Program-made: the position numbers and the translations under genes
Part shown: positions 1-64,000 of the stretch, one piece after another
How positions within the stretch are numbered: the stretch's first letter is position 1
Layout of the letters: each line of letters begins with the position of its first letter
Notes under the pieces: generated by a model
Seen by the model: the letters and a program-made list of their open reading frames with translations, nothing else
What the model was told of the DNA's origin: nothing
The model's database searches: none
DNA from: Burkholderiales bacterium
GTDB lineage: Bacteria; Pseudomonadota; Gammaproteobacteria; Burkholderiales; SG8-39
DNA length: 64,000 bases
NCBI GenBank assembly: GCA_035308765.1
Contig: DATGGA010000029.1
Location: forward strand, 30,437-94,436
Direction: 5' to 3'

Positions 1-1327
1 TGCCGGCAAGCCGCGAGGTGGCGTCGCCGCAGCCGACTACCGCGGGGATGCCGAGCTCGCGGGCGATGATCGCTGCGTGGCAGGTGCGGCCGCCGCGGTT
101 GGTGACGATCGCCGAGGCGAGTTTCATCACCGGCTCCCAGTTCGGGTCGGTCATGTCGGTCACCAGCACGTCGCCTTTCTTCACGCTGGCCATTTTCGAG
201 GCGTCTTTCACGATGCGCACCCGGCCGGCGCCGATTTTCTGTCCGATGGCGCGTCCGCTGGCGAGCAGCTTGCCCTGGCCCTTCAGCCGGTAGCGCTCTT
301 CGCTGCTGGTTCGCGCGCGAGCGCGCACCGTTTCCGGGCGAGCCTGCAGCACGTGGATGCTGCCATCGATGCCGTCCTTGCCCCACTCGATGTCCATGGG
401 GCACCCGTAATGCTTTTCGATCGCGCAGGCGGTGCGCGCCAGTTCCAGCACGTCGGCGTCCGACAGCGAGAAACGGTCGCGCATCGCCTGAGGCACGTCT
501 TCCGTACGCACCGACTTCCCGGCCGATTTCTGCTCCGAGAAGGCCATCTTCTGCAGTTTGGAGCCGAGGCGCCGCCGCAGGATCGCGGGCTTGCCCAGCT
601 CCAGCATCGGCTTGTGGACGTAGAATTCGTCCGGATTTACCGCGCCCTGCACCACCATTTCGCCCAGGCCCCAAGACGAAGTAATGAAGACGACGTCGCG
701 GAAACCCGACTCGGTGTCCAGCGTAAACATGACGCCGCTCGCCCCCTCGTCGCTGCGCACCATGCGCTGTACCGCGGCCGAAATGGCGACCTCGCCGTGC
801 GCGAAGCCATGATGGGCCCGGTACGAGATCGCCCGGTCGTTGTAGAGGGAGGCGAATACCCGCCGGATGGCGGCAAGGATGTTATCCGCGCCGCGGATAT
901 TGAGGAAGGTCTCCTGCTGGCCGGCAAAGGAGGCGTCCGGCAGATCCTCAGCCGTGGCAGAAGACCGCACCGCGAATGATGCTTCGCTGGAGGTTTCATC
1001 CACAAGTTTATGATAATAAGACTTAATATCATGTTCTATATTTGCAGGAAGCGGTTCTTTCTCGATCCAGGTCCTGATTTCGGCGCCGCAGGCAGCAAGA
1101 GCCTCGACATCCTTCAGGTCCAGGGTCTTCATGCGCTCCGCGATGCGGCGACCGAGCCCACCGGCCGAAAGGAAGGCTTCGAAGGCTCTGGCGGTGGTGG
1201 CGAAGCCCCCGGGCACCCGCACCCCGGCGGCGGACAGGCCGCCGATCATCTCGCCCAGCGAGGCATTCTTGCCCCCGACGCTGGGGAGATCCGCCATGCG
1301 GAGATCTTTGAGCCACGCGACGTACAT
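1..1327 (-). CDS. ppsA: Phosphoenolpyruvate synthase, 5' part; runs off the left edge of the window
   Basis: Manual translation from ATG at 1327: [61 protein letters not shown], phospho-His motif [20 protein letters not shown]. Absent from the ORF track because it has no stop in the window. Confidence 0.97.
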
Positions 1328-1347
1328 TTCCTTGGTATTTTATCTGC

Positions 1348-2172
1348 ATGCCGCAGCGCCGCACCGTGTTCTTCGTCTCCGATGGCACCGGCATCACCGC
1401 GCAGATGCTGGGGCACAGCCTGCTGACCCAGTTCGAGGGCGTCGAATTCAACCAGGTGACCCTGCCCTTCATCGACAGCGTCGACAAGGCCCGTGACTGT
1501 CTGCAGCGGATCGAGCGCGAATCGCAGCGCGGCGACGGCCAGCCGATCGTGTTCTCGACGCTGGTGAACGGCGACGTGCGCGAGGTGGTGCGGGGGGCCA
1601 ACGCGCTGTTCGTGGACTTCTTCGAGACCTTCATCGGCCCGCTGGAGGGCGGCCTGGGCGTCAAGTCGAGCCACACCATCGGCCGCTCGCACAGCGCGAC
1701 GGACAAGCAGGAATACAAGCAGCGCATAGAAGCGATCAATTTCTCCATGTCGCATGACGACGGCTCTTCGCACCGCGAGCTGGGCGAGGCCGACGTCATC
1801 CTGGTCGGGGTCTCGCGCAGCGGTAAGACGCCCACCAGCCTGTACCTGGCGCTGCAGTTCGGCGTCAAGGCCGCGAACTATCCGCTGATCCCGGAGGATT
1901 TCGACCGCAAGGCGTTGCCGGAGGCGCTTCATGCCTACAAGAAAAAGCTCTACGGCCTGACCATAGCGCCGGGGCGGCTGCACGAAATCCGGCGCGAACG
2001 GCGCCCGGGCAGCCAGTACGCCGATGCCGCCAACTGCCGCTACGAAATCGAGCAGGCGGAGCAGCTGATGCGGCGCGAAGGCATCCAGTGGATCAATTCC
2101 ACCTCGAAATCAATCGAGGAAATCGCCACCACTATCCTGCGCGAGCTCAGGCTCGAGCGGCACGTCTACTGA
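1348..2172 (+). CDS. ppsR: PEP synthase regulatory protein (kinase/pyrophosphorylase, DUF299)
   Basis: VFFVSDGTGITA, DDG, LVGVSRSGKTPTSLYLA and ANYPL motifs; divergent from ppsA. Confidence 0.95.
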   Translation: MPQRRTVFFVSDGTGITAQMLGHSLLTQFEGVEFNQVTLPFIDSVDKARDCLQRIERESQRGDGQPIVFSTLVNGDVREVVRGANALFVDFFETFIGPLEGGLGVKSSHTIGRSHSATDKQEYKQRIEAINFSMSHDDGSSHRELGEADVILVGVSRSGKTPTSLYLALQFGVKAANYPLIPEDFDRKALPEALHAYKKKLYGLTIAPGRLHEIRRERRPGSQYADAANCRYEIEQAEQLMRREGIQWINSTSKSIEEIATTILRELRLERHVY

Positions 2173-2920
2173 ACTCGTAGAAGCAGATCGCCGCCGCCGC
2201 CGCGACGTTCAGCGACTCGGCTGCTCCCGGCATTGGAACCGTCGCCTTTAGTTGCGCCCGCGCGGCCAGCGCCGCGCTCACACCCTGCCCTTCGGCGCCG
2301 AACAGCCAGCCGATCCTGCCGGACAGGTCGGCGTCCGCGAGCGGCGTGCCGCCGCGCGTGACCGTGCAGGCCACCTTGCCGCCGAAGCTTTCCATGGCTG
2401 CCGCCAAGTCGGCGTTCTCGAGGATCGCCATCGCGAAGTGCGCTCCCATTCCGGCCCGCAGCACCTTTGGCGACCAGGCATCCGCGCACCCTTGGCCAAG
2501 GGCCGCATGCAGAATGCCGAACGCCGCCGCGCTGCGGAGGATGGCGCCGACGTTTCCCGCGTCCTGGACGCCTTCGAGGAAAACACAATTGGCGGCGGTT
2601 TTGAGGTCCGGTTCTGCGCTTGGAAGAGAGATCTCCGCTGCAATTCCGGCGGGCGCATCCGTGTCGGCGATCGCCCGGAACACCTTGTCGGCGAGCACTA
2701 TGGGCGTCTTCCCGCACCGCTTTGCCAGGAGATTGAACCCAGCGGCCCGGCTCTTGCTCAGGATCAGCGCCTCGATCTTTCCGCCCGCGTCTACGAAAGC
2801 TTCGACCAGATGCTCACCCTCGATCAGCACGCGCTTTTCTTTGCGCCGTTCGCGCGCATCCCGCACCAGCGCCTGCCAGCGCCGCACGCGCGGGTTGTCG
2901 CGGGAGGAAAGAACGGTCAT
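2147..2920 (-). CDS. TrmH/SpoU-family RNA 2'-O-methyltransferase
   Basis: [12 protein letters not shown] start; [24 protein letters not shown] and [17 protein letters not shown] motifs. Start trimmed from the ORF-track call 2147..3196. Confidence 0.9.
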
Positions 2921-3495
2921 CCCGCTTCCAGAATACGCCGCACCGGCGCGAAGCTGCGGCGATGGATTTCGCTCGGGCCGTGCCTCTCCAGCAGCGCCAG
3001 GTGCTCCGGGGTCGGGTAGCCCTTGTGGCGGTCGAAGCAGTATTGCGGGAAACGCTCGTGCATCAGGCGCATTTCCGCATCGCGCGCCGTCTTGGCAAGG
3101 ATCGAGGCCGCCGATATGACCGGGTGCAGCCGGTCTCCCTGCACGAAGGCGCGGGTACGGCAGGCAAGTTTCGGGCAGCGGTCGCCGTCGATCCAAGCTT
3201 CGTCCGGCCGGATCTTCAGCAGTTCCACCGCGCGCCGCATGGCGAGCATCGTGGCCTGCAGGATGTTGAGGCGGTCGATTTCCTCGACGGTCGCGTACGC
3301 GACGGCGAATGCAATTGAATTTTGCTGGATCAATTCCGCGTATTTATCCCGTTGCAATGCGGAAAGCAGTTTTGAATCCTTCAATCCCTCGATGGGTTTT
3401 GCCGGGTCCAGAACGACCGCTGCAGCGTAAACAGGTCCTGCAAGCGGTCCCCGTCCGGCCTCGTCAACACCACAAATGTTACGCGCGGCCGGCAT
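2917..3495 (-). CDS. rnhB: Ribonuclease HII
   Basis: [43 protein letters not shown]; follows lpxB. Confidence 0.96.
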
Positions 3496-4639
3496 CCATC
3501 ACCGCCAGCACCGCGTCGGCCGCCTTCTGCGCGGTGTTCTGCCGCAGCAGCACGTGGATGTCGCGGAACTTCTCGATCTGCCTGCGTTGCGCGCCGGCAT
3601 CGTGCAGCAGCTCGAGCAGCGCGCCGGCGAGTGCGTCGGGCGTGGCCTTGTCCTGAAGGAGTTCCGGCACGAAATGTTCTCCCGCGACGATGTTCGGCAG
3701 GCCGATATAGGGGAGATAGCCCATCCTGCGCATCAGCACCGTGGTCAGCGGCGATTGGCGGTAGGTAATCACCATCGGCGTTTTGAAGAGCGCCGTCTCC
3801 AGCGTCGCCGTGCCGCTGGCGACCAGCGCGATGTCTGCCGCGGCCAGCGCCTCGTGCGAATGTCCGAACAGCAGCGTCAGCGGAAGGTCCCTCCCCTCGT
3901 TGCGGCGCAACGCGGCTTCGAACATGTCTCGCGTGGCGCGCGAGGCCGTGGGAACGATGAAATGGGCGTCCGGCCGGTCCTGCAGCAGCCGGCGTGCCGT
4001 CTTGACGAACAGATCGGCCATGTAATGCAATTCCGAATGCCGGCTTCCCGGAAGCAGCGCGAACAGCCGCCGCCCGGCGGGAATCCGCAATTCGACCCTC
4101 GCCTTGCCCCTGTCCGGTTCCATCGGAATCAGGTCGGCGAGCGGATGGCCGACATAGGTCACCGGCAAGCCCGTTTGTTCATACAGCGCCGCCTCGAATG
4201 GAAACAACGCCAGCAAATGGGTAACCGAACGGGCGATCCTGCGGATACGCCAGCCGCGCCAGGCCCAGATTGCCGGGCTGACGTAGTGGACGGCGGGGAT
4301 GCCGGCGTCCTTGAGCCTGCGTTCCAAAACGAGGTTGAAGTCGGACGCATCGACGCCTACAAAGACCGCCGGCCGTTCCGCAAGCATGCGCGCGGCGATC
4401 CGGCGCCGGATGCCCGAAATCTCCCGGTAGCGCCGCAGCACTTCCACGTAGCCGCGCACACCCAGTTTGTCCATCGGCGCCTGCGATTCGAAACCCTGTT
4501 CGGCCATCTTGAGGCCGCCGATGCCGGAAAAGCCCAGCCCGGGCCTGCGGTCCTTCAGGGCGGAGATCAGGTGCGCCGCGAGCAGGTCCCCCGAGGCTTC
4601 GGCGGCCACCATGCCGATGTGGGCCGCGCTGACCGGCAC
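3479..4639 (-). CDS. lpxB: Lipid-A-disaccharide synthase
   Basis: [45 protein letters not shown]; GTG start overlapping the lpxA stop (start inferred). Confidence 0.95.
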
Positions 4640-5409
4640 TAGCGTATGAAGCCGCGCGTCGAGGTGTTCAGGAAATCGAGGAGTACGCGCACCTCGGCGC
4701 AGGACGCCGCCTGGGATTCGAGTTCGCGCTTCACCTCGTCCTGTCCGAGGCCGCTGCGGTAGATGGTCCGGTAGGCACGCTTGATCGCGTCTATGGTTTC
4801 GCCCGGCAGGCCGCGCCGCCTGAGTCCCACGGTATTGATGCCGTAGGGCTGCGCCCTGTCGCCCGACGCCCTGACATATGGCGGCAAATCCCGGTCGACG
4901 GCGGTACCCATGCCGGTGAAGCTGTGGATGCCGATGCGCACGAACTGGTGCACCAGCGTGACGCCGCCAAGGATCGCCCAGTCGCCGACCTGCACGTGGC
5001 CGGCAAGCGCCGTGGCGTTGGCGAAGATCGTGCTGCTGCCGACCAGGCAATCGTGAGCGATATGCACATAGGCCATGATCCAGTTGTCGTTGCCTATGCG
5101 TGTCACGCGCGCGTCGCCCATGGTGCCCCGGTTGATCGTCACGCACTCGCGGATGGTATTGCCGTCGCCGATTTCGACCGAAGTGTCTTCGCCGGCGTAT
5201 TTCTTGTCCTGCGGCATGCCGCCGATCGAGGAAAACTGCCAGATGCGGTTGTTGCGGCCGATCCGCGTGCGTCCCTCGATCACCACGTGCGGCCCGATCC
5301 AGCTGCCTTCCCCGACCTCGACCTGCGGCCCGATCAGCGAATACGCGCCGACGTCGACATTGGCCGCAAGCCTTGCGCCCGGTTCGACGATGGCGGTGGG
5401 ATGGATCAT
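4639..5409 (-). CDS. lpxA: UDP-N-acetylglucosamine acyltransferase
   Basis: [12 protein letters not shown], hexapeptide repeats, [20 protein letters not shown]. Confidence 0.96.
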
Positions 5410-5864
5410 TTGCCCTCGACGCCGGCCTGGCGGACGGTGCACAGGATGTCGGCTTCCGCCGCCAGCAGCTCGCCGACGCGGGCGGTGCAGGAAAATTTCC
5501 AGATGCCGCGCTTGCTGCCGAGGAGCAGCACTTCGATCGCCAGCTGGTCGCCGGGCTCCACCACCCGCTTGAAGCGCGCGTTGTCGATGCCGGCGTAGTA
5601 GTAGACGGAGTTTTCGTCGGGCCGCTGCCCCATGGTGCGAAAGGCGAGAATCGCCGCCGCCTGCGCCATCGCCTCGAGGATCAGTACGCCGGGCATCACC
5701 GGCCGGCTCGGAAAGTGGCCCGGGAAGTGGGGCTCGTTCGCAGTCACGTTCTTCAGCGCCTTGATGCGCTTGCCGGGCTCGCACTCCAGCACCCGGTCGA
5801 TCATGAGGATCGGAAAGCGCTGCGGCAGGTATTCGAGTACCTGATGGATATCCATGTCAGCCAT
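5406..5864 (-). CDS. fabZ: 3-hydroxyacyl-ACP dehydratase
   Basis: [40 protein letters not shown]. Confidence 0.96.
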
Positions 5865-6182
5865 TGCCCGTCTCCTTGTCTTTCAACCGCTTCTCGAGCG
5901 CGCGAACGCGGTCCAGGAGCTCCGCAAGGTGGCGCACGACCGCGGTGTTGCGCGCCCAGGATTCATTGTCGTCGGCAGGGAACATGCCGGTGAAGTGCGT
6001 TCCCCGAGTTTTGCGCCCGTTGTCGCGAGCCTGGGGCCGTGTTTCGGGCTGGAAAGAAAGGCGATCTGGCCGCTGCCCGCGCGCTCGATCGAGCCGACCT
6101 GGCGGATCAGGGTGCCCGGCTCGCCAGCGATCCGGCCGCCGAGCCGCGACACGATCTGCGCGAGCGTAAGCGGCCCCGGCAT
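5857..6182 (-). pseudogene. lpxD: lpxD remnant with a large internal deletion and frameshift (biological or assembly artefact)
   Basis: Canonical skp-lpxD-fabZ position. N-terminal LpxD-like segment (LTLAQIVSRLGG..VGSIERAGSGQIAFL) in one frame; C-terminal LpxD-like helix (THFTGMFPADDNESWARNTAVVRHLAELLDRVRALEKRL, stop at 5857) in another frame; 326 bp in total. Confidence 0.85.
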
Positions 6183-6183
6183 G

Positions 6184-6696
6184 TCATTTGGCTGGCGGCT
6201 TGGCCTCGAGCGCCTTGATCACCTTGTCGGTGATGTCGATGCGCGGGTTCGCATAGGCGGCGTCCTGGAAAATGATGTCGTATTTCTCGCTCTCCGCGAT
6301 CTGGCGGATGATGCGGTTCGCGCTTTCGATGACCTGCGACAGTTCTTCGTTGCGGCGCTGGTTCACGTCTTCGCGGTATTCGCGCTGCTTGCGCTGGAAT
6401 TCCCGGTTCAGGTCGTTGAACTCGCGCTCCTTGTTGCGGCGCTGCGATTCCTGCATCGTGACCCCGTCCTTCTCCAGCTCGTCCTGCATGCGCTTGAGCT
6501 GGTCGGCGACCTTGGCCAGCTCCGCTTCCCGCTTGGAGAATTCAGCTTCCAGCTTCTTTTGCGCGCGCAGCGCGGGGGCTGAATCGCGCACGATGCGCTC
6601 GATCTGGACGACGCCGATCTTGGCTTGGGCCACGGCCTGGGTTGCCGGAAACGCCATACAGAGGGCGGCGGCGGCAAGTAGGATTTTGCTTTGCAT
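6184..6696 (-). CDS. skp: Periplasmic chaperone Skp/OmpH
   Basis: Signal peptide, KIGVV, coiled-coil body, DIIFQDAAYANPRIDITDKVI; follows bamA. Confidence 0.93.
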   Translation of the reverse strand: MQSKILLAAAALCMAFPATQAVAQAKIGVVQIERIVRDSAPALRAQKKLEAEFSKREAELAKVADQLKRMQDELEKDGVTMQESQRRNKEREFNDLNREFQRKQREYREDVNQRRNEELSQVIESANRIIRQIAESEKYDIIFQDAAYANPRIDITDKVIKALEAKPPAK

Positions 6697-6723
6697 AGGT
6701 CGCGAAAATTTCCTGTCCGGAGG

Positions 6724-9027
6724 CTAGAAGGTAGTGCCAAAGTTCAATTGTAACCTCTCGATATGGTCAAACCCGCTCTTTGCGTTCAGGGGCTGCGCCA
6801 GAGAGACTTTCAGCGGACCGAAGGGCGAATTCCAGGAGATGCCTACGCCGGCCGAATAGCGCAACCCGCCGCCGGAGACGTTTCCCGCGATGTTCGGGCC
6901 TGGATCGTAAACCTGGCCGGCGTCCAAGAAGGTGCTCAAGCGCAGGCTCTTGTCTTTCTCGGCGCCCGGCACCGGGAAATAGAGCTCGGCGCTGCCGTAG
7001 GCGCTCTTGGTGCCGCCGAGCGAGTTGCCCTGCGCATCCTGGCTGCCCAGCGAGTAGGCCCGGTAGCCGCGCACCGATCCCGGGCCACCGGCATAGAACG
7101 TTTTGAAGAACGGTACCGGCTTGCCGCCGAGGCCGTTGATGTAGCCGACATTCTCCGTGAAGGACAACGTCATTGTCCGGCTCAAGGAGAAATAGTTCGT
7201 CTGGGAGGCGTTCAGGCGGTAATACTCGAGGTTCCCTCCCGCAACTTCCCCTCCTATGCGCGTGGTGTAGCCGCGCGTGGGCAGGATCGCGCTGTCGCGC
7301 CCGTCGCGCGCCCAACCGATATTGCCGGCCCCGTAGACGTAATGGTCGCCGAATTGGCTCTGGAAATTGAGGTACGCGGGCGCGCTGGTGGGAAACAGGC
7401 CCAGCGTCACGTCCTCGGCGTTGAGCCCGAAACTGACCGCATCGGTTTCGCTGAGGGGGTAGCCGAACTTCACCCCTCCGCCGTAGGTATTGGTCGTGTA
7501 GGGAGAGAGCGCGAGGTTGGATGCGTCCACTTTCCTGTTGTAGACGTCGAAGCCCTGGCTCACGCCGTCCACGGTGAGGTAAGGATTGAGGTATGAAAGG
7601 GAGATGTTTCTGTTCACCGAGCCCGTGTTCATGTTGAGGCCGACGTATTTTCCGCTGCCGAAGATGTTCGTCTGCGAGATGCCTGCCTGCAGCACCACCT
7701 TGTCGACCGTGGAGTATCCCGCGCCCAGCGTGATCGCGCCGGTCGGCTTCTCCTCGACCGTGAAATTGACGTCGACCTGGTCCGGGCTGTCGGCCACCGG
7801 CGCGGTCTCGACGTTCACGTCCTTGAAATACTGGGTGCGGTCGATGCGCGTCTTCGACAGCTGGATCTTGGAAGCGTCGTAGTAGGCGCCTTCGAGCTGC
7901 CGCATCTCGCGCCGGACGACCTCGTCGCGCGTCTTGGTGTTGCCGCCGACGTTGATGCGCCGCACGTACACGCGCCGGCCCGGATCGATAACGATGGTGA
8001 AGGCGACGGTGCGCTTTTCCTTGTCGATCTGCGGCACGGCGTTGGCGTTGGCGAAGGCGTAGCCGTCGTTGCCCAGCCGGTCGGTGATCGCCTTGGTGGA
8101 CTCGGTCAGGAGCTGGCGCGAAAACGTCGCGCCGGCCTTGACGCGTATCAGCTTCTCGAGCTGCTCGCGCGGTACCAGCATTTGCCCGTCCAGCCGCACC
8201 GCCGACACCGTGTACTTCTCGCCCTCGAAGATATTGATGGTGAGGTAGATGTCGCGCTTGTCGGGAGTGATGGAAACCTGGGTCGATTCGACGTTGAAGT
8301 CGAGATAGCCACGGTTCTGGTAGAAGGCCTTGAGCGTCTCCAGGTCGGCGGACAGCTTGGGCTTGGAGTACTGGTCGGCCTTGGTGTACCAGGTCAGCCA
8401 TCCGGGCGTGCGAAGCACGAGCTGGTCGAGCAGCTCTTTTTCGCTGAATACGCGGTCGCCGACGATGTTGATGGCGCGGATCTTCGCCACTGAACCCTCG
8501 TTCACCGTGATGGTGATGCCGACCCGGTTGCGTTCCAGCGGCGTCACCGTCGTCTGCACGTCGGCAGCGTAGAGGCCGCGTGACAGGTACTGGCGCTTCA
8601 ATTCCTGCTCGGCGCGGTCGAGCACCGAGCGGTCGAAGGTGCGGCCGTCGGCCAGTCCGACATCGCGCATGATCTTACGCAGGTTTTCGGTCTCGAATTC
8701 CTTCACGCCAACGAAGTCGATCTGCGCGATGGCCGGCCGCTCCTCGACGATGACCACCAGCACGTCGTTCTCGACCTCGAGCCTCACGTCTCGGAAGAAG
8801 CCGGTGGCGAACAGGGCGCGCACCGCCTGCTGCGCTTTTTCCTCGGTCAGGGTCTCGCCGACTTTCACGGGCAGGTAGCTGAACACCGTGCCGGGCTCGG
8901 TCCTCTGCAGTCCGTCGACCCGGATGTCCTTGATGACGAAAGCATGGAACGCCTGGCCGAAGGCGCCTGAGGCCAGCGTGAACAGCAATACGCCGGCAGC
9001 CACGACGAGGGAAGGAAAGCGCATCAC
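6724..9027 (-). CDS. bamA: Outer membrane protein assembly factor BamA
   Basis: FVIKDIRVDGLQR POTRA start, VRGY motif, SPFGPL, C-terminal Phe. Confidence 0.97.
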   Translation of the reverse strand: MMRFPSLVVAAGVLLFTLASGAFGQAFHAFVIKDIRVDGLQRTEPGTVFSYLPVKVGETLTEEKAQQAVRALFATGFFRDVRLEVENDVLVVIVEERPAIAQIDFVGVKEFETENLRKIMRDVGLADGRTFDRSVLDRAEQELKRQYLSRGLYAADVQTTVTPLERNRVGITITVNEGSVAKIRAINIVGDRVFSEKELLDQLVLRTPGWLTWYTKADQYSKPKLSADLETLKAFYQNRGYLDFNVESTQVSITPDKRDIYLTINIFEGEKYTVSAVRLDGQMLVPREQLEKLIRVKAGATFSRQLLTESTKAITDRLGNDGYAFANANAVPQIDKEKRTVAFTIVIDPGRRVYVRRINVGGNTKTRDEVVRREMRQLEGAYYDASKIQLSKTRIDRTQYFKDVNVETAPVADSPDQVDVNFTVEEKPTGAITLGAGYSTVDKVVLQAGISQTNIFGSGKYVGLNMNTGSVNRNISLSYLNPYLTVDGVSQGFDVYNRKVDASNLALSPYTTNTYGGGVKFGYPLSETDAVSFGLNAEDVTLGLFPTSAPAYLNFQSQFGDHYVYGAGNIGWARDGRDSAILPTRGYTTRIGGEVAGGNLEYYRLNASQTNYFSLSRTMTLSFTENVGYINGLGGKPVPFFKTFYAGGPGSVRGYRAYSLGSQDAQGNSLGGTKSAYGSAELYFPVPGAEKDKSLRLSTFLDAGQVYDPGPNIAGNVSGGGLRYSAGVGISWNSPFGPLKVSLAQPLNAKSGFDHIERLQLNFGTTF

Positions 9028-10391
9028 TATCCTGAGAACAGGCGATTCAGGTCGTTGTAAAAGGCGAAGGCCATGACGACGAGCAAGAGCGCCATGCCTA
9101 CGCGCTGTCCGAGTTCCATGGCACGCTCGGACACCGGGCTCCCCTTTATTATTTCCACTGAATAATACATTAAGTGCCCCCCATCAAGGAGCGGAATCGG
9201 CAGCAGATTCAGCACCCCCAGGCTGATGCTGATGAGCGCCAAGAATGTGGCATAGGCGAGCCATCCCAGCTGCGCCGACTGGCCGGCGTAGTCGGCGATG
9301 GTCACCGGTCCGGAGAGGTTCTTCCAGGACACTTCGCCCAGCAGCATCTTGCCGAGCATTTTCAGGCTGAAGATCGAAATGTCCCAGGTCTTGACGGCGG
9401 CCTTGCCGAGACTGTCGAGCGGGCCGTAGCTGACTCGTACGACAATGCGCTCCGATTCGGCCGTGGAAATGCTGGGCGCCGCGCCAATGCGGCCGATGCG
9501 CGTGCCGTTCTCGGTTATCGTGTCCGGCAGCACGTCTATGCTCAGGGTCGAGCCGCCGCGTTCCACCAGCAGCCGCAACACCGCGCCGGGGCTCTCGCGC
9601 ACCGCCTGCACCAATTGGTCCCAGGTAGCTATGTCCCTGCCCTCGGCCTGCGCGATGCGGTCTTCCGCCCGCAGGCCCGCACGTTCTGCGGCGCCACCCG
9701 CGATAACGCGCCCGATCACCGGCTGCAGCGGCGGCCGGTACAGCCGCAGCCCGATTTTCTCCATGGCGTCGCTTTCGACGTTCTCCGAGGGAAAATCCCG
9801 CAGATCGAGCACGTGCATCGCGATGGTGCCGCGGCTCTCCTCGACTTCGACGCGCAGGGCTTCGCGCTGCAGCGCGCCCTGCAGCACCCGCCAGCGCAGG
9901 TCCTGCCAGGTAGCGATCGCATCGCCTTCGATCGTGCGCACGGCATCCCCGGCGGCAAAGCCCGCCGTGTTCGCGAGCGTGCCCGCCGCCGGCGCGGCGA
10001 GGACCGGACGCGCCTCGGGAAGGCCGTGCATGTAGAGGCCGGCGTAGACCGCGATCGCGAACAGGAAATTGAACACGGGGCCGGCGATCACGATCAGGAA
10101 GCGGCGGCCGACGCTCTGCCGGTTGAACGCCCGATGCGTTTCCGCGGCATCGACAGGCGCTTCGCGCTCGTCCAGCATCTTGACGTAGCCGCCGAACGGG
10201 ATCATGGCGATGGTCCATTCGGTTGCGTCGCGGCCTAGCCGCCAGGTGGCGAGGGATCTGCCGAATCCCACCGAGAACCGCAGTACGCGCACGTTGCAGA
10301 GCCTCGCAGCGAGGTAGTGGCCATATTCGTGCACCACGATCAGCACGCCCAGCGCGACCAGGAACGACACCACGGTATGCAGCAGGTTCAT
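9027..10391 (-). CDS. rseP: RIP metalloprotease RseP
   Basis: HEYGH, two PDZ domains, [12 protein letters not shown]. Confidence 0.96.
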
Positions 10392-11569
10392 GCCGCCCGG
10401 CCCATCAGGCCCGCGACGCAATCCGCAGCCGCGCGCCGGGAACCGCGGTCCGCTTCGAGCACGGCCTCGAGCGCGTCGGCCCTCAGGCCGGGCGCGCGCT
10501 CCAGAGCGTGTTCGATGACCTGCGGGATCGCGGTATAACGCAGCTTGCCCTCAAGGAAGGCGGCGACCGCGACCTCGTTGGCGGCGTTCAGCACCGCGGG
10601 CGCGGCGCCGCCGGCACGCAAGGCCGCGTACGCCAGCTGCAGGCAGGGAAAGCGTTTCGCGTCCGGCCGCTCGAACGACAGCTGGCCGATCGCTGCCAGG
10701 TCGAGCGGCGTGGCGCCGGATTCAATCCTTTCCGGATAGCCAAGCGCGTGCGCGATCGGGACCCGCATGTCAGGGTTGGAAAGCTGCGCGATCACCGAGC
10801 CGTCGACGAACTCCACCAGCGAATGGACGATGCTCTGGGAATGGATCAGCACCTCGATGCGCTCGGGCGGCACGTCGAACAGCCAGCGAGCCTCGATCAC
10901 TTCGAGGCCCTTGTTCATCATGGTCGCGGAATCGACCGAGATCTTGCGTCCCATGATCCAGTTGGGATGCGCGCAGGCTTCGTCCGGCGTCACCCCGAAC
11001 AGGCGCTCGACAGGCGTCGCCCTGAAAGGCCCTCCCGAAGCGGTGAGCAGGATGCGGCGCACGGCGCTTCCCGCCCCGCCCGGCGGCAGGCACTGGAACA
11101 CCGCATTGTGCTCGCTGTCGATCGGCAGCAGCGTGGCGCCGCGCTCGCGGATGGCGCGCATGAAAAACGGCCCCGCCATCACCAGGGCTTCCTTGTTGGC
11201 GAGCAGAATGCGCTTGCCGGCGCGCGCGCCTGCCAGCGTGGGAGCGAGTCCCGCGGCGCCGACGATCGCGGCCATCAGCACGTCGCATTCCGGGTCGGCG
11301 GCAACCTGCTCCAGAGCCTGAGCGCCGAACAACAGCTCGGTCTTGCAGCCGGAGTCCGCCATGCGCCGTCGCAGGGCCGCGTCTTCCGTCAGCCCGGAGA
11401 GCACCGCGTAGCGCGGGGCATGCTTTGCGCAAAGCGCAAACAGCGCGTCGGCCGCGCGATGCGCGGTCAGGGCGAAGATGCGGTAACGGTCGGGATGCCG
11501 CGCAGCGACGTCCAGCGTGCTGGCGCCGATCGAGCCGGTCGCGCCCAGCAATGTCAGGTCTCTGGTCAT
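10388..11569 (-). CDS. dxr: 1-deoxy-D-xylulose-5-phosphate reductoisomerase
   Basis: [47 protein letters not shown]. Confidence 0.97.
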
Positions 11570-12363
11570 GCCGCGCCCATGGCCTGCATCAGCAGCAGGG
11601 CTCCGGGGAGCGCAGCCGTGGCGCTGTCGATCCGATCCAGCACGCCGCCATGGCCGGGAAGCAGTTTGCCGCTGTCCTTGGCGCCGGACTGCCGCTTGAG
11701 CGCGGATTCGAACAGATCGCCCAATACGCTGAGCGCGCAGAGCAGCAATACGCCGGCCAGAAACGGCACCCAGATTACCCCCTGCACGCGGGCCCTCAAT
11801 TCCGGATCGAAAGACGCCCAGATGATAGCGTAGATGATGCATCCGGCGACTGCGCCGGCGACGCCTTCCCAGGTCTTGCCGGGGCTGATCGAGGGCGCCA
11901 GTTGGTGCCGTCCGAACGCCCTTCCGACGAAGTAGGCCGCGGTATCCGCCGTCCAGATCAGGCCGAGGAGGAGGAGGAGCAGATCCCGCGCAAGCGTCGC
12001 CATCGCGACCCCTGCCGGCACGATCACGATCAGTCCAGCCGCGAGCGTCCAGAGGACCGGCGTCGGCGCCAGGCCTCGCGCAAGGCGCCACGGAACCACC
12101 ACCGCCCAGAACGCGAACGCGCCCCACATCAGTCCGCGCGCCAATTCCGGCAGCAGCAGGAACAGGCCGTATGCGAGTACGCTCGCTCCGGCATAGGCCA
12201 GGCGCGTGATCTTTCCGGCCCCTGCCAGCGCCGACCATTCGTTGGCGGCTATCGCGACCACCAATGCGACCAAGGCGGCAAACTGTTTTTGATCGAGGTA
12301 GAACAGCGCCGCCAGGAACGCGGCAAGCAGCGCGGTTGCCGTAAGGATTCGGGTGGCGAGCAA
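11566..12363 (-). CDS. cdsA: Phosphatidate cytidylyltransferase
   Basis: Hydrophobic protein; [38 protein letters not shown]. Confidence 0.95.
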
Positions 12364-12367
12364 GCGC

Positions 12368-13174
12368 TCAGGCGTCGGTCGCGGCCGGCAGCGGGGCGAG
12401 CTTGTCCTGCTTCGCCTCGTTCAGCTGCTCGCTGGTGCGGCCGAAGCGCCGCTCCCGCTGTCGGTAGGAGGCAAAGGCGCTCTCGAGCGCGGCGGCGTCG
12501 AAATCAGGCCACAGCGTGTCCGTGAAATACAGTTCCGTGTAAGCAAGCTGCCAGAGCAGGAAGTTGCTGACGCGCTGCTCGCCGCCGGTACGGATGAACA
12601 GATCGGGCTCGGGCGCGTAGCTCATCGACAGGTAGGGCGCCAGCGCCTCTTCGGCGACGCCCGCCGCCGCGGCTTCCGGATGCTCGCGCGTGAGGCGCGA
12701 GAGCGCCTGCAGGATGTCCCAGCGGCCGCCATAGTTCGCCGCAATCGTCAGCGTCAGGCCGTCGTTGGCCGCCGTCAGCTGCTCGCCCTGCGCGATCAGG
12801 GCCCGGATTTTCGGATCGAAACGGCTCTGGTCGCCGATCAGCCTGAGCCGGATGCCGTTGCGGTGCAGTTTCTGCACCTCGTTCTCGAGCGCGCCGAGGA
12901 ACAGCTGCATCAGCAGCGCCACTTCCTCCGGCGGGCGGCGCCAGTTCTCGGAACTGAAGGCGAACAGCGTGAGGAACCCGACGCCGCGCTCGGCGCAGGC
13001 TTTCACCGTCGCGCGCACCGCCTCGACCCCGCGCCTGTGGCCGGCGAAGCGCGGCAGGCGGCGCTGCTTCGCCCAGCGCCCGTTGCCATCCATGATGATC
13101 GCGACGTGCCGCGGCACATCGCCGTGCGGCGGAATTTCGGCGGTGGAGCTGGCGTGCGCGGCGCGGGGTTTCAT
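12368..13174 (-). CDS. uppS: Undecaprenyl diphosphate synthase
   Basis: [43 protein letters not shown]. Confidence 0.96.
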
Positions 13175-13180
13175 GCAGCC

Positions 13181-13738
13181 TCACACCGCCATAAGCTCGG
13201 CTTCCTTCTGCGCGAGGAGCTTGTCGATTTCGGAAATGTGCCGGTCGGTCAGCTTCTGCACGTCGTCGGCGGCACGCCGCTCGTCGTTCTCGGAAATGGT
13301 CTTCTTCTTCAGGGCTTCCTTGACTGCATGGATGGCGTCGCGCCGCAGGTTGCGGATCGCGACGCGCGCGGTCTCCGCCTCCTTGTGCACCACCTTGGCG
13401 AGCTCCTTGCGGCGTTCTTCGGTAAGCGCGGGCATCGGCACGCGGATGGTATCGCCCGCGGCCGCCGGATTGAGCCCCAGGTCGGACTCCCGGATCGCTT
13501 TCTCCACCGCCTGCGCGATCTTCTTCTCGAACGGCGTCACGCCGAGCGTGCGCGCATCCATGAGCGTGACGCGCGCGATCTGGTTCAGCGGTGTCTGGGC
13601 GCCGTAATAATCCACCGTGATGTGATCGAGGATGCCGCTGTGCGCGCGCCCGGTCCGCACCTTGGAAAGGTCGATTTTGAACGCCTCGACGCTCTTGTGC
13701 ATCTTCGCTTCGGTGTTTTTCTTCAGGTCCGCGATCAT
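13181..13738 (-). CDS. frr: Ribosome recycling factor
   Basis: [23 protein letters not shown]; start at MIADLKK. Confidence 0.96.
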
Positions 13739-13760
13739 GGCTGGCTCCGTCCCCCCGCGT

Positions 13761-14474
13761 CTACACGTGCACCAGGGTGCCTTCGTCTTCTCCGGCAACC
13801 ACGCGCCCCAAGGCGCCGCTGTTGAATATGCTGAACACGTTCACCGGCAATCTCTGGTCGCGGCACAAGGCCAGCGCGGTGGCATCCATGACCTTGAGAT
13901 TGCGCTGGATCGCCTCGTCGAAACTGACCCGGTGATAGCGCTTGGCCCCAGGATCCTTCTTCGGATCGCTAGTGTACACGCCGTCCACCTTGGTGGCCTT
14001 GAGCACGATTTCGGCGCCCATTTCGCTGGCGCGCAGGGCCGCGGCGGTGTCGGTGGTGAAGAACGGGTTGCCGGTGCCGGCCGCGAAGATCACGATCTTG
14101 CCCTCCTCGAGATAGCGTATCGCCTTGCCGCGGATGTAGGGCTCCACGACCTGCTCGATGTTGAGCGCCGATTGCACGCGGCTTGCCACGCCCGCCTGAC
14201 GCATCGCGTCCTGCAGCGCCAGCGCGTTCATCACGGTCGCCAGCATGCCCATGTAGTCGGCGGTCGCCCGGTCCATGCCCGCAGCCCCCGGCGCGACGCC
14301 GCGGAAGATGTTGCCGCCGCCGATCACCACGCCGATCTCGACCCCGAGTCGCGCCACCGCGGCGATTTCGGCGACGATGCTCTCGATGGTCGGGCGGCTG
14401 ATGCCGTAGGCGCCGTCTCCCATCAGGGCTTCGCCCGACAGCTTGAGCAGGATGCGCTTGTACTTCGGTTTCAT
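13761..14474 (-). CDS. pyrH: UMP kinase
   Basis: [36 protein letters not shown]. Confidence 0.97.
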
Positions 14475-14478
14475 TTTC

Positions 14479-15351
14479 TCAGTTCTTCACCATCGACATC
14501 ACTTCGGCCGCGAAATCGCTCGCTTTCTTTTCAATGCCTTCGCCGACCACGAGAAACCGGAAGCCGAGCACTTTTGTTTTCTTCGCAGCAAGCATCTTCT
14601 CGACGCTCTGCTTGTCGTCCTTGATGAAGGGCTGGCCGAGCAGCGTGGCTTCGGCGAGGAACTTGTTCAGGCCACCGTCGACCATCTTGGCGACGATTTC
14701 CGCCGGCTTGCCCGATTCCTTTGCGCGCGCCGCGAGGATGTCGCGCTCGCGGGCAACGACGTCGGCCGGGACTTCTGATTTCGCGAGATAGGCGGGCCGG
14801 GAGAACGAGATGTGCATGGCCACGTCCTTGCCGACGTCATCTGCGCCTTCGTATTCGAGCAGCACGCCGATGCGCCCGCTATGCACATACTGCGAAAGCT
14901 TCGCCGGCGAATTTTCCTTCACGTTCATCTGCGAAAAACGCCGGATCGAGATGTTTTCGCCGATCTTTTGCACCATGCTCTGCCGCTGCGCCTCGATGCC
15001 CGGGTAGGCAACCAGCGCCGCGACGTCAGCCGGATTCTTGGTGGCCACCAGTTCGGCCAGCACCTGTGCGTAGACGACGAAATCGTCGTTCTTGGCGACG
15101 AAGTCGGTTTCACAGTTGAGTTCCACCAGCGCGCCCGACTTCGCATCCGGCGACAGGTAGGCGCCGATCACGCCTTCGGCGGCGATGCGCGACGCGGCCT
15201 TGCCGGCCTTGGCGCCGCTCTTGATACGTAGCAGCTCCTCGGCCTTCTTCAGGTCGCCGTTCGCTTCCGTGAGCGCCTTCTTGCATTCCATCATTCCAAG
15301 CCCGGTCATCTCGCGCAGTTCCTTGACCAGGCCCGCGGTTATCTCAGCCAT
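14479..15351 (-). CDS. tsf: Elongation factor Ts
   Basis: [29 protein letters not shown]. Confidence 0.97.
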
Positions 15352-15385
15352 GCTGTAAGCAATCCTTTCGTTCCCGCATCAGATT

Positions 15386-15410
15386 GAAAAAAGGGGCCCG
15401 AGGCCCCTTT
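15386..15410 (-). terminator. Intrinsic terminator/attenuator between rpsB and tsf
   Basis: Minus strand AAAGGGGCC-TCG-GGCCCCTTT followed by TTTC. Confidence 0.75.
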
Positions 15411-15433
15411 CTCGAAGACTCGTGCCGCTGCAC

Positions 15434-16180
15434 TCAATTGCCGCCCTCTTCCGCCACTTCGACGAACTCGTCGCGCGACGCGGCGACGACTTCCTCCACC
15501 GCCTGCGAGCGGCCTTCGAGGATCGCATCGGCCATGCCGCGGGCGTAGAGCCGGATCGCGCGGTTCGAATCGTCGTTGCCAGGAATGACGTAGGCAATCT
15601 TGTCCGGCGAATGATTCGTGTCGATCACCGCGACTACGGGAATGCCGAGCTTGACGGCTTCCGTCACGGCGCCCTTGTGGTAGCCGACGTCGATGATGAA
15701 CAGCGCGTCGGGCAGGCCGCCCAGGTCCTTGATGCCGCCTAACGAGCGCTGCAGCTTGGCAAGCTCGCGCTGGATGCCGAGCGCTTCCTTCTTGGACAGG
15801 CGCTCCAGCGAGCCGTCCTCGATCATGCCTTCCATCTCCTTCAGGCGCTTGATCGACTGCTTGACCGTCTTGAAATTGGTCAGCATGCCGCCGAGCCAGC
15901 GGTGATCGACGAACGGCATGCCGCAGCGCACCGCCTCTTCGTGGACGATCTCGCGCGCCTGGCGCTTGGTGCCGACGAACAGGATGCTGCCCTTGTTGGC
16001 CGCCAGCTGGCGCACGAATTTCAGCGCCTCCTGGTACAGGGCCAGGGTCTTTTCCAGGTTGATGATGTGGATCTTGTTGCGGTGGCCGAAGATATACGGC
16101 GCCATCTTCGGGTTCCAGTAGCGGGTCTGATGGCCGAAATGGACCCCCGCCTCCAGCATTTGACGCATTGTCACCGACAT
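15434..16180 (-). CDS. rpsB: 30S ribosomal protein S2
   Basis: [25 protein letters not shown]. Confidence 0.97.
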
Positions 16181-16335
16181 GAAGCACTCCAAGTTTAGGG
16201 TTAAGGGTCAGCCGCACCGGTCAATTGCACCCCGGCTCGTACAACCAGCAGGGGCACCCTAAGCGCCGGGCGGGAAATTTGGTCCGCGCATTTCCCTATC
16301 GGAATGCCCAGACCAGCCTGAAATTCTAGCATAAT
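16181..16335 (-). promoter_or_regulatory. rpsB extended -10 promoter (TG-C-TAGAAT, 16331-16323) and ~135-nt 5' leader, probably the S2 autoregulatory leader
   Basis: Promoter motif seen directly; leader has GGGTG motifs and a GGAG SD. An extended -10 promoter and a structured leader are known for proteobacterial rpsB. Confidence 0.6.
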
Positions 16336-16357
16336 CAGCGCTTTTTCCGGCTATCGG

Positions 16358-17146
16358 ATGTCCATCGTCCTCAAGGATCAGGAAGAAATCGCCAAGATGC
16401 GCATCGCGGGGCGCCTCGCCTCCGAGGTGCTCGACTACATCGCGCCGCACGTACGTCCGGGCGTGACCACGGGCAAGCTGAACGACCTCTGCCACGCCTA
16501 CATGGTCGGCACCCAGGGAACGGTTCCGGCGCCCCTGAACTACGCCCCGCCCGGCTACAAGCCGTTCCCCAAGTCCATCTGCACCTCGGTGAACCATCAG
16601 GTATGCCATGGCATTCCCGGCGACCGCGTACTCAAGCAGGGAGACATCCTCAACATCGACGTCACCGTGATCAAGGATGGTTTCCACGGCGATTCGAGCC
16701 GCATGTTCCACATCGGCGAGCCCGGCATCCAGGCGCGCCGCCTGGTCGACGTGACCTACGAGTGCATGTGGCGCGGCATCGCGCGCGTGCGCCCGGGCGC
16801 GCAACTGGGCGACGTCGGCGCCGCGATCCAGGCGCATGCCGAGCAGCATGGTTTTTCGATCGTGCGGGAATTCTGCGGTCACGGCATTGGGCGCAAATTC
16901 CACGAGGAGCCGCAGGTGCTGCATTACGGCAAGGCCGGCACCGGGCTGCGCCTGGAACCCGGCATGATTTTCACCGTCGAGCCGATGATCAACGCCGGCA
17001 AGGCCGGAATCCGCGAACTCGCCGACGGCTGGACCATCGTCACCAAGGACCACAGCCTGTCGGCGCAATGGGAGCACACTGTGCTGGTCACCGGCGAGGG
17101 GTACGAAGTCCTTACAGTCTCGGCGGGAACGCCGCCGCCGCCGTGA
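16358..17146 (+). CDS. map: Methionine aminopeptidase type I
   Basis: CTSVNHQVCHGIP, DVTVIKDGFHGD, CGHGIG, EPMIN, SAQWEHT. Confidence 0.97.
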   Translation: MSIVLKDQEEIAKMRIAGRLASEVLDYIAPHVRPGVTTGKLNDLCHAYMVGTQGTVPAPLNYAPPGYKPFPKSICTSVNHQVCHGIPGDRVLKQGDILNIDVTVIKDGFHGDSSRMFHIGEPGIQARRLVDVTYECMWRGIARVRPGAQLGDVGAAIQAHAEQHGFSIVREFCGHGIGRKFHEEPQVLHYGKAGTGLRLEPGMIFTVEPMINAGKAGIRELADGWTIVTKDHSLSAQWEHTVLVTGEGYEVLTVSAGTPPPP

Positions 17147-19692
17147 ACGTCGATGCGCTGCGCGAGTCGTTGCGCGAGGCCCGCGAGGCGCTGCATCAGG
17201 CCTATCTGAAGGGCAAGACGCCGGGCTGGCAGCTGCGCGCGCATTCGCGCCTCATCGACCGGACGCTGCAGGAACTCTGGCAGGCGCATGCCCCCTCGTC
17301 GTCCATGGCGCTGGTGGCCACCGGCGGCTATGGCCGAGGCGAACTGTTTCCTTTCTCGGACGTCGACGTTCTCGTGCTCCTTGGCGCCGAGCTGTCCGCG
17401 GCAGAGCGCGGCAGCGTGGAGCAGCTGATCGGGATGTTCTGGGACATCGGCCTGGAGATCGGCCACAGCGTGCGCACCGTGGAAGCCTGTGCCGATTCGG
17501 CCGGGGCCGACATCACCATCGAAACTTCACTGCTGGAAGCGCGCCTGCTCGCGGGCAATGCGCCCCTGTTTCGGCGCCTGTGCCGCACCATCGAGAAAAG
17601 CGTCGATCCCGCAACCTTTCTGAAGGCGAAGAAACTTGAGCAGGAACAGCGCCATGCCAAGTACCGGGACACGCCGTTCGCGCTCGAGCCGAACCTAAAG
17701 GAGGCGCCCGGCGGCCTGCGCGACCTCCAGGTCATCCGCTGGATCGCGCAGGCCTGCGGCATCGGCAGGCGCTGGCGCGACCTCGTCAGTCGCGGCCTGC
17801 TGCAGCGGGGCGAGGCGCTGCGTCTGGCGCGCCACGAAACCGCGCTGCAGGACCTGCGCATCCGGCTGCATTACCTGGCCGGCCGGCGCGAAGACCGGAT
17901 CGTGTTCGACCACCAGGATGCGCTCGCGGCGCAGTGCGGCTTTTCGTCCACGCCCTCGCGCCGCGCCAGCGAACAGCTGATGCAGAGCTACTACCGCCAT
18001 GCCAAGGCGATCACCCAGCTCAACACCATCCTGCTGCAGAACCTGGAGGCGCGCGTCGTTCCGGAACCGGATGCCGCGCCGCGCGTCCTGAACGAGCGCT
18101 TCCAGGCCCGCGGCACGCTGCTCGAGGCGCGGCGCGAGGACCTGTTCGAGCGCGAACCGCGCGCCATCCTCGAGAGCTTCCTGCTGATGCAGCAACACGG
18201 CGACCTGCGCGGCATGAGCGCCGCCACCCTGCGCGCGCTGTGGCGCGCGCGCGGCAGGCTGGACGCGAAGCTGCGGCGCGATCCGCTGGCGCAACTGCTG
18301 TTCGTCCAGATCCTGCAGCAGCCGCGCGGCATCGTGCACGAGTTCCGCCGCATGAACCAGTACGACGTGCTGGGCGGCTACATGCCGGAATTCGGCCGCA
18401 TCGTCGGCCAGATGCAGCACGATCTCTACCACGTCTACACCGTGGACCAGCACATCCTCATGGTGCTGAGGAACGTGCGGCGCTTCACCATGCCTGAATT
18501 CGCGCACGAATTCCCGCTCTGCAGCCAGCTGATGAGCGGTTTCGAGCGCCGCTGGCTGCTTTACGTGGCCGCCCTGTTCCACGACATCGCCAAGGGGCGC
18601 GGCGGCGACCATTCGACGCTCGGCACGATAGATGCGCGGCGATTCTGCCGCCGGCACGGCTTCGCGCGCGAGGACACAGAGCTGGTTTCGTTCCTCGTCG
18701 AGCATCACCTGACCATGTCCTCGGTGGCGCAGAAGCAGGACGTCGACGATCCCGAAGTGGCGCGCGATTTCGCCGCCAAGGTGGGCAGCGAGCGGCGCCT
18801 GGTCGCCCTGTACCTGCTCACGGTGGCCGACATCCGCGGCACCAGCCCGAAAGTCTGGAATGGCTGGAAGGCGAAGCTGCTGGAAGACCTGTTCCGGCTG
18901 ACGCGCCGCATCCTCGCCGGCGATGCGCCGGCGCTCGACACCGCGGTCGCCGAGAAGCAGGCCGAGGCCACGCGCCTGCTGCGGCTATACGCGCTGTCCG
19001 ACGCGGTCAAGGACCGGTTCTGGGCGAACCTGGATACCACCTACTTCCTGCGCCACGACGCCCAGGAGATCGCCTGGCAGACGCGCAACCTGCACTACCG
19101 TATCGATACCGCGACGCCGGTGGTGCGCGCGCGCCTGGCGCCGTTCGGCGAAGGCCTGCAAGTGATGATCTACGCGCCGGACCGTGAAGCGCTGTTCGCG
19201 CGCATCTGCGGCTATTTCGAGCGCGCGGGATTCAACATCGTGGAAGGCAAGGTCCACACCACGCGCAACGGCTACGCCATAGATACCTTCCTCGTCATGG
19301 GCAAGGGCCCCGGCGCGCACTACCGCGACATGATGGCGATGATCGAAAGCGAACTCGCGGAGGAACTGCGTTCGCAGGAACCGCTATTGCCGCCGCGCGG
19401 CGGCCGCGTATCGCGGCGCGTGCGCCACTTTCCGATTCCGCCTGCGATCGATATCCGGCCCGACGAGCGCGGCACCTACAATTCGCTGAACATCGTCGCC
19501 AGCGACCGCCCGGGCCTACTCTACAGCGTGGCGCGGCTGCTCTCCAGCCACAAGCTCAACCTGCACTCGGCCAAGGTAAATACGCTGGGAGACCGGGCGG
19601 AAGACGTGTTCCTGGTCTCCGGTTCGATGCTCTCCGACTCGAAGGCGGTGCTCAGGCTGGAGCAGGAACTGCTCGCGGATCTGCAGATCTGA
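17143..19692 (+). CDS. glnD: [Protein-PII] uridylyltransferase
   Basis: GGYGRGELFPFSDVD, PNLKEAPGGLRD, HD domain (HDIAKG), two C-terminal ACT domains; GTG start overlapping the map stop. Confidence 0.96.
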   Translation: MNVDALRESLREAREALHQAYLKGKTPGWQLRAHSRLIDRTLQELWQAHAPSSSMALVATGGYGRGELFPFSDVDVLVLLGAELSAAERGSVEQLIGMFWDIGLEIGHSVRTVEACADSAGADITIETSLLEARLLAGNAPLFRRLCRTIEKSVDPATFLKAKKLEQEQRHAKYRDTPFALEPNLKEAPGGLRDLQVIRWIAQACGIGRRWRDLVSRGLLQRGEALRLARHETALQDLRIRLHYLAGRREDRIVFDHQDALAAQCGFSSTPSRRASEQLMQSYYRHAKAITQLNTILLQNLEARVVPEPDAAPRVLNERFQARGTLLEARREDLFEREPRAILESFLLMQQHGDLRGMSAATLRALWRARGRLDAKLRRDPLAQLLFVQILQQPRGIVHEFRRMNQYDVLGGYMPEFGRIVGQMQHDLYHVYTVDQHILMVLRNVRRFTMPEFAHEFPLCSQLMSGFERRWLLYVAALFHDIAKGRGGDHSTLGTIDARRFCRRHGFAREDTELVSFLVEHHLTMSSVAQKQDVDDPEVARDFAAKVGSERRLVALYLLTVADIRGTSPKVWNGWKAKLLEDLFRLTRRILAGDAPALDTAVAEKQAEATRLLRLYALSDAVKDRFWANLDTTYFLRHDAQEIAWQTRNLHYRIDTATPVVRARLAPFGEGLQVMIYAPDREALFARICGYFERAGFNIVEGKVHTTRNGYAIDTFLVMGKGPGAHYRDMMAMIESELAEELRSQEPLLPPRGGRVSRRVRHFPIPPAIDIRPDERGTYNSLNIVASDRPGLLYSVARLLSSHKLNLHSAKVNTLGDRAEDVFLVSGSMLSDSKAVLRLEQELLADLQI

Positions 19693-19695
19693 AGA

Positions 19696-20229
19696 CTAGT
19701 CCTCCGCGGGCATTTCCTGCCCCGGAAACAAGGCTTCGTTGAATCCGAATCGGGCGAGATCCCGGATCCGCATCGGGTAGAGGATGCCGTCCAGGTGGTC
19801 GCATTCGTGCTGCACGACGCGGGCATGGAATCCTTCGACGTTGCGCTCGAAACGTTTTCCCCCCTCGTCAAACCCCGAGTACCTGAGCCGGTGCCAGCGC
19901 GGCACCCAGCCGCGCATGCCGGGCACCGACAGGCAGCCTTCCCATCCTTCTTCAATTTCGTCCGACAGCGGCCGCAGCTCCGGGTTGATCAGCACCGTAT
20001 CCGGCACTTCCTTCGCGTCGGGATAGCGCGGATTGGATTTAAAGCCGAAAATCACGACGCGCAGGCCGACGCCGATCTGCGGCGCGGCAAGCCCTGCCCC
20101 ATTCAGGTGCGCCACGGTGTCGCGCATGTCGGCGAGCAGGGCCGCGAGCTCGGGCGTGCCGAAGCGCTCGACTTCCGCGGCGCGCAGCAGCAGCCGCTCG
20201 TCGCCCATCCTCAGCACCTCACGGATCAC
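19696..20229 (-). CDS. def: Peptide deformylase
   Basis: [22 protein letters not shown]. Confidence 0.95.
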
Positions 20230-20975
20230 GGCGTGTACGAAGCTGCGACCAGCTGGGCGATGATGCGGCGCACGCGGTTCATCGCCTGGTCGACCACTGC
20301 CTGGATCCTCTCCAAGGGTATGGCATGCGTGCTGTCGCCCCGCCCGGCGGCATGGTTGGCGACGACCGCGATCGCGGCGTATTCCATTCCTGCTTCCCGC
20401 GCCAGCGCCGCCTCGGGCATCGCGGTCATGCCGACCAGGTCGGCGCCGTCCCGCTCCAGGCGGTTGATCTCCGCCGCGGTTTCCAGCCGCGGCCCCTGGG
20501 TCGTCGCATAGACGCCGCGCTCGGCGACGGTTTCGCCGCAGGCCTCCGCCGCCTTGAGGATGCGCTCGCGCAACGCGGCCGAATAGGGTTCCGTGAAGTC
20601 GATATGCGTGACCTTGGCGCCGGCGCCTTCGAAGAAGGTCGAAGGCCTGCCCCAGGTGTAGTCGATGATCTGGTCGGGCAGCACCAGCGCTCCGGGCCCG
20701 AATTCCCGGCGGATGCCGCCTACCGTGGCGACCGACACGATTTCCTTCACGCCCGCCTCCTGCAGCGCGCGGATATTGGCGCGGTAATTCACTTGGTGCG
20801 GCGGAATCGAATGGTCGTCGCCGTGCCGGGCGAGGAATACCAGCTCGCGGCCGCCGATGCTGCCGAAGCTGAGCGCCCCGGATGGCTCGCCGTATGGTGT
20901 GTGCACCACCTTGCGCTGGACATCGCTCAGGGTCGCGAGCCGCGACAGCCCGCTGCCGCCGAGAATCGCTAGCAT
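20226..20975 (-). CDS. mtnP: S-methyl-5'-thioinosine/thioadenosine phosphorylase
   Basis: [43 protein letters not shown]. Confidence 0.88.
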
Positions 20976-21523
20976 CGGGTCCCCCGCATCGCCCGGATTT
21001 CCGGCAGGTTGCGCCAGAAACCTTTCGCGTCCATGCCGCAGCCGAAAACGAAGCGGTCCGGGATGGTCAGCCCGACGAAATCGGCCGCGATGGGTTTCTT
21101 CTCCTGCAGGATCTTTTCCACCAGCACGGCGCAGTGAAAGCTCGCGGCGCCCAGTTCCAGCAGCCGGTCGCGGATCGCGCACATGGTCTGGCCGCCGTCG
21201 AGGATGTCGTCCAGCACCAGCACCGCCCGCCCGCGCACGCCGGCTGGAGGATCGACGCGCCAGTCTATGCCGCCGCCCACCGTCGCGGCGCCGTACCGGG
21301 AGGCGTGGATGTAATCGAGATCGAGCGGCATCCGCAGCTGCGGCAGGAGCTGGCCTGCGAAAACCACGGCGCCGCCCATGACGACCAGCACCAGCGGGTA
21401 CCGGTCCGTGAACTGCTGCTGGATTTCCCCCGCAAGCCGGTCGATGGCCGCGCGAACCTCCGCGGCGCCTGCTACCGGATCCGACCGTTCGAGAAAAGCC
21501 CAGGCTTCGCCGATGTCTGGCAT
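20969..21523 (-). CDS. hpt: Hypoxanthine-guanine phosphoribosyltransferase
   Basis: PRPP-binding motif [13 protein letters not shown]; FVFGCGMD. Confidence 0.9.
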
Positions 21524-21524
21524 G

Positions 21525-22391
21525 TCAGCGGTTCCTGCCGGCGAGGAAGCCCGAGAACTCCTTGCCCACTTCCGCATGCCGCAAGCCGAGCTCGACCGTC
21601 GCTTTCAGGTAGCCGAGTTTGGTGCCGCAATCGTAGCGCTTGCCGCCGATGCGCATCGCCATCACGCGCTCACGCGCCAGCAGCGCGGAGATGGCGTCCG
21701 TAAGCTGTATCTCGCCGCCGCTGCCCGGTCGGGCCGCCGCAAGCATGTCGAAAATCGCCGGCGTGAGCACGTAGCGCCCGACAACCCCGAGCGTCGACGC
21801 CGCATCCTTGGGCGCCGGCTTTTCGACGATGGCGTTTATTTGAGTGACATCGGCCTTGGCGTCGGCCGGACTGACGATACCGTAGCTGCCGGTACGCTCC
21901 CGCGGAATGTCCTCGACGCCCAGCAGCGAACAGGCTTCCTTCTCGAAGCGGGACGCCATGGCGGCAATGGTCGGGGGCTGCGCGTCGATCAGGTCGTCTG
22001 CCAGCAGGACCGCGAAGGGTTCGTCGCCAACCACCGAGCGCGCGCAAAGAACGGCATGTCCGAGACCAAGCGGTTCCGCCTGGCGGATATAGATGCACTG
22101 GCAGCCCGGCGGCAGGACGGTGCGCGCGATCTCCAGCAACTCGCGTTTGTTCACCAGCGCGCGTTCGAGCTCCGGGTTCATGTCGAAATGATCTTCAATG
22201 GCGCGCTTGTTACGCCCCGTGACGAAGATCATGTCGGTGATGCCCGCGGCGGCCGCTTCCTCCACCGCATACTGGATCAGCGGCTTGTCGACGATGGGCA
22301 GCATTTCCTTCGGACTGGCCTTGGTGGCCGGCAGGAAGCGGCTGCCCAGGCCCGCCACGGGGAATACCGCCTTGCTGATCTTCTTTTGCAT
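21525..22391 (-). CDS. galU: UTP-glucose-1-phosphate uridylyltransferase
   Basis: [35 protein letters not shown]; GGEIQLTDA. Confidence 0.95.
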
Positions 22392-22395
22392 CCGC

Positions 22396-24483
<2,088 letters not shown>

Positions 24484-25476
24484 TCAGGAAAACAGGCGCA
24501 GCGCAGCCGGGCTGCCGGGAGGTACGCCCCGAGCCTCCAGCCGCGCGCGGACAGCATCGAGCTGCACGGCTATCGCCTCGATCGCGCGCTCGTCGAGCGC
24601 ATTGCCGTTGTCGTCGGCCATGCTGCCGCCCAGTACCGCCGCGAGCTGGTGCGCGAGCCGCGTCATGGATTCGAAGGAATGGCGCATGTCCGGCGTGCGC
24701 GGAACGTCCAGCGCGAGCGTGAGCGAAGCGGGCGTGGCCTCGCGTATCGTCGCCGCCGAGAACGCCGTGCCGTCGCGCGCCCCCAGCGTGTAGAGCAGGC
24801 GTTGTTCGTCGTTGCGCAACGCGAACTTTCCGTCCGGCTCTAGCGCCAGGCCGCTCGCTTCGGCGGCGGCGCGGATTTTGGTGCCTGCAAACGGCCCGCC
24901 CAGGACATGGACGACGACCTGAATGTCGGTTTCGGCACAGAAATCGTCCAGCAAACGGGCCGCATCCACTGCGGTCCGCATTTCCGGCGCCGATACCGTG
25001 GCGCCGGCGGCGGCGGCCAAGGTTTCGACCGCTGAACGGAATTCGATCAGGTCAGCCTCGCCAATGGCGCCGTCGCGGGAAACCAGCTGCAGCCCGGCAC
25101 GCCAGGACTTGCCGTCGGCGGATCCGGCCAGCAACGCCCGCCGCGCGTGCCTTCGCTCTATGGCGTGCCATTGCTCGCGCAACCCAGCCGGCGTCAAGGA
25201 ATGCCCGGCGGTGAATTCCACGATGTAATCGATGGCAGGGTCAGGCTGTGCCGCCGCGTCCGGCGCCGCGGGGCGCACGGCTGGCCGCAGGCTTTCCTGC
25301 GGCGCGTCCCGGCCGCTCTCCGCAGCATGCGGCTCCATCAGCGCATCCACATGGCCGGAACGGAAGGCTCTTTCCGCCGCGCGCCGGGCGCCGCGCTCCT
25401 GCAGGCGGTTGTATATCAGCACGCCGGTCACCACCAGCGCTCCGATCGCGAGCAGGCCGATCTGAAGCTCGGTCAT
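24484..25476 (-). CDS. zipA: ZipA-like cell division protein (N-terminal anchor, C-terminal FtsZ-binding domain)
   Basis: N-terminal TM helix, C-terminal LALDVPR..MADDNG; typical smc-zipA-ligA position. Confidence 0.75.
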   Translation of the reverse strand: MTELQIGLLAIGALVVTGVLIYNRLQERGARRAAERAFRSGHVDALMEPHAAESGRDAPQESLRPAVRPAAPDAAAQPDPAIDYIVEFTAGHSLTPAGLREQWHAIERRHARRALLAGSADGKSWRAGLQLVSRDGAIGEADLIEFRSAVETLAAAAGATVSAPEMRTAVDAARLLDDFCAETDIQVVVHVLGGPFAGTKIRAAAEASGLALEPDGKFALRNDEQRLLYTLGARDGTAFSAATIREATPASLTLALDVPRTPDMRHSFESMTRLAHQLAAVLGGSMADDNGNALDERAIEAIAVQLDAVRARLEARGVPPGSPAALRLFS

Positions 25477-25525
25477 GGCCTGGACATGGAGAACTGCGCC
25501 GCCTGTGGAGGCCCGCTGCGGGGGC

Positions 25526-28500
25526 TCAGGCGGCGAGCTCCTCCCGGATGCGCAACGCTTCCTCGATGTCCACTTCCACCACGCGCGATACGCCGGACTC
25601 CGGCATCGTGACGCCGATCAGCTGCGTCGCCATTTCCATCGTGATCTTGTTGTGGCTGATAAACAGGAACTGGGTCTGCCCGGACATTTTCCGCACCAAG
25701 TCGCAAAAGCGCGTGGTGTTGCTGTCGTCGAGCGGCGCATCGACCTCGTCCAGCAGGCAGAACGGCGCCGGATTGAGCTGGAACATCGCGAACACCAGCG
25801 AGATCGCCGTCAGGGCCTTCTCGCCGCCGGACAGCAGATGGATGCTGCTGTTGCGTTTGCCGGGCGGGTGGGCCATTACCTGCACCCCTGCGTCGAGGAT
25901 TTCCTCGCCGGTCATGACAAGCCTGGCCTCGCCGCCGCCGAACAGCACCGGGAACAACGAGCCGAAATGCCGGTTGACGCTGTCGAAGGTCTCGCGCAGC
26001 AATTCGCGCGTTTCGCGGTCGATGCGCCGGATCGCGTCTTCCAGCGTCGCCACGGCCTCCTCCAGGTCGGCCGACTGCGAATCGAGGAAACCCTTGCGCT
26101 CGCGGCCGCTTGCCAGCTCGTCCAGCGCCGCCAGGTTCACCGCGCCGAGCTCGCTCACTGACTGGGTAAGCCGCGTGATCTCGCCCTGCAGCGCGGACGG
26201 ACGCGGCGCGTCGTCGGCCTGCGCCGCCAGCCGGGCCTCGTCGGCGCTGGCATCGTGCAGCTGCATTTCATACTGGTCGTGGCTGATCCGCGCCGCCTGC
26301 TCCTTGAGCCGCAGCTCGTTGATCCGCTCGCGCAGCGGCGCAAGCGAATTCTCGATCTTCAGGCGCTCTTCCTCCAGCGCACGCAAAGCGTTTGCCGCCG
26401 CTTCCACTGTTTCGCGCGCGCCGGACAGCGTCTTCTCGCACGACATCCGCGACTCGGCCGCCGCGCCCAGCGCGCTGCGCACGGCGGGCACCGGGTCCAC
26501 CGCCAGTTCGGCGGTCAGGCGCCCTACTTCCTCCTCCGCGCGCACGATCTGCTGGTCGATCATGCGCACAGAATTGTCGATCTCGGAAATTTTCGCCGAC
26601 ACCTCGCGCTCGCCGAACACCGCGTCCTGCGCCTCGCGCTCGGCCTGCTGCGCACGCACCCTCTGCTCGGCGAGCGCGGTCTCCGCGGCCACATAGCCGG
26701 CGCGGACGCCCTCCAGCTTTTCCTTGGCGCCGCGAATCTCGCCGGCGATGCGCGCCAGCGCGGTCTTCGACTCGGCGAGCCGCAGGCCGTCGCGTTCCGC
26801 TTCCAGGCCGACTGCGCCCAATTCATCCCGGATCTGCGCCGTGCGTTCTCGGTAGCGCTCCTGCGCCTGGCCCAATTTGAGCGCTTCGATCTGGGCGGCG
26901 TGCTTCTCCTGCTGCCTGGCGCCCACCGCGTCCCGCGCCTGCTCCAGCGCGCCCATGCGTTCGGCCAGCTGGCCGCCGAGGCGATCCGATTGCGCACGCG
27001 CCGCTTCAGCCCGCTGCGAGAGCCCGCGGCAGCGCTCTTCGAGGGCCTCGATATCCGACTGGCGAGCAAGAATGCCTGCATCAGCCGAATCCGGCGCGTG
27101 AAAACCGATCGTGTAGCGCGTGAACTGATCGCCTTCCCGGTTGACCAGCAGCACGCCGGGCGGCAGCGCCGCCCGCCGGGCCGCGTCGGGCGCTCCCTCC
27201 ACGACGTAGACGGACGCGAGCCAGTCCGCCAGCGCACCCGCGAGGCCGGCATCGATCGCATGGACTTTGTTCTGCAGCGGCGTGAGCCCGGCCAGCGTCG
27301 CAGCGCTGGCGGCAGCGCCCGGGCCGAAGAGACTCGCCTTGACCGGCGGCCGGTCGCCGCCGAGAGGACTGCTGTCCCGCAGTTCCAGCGCATGCAGCCG
27401 CTCGCGCAGCACCGACTCGACCGCAGTTTCCCAGCCGTGGTCGATGCGGATTTTCTGCCAGAAACGCGGCAAGGCGGCGAGCTGGTGGCGTTCCAGCCAC
27501 GCGTGCAGCGGCGCGTCCTCCTCTGCCGCGGCCTGGACCTGCTTCAGGGTCGCCAGCTGGGCATCCGCCGCGGTGAGTTCGCGGACCGCTTCCGCATGGG
27601 CATCGGCGGCAGCCGTATTGGCCAGCGCCAGCGCTTCCGTTTCCGCCTGCAACGCATCCAGTCCCGCCTGCGCATCCGCGATCGCGCGGTCCAGTTGCAG
27701 CACGCGTACGTTCGCGGCAGCGGTCGCCGCGGCGTCCGGCTCGGCCAGCGCCTGCAGCTCCGCCTCGAGACGTTCGCGCCGCTGCGAAAGAGACTGCAGA
27801 GTGCCTTCGAGGTGCGCCACGCTCTGCTGTTCGAGCAGCAGCCGGCTCTCGACCTGCAGCAGCCTGCTGCGGGACTCGTTCAATTGTTCCTGTACCGCGC
27901 GATAGGCCCTCTCCGACTCGGGAAGGCGCGCGTTCTCCGTCGCCAGGGTGGCCTGCGCGTCCGCAACACGCTGCTTCGCCCCGCCGGAGCGCGCTGCCCA
28001 CATGTGCAGCGCCTGCGTCAGCTGCGAACGCTGCTCCCGCCACGAGGTGAGCTGGGCCCTGCGTTCGGTGTGCTGGCTTTCAAGCCGGTTGCGGCTCTCC
28101 TCGACGTGGCGCAACTCCGATTCGTGCCGCGCAACCTCGGCGTTCGCCGCATAGACAGCGGCCTGCGCCGCGTTCAGCGCATCGCCGGCCCCGTAGTGCG
28201 CTATCCGCGCGGTTTCGGCCCGGCTCTCGACTTCCCGCAACTGCGCGGTGCCGGCCTCGACTTCGGTCGTGACCTTCGCGATCTCCTTTGCGTGCCGCTC
28301 CCGCTCTACGGCCGCGTCCTTGCGGCGCACGAACCAGAGCAGGTGCTGCCTGAATTGCAGTTCCTGTTGCAGCTCCTTGTACCGGGAAGCGATCTTCGCC
28401 TGCCCCTCCAGTTTTTCGATCTGTGCGCCGAGTTCGGTGCGGATGTCGGTCACGCGGGCCAGGTTTTCACGCGTATCGGAGAGCCGGTGCTCGGTTTCCT

Positions 28501-29032
28501 TGCGCCGCTCCTTGTAGCGCGAAATGCCGGCAGCCTCTTCGAGAAAGATCCGCAGCTCGTCCGGCCTGGCTTCGATCACCCGGGAGATCATTCCCTGCTC
28601 GATGATCGCGTAGGCGCGCGGGCCGAGGCCGGTGCCGAGAAACACGTCGGTGATGTCCCGGCGCCGGACATGCGTGCCGTTGATGTAATAGGAGGATTCG
28701 CCGTCGCGTTGCAGCACCCGCCGGACCGACAGCTCGGCATATTGCGACCACTGACCGGCCGCGCGGCCCATGGTGTTGTCGAACATCAGCTCGACGCTGG
28801 CGCGCGCCACCGGCTTGCGCGTTCCGGCGCCGTTGAAGATAACGTCCTGCATCGAGTCGCCCCGCAGCGCCGAGGCGCGCGATTCGCCCAGCACCCAGCG
28901 CACCGCGTCGATGACGTTGGACTTGCCGCAGCCGTTCGGGCCCACGATCCCGACCAGCTGGCCAGGGACGTGGATGGAGGTGGGATCGACGAAAGATTTA
29001 AAGCCGGAAAGCTTGACTTGAGTGAGGCGCAC
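25526..29032 (-). CDS. smc: Chromosome segregation protein SMC
   Basis: [14 protein letters not shown], long coiled coils, [15 protein letters not shown]; GTG start inferred. Confidence 0.97.
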
Positions 29033-29102
29033 GGAGTGTTTTCGAATTTTGAAAATGATACCATCCGGGCGCTGGTTTTCTGCCGCAATTTCCGAGCTTT
29101 TT

Positions 29103-29477
29103 ATGCCTTCGCGCCCAAGCAAGCGTCTGCAAACATTCGCCAATCCATCGCCTCGGCGGGACTACCGGATTTGCATGGAGATTCCGGAATTCACCTGCCT
29201 GTGCCCGATGACCGGCCAGCCGGATTTCGCGGTTCTGTCGCTGGAGTACGTTCCCGACAAGCTTTGCGTCGAGCTGAAGGCGCTCAAGCTCTACGTCTGG
29301 TCGTTCCGCGACGAAGGGGCCTTCCATGAAGCGGTCACCAACCGGATTCTCGACGACCTGGTGAAGGCGATGCGGCCCCGCTTCATATGCCTCACCGCGA
29401 AATTCAACGTACGCGGCGGCATTTACACCTCCGTCGTCGTCGAGCATCGTAAACGGGGCTGGAAAGCAAAAGATTGA
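29103..29477 (+). CDS. queF: NADPH-dependent preQ0 reductase, short single-domain type
   Basis: [32 protein letters not shown]. Confidence 0.93.
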
Positions 29478-30633
29478 ATCCCCGCCTCGCCAGACTTCAG
29501 ACCTATCCGTTCGAAAGGCTGCGTGGACTGCTTGCCGGCGTGACGCCGAATCCGGCGCTGCGGCCCATCGACCTCTCGATCGGAGAACCGAAACATCCTA
29601 CCCCGGCGCTGGTCAAAGACGCCCTCGCGGGGGCGCTGGACGGCCTGTCGGCATACCCGCGCACCGCCGGCCTGCCGGAGCTGCGCGAAGCGATCGCCGG
29701 CTGGGCGCGGCGGCGCTATGCGCTGGCCGAGCTCGACGCCGAAACGCAGGTCCTGCCGGTCAACGGCAGCCGCGAGGCCTTGTTTTCTTTCGCTCAAACG
29801 GTCATAAACCCGGGCGCAACGGCGAAAGTCGTCTGCCCCAATCCGTTCTACCAGATCTACGAAGGCGCGGCGCTTCTCGCGGGCGCCACGCCCCTGTTCC
29901 TGAACGACGGCATGCGTTTCGACGCGATCGACTGGAACGGCGTGCAGCTTGCCTTTGCCTGCTCGCCCGGCAATCCGACGGGCCGCGTGCTGTCGCTCGA
30001 TCGATGGCGCGAACTGTTCCAGCTTTCCGACCGGCACGGCTTCGTGATCGCCTCCGACGAGTGCTATTCCGAAATCTATTGCGACGAAGCCAAGCCACCG
30101 CTGGGCGCTCTGGATGCGGCACGACGGCTCGGCAGGCCGGATTTCCGGCGGCTGGTCGTCTTCTCCAGCCTTTCGAAACGCTCCAACGCGCCCGGCATGC
30201 GCTCCGGTTTCGTCGCGGGCGATGCCGCTCTGCTCAAACCCTACCTGCTCTACCGCACCTATCACGGTTCCGCGATGAGCCATTCGGTACAGCGTGCTTC
30301 CATTGCCGCCTGGAACGATGAAGCGCATGTGCGCGAAAACCGGCGCCTGTACGCCGGGAAATACTCGGCCGCCTTGCCGTTGATTCAAGGCCCCCTGAAA
30401 ACGGAAGCGCCCGAAGGCGGGTTCTATCTGTGGATCAGGACTCCCATCGACGATACCGAGTTCGCCCGCGGCTTGCAGCGTGACTATAATGTGCTGGTCC
30501 TGCCGGGCAGCTATCTCGCGCGCGAAGCGCACGGGGAGAATCCCGGGAAAAATCACGTGCGCATCGCGCTGGTCGCGCCTCTCGCCGAGTGCGTGGAGGC
30601 GATGCAACGCATGGCGCGATTTACCAAGAGCCT

Positions 30634-30637
<4 letters not shown>
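29474..30637 (+). CDS. dapC: N-succinyldiaminopimelate aminotransferase
   Basis: [20 protein letters not shown]-lysine motif [15 protein letters not shown]; precedes dapD. Confidence 0.92.
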
Positions 30638-31437
<800 letters not shown>

Positions 31438-31470
31438 ACTAGGGCCATAGTGCATTATCGGGAGAGCAGC

Positions 31471-34632
<3,162 letters not shown>

Positions 34633-34638
34633 GGAAGG

Positions 34639-34714
34639 TGGGGTGACCGATGGGACTCGAACCCACAACAACCGGAATCACAATCCGGGACTCTACCATT
34701 GAGCTACGGCCACC
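34639..34714 (-). tRNA. tRNA-His(GTG)
   Basis: Cloverleaf with G-1:C73, anticodon loop TTGTGAT, GTTCGAG T-loop, encoded CCA. Confidence 0.96.
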
Positions 34715-34733
34715 ATTGCGACTGCCATTCTAC

Positions 34734-34810
34734 TGGCCTGCCCGGCGGGACTCGAACCCACAACCCCCAGCTTAGAAGGCTGGTGCTCTATCCGGTTGAG
34801 CTACGGGCAG
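34734..34810 (-). tRNA. tRNA-Arg(TCT)
   Basis: CCAGC/GCTGG anticodon stem, loop CTTCTAA, encoded CCA. Confidence 0.96.
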
Positions 34811-34857
34811 ATTCGCTGCGTCCTGCCTGCATCCTGCCTTCACATCCGGGGCAGACC

Positions 34858-34934
34858 TGGTCGGGGTGGAGAGATTTGAACTCCCGACATCCTGCTCCCA
34901 AAGCAGGCGCGCTACCAGGCTGCGCTACACCCCG
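34858..34934 (-). tRNA. tRNA-Pro(TGG)
   Basis: CGGGGTG acceptor stem, anticodon loop TTTGGGA, encoded CCA. Confidence 0.96.
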
Positions 34935-35027
34935 AAAATCGGGCGCCAATGATACTCTTTTTTCGGCTTGCGGCAGAATGGCTTATCTGCTAAAAAGCCT
35001 CCTTCATTTTTTCAGCAGATGCCCGGA

Positions 35028-35453
35028 ATGCCATTGGAATTGAAGAAAAACGGTTTCGCGCCCTACGCCCCGAAAAAGGGCGAGGAGTACATGAACGCGA
35101 AGCAGCGCACCCATTTCCGAAAGATCCTCGAAAACCTCAAGTCCGAGCTTTCGCAGGAGATCGACCGCACCGTGCACACGATGCAGGACGAGGCGACGGT
35201 GTTCGCCGACCCGAACGACCGCGCCAGCCAGGAATCCGACATGGCGCTGGAACTGCGCAACCGCGACCGCGAGCGCAAGCTGATCAAGAAGATCGACGAG
35301 ACCATCGCCCGCATCGACGCCAACGAGTACGGCTATTGCGAGAGCTGCGGGGTCGAGATCGGGCTGAAGCGCCTGGAAGCGCGGCCCACCGCTACGCTCT
35401 GCATCGATTGCAAGACCCTAGATGAGATGCGCGAGCGGCAGGTGGCCAAGTAA
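35028..35453 (+). CDS. dksA: RNA polymerase-binding protein DksA
   Basis: FADPNDRASQE coiled-coil tip; 4-Cys Zn finger CESC..CIDC; start could also be 35019. Confidence 0.95.
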   Translation: MPLELKKNGFAPYAPKKGEEYMNAKQRTHFRKILENLKSELSQEIDRTVHTMQDEATVFADPNDRASQESDMALELRNRDRERKLIKKIDETIARIDANEYGYCESCGVEIGLKRLEARPTATLCIDCKTLDEMRERQVAK

Positions 35454-35471
35454 GGCCCGGAAAAAACCTTT

Positions 35472-37577
35472 CTAGTTCTGCTTCGCGGCCTCGGGGGTCC
35501 CGACGGCCTTCATCGACAGGCGCACTCTGCCCTTGTCGTCGGCTTCCAGCACCTTGACCTTCACGATCTGGCCTTCCTTGAGGTGATCTGAAACGGCGTT
35601 GACGCGCTCGTTGCTGATCTGCGAAATGTGCAGCAGGCCGTCGCGGCCCGGCATGAGCTGCACGATGGCGCCGAAATCCAGCAGGCGCAGCACCGGGCCT
35701 TCGTAGACCTTGCCGACTTCTACGTCGGCGGTGAGGTCCTTGATGCGCTTCAGCGCCGCTTCGCCGCCTTCCGGCGAGACGCAGGCGATAGAAATCATGC
35801 CGTCGTCCTCGATCTCGATGGTGGTGCCGGTCTCCTCCTGGATGCCGCGGATCACCACGCCGCCCTTGCCGATGACGTCCCGGATCTTGTCCGGGTTGAT
35901 CTTGATCTTGAGGATGCGCGGCGCGAAGCTGGAGAGTTCGGTGCGCGAGCCGCCCATCGCCTGTTTCATCTGCGCCAGGATGTGCATGCGAGCTTCGCGC
36001 GCCTGGGCCAGCGCCACCTGCATGATGCCCTTGTTGATGGATTCGATCTTCAGGTCCATCTGCAGCGCGGTCAGGCCTTTTTCGGTGCCTGCCACCTTGA
36101 AGTCCATGTCGCCGAGGTGATCTTCGTCGCCGAGGATGTCGGTCAGCACCGCGAAGCGGTTGCCTTCCTTGATCAGGCCCATGGCGATGCCCGCCACGTG
36201 GTCCTTGATCGGCACGCCGGCATCCATCAGCGCGAGGCTGCCGCCGCAGACCGACGCCATCGAGGAAGAGCCGTTCGACTCGGTGATTTCGGAAACGATG
36301 CGCAGCGAATAGCCGAAGTCGGCGGCCGGCGGCAGCATGCCCACCAGCGAGCGCTTCGCCAGGCGGCCATGGCCGATTTCGCGGCGCTTGGTGAATCCGT
36401 AACGGCCGGTTTCGCCGGTTGCGTACGGAGGCATGTTGTAGTGGAACATGAAGCGCTCGCGGTACTCGCCAGCCAGCGCGTCGATGATCTGCTCGTCGCG
36501 GCCGGTGCCCAGGGTGACGGTGACCAGCGCCTGGGTTTCGCCGCGCGTGAACAGCGCCGATCCATGGGTGCGCGGCAGCACGCCGGTGCGGATGGTGATC
36601 GGACGCACGGTGCGAGTGTCGCGGCCGTCGATGCGCGGCTCGCCGTCCAGGATCTTGTTGCGCACGATCTTCGACTCGAGCGCAAAGCACAGGTCGTTCA
36701 CGGTGTTGGCATCGGGTCCGCCTTCGCTGCCTGCGCCGACGGCCTCGTGCACGCGCTTCGAGATCGCCTTGAGGGCGTCCGAGCGCGCGCTTTTCTGCCG
36801 CATGTCGAACGCCTTGCGCAGGTCGCCTTCGATGAGCTCGCCGATCTTCGCGGCCAGCGCTTCGTCCTTCGCAGGCGCCTTCCAGTCCCAGGATGGCTTG
36901 GCGGCCTGCTCGGCCAGTTCCTCGATAGCGGCGATCGCAGCCTGCATCTGCTCGTGGCCGTAGACCACGGCGCCTAGCATCACGTCTTCCGGCAGTTCGA
37001 GCGCTTCCGACTCGACCATCAGCACGCCCTGGCTGGTGCCCGCGACCACCAGGTTCAGCTGCGACTCCTTGAGCTGCGACAGCGTCGGATTGAGCACGTA
37101 CTGGCCGTTGACGTAGCCGACGCGCGCCGCGCCGATCGGGCCCGCGAAAGGCACACCCGACAGCGTGAGCGCCGCCGATACCGCGATCATGGCCGGGATG
37201 TCGGCGTCGACTTCCGGATTCAGCGACAGGACCTGCGCCACCACCTGCACTTCGTTGTAGAAGCCGTCCGGGAACAGCGGCCGGATCGGGCGGTCGATGA
37301 GGCGGCTGGTCAGGGTTTCCTTCTCGGTCGGCCGGCCTTCGCGCTTGAAGAAGCCGCCCGGGATCTTGCCCGCGGCATAGGTCTTCTCGGCGTAGTCCAC
37401 CGTGAGCGGGAAGAAGCTCTGCCCGGGCTTGGGCGATTTCGAAGCCGTGACCGCGGCGAGGACCACAGTGTCGTCCACCGTGATGAGTACGGCGCCATGT
37501 GCCTGGCGGGCGATTTCCCCGGTCTCCAGCGTGACCTGCTGCGTGCCGAGGGTGAAGGTTTTCTTGATCGGGTTCAA
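35472..37577 (-). CDS. pnp: Polyribonucleotide nucleotidyltransferase
   Basis: [42 protein letters not shown] and S1 domains; TTG start with GAGGA SD inferred. Confidence 0.97.
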
Positions 37578-37600
37578 AGGGAATCCTCTGTGTTGGGGCG

Positions 37601-37634
37601 CAAACAAAAAACGCTCACCGTTCGGATGAGCGTT
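37601..37634 (-). terminator. Intrinsic terminator between rpsO and pnp
   Basis: Minus strand AACGCTCA-(9 nt)-TGAGCGTT followed by TTTTGTTTG. Confidence 0.75.
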
Positions 37635-37674
37635 GGTTGCTACGGCATTCGGGAAAAAGCGATGGCTGCGGAGG

Positions 37675-37944
37675 CTACTTGCGCAGGCCGAGCTGCTCGA
37701 TCAGCGAGCGGTACTTGTCCGCGTTGCTGCGCTTCAGGTAATCCAGCAGCTTGCGGCGCTGGCTGACCATTTTCAACAGCCCGCGGCGCGAATGGAAATC
37801 CTTGACGTGCGACTTGAAATGCCCGGCCAGGCTGTTGATTCGCTCGGTGAGGAGCGCGATCTGCACTTCCGTGGACCCGGTATCGTTCCCGGCCCGCTGG
37901 TGCTGCTTTACGACTTGCGCTTTCTGCGCAACCTGCAAACTCAT
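37675..37944 (-). CDS. rpsO: 30S ribosomal protein S15
   Basis: [35 protein letters not shown]. Confidence 0.97.
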
Positions 37945-37982
37945 ACGTTTCTCTCTTGGTTGGCTCTGTGTGTGAGGCGGGC

Positions 37983-38012
37983 ATTCTAGCGGAAAATCCG
38001 GCCAATTTACAA
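37983..38012 (-). promoter_or_regulatory. sigma70-type promoter for rpsO-pnp
   Basis: TTGTAA-N18-TAGAAT on the minus strand in a locally AT-rich intergenic region. Confidence 0.6.
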
Positions 38013-38027
38013 GTTTTTCTTGGTATT

Positions 38028-38909
38028 TCAGCCGCTTGCAAGCAGCCGGACGGGGTGCAGACCGCCCTGCGCGCGCACTTCCCCGACCCCGAGCAGCGCG
38101 CCCGCCGCGCCGTAGACGCTTCGCGGCCCTTGGCTTGCCTCCACGGGAACGGCCTGCCCGTTGAGAAACCGCCGTGCCTGCTCTTCCGCCAGCTCAAGGC
38201 GCGGTAGATCGGCCAGCAAGCTGTCCGCCGGCAGCAACCAGCCCCGCCGGGCGTCGTCGCCCAGCGCCTGCAGGTCTTCCAGCGTCACCGCGCGGTCCAG
38301 CCTGAAACCTGCGACCGCCGTTCTGCGCAGCGCCTCAAGGTGGGCGACGGTGCCCAGTTCGGCTCCGAGATCCACCGCGAGCTGGCGGATGTAGGTTCCT
38401 TTGCTGCATTTCACTCGCAGGTGTAGCCTGTCCTGCGCGAACTCGAGCAGCTCGAGCTCGTGCACGGTGATGCTTCGCGCGCTACGCTCAACCGATCGCC
38501 CGGCGCGCGCCAGCGCATACAGCGGTCGCCCTTCATGCTTGAGCGCCGAATACATCGGCGGTACCTGTTCGATCGCGCCCCGGAAGCGCTCCAGGGCACG
38601 TGCGACCGCAGCCGCGTCCACTGCGGCCGGGCGCCGCTCCAGCACCTGACCTTCGGCGTCGCCCGTATCCGTGAGCACGCCCAGCCGTACCTGCGCCCGG
38701 TACTCTTTGATGGAATCGAGCCCGAACTGAGCGAATTTGGTGGCTTCGCCGAACAGCAGCGGCAGCAGGCCCGAAGCCATGGGGTCGAGCGTACCTGCGT
38801 GGCCCGCCTTTTCGGCTTCCAGCAGGCGCTTCACCGCCTGCAGCACGGCGCTGGAGCTCGGCCCAACCGGCTTGTCCAGCAGCAACACCCCGTCCAGCTT
38901 GCGCAGCAT
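38028..38909 (-). CDS. truB: tRNA pseudouridine(55) synthase
   Basis: [30 protein letters not shown]. Confidence 0.96.
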
Positions 38910-38921
38910 CAGCCGCAGTTC

Positions 38922-39269
38922 CTATCGCTTCGGCGGAACGACGCTGTTGATCAATTGCGACAGGCGGTCGCCCCTCTCCACCGACTCGTCGTAGACAAAG
39001 CGCAGTTCGGGCGTGGTGTACATCTTCATACGGTGCGCAAGCAGGGAGCGCAGGAAACCCGAGGCGCGCTGCAGGGCCTTGGCGGTTCCGACCAGCTTTT
39101 CCTTCTCCAGAATAGTGAAGAAAACCTTGGCGTGCGACAGGTCGGGAGAAACGTCGACCGAGGTCAGCGTCACCATGCCGACGCGGGGATCGCGCACTTC
39201 GCGGCGCAACAGCTCGGAGAGTTCCCTCTGGATCAGGTCGGCCACCTTTTGCGGCCGTCCCCGGCTCAC
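38922..39269 (-). CDS. rbfA: Ribosome-binding factor A
   Basis: RPQKVADLIQRELS, DPRV, SPDLSHAKVF, TPELRFVYD; GTG start inferred. Confidence 0.95.
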   Translation of the reverse strand: MSRGRPQKVADLIQRELSELLRREVRDPRVGMVTLTSVDVSPDLSHAKVFFTILEKEKLVGTAKALQRASGFLRSLLAHRMKMYTTPELRFVYDESVERGDRLSQLINSVVPPKR

Positions 39270-39288
39270 GGCAACAACCGCCTTCGGC

Positions 39289-41820
39289 TCACAGGGTCCT
39301 GGCGACCTCGAGGACTTCAAACACCTCGAACTGGTCGCCTTCCTTTAGCTCCTGGAAGGTCTTGAGCGACATGCCGCACTCGAACCCCGCCTTGACCTCG
39401 CGCACGTCGTCCTTGAAGCGCTTGAGCGAATCGATTTCGCCGGTATGGATCACCACGCTGTCGCGCAACACCCGGACCTGCGCGCCGCGCTTGACCAGCC
39501 CTTCCTGCACGTAGCAGCCGGCCACGGTGCCGATCTTGGAAATGCGGAATACCTGGCGCACCTCGACCAGGCCGATGACGCTCTCTTTCCGCTCGGGCGC
39601 GAGCATGCCGGAGAGCGCCGCCTTCACCTCCTCGACGGCGTCGTAGATGACGTTGTAGTAGCGCACGTCGACGCCCGACGATTCGATCAGCTTGCGCGCG
39701 GTAGCGTCGGCGCGCGCGTTGAAACCGATGATTACCGCGCCCGAAGCGAGCGCCAGGTTGACATCCGACTCGGTGATCCCGCCCACGCCCGAGTGCACCA
39801 CGCCGACCTTGACCTCCTCGTTCGACAAGCGCGTGAGCGCATGCGCCAGCGCTTCCTGCGAACCCTGCACGTCGGCCTTGATCAGCAGCGCGAGCGTCTT
39901 CTTCCCGCTCGTGCCCATCTCGCTGAACATGTTCTCCAGATTAGAGGCACGCTGTTTGGAGAGCTTTACCTCGCGGTACTTGCCCTGGCGGAACAGGGCG
40001 ACTTCGCGCGCCTTCTTCTCGTCGGCCAGCACGACCATTTCCTCGCCAGCCCGCGGAACATCGGACAGGCCCTGGATCTCCACCGGAATCGATGGCCCGG
40101 CGCTCTGCACCGGCTTGCCGTTCTCGTCCAGCATCGCGCGCACGCGCCCGTAAACCGCGCCCACCACGACCACGTCGCCGCGCTTCAGCGTGCCGGATTG
40201 CACGAGCAGCGTCGCGACCGGGCCGCGGCCCTTGTCCAGGCGGGCTTCGATCACCACGCCCTTGGCCGGTGCGTCGATCTGCGCCTTGAGTTCCAGCACC
40301 TCGGCCTGGAGCAGGATCTGCTCCAGCAGCGCGTCTACGCCCTGACCGGTCTTCGCCGACACCGGCACCACAGGCGACTCGCCGCCCAGGTCCTCCGGCA
40401 CGACGCCATGCGCGAGCAGGTCCTGCCTGACTTTTTCGGGATTGGCTTCGTGTTTGTCGATCTTGTTGATGGCGACCACCAGCGGCACTTCAGCCGCCTT
40501 GGCATGGGCAATCGCTTCGATGGTCTGCGGCATCGCGCCGTCGTCGGCGGCGACCACCAGCACGACAATGTCGGTCACCTTGGCGCCGCGCGCGCGCATC
40601 GCCGTGAAGGCCTCGTGGCCAGGCGTATCGAGGAAGGTGATGACGCCCCTGGGCGTCTCCACGTGGTAGGCGCCTATGTGCTGGGTAATACCGCCTGCCT
40701 CGCCGGCGGCGACTTTGGTGGTACGGATGTAGTCGAGCAGCGAGGTCTTGCCGTGGTCGACGTGGCCCATCACGGTGACGACCGGAGGCCGAGTAACCGC
40801 GACCGCAGCCGAAACGCCCGCGTCATCGACGAGGAACGCTTCCGGGTCCTCCAGCTTGGCCGCCCTCGCGGTATGGCCCATTTCCTGGACCACGATCATC
40901 GCGGTTTCCTGGTCGAGAACCTGGTTGATCGTCGCCATCGAGCCGAGCTTCATCAGAACCTTGATGACCTCGACGGCCTTGACCGACATGCGGTGCGCGA
41001 GCTCGCCTACCGTGATGGTTTCCGGCACCGCGATATCGCGGATCACCGGCTCGGCGGGCTGCGCAAACGCGGGTTCTCCGGCGGCAGGGCCCGCGCCCCT
41101 TTGCCGCCCGCCACCCCTGCCGTGCCAGCCCGCGACACCGCCGCCCATGTCGCCGCGGGTCTTGATGGTCCGCCGACGGACCGAATCGTCGCGCAGGATC
41201 GTGGTCTGCTTTACTTTCTTCGCCTTCTTGTCGGTCTTGGGCTCGCCTGCCTTGGGCGCGTGCAGCGTGCCGTCGGTCGGCGCAGCAGCAGCGGCACCAG
41301 CAGGCGCCGCGCGCTCGGTCTGCTTCTGCTCCGCCTCGCGCCGCTCCCGGTCCTGCTTCTCGCGCAGCTCGTTGGCCTGGATTTCCGAAAGCTGCCGCTG
41401 GCGCTTCTGCTCCTCCTCGCGCAGCTGCAGTTCCTTCGGATCCGGCCCGGCCGGCACCGGCGTCGGCGGCGCGGGCGGCGGCGCAGTCTCGGCCGCGGTA
41501 GCCGCAGCCTGGAGTTCGGAGGGATCACGCTTGACGAAGACGCGCTTCTTGCGCACCTCGACCTGGATGGTGCGCGCCTTGCCCGTGGAATCGGATTTCT
41601 TGATCTCGCTGGTCTGCTTGCGCGTCAGCGTGATCTTGTTTTTCGGCTCGATCGAGCCGTGCGACTTGCGCAGATACTCGAGCAGCCTCGCCTTGTCCTG
41701 TTCGCTCAGCGAATCCTCCGCCACGCGCTTCTCGACACCCGCAGCGCGCAACTGCTCGATGAGCACCGAAGGCGGTACCTTCAGCTCGCTCGCAAACTGG
41801 GCGACGCTGGTCTGTGCCAC
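39289..41820 (-). CDS. infB: Translation initiation factor IF-2
   Basis: [36 protein letters not shown]. Confidence 0.97.
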
Positions 41821-41821
41821 G

Positions 41822-43369
41822 CTATTGCGCCCCTTTCGACTGGCCGGCGGGCGTGGGCGCGGCAGCCGCCGCGGTGCCTGCGGTTCCTGCCTCGTCGGCG
41901 AACCAGTGCGCCCGTGCCGCCATGATCAGGCTCTTGGCGCGCTCATCGTCCATACCGGTCATCTCGGAGAGCTCATCCACCGCGAGATCCGCGAGGTCGT
42001 CGCGCGTCTTGACGCCATGCGCCGCGAGCTTGGCCGCGAGCTGGTTGTCCATGCCTTCCAGCTGCAGCATGTCCTGCTGCACGCCGTCGATGCTTTCCTC
42101 GCTCGCGATCGCCTGCACCAGCAGCGCGTTGCGCGCGCGGCTGCGCAGCTCGTTGACCGTGTTCTCGTCGAAGGCGTCGATCTCCATCATTTCATTGATG
42201 GGCACGTAGGCCACTTCCTCCAGCGTGGAGAAGCCTTCCTGGATCAGGATGTCGGCCACTTCCTCGTCGACGTCGAGCCGCGCCATGAACAGAGATTTGA
42301 CCCGGGTGCCTTCCTCCTCCTGCTTCTTGGTGGACTCTTCCTGGGTCATCAGGTTGATGGTCCAGCCGGTGAGTTCGGATGCGAGCCGCACGTTCTGGCC
42401 GCTGCGGCCGATGGCGATGGCGAGGTTCTCCTCGTCCACCACCACGTCCATCGCGTGCTTTTCCTCGTCCACCAGGATCGAGCTCACTTCGGCGGGCGCA
42501 AGCGCGCCGATGACGAAGGTCGCCGGGTCCGCCGACCATAGGACGATGTCCACGCGCTCGCCGGCCAGTTCCTGGGTCACGGCCTGCACGCGCGAGCCGC
42601 GCATGCCGACGCAGGTGCCGATCGGGTCGATGCGGCGGTCGTTGGTATGCACCGCGATCTTGGCGCGCACGCCGGGATCACGCGCCGCGGATTTGATCTC
42701 GAGCAGCTTTTCCTCGATTTCCGGCACTTCCAGCTCGAACAGCTTCATGATGAACTGCGGCGCGGTGCGCGACAGGATCAGCTGCGGCCCGCGGGCGCCG
42801 CGGTCGATTTTCGCCACCCAGGCGCGCACCCGGTCGCCGACGCGAAGGTTTTCCTTCGGGATCATGTATTCGCGCGGCAATTGCGCTTCCAGGCGGCCGG
42901 ATTCGACGATCGCGCTGCCGCGCTCCATGCGCTTGACGGTGCCCGTCACCAGCTCGTCGCCGCGCGACAGGAAATCGTTCAGGATCTGCTCGCGCTCGGC
43001 GTCCCGGATGCGCTGCAGGATCACCTGCTTGGCGGTCTGCGCGCCGATGCGGCCGAAGGGGACGTTCTCGATCGGCTCCTCGATCACGTCATCCAGCTTG
43101 GCATCGGGCTTGCGGTCCTGGGCTTCCTCGACCGAGAGCATCTGCGCGTTGATCCAGTCCGGCGCGTCGTCCGGCAGCACGCGCCAGCGGCGGAACGCCT
43201 GGTAATCGCCGGTATCGCGGTTGATGGCGACCCGGACATCGACGTCCTCGGTAAAGCGTTTCTTGGTGGCCGAGGCGAGCGCGAGCTCGAGCGCGCCGAA
43301 CACCACGTCCCGGTTCACGTTCTTTTCGCGCGCCAGCGCGTCGACCAGCAGCAGAATTTCCCGGCTCAT
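41822..43369 (-). CDS. nusA: Transcription termination/antitermination factor NusA
   Basis: [45 protein letters not shown]. Confidence 0.97.
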
Positions 43370-43815
43370 TTCTTTCCCTTCCCTTGCAGGTCCGGCACCA
43401 GCCGGGCCCGGTCAATTTCGTCCAGTCTCAACGCCACGTCGCGGCCTTCCACCTCGACCGTGGCCACCCCGCCCGCTTCGCCGCGCAACAGCCCGGTGAA
43501 GCGCTTGCGGCCGCTCTCGTCCCGCGTCCGCATCTTCACGTCCACTTTGCTACCGGCGAAACGCGTGAAATCGGCCGGCTTGCACAGCGGCCGGTCCAGC
43601 CCCGGCGACGACACCTCCAGCCGGTCGTAGTCGATGCCCTCGACCTCGAATACCCGGGCCAGATGCCGGCTTACGTCGGCGCAATGGTCCACCGTGATGC
43701 CGCCAGGCCTGTCGATGAAGATGGACAGATGCCTACCCCCGCCGGATGCCCGCGCATCCACCAGTTCGAACCCCATGCCCGCCAGGGTCAGCTTCACCAC
43801 ATCCGCCATCGCCAT
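43366..43815 (-). CDS. rimP: Ribosome maturation factor RimP
   Basis: [26 protein letters not shown]; start at 43815 or 43809. Confidence 0.93.
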
Positions 43816-43832
43816 AGCGCTTTTCCAGCCGT

Positions 43833-43861
43833 GCAAACAAAAAATGGGCCGAGGCCCATTT
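43833..43861 (-). terminator. Intrinsic terminator/attenuator between rluB and rimP
   Basis: Minus strand AAATGGGC-CTCG-GCCCATTT followed by TTTGTTTGC. Confidence 0.7.
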
Positions 43862-43882
43862 GCATCTGAAACGACTTGAAGT

Positions 43883-44683
43883 TTAACAGCTTTTTGCCGT
43901 TCGGACAATCTCCGCGACGGCTTCGGAGCGCAGTTCCAGCGAGCGTCCCGCGGGCAGGTCGAGCGGCAGCTTCACCGGTCCGAACCGGACCCGCAGCAGC
44001 CGGCTGACCCTGGAGCCAACGGCCTCCACCAGCCGCCGCACCTCGCGGTTGCGTCCTTCCACCAGCACCACCTTGTACCAGCGGTTGGTGCCAGTGTCCT
44101 TTTTCGCCATCAGCGGCTCCAGTCGCGTCACCTTTGCCTGGCCGTCGTCAAGCTCCACCCCCGTAAGCAGGCGGCGCATCGCCTCCGAGCCCAGGCCACC
44201 TTGCACGCGCACTTCGTACTCGCGCTCGATCTCCTGGCGCGGGTGCATGAGCTGGTTGGCAAGTTCGCCCGAATCGGTAAACAGCAGCAGGCCCGAGGAA
44301 TTAAGGTCCAGGCGGCCGACGGCAACCCAGCGCCCGGGGCTGAGCTTGGGCAGCTTGTCGAAAACCGTCGCGCGTCCTTCAGGGTCCTTGCGCGTCACCA
44401 GTTCGCCGATTGGCTTGTGATAGACGATGACGCGGGGACTGGTTTTGCTCGCGCTTATTTTTATTTCTTTGCCGTCGAGGAGAATCAGATCCCCGGGGCT
44501 GGCGCGGTCACCCAGCTTCGCGGTCTGGCCGCGGACCGTGACCCGGCCCGCCGTGATCCAGGTTTCGATTTCCCTGCGCGAACCGAAGCCGGCCGCCGCG
44601 AGCAGCTTTTGCAGCCGCTCGGCGCTACTCGGTGCGGTCTGCGGCGGCTTCGTTGGCGGCGGGTTGGGAGGTCGCAGGCTCAA
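43883..44683 (-). CDS. rluB: 23S rRNA pseudouridine synthase RluB-like
   Basis: [18 protein letters not shown]4 domain, [22 protein letters not shown]; start uncertain (TTG at 44683, overlapping the scpB 3' end). Confidence 0.88.
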
Positions 44684-45212
44684 GCTGCAGCGTCCGGGCG
44701 ATTTCCTCCAGCGGCGGCAGCTCCTGCAGCGAGCGCAGCCCGAGGTCATCGAGAAATGCCTTGGTCGTGGCGTAAAGCGCCGGCCGCCCGGGCGTATCGC
44801 GATGGCCGACGACGTCGATCCAGCCCCTGCTCTCCAGGGACTGGATCACCGGTGTCGAGACGACGACGCCGCGGATATCCTCGACATCGCCGCGCGTCAC
44901 CGGCTGGCGGTAAGCGATGATCGCCAGCGTTTCCATCACGGCGCGGGAATAGCGCGCGCGCTTGTCCGGGTTGAGGCGGTCCGCGAAAGGCTGAAACTCG
45001 GGCCGGGTCTGGAACCGCCAGCCGCTGGCCACGCTGGCGAGCTCCACGGCGCGGTCCGCCCATTCCTCGCGCAATTCGTCGAGCAGCTGGCGCAGCACGC
45101 CGGGCTCGATCCGGTCCTCGAACAGCCGCTTCAGGTCCGCCAGCGACAACGGCTCCCGCGAGGAAAGCAACGCCGCCTCGAGGATGCGCTTGGGCTCAGA
45201 TTGGCTCGGCAT
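44625..45212 (-). CDS. scpB: SMC-Scp complex subunit ScpB
   Basis: [45 protein letters not shown]. Confidence 0.95.
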
Positions 45213-46011
45213 GGGCGATCCTGATCCTGACGTAGATGGGCGCGAAGCCTTCCGACTGCGTGACGTCGATCAGCAGTTCGCGCGCGAGCTCCAACAGCGC
45301 GAGGAAGGTAACCACCAGCACCGCGACGCCGCGCGCCGGGTCGAACAACTCGGTGAATTCCAGCACGCGGCTCTCCTTCAGCAGGCGCAGGATCTGGCTC
45401 ATGTGCTCGCGCACCGAGAGTTCCTCGCGCGAAACACGATGATGCTCGGTCATGCGGGCACGGAACAGCAGCATGCGCCAGGCTTCCGCGAGGTCGCGCG
45501 GGTGCACCTCGGGCAGGCGTTCGATTGCGGTCCGTTCGACCAGCACCGAAATCGCAAGCACGTCGCGGCCGACCTGCGGCAGCGCGTCCAGCTGCAGGGC
45601 CGCTTTCTTCATCTGCTCGTACTCGAGCAGCCGGCGCACCAGCTCGGCCCGCGGGTCCTCCTCCTCGTTCACCGCAGCCGGGCGCGGCAGCAGCATGCGC
45701 GACTTGATCTCGATCAGCATCGCCGCCATCACCAGGTATTCGGCCGCGAGCTCGAGATTCTTGGAGCGCATCAGCTCGACGTACTCCAGGTATTGGCGCG
45801 TGAGCGGCGCCATCGGAATGTCGAGCACGTCGAGGTTCTGCTTGCGGATCAGGTACAGCAGCAGGTCGAGCGGCCCCTGAAAGGCATCCAGCAGGATCTC
45901 GAGCGCGTCGGGCGGGATGTAGAGGTCAAGCGGGATTTCGGTCAGCGGCTCGCCGTAAATCGTGGCGAACGGCGTCGCGGCCCGAACTATGGGCGTAGCG
46001 GTTTCGGTCAC
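45196..46011 (-). CDS. scpA: Segregation and condensation protein ScpA (kleisin)
   Basis: [42 protein letters not shown]; GTG start overlapping the trpS stop. Confidence 0.94.
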
Positions 46012-47210
46012 GTGTAGGACAGCCCCATGGCCTCGCGCACGTCGCGCATCGTTTCGCCGGCGAGCGAGCGCGCCTTGTCGCAGCCGTCGGCGAGAATGTT
46101 TTTCACCAGCGTCGGATCGTCCAGGTAGGCCTGCGCGCGCTCGCGCATCGGCGCCAATTCCGCAAGCACGCTCTCGATCACCGGTTGCTTGCATTCCAGG
46201 CAACCGATGCCAGCGGTGGTGCAGCCCTTGCGCGCCCAGGCCTTGGTTTCGTCGCTCGAATAGACGAGGTGCAGCGACCAGACCGGGCATTTTTCCGGCG
46301 TGCCCGGATCGTTGCGCTTCACGCGCGCGGGATCCGTCGGCATGGTCTTGATTTTCTTCGCCACGGACTCCGGGTCTTCGCGCAGCGCGATCGCGTTGCC
46401 GTAGGACTTGGACATTTTCTGCCCGTCCAGCCCGGTGAGCTTGGAGGCTTCCGTCAGCAGCGCCTCCGCTTCCACCAGTATTTTCTTGCCGCTGCCCTCG
46501 AGCCAGCCGAACAGCCGCTCCCGGTCGCCGCGCGGCATGTTCTGCTGTTCATCGAGCAGCGCCTGCGCGCGCTTGAGCGCCTCGGCGTCGCCGCTTTCCA
46601 GGAACTTTGTGCGCAGCTCGTTGAACACGCGCGCCTTCTTGCTGCCCATCTTCTTCACCGCGGCCTTCGCCTTGTCCTCGAACCCCGGCTCGCGGCCGTA
46701 CAGGTGGTTGAAACGGCGCGCGAGCTCCCGGGTGAATTCGATGTGCGGCACCTGGTCCTCGCCCACCGGCACGTATCGGGCGCGGTAGATCATGATGTCC
46801 GCGGCCTGCAGCAGCGGGTAGCCGAGGAAGCCGTAGGTGGTGAGATCCCTGTCGGCGAGTTTTTCCTGCTGGTCCTTGTAGGTCGGCACGCGTTCCAGCC
46901 AGCCGAGCGGCGTCATCATGGACAGCAGCAGGTGGAACTCGGCATGCTCGGGGACCTGCGACTGCACGAAGATCGTCGCCTGGTTCGGGTCCACCCCGGA
47001 AGCCAGCCAGTCGATCACCATGTCGATGCCGACATCCTGCAGCACGCCGGGTTTTTCATAGTCGGTCGTCAGTGCGTGCCAGTCGGCGACGAAAAACAGG
47101 CACGGATGCTCCGACTGGAGCTTTACCCAGTTCTTCAGCACGCCGTGGTAGTGGCCCAGGTGCAAGGCGCCGGTGGGGCGCATGCCGGAAAGGACGCGGG
47201 TTTCAAACAT
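46008..47210 (-). CDS. trpS: Tryptophan-tRNA ligase
   Basis: SGMRPTGALHLGH, GYPLLQAADI, VPVGEDQ, KMSKS. Confidence 0.96.
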   Translation of the reverse strand: MFETRVLSGMRPTGALHLGHYHGVLKNWVKLQSEHPCLFFVADWHALTTDYEKPGVLQDVGIDMVIDWLASGVDPNQATIFVQSQVPEHAEFHLLLSMMTPLGWLERVPTYKDQQEKLADRDLTTYGFLGYPLLQAADIMIYRARYVPVGEDQVPHIEFTRELARRFNHLYGREPGFEDKAKAAVKKMGSKKARVFNELRTKFLESGDAEALKRAQALLDEQQNMPRGDRERLFGWLEGSGKKILVEAEALLTEASKLTGLDGQKMSKSYGNAIALREDPESVAKKIKTMPTDPARVKRNDPGTPEKCPVWSLHLVYSSDETKAWARKGCTTAGIGCLECKQPVIESVLAELAPMRERAQAYLDDPTLVKNILADGCDKARSLAGETMRDVREAMGLSYT

Positions 47211-47228
47211 TGGATCTCGAATTCCGCC

Positions 47229-47894
47229 CTAGATCCGGAACACCGTTCCGAGAACGCGAAACGAGAAATTCACCATCGGCGCGAGGATGACGCCGAGCAC
47301 ACTGGTAAACATGAGCAGCAGCAGGATCGGGAAACCCCAGGGCTCGAGTTTCGCGTAGCCCCAGGCCATGCGGCTCGGCAGCAGGCTGGCCACGATCCGG
47401 CCGCCGTCCAGCGGCAGGATGGGCAGCAGGTTCAACAGCATCAGGATGATGTTTACTTCCATTCCGGCCTTGCTCATCAGGAGCAGCGGCTCGGTGAAGT
47501 AGTTGATCGGCAGGACATCCGCCGTTTTGAACAGAGCGGCCCAGAAAAAAGCCATCGCCAGGTTGGCGCCCGGGCCGGCCGCCGCGACCCAGAGCATGTT
47601 CTGCCGCGGGCGCCGCAGCGCCGAATAGTTCACCGGTACCGGCTTCGCCCACCCGAACAGCAGGCCCGCGCCGCCCGCGAACTTGCTCAGCACGAGAATC
47701 GCGATCGGCACGATGATGGTGCCGACGAGGTCGATGTGGCGCGCGGGGTTGAGGCTGATGCGTCCCTGCGCGTAGGCGGTCATGTCGCCGAAATAGCGCG
47801 CCACATAGCCATGCGCCGCCTCGTGCAGCGTGATCGCAAACAGGACCGGGAGCGCATAGATGGCGATGATTCTTACGATAGGTTCGATGTCCAT
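47229..47894 (-). CDS. Site-2 protease family (M50) membrane metalloprotease
   Basis: HEAAHG, AAAGPGAN, NLLPILPLDGG. Confidence 0.9.
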   Translation of the reverse strand: MDIEPIVRIIAIYALPVLFAITLHEAAHGYVARYFGDMTAYAQGRISLNPARHIDLVGTIIVPIAILVLSKFAGGAGLLFGWAKPVPVNYSALRRPRQNMLWVAAAGPGANLAMAFFWAALFKTADVLPINYFTEPLLLMSKAGMEVNIILMLLNLLPILPLDGGRIVASLLPSRMAWGYAKLEPWGFPILLLLMFTSVLGVILAPMVNFSFRVLGTVFRI

Positions 47895-47911
47895 CCAGGC
47901 GGAGAATTTTA

Positions 47912-48778
47912 TCAGAGCAGGAACTTCTCGATCAGCCGCGCGACTTCCTCGGGCTGGTCGTGATGCAGCATGTGTCCCGCGTCCGCGACCGTGCGGTGCT
48001 CCAGGCTCCTGAATGCGCTGCGGCGCTCCGCCAGTTCGGTATCGGTGAGCCTCATCCGCGCCCTGGTTTCGGATTCGGCGGCATCGACCCACAGCACCGG
48101 CGCCGCGACGCGCTCCCAGCAGGCGCGGGCTTCGTCCAAGCGGTAAAGCGTGGCGTTGATGAGCTTGTGCGCGGGATCGCTGCGCAGCTGCACTTCGCCG
48201 CCCTCCACCTCCTTGCCCCAATGCCGCGCGAGGAATTCGGCACGCTCCCGTTTCAGACGGGGATTGTTCTTCTGCAGCCGGTCCGCGAGTTCGGCATAGC
48301 TCGCGTACGGGCGCAGGCGCGGCGTCTCACGCAGTTCGTCCATCCAGCGGGCGTAGCGCTTGGGCGCCTGGTCCGCCCTGGTCGTCGGCATGCCGAAGCC
48401 TTCAAGGTTGACGAATTTCTCGATTCGTTCCGGCCTGATCCCCGCGTACAGGCCGCCGACATTTCCGCCCAGGCTGTGGCCGACCAGCTTGACCGGCGCT
48501 TCGGGCTGGATGTGAGCGAGCAGCGCGTCCAGGTCGCCGATGTAGTCGGGAAACCAGTAATTGTCGGAACCCGACCAGGAGGTCAACCCGTACCCGCGCC
48601 AGTCCGGCGCATAAACGTCCCAATCCGGCGCCAGCGCATCCACCAGGAACTGGAACGACGCCGAGACGTCCATCCAGCCGTGCAGCAGGATGATCTTTTT
48701 CCCGGGTGTTCCGCGCCAATGGCGAACGTGATAGCGCAGGCCGCGGATGTCGAGGAAAAGCGATTCGCTGGGTTTCAT
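47912..48778 (-). CDS. Alpha/beta-fold hydrolase
   Basis: LLHGWMD, nucleophile elbow GHSLGG, C-terminal HMLHHDQP. Confidence 0.88.
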   Translation of the reverse strand: MKPSESLFLDIRGLRYHVRHWRGTPGKKIILLHGWMDVSASFQFLVDALAPDWDVYAPDWRGYGLTSWSGSDNYWFPDYIGDLDALLAHIQPEAPVKLVGHSLGGNVGGLYAGIRPERIEKFVNLEGFGMPTTRADQAPKRYARWMDELRETPRLRPYASYAELADRLQKNNPRLKRERAEFLARHWGKEVEGGEVQLRSDPAHKLINATLYRLDEARACWERVAAPVLWVDAAESETRARMRLTDTELAERRSAFRSLEHRTVADAGHMLHHDQPEEVARLIEKFLL

Positions 48779-48830
48779 GGCGGGTGGAACGTGATCGGTG
48801 GAACGACTGCGGCTATCATACCGGCCATCC

Positions 48831-49358
48831 ATGCCGGTCTTTTCCCTGAATGAGCGCCGGGTCGAACTCCGCGGCGCGCACCACTACATCGCCTGGGACG
48901 CCACGCTGGCGGGCTCGATCATCCTGGAGAACGCGGTGAACATCTGGTTCAACGTGGTGATCCGCGCCGACAACGACCAGGTGCACATCGGCGAGGAGAC
49001 CAACATCCAGGACGGCTCGGTCCTGCATTGCGACCCGGGATTTCCGCTGACCATAGGGAAGCGCGTCACCGTCGGGCACAAGGTGATGCTGCACGGCTGC
49101 ACGGTCGGCGACGGCGTGCTGGTCGGCATCAACAGCGTCGTGCTGAACGGCGCGAAGATCGGCGCCGGCTCTTTGGTCGGCGCCAATTCGCTGGTGCCGG
49201 AGGGCAAGGAAATCCCGCCCGGGGTGCTTGCCGTCGGATCGCCGGCGAAGGTCGTGCGCGAGCTCACGACCGAACAGATCGCCGGGATCCTGAAGATCTC
49301 GGAAGGTTACGTGGCCCGCGCCAGGCTATTCAAGGAACACCTGAGAGAGCAAACCTAG
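48831..49358 (+). CDS. Gamma carbonic anhydrase family (YrdA/PaaY-like) protein
   Basis: TNIQDGSVLH, VTVGHKVMLHGC (three His ligands), hexapeptide repeats. Confidence 0.9.
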   Translation: MPVFSLNERRVELRGAHHYIAWDATLAGSIILENAVNIWFNVVIRADNDQVHIGEETNIQDGSVLHCDPGFPLTIGKRVTVGHKVMLHGCTVGDGVLVGINSVVLNGAKIGAGSLVGANSLVPEGKEIPPGVLAVGSPAKVVRELTTEQIAGILKISEGYVARARLFKEHLREQT

Positions 49359-50120
49359 TTATTTCGGCGCCATCCGGATCGCGCCGTCGAGGCGGATGGT
49401 CTCGCCGTTCAGCATTTCGTTCTCGACGATGGACTTCGCCAGCTGCGCATATTCCTCCGGCTTGCCCAGGCGCGAGGGGAACGGCACCTGCTTGCCGAGC
49501 GAATCCTGCGCTTCCTTCGGCAGGCCGAGCAGCATCGGTGTCAGGAACAGGCCCGGCGCGATGGTGACCACGCGAATGCCGTTGCGCGACAGGTCGCGCG
49601 CGATCGGCAGCGTCATGCCGACCACCCCGCCCTTCGACGCGGAATAGGCGGCCTGCCCGATCTGGCCATCAAAAGCCGCGACCGACGCGGTGTTGATGAT
49701 CACGCCGCGCTCGCCGGCCGCGTTCGGACCTGCCTTGATCATCGCATCCGCCGCGAGGCGAATCATGTTGAAGGTGCCGATGAGATTGATGCTGATCACT
49801 TTCGTGAAGCGCGCGAGGTCGTGCGGCGCATCCTTGCCGACCGTGCGTTCGGCAACGCCGATCCCGGCGCAATTCACAAGCACGTGAATACCGCCGAAAC
49901 CCTTGACTGCAGCCTCGACCGCGGCCTTGCCGTCGGCTTCCGAGGTCACATCGCACTTGCAGTATCTCCCGCCGATTTCCTTCGCCAGCTTCTCGCCGGC
50001 TTCCGCCTGCAGGTCCGCGATCACGACCTTGGCACCGTTGGCCGCGGCCATTTGCGCCGTCGCCGCGCCCAGGCCCGATGCGCCGCCCGTGACGAGGAAT
50101 ATGCTATTTCTGATTTGCAT
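49359..50120 (-). CDS. SDR family, type II 3-hydroxyacyl-CoA dehydrogenase-like
   Basis: [32 protein letters not shown]. Confidence 0.9.
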
Positions 50121-50161
50121 ATAAGAGCCTCCCGAATGATTTCAACGATAATTCTACCTGC

Positions 50162-53100
50162 ATGAAACTCTCATTCGGCCTTGGTTTCGGCGATCTCTAT
50201 CGGCGTGAGGGGCTGCTGCGCCTGGACGGCGCGTTTTTGTCGTTCCTCGATCCTGCTCTTCGGAAAAAACTTCTCGAGGCGAGAGACAATCCTCCTTCTT
50301 GGAAAGCGGAGTCCGAACTGCTCATCGAGCTCGCGCCGCATCTCGAGGATTTCCTCGCGCAACTGTTCGGCATCGAGACCGAAGCACAGGCGCTCGCGGC
50401 GCGTCACAACGAGCTCGCGCCGCTGTTTTCGGTGAAGCGTCTTTTCGTCCAGCGCCACGCCCTGCACAAAGTGAAGCCCGGGGATGCGACGTCCGGCGGT
50501 TATGCTTTTTCCACCGAACTGGAATTCGCGAAGCAGGTAACGGAATGGGGCAAGGACCAGGCTGCGAACGCGGGCAAGATCGAAGGCGCGGCGCGTTATG
50601 CCGCCTGGGCGGCCACGACTCCGGAAGGCAAGGCGAAGCATCGCGCGGGCATTCTGTTCAAGACCCCGCTCAAGCTCGATTTCATGCGCCTGGTGCCGGT
50701 CCACACCGATATGTCGCAGGGATTCGCGAAGCACAGCCTCGAGCACCTGCGCCAGCGCGACGGCTTCGCCCTGACCGATCACGGTACCGACCTCACAGGT
50801 GCGCTCGACCAGGCGAACTACTGCATCTGGTGCCACGAGCAGGGCAAGGATTCCTGCTCCAAGGGCCTGAAAGAGAAGGCCCCTGCCACCGGATTCAAGA
50901 AGACCCAGTTCGGCGTGCCGCTCGCCGGCTGCCCGCTCGAAGAAAAAATTTCCGAATTCCACCTCGTCAAGGCGCGCGGCGAACCGCTGGCAGCGCTGGC
51001 AGTGATCTGCATCGACAACCCGATGGCCGCGGCCACCGGGCACCGCATCTGCAACGACTGCATGAAATCCTGCATCTACCAGAAGCAGGCGCCGGTGGAC
51101 ATTCCCCAGGCGGAGACACGCACGCTCAAGGACGTGCTCGAACTCCCCTGGGGTTTCGAGATCTATTCTCTGCTGACGCGCTGGAACCCGCTTAACCTGC
51201 GCCGCCCTGTTCCGCTCCCGGAGAGCGGGCGCAAGGTGATGGTGGTCGGCCTGGGGCCTGCCGGGTTCACGCTCGCCCACCACCTCATGAACGACGGACA
51301 CGCGGTGGCCGGAATCGACGGCCTCAAGCTGGAGCCGCTGAGCGTGCCCTTCGAGCCGGTGAAGGACGTGCGCAGCCTGTACGAGGACCTCGGCGGGCGC
51401 GTGATGGCCGGCTTCGGCGGCGTCGCCGAGTACGGCATCACCGTGCGCTGGGACAAAAACTTCCTCAAGATCATCCGCCTGCTGCTGGAGCGGCGCAGCC
51501 AGTTCGCCATGTTCGGCGGCGTGCGCTTCGGCGGCACGGTGACGCTGGAAGACGCGATGGCGATGGGCTTCGACCACGTTGCGCTGTGCGTCGGCGCGGG
51601 CAAGCCGACGGTGCTCGACATCCCGAACGGACTTGCTCGCGGCGTGCGCGCCGCATCGGACTTCCTGATGGCGCTGCAGCTCACGGGCGCCGCCAAGGAA
51701 GACTCCATCGCCAACATGCAGCTGCGCCTGCCGGTGGTGGTGATCGGCGGCGGGCTGACGGCAATCGACACCGCCACCGAGTCCCTCGCCTACTACGTCG
51801 TGCAGGTGAACAAGTTCCTCGAGCGTTATGAAGCGCTTGCGGCGGAGATCGGCGAGGACGCGGTGCGGGCGAACTGGGACGACCAGGAGCGCGAGATCGC
51901 GGAGGAATTTCTCGCGCACGCGAGGACTTTGAGAAATACGGCGAAAGAAAAGCACATCGAGTTGTTGCGGCACTGGGGCGGGGTCACCATCGCCTACCGC
52001 CGGCGCCTCATCGATAGTCCCTCCTACACGCTGAACCACGAGGAAGTCGAAAAGGCCTTGGAAGAAGGCATCTGGTTCGCCGAAGGATTGACCCCTGCTG
52101 CAGTGGACGTAGACAACTTCGGCGCCGTCAAGGGTATCCGCCTCAAGGGCGCAGCGACCGAGCACTGGCTGCCGGCGCATACCGTGTTTGTCGCTGCGGG
52201 CACCCAACCCAACACCGTGCTCGCGAGGGAAGACGCCGCGCACTTCTCGCTCGACGGCAAATACTTCGCTGCCTGCGACACCGACGGCAAGCCGGTCAAA
52301 CCACAGTACTCCACTTCCAAACCGGCGACGCCGAATGTGTTGCTGTCGAAGCAGCTCGACGGCCGCTTCGTCAGCTACTTCGGCGACGTGCATCCGTCCT
52401 ATTTCGGCAACGTCGTGAAAGCGATGGGCAGCGCAAAGCAGGGCTATCCGATTGTCTCGAAGGTTTTGAACTCAAGACCTCCCGTTGCAAAGGAAAATTT
52501 CTTCGATCGACTTTCCGACCAGCTCAATGCAACCGTCCACAAGGTCGAACGGCTGACGCCCACCATCGTCGAGGTCATCGTCCGCGCGCCTCTGGCGGCA
52601 AAAAAATTCCAGCCTGGCCAGTTTTATCGGCTGCAGAACTTCGAAACTCTTGCTCCTGTCGCCGCGAAAACGCGCATGCAGATGGAAGGCCTCGCGATGA
52701 CCGGCGCCTGGGTGGATCGCAAGAAAGGACTAGTCTCCATCATCGCGCTGGAAATGGGCGGCTCGAGCGATTTGTGCGCCATGCTCAAGCCCGGCGAACC
52801 CGTGATCCTGATGGGACCAACCGGGACGCCGACCGAGATCGCGGGTGGCGAGACGGTAGTGCTATGCGGCGGCGGCCTGGGCAACGCGGTGCTGTTCTCC
52901 ATCGGCGCGGCATTCCGCGCCGCGGGCTCGAAAGTCCTCTACTTCGCCGGATACAAGAAGGTCGCCGATCGCTACAAGGTTTCCGACATCGAGAACGCCG
53001 CCGACGCGGTGATCTGGTGCTGCGACGAGGCGCCCGGCTTCAAGCCCGGGCGCCCGCAGGACCGCAGTTTCGTCGGCAACATCGTGCAGGCCATGGACGC

Positions 53101-53503
53101 CTACGCCGAAGGACGGCTGGGCGCGCTCTCGATCCGCCTCGACGATTGCGACCGGCTGATCGCCATCGGCTCCGACCGCATGATGGCCGGCGTCGCGAAA
53201 GCGCGCCACGACGTACTCAAACCGCACCTGAAACCCGCCCACTTCGCAATCGGCTCCATCAACTCGCCGATGCAATGCATGATGAAAGAGATCTGCGCGC
53301 AGTGTCTGCAGCCGCACCGCGATCCGGTCACCGGCGAAACCAGCTACGTGTTTTCCTGCTTCAATCAGGACCAGCCGCTCGACAGCGTGGATTTCAAGGG
53401 CCTTCACGAGCGCCTGAAGCAGAACTCGCTGGCGGAGAAGCTGAGCGCAGGCTGGCTGCGCCACTGTATGCCCGGGCTCAGGAAGCAGCGCAGCTTCGTC
53501 TAG
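50162..53503 (+). CDS. Large FAD/Fe-S oxidoreductase: GltD/NfnB-like module fused to a C-terminal PyrK/NfnA-like module
   Basis: CIWC..C, GCPL, HRICNDCMKSC, VGLGPAGF, IGGGLTAID; C-terminal PGQF, MGPTG, CGGGLG, MQCMMKEICAQC..FSC. Confidence 0.8.
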   Translation: MKLSFGLGFGDLYRREGLLRLDGAFLSFLDPALRKKLLEARDNPPSWKAESELLIELAPHLEDFLAQLFGIETEAQALAARHNELAPLFSVKRLFVQRHALHKVKPGDATSGGYAFSTELEFAKQVTEWGKDQAANAGKIEGAARYAAWAATTPEGKAKHRAGILFKTPLKLDFMRLVPVHTDMSQGFAKHSLEHLRQRDGFALTDHGTDLTGALDQANYCIWCHEQGKDSCSKGLKEKAPATGFKKTQFGVPLAGCPLEEKISEFHLVKARGEPLAALAVICIDNPMAAATGHRICNDCMKSCIYQKQAPVDIPQAETRTLKDVLELPWGFEIYSLLTRWNPLNLRRPVPLPESGRKVMVVGLGPAGFTLAHHLMNDGHAVAGIDGLKLEPLSVPFEPVKDVRSLYEDLGGRVMAGFGGVAEYGITVRWDKNFLKIIRLLLERRSQFAMFGGVRFGGTVTLEDAMAMGFDHVALCVGAGKPTVLDIPNGLARGVRAASDFLMALQLTGAAKEDSIANMQLRLPVVVIGGGLTAIDTATESLAYYVVQVNKFLERYEALAAEIGEDAVRANWDDQEREIAEEFLAHARTLRNTAKEKHIELLRHWGGVTIAYRRRLIDSPSYTLNHEEVEKALEEGIWFAEGLTPAAVDVDNFGAVKGIRLKGAATEHWLPAHTVFVAAGTQPNTVLAREDAAHFSLDGKYFAACDTDGKPVKPQYSTSKPATPNVLLSKQLDGRFVSYFGDVHPSYFGNVVKAMGSAKQGYPIVSKVLNSRPPVAKENFFDRLSDQLNATVHKVERLTPTIVEVIVRAPLAAKKFQPGQFYRLQNFETLAPVAAKTRMQMEGLAMTGAWVDRKKGLVSIIALEMGGSSDLCAMLKPGEPVILMGPTGTPTEIAGGETVVLCGGGLGNAVLFSIGAAFRAAGSKVLYFAGYKKVADRYKVSDIENAADAVIWCCDEAPGFKPGRPQDRSFVGNIVQAMDAYAEGRLGALSIRLDDCDRLIAIGSDRMMAGVAKARHDVLKPHLKPAHFAIGSINSPMQCMMKEICAQCLQPHRDPVTGETSYVFSCFNQDQPLDSVDFKGLHERLKQNSLAEKLSAGWLRHCMPGLRKQRSFV

Positions 53504-53510
53504 GCGCCAC

Positions 53511-53548
53511 TTGACGGGATATACAAGTCTTATATAAGATTTGTATAT
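53511..53548 (+). promoter_or_regulatory. sigma70 promoter (TTGACG-N16-TATAAG) overlapped by a 30-bp palindrome (putative operator)
   Basis: ATATACAA-G-TCTTATATAAGA-T-TTGTATAT at 53519-53548, covering the -10 element and the ATG. Confidence 0.75.
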
Positions 53549-53750
53549 GCCGAAGCTGAAATCGAAGATCAGTACCTTCTCCGCGGCGCCGCGGGACCTG
53601 GAGATGCTGGACGTCGTCGCGCGCTATCACGGCACCAACAAGAGCGCGACGATCGTCAGCCTCGTGCGCCGGGAATTCTGGCGTGCCTTTCCGGGTGGCA
53701 CGGACAAAATCCGGCCCGATCGTGGTGCCAAGGTGGAGGACGGAAAATGA
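53547..53750 (+). CDS. Small ribbon-helix-helix-like putative DNA-binding protein (67 aa)
   Basis: KISTFSA (beta strand), PRDLEMLDVVARYH (helix), GTNKSATIVSLVRREFW (G-x-x-x-S turn plus helix); ATGA overlap with the next gene. Confidence 0.65.
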   Translation: MPKLKSKISTFSAAPRDLEMLDVVARYHGTNKSATIVSLVRREFWRAFPGGTDKIRPDRGAKVEDGK

Positions 53751-54922
53751 GATTCCTGTTGCTGGCTGCCCTGCTCGTCTCGTCGAGCGCTTTCTCGCAG
53801 GACATCAAGCTCGGAGAGCTGAACAGCTACAAGGTCTTCCCTGCTTTCCTGGAGCCTTATAAGAAGGGCATGGAGCTCGCGATCGAGGAGATCAACGGCT
53901 CCGGCGGCGTGCTGGGAAGAAAGCTCGAACTGATAACGCGGGACGACGGCGGCAATCCGGGCGACGCGGTGCGGGTCGCCGAGGAGCTGATTTCGCGCGA
54001 CAAGGTAAACGTGCTCATGGGGACGTTCGCGTCCAACGTCGGCCTGGCCGTGTCGAATCTCGCCGCGCAGCGCAAGGTGCTGTTCATCGCCTCCGAGCCG
54101 CTCACGGACAAGATCGTGTGGGAGAACGGCAACCGCTACACGTTTCGGCTGCGGCCCTCTACCTACATGCAGACTGCCATGCTGATCCCCGAGGCGGTGA
54201 AGCTGAAGAAGAAGCGCTGGGCGATCGTCTACCCGAACTACGAGTACGGCCAGTCGGCGACGGCGTCGTTCAAGAAGCTGCTGAAGGCGGCGCAGCCGGA
54301 CGCGGAGTTCGTCGCCGAGCAGGCGCCGCCGCTGGGCAAGATCGACGGCGGCGCGGTGGTGCAGGCGCTGATCGACGCCAGGCCGGACGCGATTTTCTCG
54401 TCTCTGTTCGGCGCCGACCTGCAGAAGTTCGTGCGCGAGGGCAACACGCGCGGCCTGTTCAGGAACACGCCGGTGTTCAACCTGATCGCGGGCGAGCCGG
54501 AATATCTCGACACGCTCAAGGACGAAACTCCCGACGGCTGGTGGGTGACGGGCTATCCGTGGAGCGCGATCAGCACGCCAGAGCACCGCAAGTTCCGCGA
54601 TGCCTACCAGAAGCGCTGGAAGGACTATCCCCGCGAGGGCTCTGTCGTGGGCTACGTGTCGGTCTACACAGTGGCCAACGCGCTGCGCAAAGCTGGCTCG
54701 ACGGATACCGAGAAGCTGGTCGAGGCGATGAAGGGCCTGGAAATGGGAACGCCCTTCGGCCCGATCGTCTGGCGACCGCTCGACCACCAGTCGACCATGG
54801 GCGCCTATGTCGGGCAGTTGGCGCGAAAGGATGGCCAGGGCGTGATGGTGAACTGGCGCTTCGCCGATGGAGCCAATTTCCTGCCGTCGTTTGAAGAGGT
54901 AAAGGCGCTTAGAAAAGAATAA
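53747..54922 (+). CDS. ABC transporter substrate-binding protein (LivJ/LivK-like, type 1)
   Basis: Signal peptide, EEINGSGGVLGRKLELITRDD, YPNYEYGQS. Confidence 0.9.
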   Translation: MRFLLLAALLVSSSAFSQDIKLGELNSYKVFPAFLEPYKKGMELAIEEINGSGGVLGRKLELITRDDGGNPGDAVRVAEELISRDKVNVLMGTFASNVGLAVSNLAAQRKVLFIASEPLTDKIVWENGNRYTFRLRPSTYMQTAMLIPEAVKLKKKRWAIVYPNYEYGQSATASFKKLLKAAQPDAEFVAEQAPPLGKIDGGAVVQALIDARPDAIFSSLFGADLQKFVREGNTRGLFRNTPVFNLIAGEPEYLDTLKDETPDGWWVTGYPWSAISTPEHRKFRDAYQKRWKDYPREGSVVGYVSVYTVANALRKAGSTDTEKLVEAMKGLEMGTPFGPIVWRPLDHQSTMGAYVGQLARKDGQGVMVNWRFADGANFLPSFEEVKALRKE

Positions 54923-54930
54923 TATAATCA

Positions 54931-56748
54931 ATGTCTTTATCGTCAGTCCTCATCCAGTTTCTTAACGGGCTGGCGAGCACCTCGGCGCTATTCCTGGTCG
55001 CTGCGGGGCTGTCGCTGATCTTCGGCGTTACCCGCATCGTCAATTTCGCCCACGGCTCCCTCTACATGCTCGGCATGTACCTGGCGGTCTGGCTGGCCGA
55101 ACGGGTCGGGTTCTGGGCGGCGGTACCGCTGGCTGCGATCGTGGTCGCAGCCGTAGGATGCCTCGCAGAGATCGGCCTTCTGCGAAGAATCTACAAGGCG
55201 CCCGAGCTGCTGCAGCTGCTCGCCACCTTCGCGCTGATGCTGGTGATCAAGGACGCGGCGCTCTGGGCCTGGGGGCCGGAAGATCTGCTTGGACCGCGCG
55301 CTCCCGGTTTCGCCGGGGCGGTGAAAATCGCGGGCAGCGCATTCCCGCAGTACGACCTGCTGCTGATCCTGCTGGGCCCCCTGGTGTTCATTTTTCTCCA
55401 GTTCATTCTTTTCAGGACCCGCTGGGGCATCCTGGTCCGCGCCGCGAGCCAGGACCGCGAGATGGCCGGCGCGCTCGGCGTCAACCAGCGCTGGCTGTTC
55501 ACCGGGGTGTTCGCGCTGGGCGCCCTGCTCGCCGGGCTGAGCGGCGCGCTGCGGATCCCGCTGGAGCCCGCGACCCTTTCGATCGACCTGTCGGTGATAT
55601 CGGACGCCTTCGTCGTCGTCGTGGTCGGGGGCCTGGGCTCGATTCCGGGCGCGTTTCTCGCCGCGCTGCTGATCGCGGAGATCAAGTCGTTCTGCATCGG
55701 GCTCGGCTTCTCGCAGGCCACGCTCGTCGTGGAGTTCATCGTCATGGCCGCGGTGCTGGTGGTCCGGCCACGGGGCTTGCTGGGTCAAGCGCAGGCTTTG
55801 GCGAGAAATCCGGGGATCACGGAAGCATCCCTTGAACCGCCGGAAAGAAAATTCCTCGCCGCAGGCTCCGCGCTGCTCGTCGTCCTCGCGCTGGTTCCGA
55901 TCGCTTCCCCCGGTTACACGCTGGTATTGCTCGAAGACATCCTGGTCTTCGCCCTGTTCGCTGTCAGCCTGCACTTCATCATGGGGCCTGGCGGCCTCTA
56001 TTCCTTCGGCCACGCGGCCTTCTTCGGACTCGGCGCCTATGCGGCCGGCATTCTCCTTCTGCGGGCAAAGCTGCCGATGGAACTCGCGCTGGCGCTGGCG
56101 CCTCTCGCCGCCTGCCTGGGCGCGATCGTCTTCGGCTGGTTCGTGGTGCGGCTCTCCGGCGTGTATTCCGCGATGCTGACGCTCGCCTTCGCGCAGATCG
56201 CCTGGTCTGCGGCTTTCGAGTGGGATGCGCTCACCGGCGGATCCAACGGCCTCGTCGGAACGTGGCCGGCGGCCTGGCTGTCGTCGGAGCCGGCGTATTA
56301 CTTCCTGACGCTGCTGCTGTGCGCGTCCGGAATTCTCTTCCTGTGGCGGGCAATGTATTCCCCGTTCGGCTACGCCCTGCGCGCCTGCCGGGATTCGCCG
56401 CTGCGCGCCGAGTCGATCGGCATCGACGTGCGCGCGACGCAATGGGCCGCATTTGCCTGCGCGGGACTGGCGGCGGGCGTCGCCGGCGCGCTGTACGCCT
56501 TCTCCAAGGGCTCGATCTCGCCCGACGTGCTGGGAATACAGCGCTCGGTCGACGGCCTGGTGATGGTGATGCTGGGCGGCATCCAGACGCTCAGCGGGCC
56601 GGCCTGGGGCGCGGCGCTGCTTACCTGGCTGCAGGACGCCGCCGCACGCAACATCGACTACTGGCGTGCGGTGGTCGGCATTGCGATCCTCGCGCTGGTT
56701 CTGATCCTGCCGAACGGAATCGGTTCTCTCTTTCAATCGAGAAAATGA
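54931..56748 (+). CDS. Fused LivH-LivM-like ABC permease
   Basis: GLSLIFGVTRIVNFAHG (LivH-like), then SFGHAAFFGLGAY and MVMLGGI (LivM-like) in one ORF. Confidence 0.9.
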   Translation: MSLSSVLIQFLNGLASTSALFLVAAGLSLIFGVTRIVNFAHGSLYMLGMYLAVWLAERVGFWAAVPLAAIVVAAVGCLAEIGLLRRIYKAPELLQLLATFALMLVIKDAALWAWGPEDLLGPRAPGFAGAVKIAGSAFPQYDLLLILLGPLVFIFLQFILFRTRWGILVRAASQDREMAGALGVNQRWLFTGVFALGALLAGLSGALRIPLEPATLSIDLSVISDAFVVVVVGGLGSIPGAFLAALLIAEIKSFCIGLGFSQATLVVEFIVMAAVLVVRPRGLLGQAQALARNPGITEASLEPPERKFLAAGSALLVVLALVPIASPGYTLVLLEDILVFALFAVSLHFIMGPGGLYSFGHAAFFGLGAYAAGILLLRAKLPMELALALAPLAACLGAIVFGWFVVRLSGVYSAMLTLAFAQIAWSAAFEWDALTGGSNGLVGTWPAAWLSSEPAYYFLTLLLCASGILFLWRAMYSPFGYALRACRDSPLRAESIGIDVRATQWAAFACAGLAAGVAGALYAFSKGSISPDVLGIQRSVDGLVMVMLGGIQTLSGPAWGAALLTWLQDAAARNIDYWRAVVGIAILALVLILPNGIGSLFQSRK

Positions 56749-57497
56749 GCATTCTCGCCGTCAAGGGTCTCACGAAATCTTTCGGCGGCGTGCGCGCGGT
56801 CTCCGGCGTGAGCTTCTCCGTGGATGCCGGCGAACTGCTGGCGATGATCGGTCCGAACGGCGCCGGCAAAACCACCTGCTTCAATCTGGTCAACGGACAA
56901 CTGCAGCCCGACGCCGGGGAGGTTCTGTTTCAGGGAAGGAAAACTCGGGGGATGACCCCCCGTGAACTGTACCGCCTGGGCGTCGGCCGCACATTTCAGA
57001 TCACCGCCACCTTCGGCTCCATGAGCGTGCGCGAGAACGTGCAGCTTGCGCTGCTCTCGCATGCGAAAAGGCTCGGCTCCCCTTTCTCGTCCTTTTCCGG
57101 AGCGATTTCCGGACCAACGGATGAATTGCTGGAAGGCGTCGGCATGCGGCGGCAGGCGGACAAGCGGTGCGCGGAACTCGCCTACGGCGACCTCAAGCGC
57201 GTCGAACTGGCTGTGGCGCTTGCCGGCCGCCCGCGGCTGCTGCTGATGGACGAGCCCACGGCGGGAATGGCCGCGGCGGAGCGTCACATGCTTATGAAGC
57301 TTGTCGAAGGAACTGCAAAGGAAGAAAACATATCCGTACTCTTTACGGAGCACGACATGGACATCGTCTTCGGGCATGCCGACCGCGTCATCGTGCTCTC
57401 CGAGGGCGAACTGATCGCGCAGGGCAGCCCGGCCGCCGTCCGCGCGGACCCGCTGGTCCGCCGCGTCTATCTCGGCGAGGAAGCCGCCCGTGCTTGA
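56745..57497 (+). CDS. ABC ATP-binding protein (LivG-like)
   Basis: GPNGAGKTT, LAYGDLKRVELA, LLMDEPTAG. Confidence 0.92.
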   Translation: MSILAVKGLTKSFGGVRAVSGVSFSVDAGELLAMIGPNGAGKTTCFNLVNGQLQPDAGEVLFQGRKTRGMTPRELYRLGVGRTFQITATFGSMSVRENVQLALLSHAKRLGSPFSSFSGAISGPTDELLEGVGMRRQADKRCAELAYGDLKRVELAVALAGRPRLLLMDEPTAGMAAAERHMLMKLVEGTAKEENISVLFTEHDMDIVFGHADRVIVLSEGELIAQGSPAAVRADPLVRRVYLGEEAARA

Positions 57498-58191
57498 ACT
57501 CAAACGCATCAACGCAGGCTACGGCCGGGCGCAGATCCTGTTCGACTTCGACCTGGCGCTGCGCCGCGGCGAAGTTACCGCCCTCCTCGGCCGCAATGGC
57601 GCCGGCAAATCCACCGCGTTGAAAGCTACGATGGGACTGCTGCCGGCACTATCCGGGGAGATTCTTTTTGACGGCCACAACCTCCGCGGCCTTGAGCCCT
57701 TTCGCATCTCGCGCTTCGGTCTCGGCTACGTGCCGGAGGACCGGCGCATCTTCACCGACCTGACGGTGATGGAGAATCTCGAAGCCGGCCGCCAGCCCCG
57801 GCGCGCGGATGCGCCCTACTGGACCCTGGAACGCCTGTTTGAACTGTTTCCCAACCTCGACCGGATGCGTGGGCGGCGCGGCGGCAGCATGTCGGGCGGC
57901 GAGCAGCAGATGCTCGCCATCGCGCGCACGCTGATGGGCAATCCCCGCACCATTCTCCTCGACGAGCCGTTCGAAGGCCTCGCACCGGTGATCGTCGATA
58001 GCGTCGCCAGGGCCATCCGCGAACTGAAACGGGAGGGGCTGAGCGTCCTGCTGTGCGAGCAGAACCCGCGCTTCGCCCGGCTGGTTGCGGATCGCGCCTG
58101 CATTATCGAAAAGGGCCGGCTGTGCCACGCCGGCACGCTCGCCGGGCTGGACGCTGACCCTGCGCTACGCGAGCGCTACCTCGCCGCTTGA
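57490..58191 (+). CDS. ABC ATP-binding protein (LivF-like)
   Basis: GRNGAGKST, YVPEDRRIF, MSGGEQQMLAIARTL, LLDEP. Confidence 0.92.
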   Translation: MLELKRINAGYGRAQILFDFDLALRRGEVTALLGRNGAGKSTALKATMGLLPALSGEILFDGHNLRGLEPFRISRFGLGYVPEDRRIFTDLTVMENLEAGRQPRRADAPYWTLERLFELFPNLDRMRGRRGGSMSGGEQQMLAIARTLMGNPRTILLDEPFEGLAPVIVDSVARAIRELKREGLSVLLCEQNPRFARLVADRACIIEKGRLCHAGTLAGLDADPALRERYLAA

Positions 58192-58245
58192 GGCGAGCGC
58201 CACGGGCTGATACTCGGCGCGCACGATCGAGGCGCGATCATACCC

Positions 58246-58665
58246 CTATCCGGAAAGAACGCGCAGCGCCGTTTCACCGCGCAAGGTGACGATGGTCGCG
58301 ATGCAGACCGCGACCACAGGCAGCACGAACATCGCAAGGCTCAGCGTCAGCATGCCCCGCGGCGGCGGCGCGGCGCGCCACCGGTTGAAGGCAGACTGGG
58401 GGAGCAGGATCATCAGCACCCAGCAAAACAGCTCCAGTAACGGCCGGCTCCAGGCTTTATCGAGCAGCACGCCGATTCCGCCCGCCAGGCCGAGGATCCA
58501 GATGCCGAACAGCAGCGAATCATCCAGCACCCGCGCCGGCAGCTCCTTGCGCGCGATTTCGTCCCTGAAATGGATGACGACGATCAGCCAGCTGCCGAAG
58601 GCGAGCGCCAGTCCCGAAACGATGGAGAACAGCCACCCGATCAGGGAGATATCCAGCAGATCCAC
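58246..58665 (-). CDS. Hypothetical membrane protein (~4 TM helices)
   Basis: Four hydrophobic stretches; GTG start 3 nt after the stop of the PhzF-family gene. Confidence 0.65.
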   Translation of the reverse strand: MDLLDISLIGWLFSIVSGLALAFGSWLIVVIHFRDEIARKELPARVLDDSLLFGIWILGLAGGIGVLLDKAWSRPLLELFCWVLMILLPQSAFNRWRAAPPPRGMLTLSLAMFVLPVVAVCIATIVTLRGETALRVLSG

Positions 58666-58668
58666 GCC

Positions 58669-59526
58669 CTACTCCAGCCGCAGCGTACCTTCGATGCAGG
58701 TCACCGCGCTTCCCCCCAGCAGTATTTTGCCGCCGTCGAAGCGGATCGAAACGCGGCCGTCGCGCCCGAGCTGCATTCCCTGCCTTGCCGTGTAGCCGGC
58801 GCCGAAGCGATCCGCCCGGCCCGATGTCGCGACATAGGCCGCGACGCTGATATTGCCGCTGCCGCACACCGGATCCTCCGCGATGCCGTGCGCCGGCGCG
58901 AACGAGCGCACGTGCATGGCGGAGAGCTTGTCTTCGGACGCGCCGAAGACGGTCACCCCGCCGATGGCCAGAGCGACGCTCATTTCCGTCAGAACCTGCA
59001 TGTCCGGCTTCAGCGCGGCGACCGCGGCGACATCATCCAGCTCCGCGATCAGCCAGCGCGGACCGACGTTGATGATGCGGGGCTTGCCGCTGACGCGGCC
59101 GCCGAGCGCCTGCTCCAGCCGCGAGATCTCCGGCTGCCCGATGGGCGTGTCCGTTGCCGGCGGCGAACTGAGCCAGATGGTTTCCCCGTCGACTTGAAGA
59201 TCCAGGTTTCCCGCACCGCATTCCTGGCGCAGCCTGCCGCCCCGTGCCTTGACGATGCCCGCCTCGAGGACTGCATGCGCGCTGCCGATGGTCGGATGTC
59301 CCGCAAAAGGCAGCTCGGCGCGCGGCGTGAAGATCCGCAGCCGGTAGTCGGCAGCCGCGGACGTGGGCGGCAGCACGAACGTGGTCTCGGAAAGATTGGT
59401 CCACGCCGCGACGCGCTGCATGTCCGCGGCGCTCATGCCCGCGCCTTCCAGCACGACGGCAACGGGATTGCCGAGGAACGGGCGGCTGGTGAAGACGTCG
59501 ACCTGCTTGAATTTGAGGGTCTTCAT
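58669..59526 (-). CDS. PhzF-family isomerase/epimerase
   Basis: [35 protein letters not shown]. Confidence 0.9.
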
Positions 59527-60110
59527 TCGATCCGGCAGGCTTCTTCGAAGGCGAGGCGCGGCAGGCGCTGCATCACCTTGGCCGGATCGCCGTGGCCGAC
59601 GTTGCAGAGGAAATTGGATTTCCAGCGCCCCTCGGGAAAGAACGCCGCATCCACCTTCTCGTTGTCGAAACCCGACATCGGCCCGGTATCCAGGCCGAGC
59701 ATGCGGGCGGCGATGATGAAGTACGCGCCCTGCATCGAACCGTTGCGGAACGCGACTTTCTCGTTGCCCGCCTTCCTGTCTTCGCCCATGAAGCCGTTTT
59801 TCGCATCCGGACGGTGCGGAAACGTCTTCGGCAGGTTTTCATAGAACAGCAGGTCGTACGCGATGATCGCGGTGGCAGGGGCGGCCATCGTCTTGTCGAG
59901 GTTGCCGGGGCTCAGCGCAGGCTTGAGTTTTTCCTTCGCCTCTTTCGAGCGCACGAACACGATGCGGGCCGGCTGGGTGTTCATCGTCGTCGGGCCCCAC
60001 TTCATCAGCTCGTAGATCTCGCGCAGCTGGGCATCGGTGAGCGGTCCCGCAAACGCATTGTGCGTCCTGGCCTGGCGGAAGATGGTGTCCAGCGATTTGT
60101 CATCGAGCAT
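59523..60110 (-). CDS. RutE-like nitroreductase (malonic semialdehyde reductase family)
   Basis: [39 protein letters not shown]. Confidence 0.85.
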
Positions 60111-60153
60111 GTTTTCTCCGGGGGAAAGCGAGCGCAAATGTTAGCATCGCGCG

Positions 60154-61311
60154 ATGCCGCCGGACCTCGCGCGTTTCATCCGCCCAGGCGACGGCGTGAT
60201 CGTCGGCCAGGCCTGCGCCGAGCCGCAGACGCTGGTCGAGGCGCTGGTGGCGCAACGCGCGGCGTTCACCGGCGCCAGCGTATTCCTCGGCGTCAACTAT
60301 GCGGGGATCGTGAAGCCGGCGCACGCGGACCATCTGAAACTGTCGTCCTACTGCGGCGCAGGCCACAATCGGGCGCTGGCGGACGCCGGCGTGCTGGACA
60401 TCCACCCGCACCCATATTCGCGGCTTGCGCCCCTGATCCGGGAACGGAAGATTCGCTGCGACGTGGCGCTGCTCCAGGTCAGCCCGCCCAACGCGCGCGG
60501 CGAATACAGCATGGGGCTCGCGGTCGACTACCTGCCGCCCGCGATCGAATCCGCACGCGCCGTGATCGCGGAAGTGAACGAGCGGATTCCCTGGACCCGC
60601 ACCGAGAAGATTTTCCGCAGAGAGGACTTCGCCCTGCTGATCGAATCCTCGCGCGAGCCTGCGTTGCCGCCGCCCGCCCGCGTGGGGGAAACGGAGACCG
60701 CCATTGCACGCCATGCCGCGGAATTCATTGCGGACGGCGCGACGCTGGAATTCGGGCTTGGTTTGCTGCCCGACGCGGTTTGCGCGGCGCTGAAGGGAAG
60801 GAAATCCCTAAAAGTTCACTCAGGCACAGTGGGCGACGGTATCGTCGGGCTGATGCAGTCCGGCGTCTTGACCCGCACGGACTGCGCGATGCTGATCGGG
60901 ACGCGCAAGCTGTTCGATTTCGCGCGCGATAATCCGGCCCTCGGGCTGCGCTCCACGGAATACACGCACGACCCGCGCGTGCTCGCCTCGCTGCAGAAAT
61001 TCGTGGCCATCAATTCGGCGGTCGAAGTCGACCTGAGCGGCCAGGTCAACGCCGAGGTCGCCAAGGGCAGCTACCTGGGCGCGGTGGGCGGCGCGCTGGA
61101 TTTCATCCGCGCCGCCGGCTATTCACCGGGCGGGGTGTCCCTGCTGCTGCTGCCCGCGGCGCGCATCGTCGAGACGCTGTCCGGACCCGTCGCCACCCCG
61201 CGCAGCGAAGCCGGCGTCATCATCACCGAGCGCGGGGCGGCGGACCTGCGCGGCTGCACCCTGAAGGAACGCAGGAAACGCATGTCGGCCATCTCGGCGC
61301 TTGATTCATGA
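60154..61311 (+). CDS. Acetyl-CoA hydrolase/transferase family protein
   Basis: GQACAEP, DVALLQVSPP, INSAVEVDLSGQVNAE, GAVGGALDF, GAADLRG. Confidence 0.85.
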   Translation: MPPDLARFIRPGDGVIVGQACAEPQTLVEALVAQRAAFTGASVFLGVNYAGIVKPAHADHLKLSSYCGAGHNRALADAGVLDIHPHPYSRLAPLIRERKIRCDVALLQVSPPNARGEYSMGLAVDYLPPAIESARAVIAEVNERIPWTRTEKIFRREDFALLIESSREPALPPPARVGETETAIARHAAEFIADGATLEFGLGLLPDAVCAALKGRKSLKVHSGTVGDGIVGLMQSGVLTRTDCAMLIGTRKLFDFARDNPALGLRSTEYTHDPRVLASLQKFVAINSAVEVDLSGQVNAEVAKGSYLGAVGGALDFIRAAGYSPGGVSLLLLPAARIVETLSGPVATPRSEAGVIITERGAADLRGCTLKERRKRMSAISALDS

Positions 61312-61344
61312 ACGCGGCGCAAATAGCGGAACCGGCGCCCTGAC

Positions 61345-62547
61345 CTAACGATAGTTACGCAACGCCGGCACCATCCAGAACGGCGTCGACGCCAGAGCAA
61401 TCGAGCATACGGAGAACACCAGGCCCGTCGCGTAGCCGCCCGTGAGGTCGTGCAGCACGCCGCCCACCAGCGAGCCGAGCGCGGCGCCGAGAGAATTGCA
61501 CGCGAACACGGTGCCGTAAATGGTCGCCACGCGCGGCCCCGCGAAATGCCGCGTGCAGATGGACGAGATGATCGGGCCGCGCACGCCCATCGATGCTCCA
61601 AACACCAGCACGAACGCCGCCAGCAACGGCGTGGAGGGATAGGCGGCCAGCGCCAGCAGCAGGAGCATGCCGGCCATGGTGCCGACGAAGCTCACGCTGA
61701 CGGTCTGGCGCGAGCCGAAGCGTTCGGTCAGGAAGCCGCTGCCCATCACGCTGCCGGCCGAGAGCATGCCGCACACGCCGAATGCCGTCGCCGCGGTGAG
61801 CGGCGGGAAACCGGCGTCCACCAGGAACGCCACCAGCTGCACGAAGATCGCGAACATCCCGACCGCGGTGAAAAAGAACGCCTGCACCATGCCCCAGTAG
61901 ATGCGCGTGCCCGTCGCCTTGCGCAGCGTCCATTCGGAGCCCGAATGAGGCAGCTGGCTGGCGCGCTCTGCGGGCCGTCCGGCGGCGAAGCGGCGCCAGG
62001 GCAGGACCAGCAGCACCAGCGGCGCGACTCCCAGCATGACGCTTCCCATCAGCTTGTAGGCGCCCCGCCAGCCGTATTGCCCGATCAGGGTCTGCGCGAT
62101 CGGCACGAAGACGATGATCCCCACGCCCGTGGCGGAAAACGCGATGCCGATGGCGCGCGACAGGCGCGCGTGGAACCATCTTGAAAGCATCGCCGAGGCG
62201 GGGACCATGCCGGTCATCGCCACTCCTACCCCCACCGTGGCGCCGATCAGCAGGTAGAACTGCCACAGGCGATGGAGCGAGCTGGCGGCAAGGTAGGCGC
62301 CGCCGATGCAGGCGATGCCGGCGCTGTAGACGAGGCGCGGCCCGACGCGATCGAACAGGATCCCGATCAGCGGCGCGGTAAACCCGCTCACCAGCAGGAA
62401 CACGGAATAGACGCTGGTGAGCTGGTAGCGCGTCCAGCCGTACTCGCGCTGCAGCGGCAGCAGGAACACCGCATAGGAGTCGCCCAGGCCGCGGCCGAGC
62501 ATGTTGAGGACGAAGCAGACCGCGAGTACGGCGACCGCGGTGTTCAA
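61345..62547 (-). CDS. MFS transporter
   Basis: Many hydrophobic helices, motif-A-like [10 protein letters not shown]; TTG start overlapping the pncB stop. Confidence 0.88.
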
Positions 62548-63731
62548 TTCACTCCCGTCTTGTCCAGCCCGAAGACCTGGCGCAGGTAGGTCAGGTAGCC
62601 GGCATCCTTGCTGACGGTCTTGCCCGGCGAATCGGAAACCTTGGCCACCGGCTGGCCGTTGCACTCGGTCATCTTGATCACGATGTTGATCGGCTCGTAG
62701 CCCAGGTCATTGGTCAGATTGGTGCCGATGCCGAAGGCGGTGATGGCGCGGCCGTGGAAGCGGCGCGCGATCTCGATCGCGATCGGCACCGTGAGCTGGT
62801 CGGAAAAGATCAGCGTCTTGGTGCGCGGATCGACGCGGTTCTTCCGGTAGTGCTCGATCAGCCGCTCGCCCCAGACGAAGGGATCGCCCGAGTCGTGCCG
62901 GGCGCCGTCGAACAGCTTGCAGAAGTACATGTCGAAATCGCGCAGGAACGCGTCCGTGCCGTAGGTGTCGGCGACCGCGATGCCGAGATCGCCGCGGTAT
63001 TCCTTGGCCCAGACGTCGAAGGCATAGATCTGCGAGTCGCGCAGGCGCGGCCCGAGCGCCTGGCAGGCCTGCATGTATTCGTGCGCCATGGTGCCCAGCG
63101 GCGTCACCGCGTGCTTCATCGCCAGCAGCACGTTCGAGGTGCCGGCGAAGTGTTCCGGGGTCTCGCGCTTGAAGGTGCCGATGAGTTCCTCGTGCCAGGC
63201 GCGCGAAAAGCGCCGGCGCGTGCCGAAATCGGAAATCCGGAAGCCGAGCGACGGTTCCAGCTTGCGCACCGCCTCGATCTTCGCCTTGAGCCGGCGCCGG
63301 CCCTGATCCAGGTCCGGCCTCGGCTGTGTACGGCGGAAATACACTTCCGACACGATCGCCAGCACCGGGATCTCGTACATGATCGTATGCAGCCAGGGAC
63401 CGCGGATCGTGATGTCGATGCCGCAGGGCTCGCCGGGCGCGCGCTCGATGCGGATGTTCCTCGCGTTGAACTGGAACAGGCCGAGGAAATCGACGAAGTC
63501 CGATTTCATGAAGCGCAGGCTGCGCAGGTAGGCCAGCTCGTCGTCGCGGAAACGCAGCTTGCACAGGTCCGCGACCCCGGCGCGGATTTCGTCGAGATGC
63601 GGCGCGAGATCGACGCCTTCGGTGCGGCACTTGAACACGTACTCGACCTGCGCACCCGGAAAATGGTGCAGCACGACCTGCATCATCGTGAACTTGTACA
63701 GGTCGGTGTCGAGCATCGAGTCGATGATCAT
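62544..63731 (-). CDS. pncB: Nicotinate phosphoribosyltransferase
   Basis: [52 protein letters not shown]. Confidence 0.96.
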
Positions 63732-63757
63732 CAGCCGATTCTACCCGTCGCCCCCGT

Positions 63758-63809
63758 TTGCCCCTGGCGCCGATACTGGATATAATGCCAGCACTGAACA
63801 AGGGCACAG
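63758..63809 (+). promoter_or_regulatory. lexA promoter (TTGCCC-N17-TATAAT) with two tandem SOS boxes
   Basis: CTGGATATAATGCCAG (63776-63791) and CTGAACAAGGGCACAG (63794-63809), both CTG-N10-CAG; box 1 covers the -10 element. Confidence 0.85.
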
Positions 63810-63824
63810 TGCCCTGGAGACCCG

Positions 63825-64000
63825 ATGAGCGAACCGCTGACCGAACGACAAGCCGAGATCCTGCGGCTGATCAAGGATCTCACCGAAGTCTCGGGATTTC
63901 CCCCGACGCGCGCCGAAATCGCCGAGCGGATGGGCTTCCGCTCGGTGAACGCCGCGGAGCAGCACCTGCGCGCGCTGGAGCGCAAGGGCGCGCTCGACAT
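63825..64000 (+). CDS. lexA: SOS repressor LexA, 5' part; runs off the right edge
   Basis: [48 protein letters not shown]; GGAG SD; upstream SOS boxes. Confidence 0.95.

Follow-up and report, generated by a model that had tools for sequence, protein, structure and literature searches.

We asked what enzyme is encoded by a long open reading frame, 50162..53503 (+), in a 64,000-nucleotide stretch of DNA from a Burkholderiales bacterium (the whole stretch is called the window here), for which the original prediction, made from the letters alone, was a fused NfnB-NfnA-like iron-sulfur flavoprotein. The ORF list and its translation gave the frame as predicted, with 1113 amino acids plus a stop codon. 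Homologues of the protein fall into more than 8000 clusters at 90% identity and 4254 representatives at 50% identity (E<=1e-3), and the AlphaFold2 model of the whole 1113-residue chain is confident (mean pLDDT 93.9, pTM 0.93), so the gene is real, well beyond chance. Its product is confirmed as a genuine enzyme built as NfnB and then NfnA: both Nfn halves lie in one chain, behind an extra helical domain (Table 1). Sequence profiles and fold matches both back the fused architecture that had been proposed.

Table 1. Features of the gene and its product, with positions in the window.
Feature	Residues	Position	Strand	Basis
Whole gene: single-chain RP005_N + NfnB-like + NfnA-like iron-sulfur flavoprotein		50162..53503	+	Homologues, AF2 model
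N-terminal domain PF27156 RP005_N	1-210	50162..50791	+	Precomputed Pfam annotation, Atlas naming
2x[4Fe-4S] domain	211-345	50792..51196	+	Weak Fer4_20, profile alignment to Pf NfnI-L / Tm NfnB
FAD/NADP(H) module	346-770	51197..52471	+	Pyr_redox_2 E 6.8e-12; VIA; motifs
Inter-module linker	771-789	52472..52528	+	Model secondary structure, GC dip
FNR/PyrK/NfnA-like FAD barrel + NAD-binding Rossmann subdomain	790-1032	52529..53257	+	Profile, Foldseek, VIA
[2Fe-2S] loop (C1039, C1045, C1048, C1066) + C-terminal helices	1033-1113	53258..53500	+	Alignment to NfnI-S / NfnA loop

The N-terminal region of about 220 residues, which could not be assigned at first, turned out to be a catalogued domain. 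The precomputed Pfam annotation of the collection assigns PF27156.1 (RP005_N) to the window's protein itself and to its homologues, and the Atlas clusters nearest to the domain carry the same name. In the model, residues 1-165 form a helical bundle and a beta-hairpin at 180-193 leads to the Fe-S domain; modelled in isolation, the N-domain has a pLDDT of 88. Since the NfnB-like fold begins near residue 167 by VIA, what has truly been added is limited to roughly residues 1-165, which are helical. Foldseek with the N-domain model matched no solved fold, and the best hit of a VIA-wide search reached a Z of just 5.0 over 56 residues.

The cysteine clusters C221-x2-C224-x7-C232, G-C257-P and C297-x2-C300-x3-C304 were all located. 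They had been described as divergent, a description that did not survive alignment, in which they correspond one to one with NfnB ligands. C221, C224, C232 and C304, matching C39, C42, C47 and C100 of Tm NfnB, are proposed to bind the distal [4Fe-4S] cluster, and C257, C297, C300 and E318, matching C51, C90, C96 and E117, the proximal one. E318 probably corresponds to the Glu that ligates the proximal cluster, because it aligns with the Glu of the Pf sequence and with the published Tm NfnB ligand list (PMC7596348). All eight positions (seven Cys and Glu318) are invariant in 101/101 family sequences. Of the domains expected in this half, Pyr_redox_2 was matched well and Fer4_20 only weakly.

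Both predicted Rossmann motifs were also found: GxGxxG at residues 363-368 is the FAD motif, and GGG at 529-531 is the second. Y612-R613-R614, the NADP 2'-phosphate motif, aligns with the YRR of NfnB (PMC7596348). Y612 and R613 are invariant in 101/101 sequences, and 99/101 have an R or a K at 614. The central module contains a helical insert, approximately residues 532-604, for which NfnB has no equivalent. By VIA, model residues 169-771 matched P. furiosus NfnI-L (5jfc_L) with a Z of 28.6 and an rmsd of 2.1 Å over 431 residues at 28% identity. GltD, at Z 27.5, is nearly equal, and DPD follows with Z 24, so fold similarity by itself does not single out NfnB, and the modelled structure cannot tell NfnB from the non-bifurcating GltD or DPD. 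This half gave profile E-values between 1e-25 and 1e-30 with NfnI-L, Xfn and NfnB, whereas GltD reached 6e-14. The arginine to be looked for at the bifurcating flavin is present: R429, in GGVAEYGITVR, aligns with the R of GGVLxYGIPEFR (Pf R201 / Tm R187), which we take to be the Arg beside N5 of the bifurcating FAD in Nfn, and is invariant (101/101). DPD also carries an Arg at that flavin position, so Arg429 is necessary for bifurcation and not diagnostic of it.

Between the two modules, GC content falls to 0.56-0.58 near 52350-52650 from about 0.65 on either side. This dip, noticed earlier as an AT-richer linker, coincides with the inter-module linker of the model.

The C-terminal module carries the FAD/NAD motifs PGQF (818-821), MGPTG (884-888) and GGGLGNA (903-909). 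It matched 5jca_S and 4ylf_A by profile (E 1.9e-22 and 9e-21) and by Foldseek (TM 0.88 and 0.84), and by VIA model residues 784-1102 matched T. maritima NfnA (4yry_C) with Z 15.5 and PyrK with Z 15.3. Profile E-values for this half were 1e-21 to 1e-22 against NfnI-S and NfnA and 4e-11 against PyrK; on profile scores, each half of the protein resembles its Nfn counterpart more closely than GltD or PyrK. In place of the Arg in 'ERIPLT', the FAD motif of NfnA, the window's protein has a Gly ('EGLAMT'). The predicted FSC-type cysteines were located as C1039-x5-C1045-x2-C1048-x17-C1066, and with them a complete [2Fe-2S] site and an NfnA-like FAD fold, whose absence had been named beforehand as a reason to drop the idea. 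The profile alignment places C1039 at the Asp-ligand position of NfnI-S and NfnA, and the four Cys are invariant in 101/101 sequences. The [2Fe-2S] site, read from these alignments, is therefore of the four-Cys PyrK type; the Asp plus three Cys expected of Nfn does not hold, with Cys in place of Asp in every one of the 101 sequences. Certain deep clades have no NAD-binding motif in this module, and the NAD subdomain is shortened in the ortholog from a family host whose genome is only 1.1 Mb, so the NAD leg is not family-wide.

As candidate identities, GltD and PyrK were rejected. TIGR01317 scored 51 bits against a cut-off of 447.7, and a true gltD adjoins gltB on contig C34 of the same genome; PyrK models scored 17-34 bits against cut-offs of 224-314. 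There was no gltB or class-1B pyrD neighbour among 101 loci. The window likewise holds no gltB or pyrD, as had been noted, and the host genome has them on contigs C34 and C58.

Compared with NfnAB, the window's protein shares both subunit folds, the eight [4Fe-4S] ligands including the Glu, the flavin Arg, YRR, the C-terminal [2Fe-2S] site and the GGGxGxA NAD motif. It differs in being a single polypeptide with B ahead of A, in its added N-domain of about 165 residues and about 100 residues of inserts (e.g. 532-604), in the four Cys of its [2Fe-2S] site and in its Cys spacings (C-x2-C-x7-C...CP; C-x2-C-x3-C); furthermore, the hosts of its family are aerobes. At the level of the model and the alignments, from which the likeness is known here, the predicted fold and the presence and invariance of the cofactor ligands and motifs are firm.

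Literature searches found no functionally characterised family member, in agreement with the original prediction; the family itself is nevertheless already catalogued, as Pfam RP005_N and as a relative of NCBIfam NF005128 (PRK06567). The window's protein shares the three-part architecture of NF005128 and aligns to model positions 1-913 and 966-1028 with 759.4 bits, under the equivalog cut-off of 1072, which none of the 34 NF005128 matches in 401 Pseudomonadota genomes reaches. Its NAD-binding subdomain has 114 residues versus about 52 model positions. Judged by score and length, it is a related long form and not an NF005128 equivalog. The fused Nfn homologues of 'pattern C', the type seen in Mobiluncus curtisii, we take to correspond to NCBIfam NF009415/PRK12779; NF009415 gave a weak and partial match to the window's protein (88.7 bits against a cut-off of 1519). 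Pattern C proteins share the order NfnB-like then NfnA-like, are likewise uncharacterised, and are just ~200 aa longer than the ~760-aa clostridial fusions (Liang et al., 2019; PMC6405883). In the same survey (Liang et al., 2019; PMC6405883) Koribacter is named as the sole aerobe known to have an Nfn homologue, and Rickettsia and Nitrosomonas are both absent from it.

The family was present in 34/401 sampled Pseudomonadota genomes (~8%). Its hosts include Nitrosomonas, Nitrosospira, Nitrotoga and Gallionella, nitrifiers and iron oxidisers that are aerobes or microaerophiles. In the window, the neighbours (a divergent SDR, a gamma-carbonic-anhydrase-like gene and an ABC importer) are unrelated to the gene, and no neighbour is universal, the best-kept one occurring in at most 18/81 loci. 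Three neighbour types recur in separate clades: NirA-type sulfate-assimilation operons, fdxA directly upstream and pntAB directly downstream. At least three separate clades have the gene as the 3'-terminal member of operons that run sulfite reductase-cysH-cysD-cysN. One clade is Nitrosomonadaceae; the second is a low-GC family unrelated to it, in which one locus (L092) has 2 nt between the cysN stop and the gene start; in the third (L071/L081) sulfite reductase is directly upstream. These sulfite reductases were NirA-like where tested (Nitrosomonas, L075, L081 and the window's own genome). Ferredoxin is the electron donor of NirA-type enzymes. In 8/13 rows of the clade of the window's protein, the same strand carries an FdxA equivalog at a distance of 7-68 nt upstream; pntAA-pntAB-pntB lies directly downstream in Nitrosomonadaceae and Nitrotoga (L068), and at another locus (L017) pntAA is directly upstream.

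The window's genome encodes a NirA-like sulfite reductase, two FdxA proteins and PntB, together with a conventional Fpr-type ferredoxin-NADP reductase; no CysJ-type FAD_binding_1 was found in it. Across the sample, PntB showed no enrichment with the family (30/34 family genomes vs 354/401 overall) and CysJ was weakly depleted (2/34 vs 62/367 genomes), the majority of sampled Pseudomonadota being without CysJ whether the family is present or not.

The best reading of these data, to which we give a probability of about 0.5, is NAD(P)H-driven (most likely NADPH-driven) reduction of ferredoxin or of a ferredoxin-dependent enzyme. The protein would be a soluble single-chain iron-sulfur flavoprotein with the NfnB-then-NfnA layout. 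NADPH would dock on the central module at YRR and pass a hydride to the central FAD beside Arg429, from which electrons would run through the proximal (three Cys and Glu318) and distal (four Cys) [4Fe-4S] clusters to a small ferredoxin of low potential, for which the 7Fe FdxA is the likeliest candidate. Once reduced, the ferredoxin could serve enzymes that depend on it, among them the NirA-type assimilatory sulfite reductase. We infer the partner, the direction and these physiological sinks. A second path may lead from the central flavin through the four-Cys [2Fe-2S] cluster to the C-terminal FAD and the NAD(H) site. In the window's protein the second electron could thereby go to NAD+, with NADPH oxidation split Nfn-style in the ferredoxin-reducing direction.

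True flavin-based bifurcation with NAD+ is plausible and the less probable outcome. It is not a property that sequence can reveal: Xfn of P. furiosus shares this fold, and it has been stressed that sequence alone does not distinguish what Nfn homologues do (Liang et al., 2019; PMC6405883). The presence of Fpr means that the enzyme is not needed merely for ferredoxin reduction. In aerobes, high NADPH/NADP and low NADH/NAD favour the ferredoxin-reducing direction. A tentative model is that aerobic Proteobacteria, nitrifiers and iron oxidisers among them, may run this single-chain enzyme as an O2-compatible, bifurcating Nfn 'backwards' (2 NADPH + NAD+ + 2 Fd(ox) -> 2 NADP+ + NADH + 2 Fd(red)), with PntAB recycling NADH to NADPH at the expense of the proton-motive force. 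The pair would then act as a pmf-driven ferredoxin reductase, and where CysJ is absent it would provide NirA-type sulfite reductase, among other enzymes that depend on ferredoxin, with low-potential FdxA.

The enzyme might instead be a dedicated, non-bifurcating partner of assimilatory sulfite reductase that docks the hemoprotein directly and delivers NAD(P)H electrons without free ferredoxin, with RP005_N as a possible docking element. Several clades link the gene in operons to sulfite reductase, cysH and cysDN, down to the 2-nt gap after cysN, which points this way, as does the window's genome with its sulfite reductase and no CysJ. Such an enzyme would be an analogue of CysJ, or of DsrL, the NfnB-like NAD(P)H:acceptor oxidoreductase of DsrAB (PMC7596348). 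CysJ, Fpr and PntAB share the proposed job, namely passing electrons from NADPH on to sulfite reductase or ferredoxin, with folds unrelated to the central module. DsrL shares the NfnB-type 2x[4Fe-4S] N-domain, the FAD, the NAD(P) site, YRR in its NADP-using forms and a genomic tie to sulfite reductase, a tie that for DsrL is also functional (PMC7596348). However, DsrL serves the dissimilatory DsrAB, lacks RP005_N and ends in a 2x[4Fe-4S] ferredoxin domain. As an identity, DsrL was rejected: the window's protein has a PyrK/NfnA-like C-terminus, and the reductases linked to its family are of the assimilatory NirA/CysI type. Most loci, the window's included, have no cys linkage, the immediate neighbour in the clade of the window's protein is FdxA, and CysJ is missing from most sampled Pseudomonadota irrespective of the family. 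Rickettsiales, to our knowledge, have no sulfate assimilation. Nearly every Rickettsiales genome has been reported to carry the family (PMC3641634). We consider a dedicated partner rather unlikely.

Improbable too is the classical Nfn direction, in which reduced ferredoxin and NADH would yield NADPH and the transhydrogenase would top up biosynthetic NADPH beside PntAB. The cofactor set is the same as in NfnAB, and pntAB and the NADPH-hungry sulfate assimilation adjoin the gene. But a large source of reduced ferredoxin is not evident in the aerobic hosts (PFOR and OGOR left out), and PntAB already supplies NADPH; the adjacent sulfite reductases, being of NirA type, call for a ferredoxin donor and not a sink.

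RP005_N, found in every family member with no known fold relative and in variable genomic contexts, could carry or recruit an unknown substrate or partner, making the enzyme an NAD(P)H reductase of a non-ferredoxin acceptor. We find this quite doubtful: conservation along the protein is lowest in this domain (26-71% identity), the residues that never vary in it are for the most part aromatic or structural (F25, F64, F69, F166, F202, G156) with a few charged ones (D22, R41, R199), no invariant Cys or polar catalytic-looking residue occurs in it, and it has neither a Cys/His cluster nor a nucleotide motif.

A GltD or PyrK role, suggested by the fold scores (Z 27.5 and 15.3), by legacy annotation names and by a DHO_dh gene directly upstream in nine loci, is so improbable that we reject it, since the genome has a canonical gltBD (gltD 703 bits, over cut-off) and its sole DHO_dh on other contigs, and the neighbouring DHO_dh, confined to one clade, is a quinone-dependent class-2 enzyme (536 bits, over cut-off) that needs no PyrK.

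The preferred reading, NAD(P)H-driven reduction of ferredoxin or of a ferredoxin-dependent enzyme, concerns a large, strongly conserved Nfn-like family in aerobes, linked to sulfate-assimilation, fdxA and pntAB loci. Nfn flavin-based electron bifurcation is regarded as a trait of anaerobes. Should the enzyme prove a plain NAD(P)H:acceptor reductase, the outcome would be an ordinary annotation correction. If it reduces ferredoxin, it would help to explain how NirA-type sulfite reductase and other ferredoxin-dependent enzymes are supplied with electrons in aerobes that lack CysJ. Genuine bifurcation, if it occurs, would carry the mechanism over into aerobic metabolism and provide a simple one-gene model enzyme.

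The Nfn-like gene is a real gene, and its 1113-residue product combines an RP005_N domain with NfnB-like and NfnA-like modules. The original prediction had listed cysteine clusters, Rossmann motifs and an AT-richer linker, and all were borne out. The translation carries C221-x2-C224-x7-C232, G-C257-P, C297-x2-C300-x3-C304 and C1039-x5-C1045-x2-C1048-x17-C1066, together with GxGxxG at residues 363-368 and GGG at 529-531, while GC content, about 0.65 in the flanks, falls to 0.56-0.58 near 52350-52650, at the junction of the two enzyme modules. The domain search proposed at that stage returned Pfam Pyr_redox_2 at residues 358-697, with an E-value of 7e-12, and matched Fer4_20 weakly at 255-318. 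An antisense frame inside the gene has 'homologues' at 76 loci, all of them places where the sense gene is conserved, so that it looks conserved because the sense frame is.

We asked which enzymes the two modules resemble most, using a family profile built from 52 diverse members (alignment A1) and searched against PDB sequences. The central module matched P. furiosus Xfn (1.6e-30), P. furiosus NfnI-L (2.7e-28) and T. maritima NfnB (5e-25) far better than GltD (6e-14), and the C-terminal module matched P. furiosus NfnI-S (1.9e-22) and T. maritima NfnA (9e-21) better than PyrK (4e-11). A very confident AlphaFold2 model of the whole chain (mean pLDDT 93.9, pTM 0.93) gave Foldseek TM-scores of 0.80-0.81 against NfnI-L; against the small subunits they were 0.84-0.88. 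In VIA-align, model residues 169-771 superposed on NfnI-L (Z 28.6, rmsd 2.1 Å over 431 residues, 28% identity) and residues 784-1102 on T. maritima NfnA (Z 15.5). The predicted NfnB-then-NfnA fusion in one chain is therefore upheld by both profile and fold matches. VIA-align scores were nearly equal for GltD (Z 27.5), DPD (Z 24) and PyrK (Z 15.3), and therefore the fold points to a 'GltD/NfnB plus PyrK/NfnA superfamily' only; judged from the model, structure alone cannot tell NfnB from GltD or DPD, and the apparent leaning towards Nfn comes from sequence comparison only. PDB entry 9N5U was rejected as a relative, being an unrelated Bfu-type NfnABC.

The arginine expected at the bifurcating flavin is present as R429, which aligns with P. 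furiosus R201 and T. maritima R187; in Nfn structures this residue lies beside the bifurcating FAD. The remaining sites were mapped through HMM alignments and the list of T. maritima NfnB [4Fe-4S] ligands and the YRR motif quoted in PMC7596348. The predicted distal [4Fe-4S] ligands are C221, C224, C232 and C304 (T. maritima C39, C42, C47 and C100), the predicted proximal ones C257, C297, C300 and E318 (C51, C90, C96 and E117), and Y612-R613-R614 aligns with the YRR motif for the NADP 2'-phosphate. C1039 occupies the position of the NfnA Asp ligand, so the [2Fe-2S] site would resemble that of PyrK, with four Cys, rather than that of Nfn, with Asp plus three Cys. Across the window's protein and 100 orthologs from genomes, the seven cysteines, E318, R429, K432, Y612, R613 and the four C-terminal cysteines were invariant (101/101 sequences). 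These alignments show the full set of Nfn electron-transfer ligand and motif positions in one chain under strong purifying selection.

Conservation of the NAD-binding GGGLGNA of the C-terminal module is less complete (96/101). In a deep gammaproteobacterial clade (L100, L101 and L104) the motif has degenerated, and an ortholog of 1029 aa from a 1.1-Mb genome (L102:7938-11027) lacks most of the NAD subdomain, which spans about 52 positions in NF005128 (PRK06567), an NCBIfam model related to the family, against 114 residues in the window's protein. With shortened or degenerate NAD subdomains elsewhere, the window's protein is therefore a 'long form' whose NAD(H) site appears intact. The NAD leg is not universal across the family, and since every Fe-S ligand stays invariant, as does the NADP site of the central module, some lineages seem to have lost this leg alone.

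The N-terminal region of about 220 residues, which the original prediction could not assign, now has a family name, as residues 1-210 match Pfam PF27156 'RP005_N'. The NfnB-like fold starts near residue 167 in VIA-align, so the true addition amounts to some 165 residues folded as a helical bundle. A model of RP005_N by itself reached a pLDDT of 88. Foldseek returned no PDB relative at E<=1, and a VIA-wide search gave at best a Z of 5.0 over 56 residues (three helices resembling sigma-factor region 4), within noise for helical models; to judge from the model, RP005_N has no convincing solved fold relative in these searches. Conservation is lower here than anywhere else in the protein (26-71% identity); most of the invariant residues are aromatic or structural, none of them forming a metal or nucleotide motif. 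We infer that it is a structural or docking domain.

The window's protein belongs to a catalogued RP005_N-containing family with more than 8000 clusters at 90% identity and 4254 representatives at 50% identity, 1189 of them at E<=1e-30. Against NF005128 it scored 759 bits (model positions 1-913), short of the 1072-bit equivalog cut-off, and it matched fused PyrK-GltA (PRK12778), PRK12779 and the NfnB-like 'gltA' model TIGR01316 far more weakly. Distribution is patchy: family members were found in 34 of 401 sampled Pseudomonadota genomes (19/212 genera; the samples contain related genomes, and the tallies are not independent) and in none of 14 control genomes. Named hosts include Nitrosomonas, Nitrosospira, Nitrosovibrio, Nitrotoga, Gallionella and many Burkholderiales MAGs, which are aerobes or microaerophiles, and PRK06567 proteins are reported from nearly every Rickettsiales genome (PMC3641634). 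Five MAG contigs (L006, L022, L026, L059 and L071) are titled Planctomycetota, Bordetella parapertussis, Streptomyces, Lysobacter and Rhizobium, while their proteins group in betaproteobacterial or other unrelated clades; their labels or binning look unreliable. In a review of Nfn enzymes (PMC6405883), NfnB-then-NfnA fusions are listed as an uncharacterised 'Pattern C' of the M. curtisii type. Koribacter is there the sole aerobe credited with an Nfn homologue, and the family's hosts and its N-domain go unmentioned. As originally stated, no member appears to have been characterised, our literature searches having found no paper that does so.

In the window, a 30-bp palindrome right after the Nfn-like stop codon is overlapped by a promoter-like sequence (TTGACG, 18 nt, TAAGAT). 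This promoter-like sequence is the only one 3' of the gene and heads a small ORF and an ABC importer. No intrinsic terminator was seen 3' of the Nfn-like gene ahead of this unit, which is separate from it. An ABC importer lies 3' of the gene in the window's syntenic group. Nicotinate genes were not found to recur among the 101 loci, and any link of the gene to nicotinate is taken to be local. The carbonic-anhydrase-like gene, the SDR and the Nfn-like gene form a syntenic trio at about ten loci of Burkholderiales MAGs (e.g. L004, L007 and L008).

Features at and around the Nfn-like gene in the window
Feature	Position	Strand	Remark
Class-I W/Y aminoacyl-tRNA synthetase	46008-47210	-	Further upstream
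Alpha/beta hydrolase	47912-48832	-	Further upstream
Gamma-carbonic-anhydrase-like hexapeptide protein	48798-49358	+	Upstream
SDR	49359-50120	-	Directly upstream, divergent; start 41 nt from Nfn-like gene start
Nfn-like gene	50162..53503	+	Single long ORF, 1113 codons
Antisense ORF	50171..52393	-	740 codons; high-GC shadow frame
Promoter-like site and palindrome, then small ORF	53511-53540 onwards (small-ORF region to 53750)		Directly downstream
Peripla_BP_6 / BPD_transp_2 ABC importer	53747-56748	+	Downstream

There is no family-wide operon partner among 81 loci, the top neighbour cluster being a generic ABC ATPase (18/81). On a tree of the 101 proteins contexts are clade-specific, and three recur in unrelated clades. 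Nitrosomonadaceae have a cysB-like gene and then sulfite reductase-cysH-cysD-cysN-Nfn-like gene-pntAA-pntAB-pntB, and an unrelated low-GC family has sulfite reductase-sirohaem synthase-cysH-cysD-cysNC-Nfn-like gene. Only 2 nt separate cysN from the Nfn-like gene at L092, and a sulfite reductase lies directly upstream at L071 and L081. The reductases of Nitrosomonas, L075 and L081, like the NirA-like one of the window's genome, scored best against ferredoxin-nitrite reductase or NirA models and below CysI cut-offs. In 8 of the 13 rows of the clade holding the window's protein, the gene is preceded on its own strand by fdxA (equivalog 'ferredoxin FdxA', 167 bits, cut-off 135), at a distance of 7-68 nt. 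pntAB is directly downstream in Nitrosomonadaceae and Nitrotoga (L068), and pntAA directly upstream at L017. Three further neighbours (FolD, a class-III aminotransferase and a quinone-dependent PyrD of class 2) are each confined to a single clade. At a locus of a small-genome proteobacterial family (f41), a 1160-aa ORF without a Pfam match (L106:11822-15304:+) is divergent from the family gene.

The window's genome (3.26 Mb, 95% complete) encodes a NirA-like assimilatory sulfite reductase (contig C42; L083:1015-2823), a NirB-like nitrite reductase (C34), two FdxA ferredoxins, PntB and a full-length Fpr-type ferredoxin-NADP reductase (C79, 277 bits); no CysJ-type FAD_binding_1 flavoprotein was found in it. 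Besides its canonical gltD it carries another GltD-like gene (C28:6061-7278, 176 bits), and a Glu_synthase domain is encoded by a stand-alone gene at C58:33546-34493.

We prefer, with a probability of about 0.5, the reading that NAD(P)H drives the reduction of ferredoxin or of enzymes that depend on it; real bifurcation is possible, if rather doubtful. Four alternatives were ranked. The first, a direct CysJ- or DsrL-like partnership with sulfite reductase, has a precedent in DsrL (PMC7596348). We consider it unlikely. The classical NADPH-forming direction of Nfn is quite improbable. Very unlikely is an acceptor other than ferredoxin bound through RP005_N. A GltD or PyrK subunit was rejected as extremely improbable on scores of 51 bits (GltD model) and 17-34 bits (PyrK models), on the canonical gltB-gltD (C34) and pyrD (C58) elsewhere in the genome, and on the quinone-dependent class and single clade of the neighbouring PyrD.

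Several observations count against ferredoxin reduction or bifurcation, namely the Cys in place of the [2Fe-2S] Asp ligand, the NAD motif lost in deep clades, and P. furiosus Xfn, which has the NfnI fold and is yet set apart from Nfn in the review, which also warns that sequence does not reveal function (PMC6405883). So do two tallies: PntB occurs in 30/34 family-positive and 354/401 sampled genomes, an uninformative result without co-occurrence signal (the tally, and no other claim, takes in the unpublished genome G383), and CysJ is only weakly depleted (2/34 family genomes versus 62/367, the genomes not being independent). The protein is built like NfnAB, the NADPH/NADH/ferredoxin enzyme of anaerobes, and predicted to work alike, but it appears to lack one defining feature, the Asp-ligated [2Fe-2S] cluster, and lacks the two-subunit format, and we would therefore not file it as Nfn.

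For NADPH-driven ferredoxin reduction, we propose that NADPH would reduce the central FAD, from which electrons would take two routes: across both [4Fe-4S] clusters to a ferredoxin, with FdxA the best candidate by gene adjacency, and by way of the [2Fe-2S] cluster and second FAD to NAD+. Respiring cells keep NADPH reduced by PntAB and NADH oxidised, conditions that favour the reduction of ferredoxin by NADPH, with NAD+ accepting electrons 'downhill'. Ferredoxin reduction coupled to NAD+ in this way would reach potentials beyond ordinary Fpr, which would explain why the Nfn-like gene coexists with Fpr and adjoins ferredoxin-dependent sulfite reductases and pntAB.

Follow-up and report, generated by a model that had tools for sequence, protein, structure and literature searches.

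A putative ribbon-helix-helix repressor of NAD-precursor supply with a three-box operator preceding a candidate nicotinate importer

CopG (pMV158), Arc, Mnt and MetJ are tiny proteins with a strand-helix-turn-helix pattern whose turn reads G-x-S/T-K-S, and their operators are short repeated subsites spaced one helical turn apart over their own promoters. A 67-residue protein (P0001) encoded in a Burkholderiales genome shows a similar pattern and, we infer, would likewise autoregulate a short operon from repeated subsites. It differs from these proteins in going unrecognized by the Pfam ribbon-helix-helix (RHH) models and in its operator, which consists of three TRTAYA boxes 11 bp apart. The P0001 family also has a conserved 20-residue C-terminal tail that CopG and Arc lack. 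Where those known proteins serve plasmid copy control, phage immunity or methionine genes, its members are chromosomal and linked to the metabolic gene nadA or to a transporter.

A 2025 paper counts only four known types of transcription factor for bacterial NAD synthesis and salvage, namely NadR, NiaR, NrtR and NadQ (PMC12421817). NiaR (YrxA) is a niacin-responsive repressor of Bacillus, Clostridium and Thermotoga that acts on nadABC in genomes with de novo synthesis and, in genomes lacking it, on the niacin transporter gene niaP alone (PMC2330245). The regulatory logic that we propose is the same, and NiaR also has a self-regulated operon with a transporter gene (niaR-niaP in T. maritima). 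However, NiaR is a much larger protein from another family than the 67-residue, predicted RHH-type P0001, and the target here is a single operon whose transporter is a Liv-family ABC system instead of NiaP, NiaX or NiaY. NadR, NrtR and NadQ similarly repress NAD synthesis or salvage genes, often including their own, but they are helix-turn-helix or Nudix-related proteins with defined effector domains and none is of RHH type (PMC2330245, PMC2330246, PMC12421817). No HTH, Nudix-like or other domain is detected in P0001 with Pfam or NCBIfam, and it is not a member of the NadR, NiaR, NrtR or NadQ families. The P0001 family occurs mainly in Acidobacteriota, Latescibacterota, Handelsmanbacteria and one Burkholderiales clade.

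A published nicotinate-degradation cluster includes a 'putative nicotinate ABC transporter' (PMC3511419). Such alphaproteobacterial clusters and the R. rubrum protein of PDB 3I45 are accompanied by no RHH gene or AT-rich operator. The degradation clusters serve catabolism, whereas the system described here would serve cofactor salvage.

The gene for P0001 lies in a 64,000-nucleotide stretch of contig DATGGA010000029.1 (the window), which contains the following features.

53511..53516, + strand: -35 hexamer TTGACG (sequence; promoter scan)
53519..53548, no strand assigned: candidate operator, an AT-rich 30-bp palindrome (repeat finder, motif scan, conservation)
53520-53525, 53531-53536 and 53542-53547: operator boxes TATACA, TATATA and TGTATA, 11-bp period
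53533..53540, + strand: -10 region inside the central box, either TATAAG 53533-53538 (spacer 16) or TAAGAT 53535-53540 (spacer 18)
53547..53750, + strand: 67-aa gene for the RHH-like protein P0001 (ORF, homologues, purifying selection, profile, AF2)
53735..53740, + strand: GGAGGA Shine-Dalgarno of the binding-protein gene, in the 3' end of the small gene, 6 nt before the ATG at 53747
53747..54922, + strand: periplasmic substrate-binding protein (Peripla_BP_6, Liv/Urt type; Pfam E = 1.2e-72), candidate nicotinate binder
54931..56748, + strand: fused LivH/LivM-type permease (BPD_transp_2 in two stretches; UrtB- and UrtC-like halves)
56745..57497, + strand: ABC ATPase, LivG type (ABC_tran and BCA_ABC_TP_C)
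57490..58191, + strand: ABC ATPase, LivF type (ABC_tran)
62544..63731, - strand: pncB, nicotinate phosphoribosyltransferase, outside the operon (TIGR01514, 470 bits against a cut-off of 270; Pfam NAPRTase)

The 67-codon reading frame is a genuine conserved gene under purifying selection. The sequence-only reading had staked its proposal on homologues and selective constraint, and both were found: a search with P0001 alone recovers 436 homologue clusters, a profile search recovers 1,455, and pN/pS is 0.19. Third codon positions vary at 61 of 67 codons, compared with 19-23 for first and second positions. Nearly all of the homologues are 64-72 aa long, and all public ones are labelled 'hypothetical protein'; the window itself comes without annotation. 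The stop codon (TGA, 53748-53750) overlaps the ATG (53747-53749) of the Peripla_BP_6 gene, which confirms the ATGA coupling described earlier, and such close coupling with the following gene is typical of the family's loci. The predicted elements of P0001 are a strand at about residues 7-13, helix A (15-28), a HG-x-x-KS turn, helix B (33-47) and a conserved tail (48-61) with the pattern FPxGTxxIxPDxGA. This 20-residue C-terminal tail is as strongly conserved as the DNA-binding core and is near-invariant at seven positions (F48, P49, G51, T52, P57, G60 and A61). The initial view that the protein has no obvious effector domain is therefore only partly right: no domain model matches, but the tail is under the same constraint as the core.

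Several lines of evidence moderately support an RHH fold for P0001, as had been suggested from the letters of the DNA. A profile of the family aligns to CopG with hhalign at 89.0% (27 sequences) or 90.6% (84 sequences), with E about 1e-6 over residues 10-38, and the alignment is in register over the strand, helix A, the turn and the start of helix B. AF2 monomer models from the same two alignment depths (27 and 84 sequences) both place helices at 15-28 and 33-47, as an RHH protein needs, with an unstructured N-terminus, no strand and a pLDDT of 68. The top Foldseek matches to the model are nearly all RHH proteins (NikR, Arc, MazE9, CopG, TacA and ParD, with VapB also present), each insignificant singly at E >= 0.76. 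The boxes upstream of the gene, with their 11-bp period, dyad symmetry and retention in relatives, have the arrangement expected of an RHH operator. P0001 itself has no Pfam match at E <= 0.1 and no NCBIfam match, and Pfam and NCBIfam scans of 27 relatives yielded no usable family, the sole RHH-related Pfam match being DUF6290 in one member (E = 0.1), which places the family outside current models. A search of PDB sequences with the family profile puts CopG near the top at E = 0.3-0.4, a value that is not significant alone. Phosphate acetyltransferase and KDM5 demethylases appear beside it as chance matches, and all E values in this search are at least 0.1.

The palindrome at 53519-53548 (ATATACAAGTCTTATATAAGATTTGTATAT) has a single mismatched pair, G53527/T53540. 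A repeat finder lengthens its arms to 19 nt (53515-53533 and 53534-53552, 89% complementary), and GC content drops to 0.33-0.42 here from about 0.65 in the surroundings. The composite pattern TRTAYA-N5-TATATA-N5-TRTAYA matches once in the window at 0 mismatches, and shuffled sequences give 0 matches at up to 2 mismatches. A promoter scanner calls TTGACG-N18-TAAGAT (1 site found against 0.2 expected), and the alternative TTGACG-N16-TATAAG promoter proposed in the sequence-only reading is present as well, overlapping the palindrome. The ATG of the small gene, at 53547, begins 6 or 8 nt after the end of the -10 element (8 nt for TATAAG, as that reading held), and this geometry is kept in the clade. 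No GGAG-like motif occurs in the 12 nt preceding this ATG. The predicted +1 would be A53547, the A of the ATG, with TAAGAT, or about 53545 with TATAAG, and the transcript is probably leaderless or nearly so. One soil metatranscriptome has reads for the binding proteins of relatives and 0 coverage over 53470-53775, and it is uninformative on the start site. The palindrome was also considered as an intrinsic terminator of the upstream gene and rejected, since the stem lacks a following U-run and the scanner calls nothing of the kind between that gene and the palindrome.

Phased AT-rich boxes precede the gene in Burkholderiales, Blastocatellia, other Acidobacteriota, Latescibacterota and Handelsmanbacteria, regardless of which gene lies downstream. 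Of 57 loci scored, nearly all keep them 5' of the homologous gene, and 46 match at 16-18 of the 18 box positions. Information content is 1.7-1.8 bits across the central box and peaks at 1.8 in the outer boxes, compared with 0.5-0.6 in the spacers. The division into three subsites of about 11 bp, first proposed from the single site, agrees with the relatives, among them a Blastocatellia locus with three identical TATATA boxes 11 bp apart. The boxes always overlap the -10 hexamer in these loci, with a TTGAC-like -35 element 16-18 nt away, and TTGAC(A/G/C) is held at a constant distance from the boxes in most Burkholderiales loci. Changes on both sides preserve the dyad in seven of 13 pairs.

Scanned with a weight matrix derived from the homologous sites, the 3.26-Mb genome that contains the window has a single site (60 bits) and nothing else above 12 bits. 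Three Blastocatellia genomes (7-9 Mb) also have one site each. Neither the window genome nor these three has a second operator, and nadB, nadC and pncB are not preceded by one. An operator that travels with the gene and occurs once per genome points to P0001 being its cognate, local autorepressor. The sequence-only reading had linked the palindrome to the ABC genes and had named a GntR/HutC-type regulator as its possible occupant. The palindrome instead accompanies the small gene in different phyla, including at loci with other downstream genes, which argues against a GntR/HutC regulator tied to the transporter. That candidate was rejected because no such gene is conserved nearby and the site, unique in each genome, tracks the small gene and not the transporter.

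Outside Burkholderiales, nadA lies directly 3' of the small gene in every locus (about two dozen, from Acidobacteriota, Latescibacterota, Handelsmanbacteria and unassigned metagenome contigs). These include six Blastocatellia loci, seven distinct loci from other phyla and unassigned metagenome contigs, and all 12 matches in a sample of 301 Acidobacteriota genomes. The neighborhoods of the nadA-linked loci are otherwise unrelated. With nadA as the usual partner of the family, NAD or niacin status becomes a strong lead on the input signal, and the small protein is probably, judging from these linkages, an undescribed type of NAD-pathway repressor. The operator does not precede nadB or nadC in Blastocatellia, so a full 'NAD regulon' is not seen. 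Rfam scans of nine RHH-nadA loci and of three loci lacking the small gene found no NAD riboswitch. In a phylogenetic tree the ABC-linked proteins form one clade (98/95 support) that joins the nadA-linked clades in a polytomy.

The identification of a Liv-type uptake operon downstream of P0001 holds up: by Pfam the four genes encode Peripla_BP_6, BPD_transp_2 and two ABC ATPase domains, the set expected of a Liv/HAAT-family importer. The binding protein reaches no substrate-specific NCBIfam equivalog, and its nearest models, urea and branched-chain amino acid binders, score far below cut-off. It matches PDB 3I45 from R. rubrum over its full length (E = 1e-143; 59% by tblastn to the R. rubrum locus). 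Literature searches on PDB 3I45 and on nicotinate-binding Liv-type proteins returned nothing, and the ligand of this structure, which may be a pyridine carboxylate, is not counted as evidence. A Rhodospirillales orthologue adjoins a molybdenum hydroxylase gene and two conserved genes of unknown function, a cluster that resembles the nicotinate-degradation cluster of PMC3511419 by its published description. In one relative a Tat-signal nicotinamidase gene lies immediately 5' of the binding-protein orthologue, and in a second genus a second nicotinamidase gene lies 1.4 kb upstream; pncA adjacency is confined to two of 49 genomes.

The distribution of NAD synthesis genes suggests that the importer probably brings in niacin. 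NadA, true NadB and true NadC are absent from all 30 Burkholderiales genomes with the RHH-ABC arrangement (the window genome is 94.8% complete), and all three enzymes are present in each of three Blastocatellia genomes. Among 81 sampled genomes of the family, a binding-protein orthologue occurs in two of 14 with NadA versus 48 of 67 without (Fisher p = 1e-4), and switches between binding protein and NadA occur inside two genera. The RHH gene by itself shows no significant association with NadA in this sample (0 of 9 versus 14 of 72, p = 0.35), because most of the family lacks NadA anyway, with or without the small gene. Of the 50 binding-protein orthologues in the family, 41 occur without an RHH gene.

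We consider it reasonably likely that P0001 is an RHH-type repressor of NAD-precursor supply that controls a nicotinate importer. P0001 would bind the three TRTAYA boxes (53520-53547) cooperatively, and the likeliest arrangement is two or three dimers, each one helical turn from the next. Because the boxes span the -10 element, the predicted transcription start and the ATG of the small gene, their occupancy would silence the operon in a negative autoregulatory loop. The sequence-only reading also favored an autoregulatory repressor, and the unique site on the gene's own promoter supports that prediction. The binding-protein gene would be translated by ATGA coupling. The ancestral and nearly universal job of the family is probably to head a two-gene operon with nadA (quinolinate synthase), and the regulator and operator would then have moved before a Liv-type ABC importer in one Burkholderiales clade that lost NadA, NadB and NadC. 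The importer most likely takes nicotinate, possibly converted in the periplasm from nicotinamide, for salvage by PncB, and the regulator would keep the supply of NAD precursors in step with demand. The probable corepressor is a pyridine metabolite shared by the two routes (nicotinate, NaMN or NAD), sensed via the C-terminal tail.

A more far-reaching version of this proposal is tentative, and we would put its chances slightly below even. It holds that these 64-72-residue RHH proteins, with RHH-nadA autoregulation and a tail that senses a pyridine metabolite, constitute a fifth and structurally unrelated class of NAD-homeostasis regulator, and that the window encodes the first ABC-type, binding-protein-dependent nicotinate importer for cofactor salvage. 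If true, a fifth regulator type with a minimal RHH fold would partly close the gap in NAD regulators, and its very small size and easy purification would suit studies of metabolite-controlled cooperative DNA binding. The niacin transporter NiaP was identified by comparative logic from the NiaR regulon (PMC2330245), and the same logic here nominates a Liv-family ABC importer for niacin uptake. With a niacin role, a large group of transporters now labelled 'branched-chain amino acid' would need new annotation. The counts also show a soil Burkholderiales family largely without de novo NAD synthesis (no NadA in 67 of the 81 genomes sampled), and its members would depend on niacin from their community.

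An RHH autorepressor might also have no tie to NAD, responding to another cue or only damping noise, while the ABC system imports an amide, an amino acid or an aromatic acid. We rate this as unlikely but deserving of attention. The operator is unique in each genome and missing from nadB and nadC, so the regulator appears local instead of pathway-wide, and NadA loss extends across the family beyond the carriers of the small gene. An iron or redox cue is also conceivable, given that NadA is an Fe-S enzyme sensitive to oxygen. A large NfnAB-like flavoprotein gene neighbors the binding-protein gene both in the window's clade and in R. rubrum, which could point to a substrate of that enzyme as the cargo, and the best NCBIfam similarities are to urea and Liv binders. 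Against this, the gene is paired exclusively with nadA in about two dozen independent loci outside Burkholderiales. The cargo that replaces nadA anticorrelates with NadA (p = 1e-4) and is elsewhere linked to pncA and to nicotinate-type clusters, all of which favors a repressor of NAD-precursor supply.

It is much less probable that the palindrome is the site of another regulator, or an RNA hairpin that hides the SD-less start in read-through transcripts from the upstream flavoprotein gene, with some other role for the small protein. RNA spanning 53504-53565 does fold stably (-20.9 kcal/mol, z = -4.7), the two-sided changes at the dyad in seven of 13 pairs are what a stem would also show, and no terminator separates the upstream gene from the palindrome. 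However, promoters predicted in the clade and in Blastocatellia put the start inside the palindrome or at its 3' end, so the operon's own mRNA would lack the full stem, and the stem is not followed by the U-run or scanner call of a terminator. The spacers are far less conserved than the boxes and are non-complementary in several loci. The site and the small gene stay paired while the genes upstream and downstream of them change, and the neighborhood has no other conserved regulator gene. Slightly more improbable still is an antitoxin-like or adaptor RHH protein whose tail binds a protein partner such as NadA, with the complex and not a metabolite setting DNA affinity. RHH antitoxins use such C-terminal tails, and MazE, TacA, ParD and VapB are among the Foldseek matches. 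The near-invariant tail positions and the tight translational coupling to the next gene would both suit a partner encoded alongside. No toxin-like gene adjoins P0001 homologues in any locus, though, the next gene being that for a periplasmic binding protein or NadA. In the window's clade the tail has not changed, although NadA is missing and the product of the next gene is exported to the periplasm.

The small gene begins within an AT-rich island (GC 0.33-0.42 versus ~0.65 in the surroundings) whose sequence from 53504 to 53560 is gcgccacTTGACGggATATACAAGTCTTATATAAGATTTGTATATGccgaagctga. The features here and immediately upstream are:

50162-53503, (+), gene for a 1,113-aa NfnAB-like flavo-iron-sulfur protein, directly upstream of the small gene in ~40 Burkholderiales loci
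53511-53516, (+), -35 element TTGACG, with a -10 of either TATAAG (N16) or TAAGAT (N18)
53519-53548, 30-bp palindrome with one mismatched pair
starts at 53520, 53531 and 53542, boxes TATACA, TATATA and TGTATA, each fitting the self-complementary hexamer TRTAYA
53547-53750, (+), small-gene ORF from ATG 53547, 67 aa

What the sequence-only reading observed is confirmed: the palindrome, a TTGACG-N16-TATAAG promoter (a scanner also allows the N18 spacing), an SD-less ATG with no purine-rich motif upstream, coupling of the ORF to the substrate-binding gene by overlap of its TGA with the next ATG, and three ~11-bp subsites. The hexamers lie exactly 11 bp apart, and the 64-kb window contains the three-box pattern just once, shuffled sequence never, even at two mismatches. 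A repeat finder widens the dyad arms to 19 nt (89% complementary), and scanners find one promoter-like site in 1.2 kb (versus 0.2 in shuffles) and no terminator in the 1.2 kb around the palindrome. The central box serves as the -10 in the window's clade, where the last base of the third box is also the first of the ATG; in Blastocatellia the first box plays that part, with a short SD-bearing leader after it.

The ORF is almost certainly a real gene. Searched against 5.8 billion proteins, the 67-aa sequence returned 436 homologue clusters at E < 0.01, nearly all of 65-69 aa and none of them named, and a profile built from distant members returned 1,455. The family is compact (39 representatives at 50% identity), with the consensus KVRTFSATxRDLEMLEAVARYHGxSKSATIxSLVRKEFWRxFPxGTxxIxPDxGAxV. 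Purifying selection is evident in 25 full-length Burkholderiales copies, where pN/pS is 0.19 and 61 of 67 third codon positions vary versus 19-23 at first and second positions. One 101-aa call (P0135) joins a cytidylyltransferase-like N-terminus (PPAT-like, GSFDPPTNGH) to the core from the MLEA motif onward, and probably reflects a chimera of gene calling or assembly.

An RHH fold is likely for this protein, short of proof, and membership in the RHH superfamily is probable. No Pfam or NCBIfam model matches it, but comparison of the family profile with CopG gives a probability of 89-91%, and the two align in register (TFSAtxRDxxMLEAVARYHGxSKSAtI / TITLSESVLENLEKMAREMGLSKSAMI), starting at the strand and continuing to the N-terminus of helix B. 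A PDB profile search likewise ranks CopG near the top, below significance. The AF2 monomer places helices at 15-28 and 33-47 as expected and leaves the N-terminus free, also as expected, because an RHH strand would pair only in the dimer. Foldseek lists mostly NikR, Arc, MazE9, CopG, TacA and ParD (E >= 0.76). Helix B is followed by a 20-residue tail in which seven positions are nearly invariant.

Two gene neighborhoods are found. All ~46 Burkholderiales loci have the order SDR (minus strand), flavoprotein, small gene, binding protein, fused permease and two ATPases. In every non-Burkholderiales lineage examined, nadA lies directly 3' of the small gene, mostly with an ATGA overlap: six Blastocatellia loci, Latescibacterota, a 9.2-Mb genome, Handelsmanbacteria and more metagenome contigs, with other neighbors unrelated, and 12 of 12 matches among 301 sampled Acidobacteriota genomes. 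No NAD riboswitch was found in the nadA-linked loci searched. The ABC-linked proteins group as one clade (98/95 support), placed together with the nadA-linked clades in an unresolved polytomy; this argues that cargo was exchanged once. The 9.2-Mb genome (L055) has its RHH-nadA pair between the nqr and nuo operons, and Handelsmanbacteria (L056-L057) have a NAPRTase gene on the opposite strand, two genes upstream; these are looser ties to NAD(H) metabolism.

The gene and its operator remain paired though their flanks differ, as expected of a cognate autorepressor and its site but not of a regulator specific to the transporter. Scanning one genome per species yielded 53 loci encoding close relatives, nearly all with an AT-rich dyad centered on TTATATAA no more than ~50 nt from the start codon. 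Of 57 loci scored for the three boxes, nadA-linked ones included, 46 reach 16-18 of 18; one Blastocatellia locus reads TATATA-aaatt-TATATA-aaatt-TATATA. Positions in the boxes have high information content, those in the spacers low. The window's 3.26-Mb genome has a single site at 60 bits with all else at 12 bits or below, and the operator is likewise single-copy in each of three Blastocatellia genomes (7-9 Mb). The palindrome is thus co-conserved with the ORF; its co-conservation with the ABC genes stands in Burkholderiales but fails elsewhere, where nadA follows. Judged from these sequence patterns, the small protein is quite probably the autorepressor that acts at this operator.

The palindrome might instead act as an RNA hairpin in read-through transcripts, and the dyad does covary between loci. 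When the upstream gene is read through, 53504-53565 of the RNA is predicted to fold into a hairpin of 13 bp (-20.9 kcal/mol, z = -4.7), hiding the SD-less start codon. Translation would then be open only to transcripts made from the operon's own promoter. However, that promoter would fire from inside or 3' of the palindrome and no U-run follows the stem, which leaves the hairpin a minor rival explanation.

The importer that replaced nadA probably carries niacin. NadA, true NadC and true NadB are absent from 30 of 30 RHH-ABC genomes tested, where NadC and NadB searches return nothing beyond weak NAPRTase cross-hits and some sub-threshold paralogues, which we take to be Sdh/Frd-type; all three enzymes are present in 3 of 3 Blastocatellia genomes. 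The window's genome is 94.8% complete. Without NadC, NAD cannot be made from aspartate or tryptophan, and since the window encodes PncB, nicotinate is the usable precursor. In an 81-genome family sample, a binding-protein orthologue (63-87% identical) occurs in 48 of 67 NadA-less genomes versus 2 of 14 with NadA (Fisher p = 1e-4), and the two switch within two genera. A relative lacking the small gene (L075, reverse strand) has a nicotinamidase gene ending 11 nt upstream of the binding-protein orthologue. Its product (195 bits against NF008623, cut-off 174) begins with a twin-arginine (Tat-type) signal, MNRRSFLWAAAGISLVG..., which implies a periplasmic enzyme, an unusual location for PncA. Such a periplasmic enzyme supplying a nicotinate-binding protein would make a coherent pathway, and in a second genus pncA lies 1.4 kb upstream of the orthologue. 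Neighbors of a Rhodospirillales orthologue encode a xanthine-dehydrogenase-family molybdenum hydroxylase, a PRK04334 protein and an AA_synth protein, much like a published cluster for nicotinate degradation that includes a 'putative nicotinate ABC transporter' (PMC3511419); the same PRK04334 gene also lies ahead of an orthologue from the window's own family. NiaR offers a precedent, regulating nadABC where the pathway exists and otherwise the niacin transporter alone (PMC2330245).

Other observations call for caution. Most family members have no NadA, with or without the small gene (RHH versus NadA is not significant in the family sample, p = 0.35), the RHH gene accompanies just 9 of 50 binding-protein orthologues there, and pncA beside an orthologue is rare. 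The flavoprotein (50162-53503 in the window, 2590-6039 at locus L064) matches NCBIfam PRK06567 below cut-off, and its R. rubrum orthologue carries Pfam RP005_N and is encoded ~2 kb upstream of the binding-protein orthologue, whose structure is 3I45 (E = 1e-143). These two genes are neighbors in both R. rubrum and the window's clade (58% identity for the flavoprotein, 59% for the binding protein). On balance, we lean slightly toward an NAD/niacin role for the small protein and importer.

We favor, with some reserve, an RHH autorepressor of NAD-precursor supply that controls a nicotinate importer. The proposed autoregulatory RHH repressor of a Liv-type uptake operon gains support from the gene-site pairing and the CopG profile, and the nadA link sharpens it. 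Anatomy, conservation, linkage and phyletic patterns are observed directly; from them we infer binding, repression, effector and transcription start. The one RNA run located shows no coverage of the small gene. Dimers would fill the three boxes along one DNA face and mask the -10, +1 and start codon, shutting out RNA polymerase and limiting synthesis of the small protein itself and the importer. Release would yield a leaderless or near-leaderless mRNA, with the binding-protein gene translated by coupling. With one protein serving both nadA and the importer, a pyridine metabolite shared by de novo synthesis and salvage (nicotinate, NaMN or NAD) would be the most economical corepressor. The conserved tail would be its obvious site, or a dimer-dimer contact.

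At DNA the protein would act like CopG and Arc, which lack its 20-residue tail; in pathway logic it resembles NiaR. It belongs to none of the only four NAD regulator types listed in 2025, NadR, NiaR, NrtR and NadQ (PMC12421817), and a full-text literature search for RHH proteins with nadA or quinolinate returned nothing relevant. It appears to represent a new RHH family whose physiological role is also new, alongside a candidate new niacin importer.

Burkholderiales-type arrangements also occur in MAGs labeled Clostridia, Enterobacteriaceae or Bordetella (L008, L029, L048, L006), probably through binning or labeling errors rather than in true hosts. One MAG has two RHH-ABC copies on separate contigs (L051 168-1355 and L037), in one of which an in-frame stop splits the binding-protein gene, making it a pseudogene unless the assembly is at fault. 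With 67 of 81 sampled genomes of the window's family lacking NadA, niacin auxotrophy appears common in this soil lineage. An MFS_1-type transporter ORF (61345-62664, minus strand), not of the NiaP (Sugar_tr) type, overlaps the 3' end of pncB (62544-63731, minus strand) and could be a second pyridine-related transporter.
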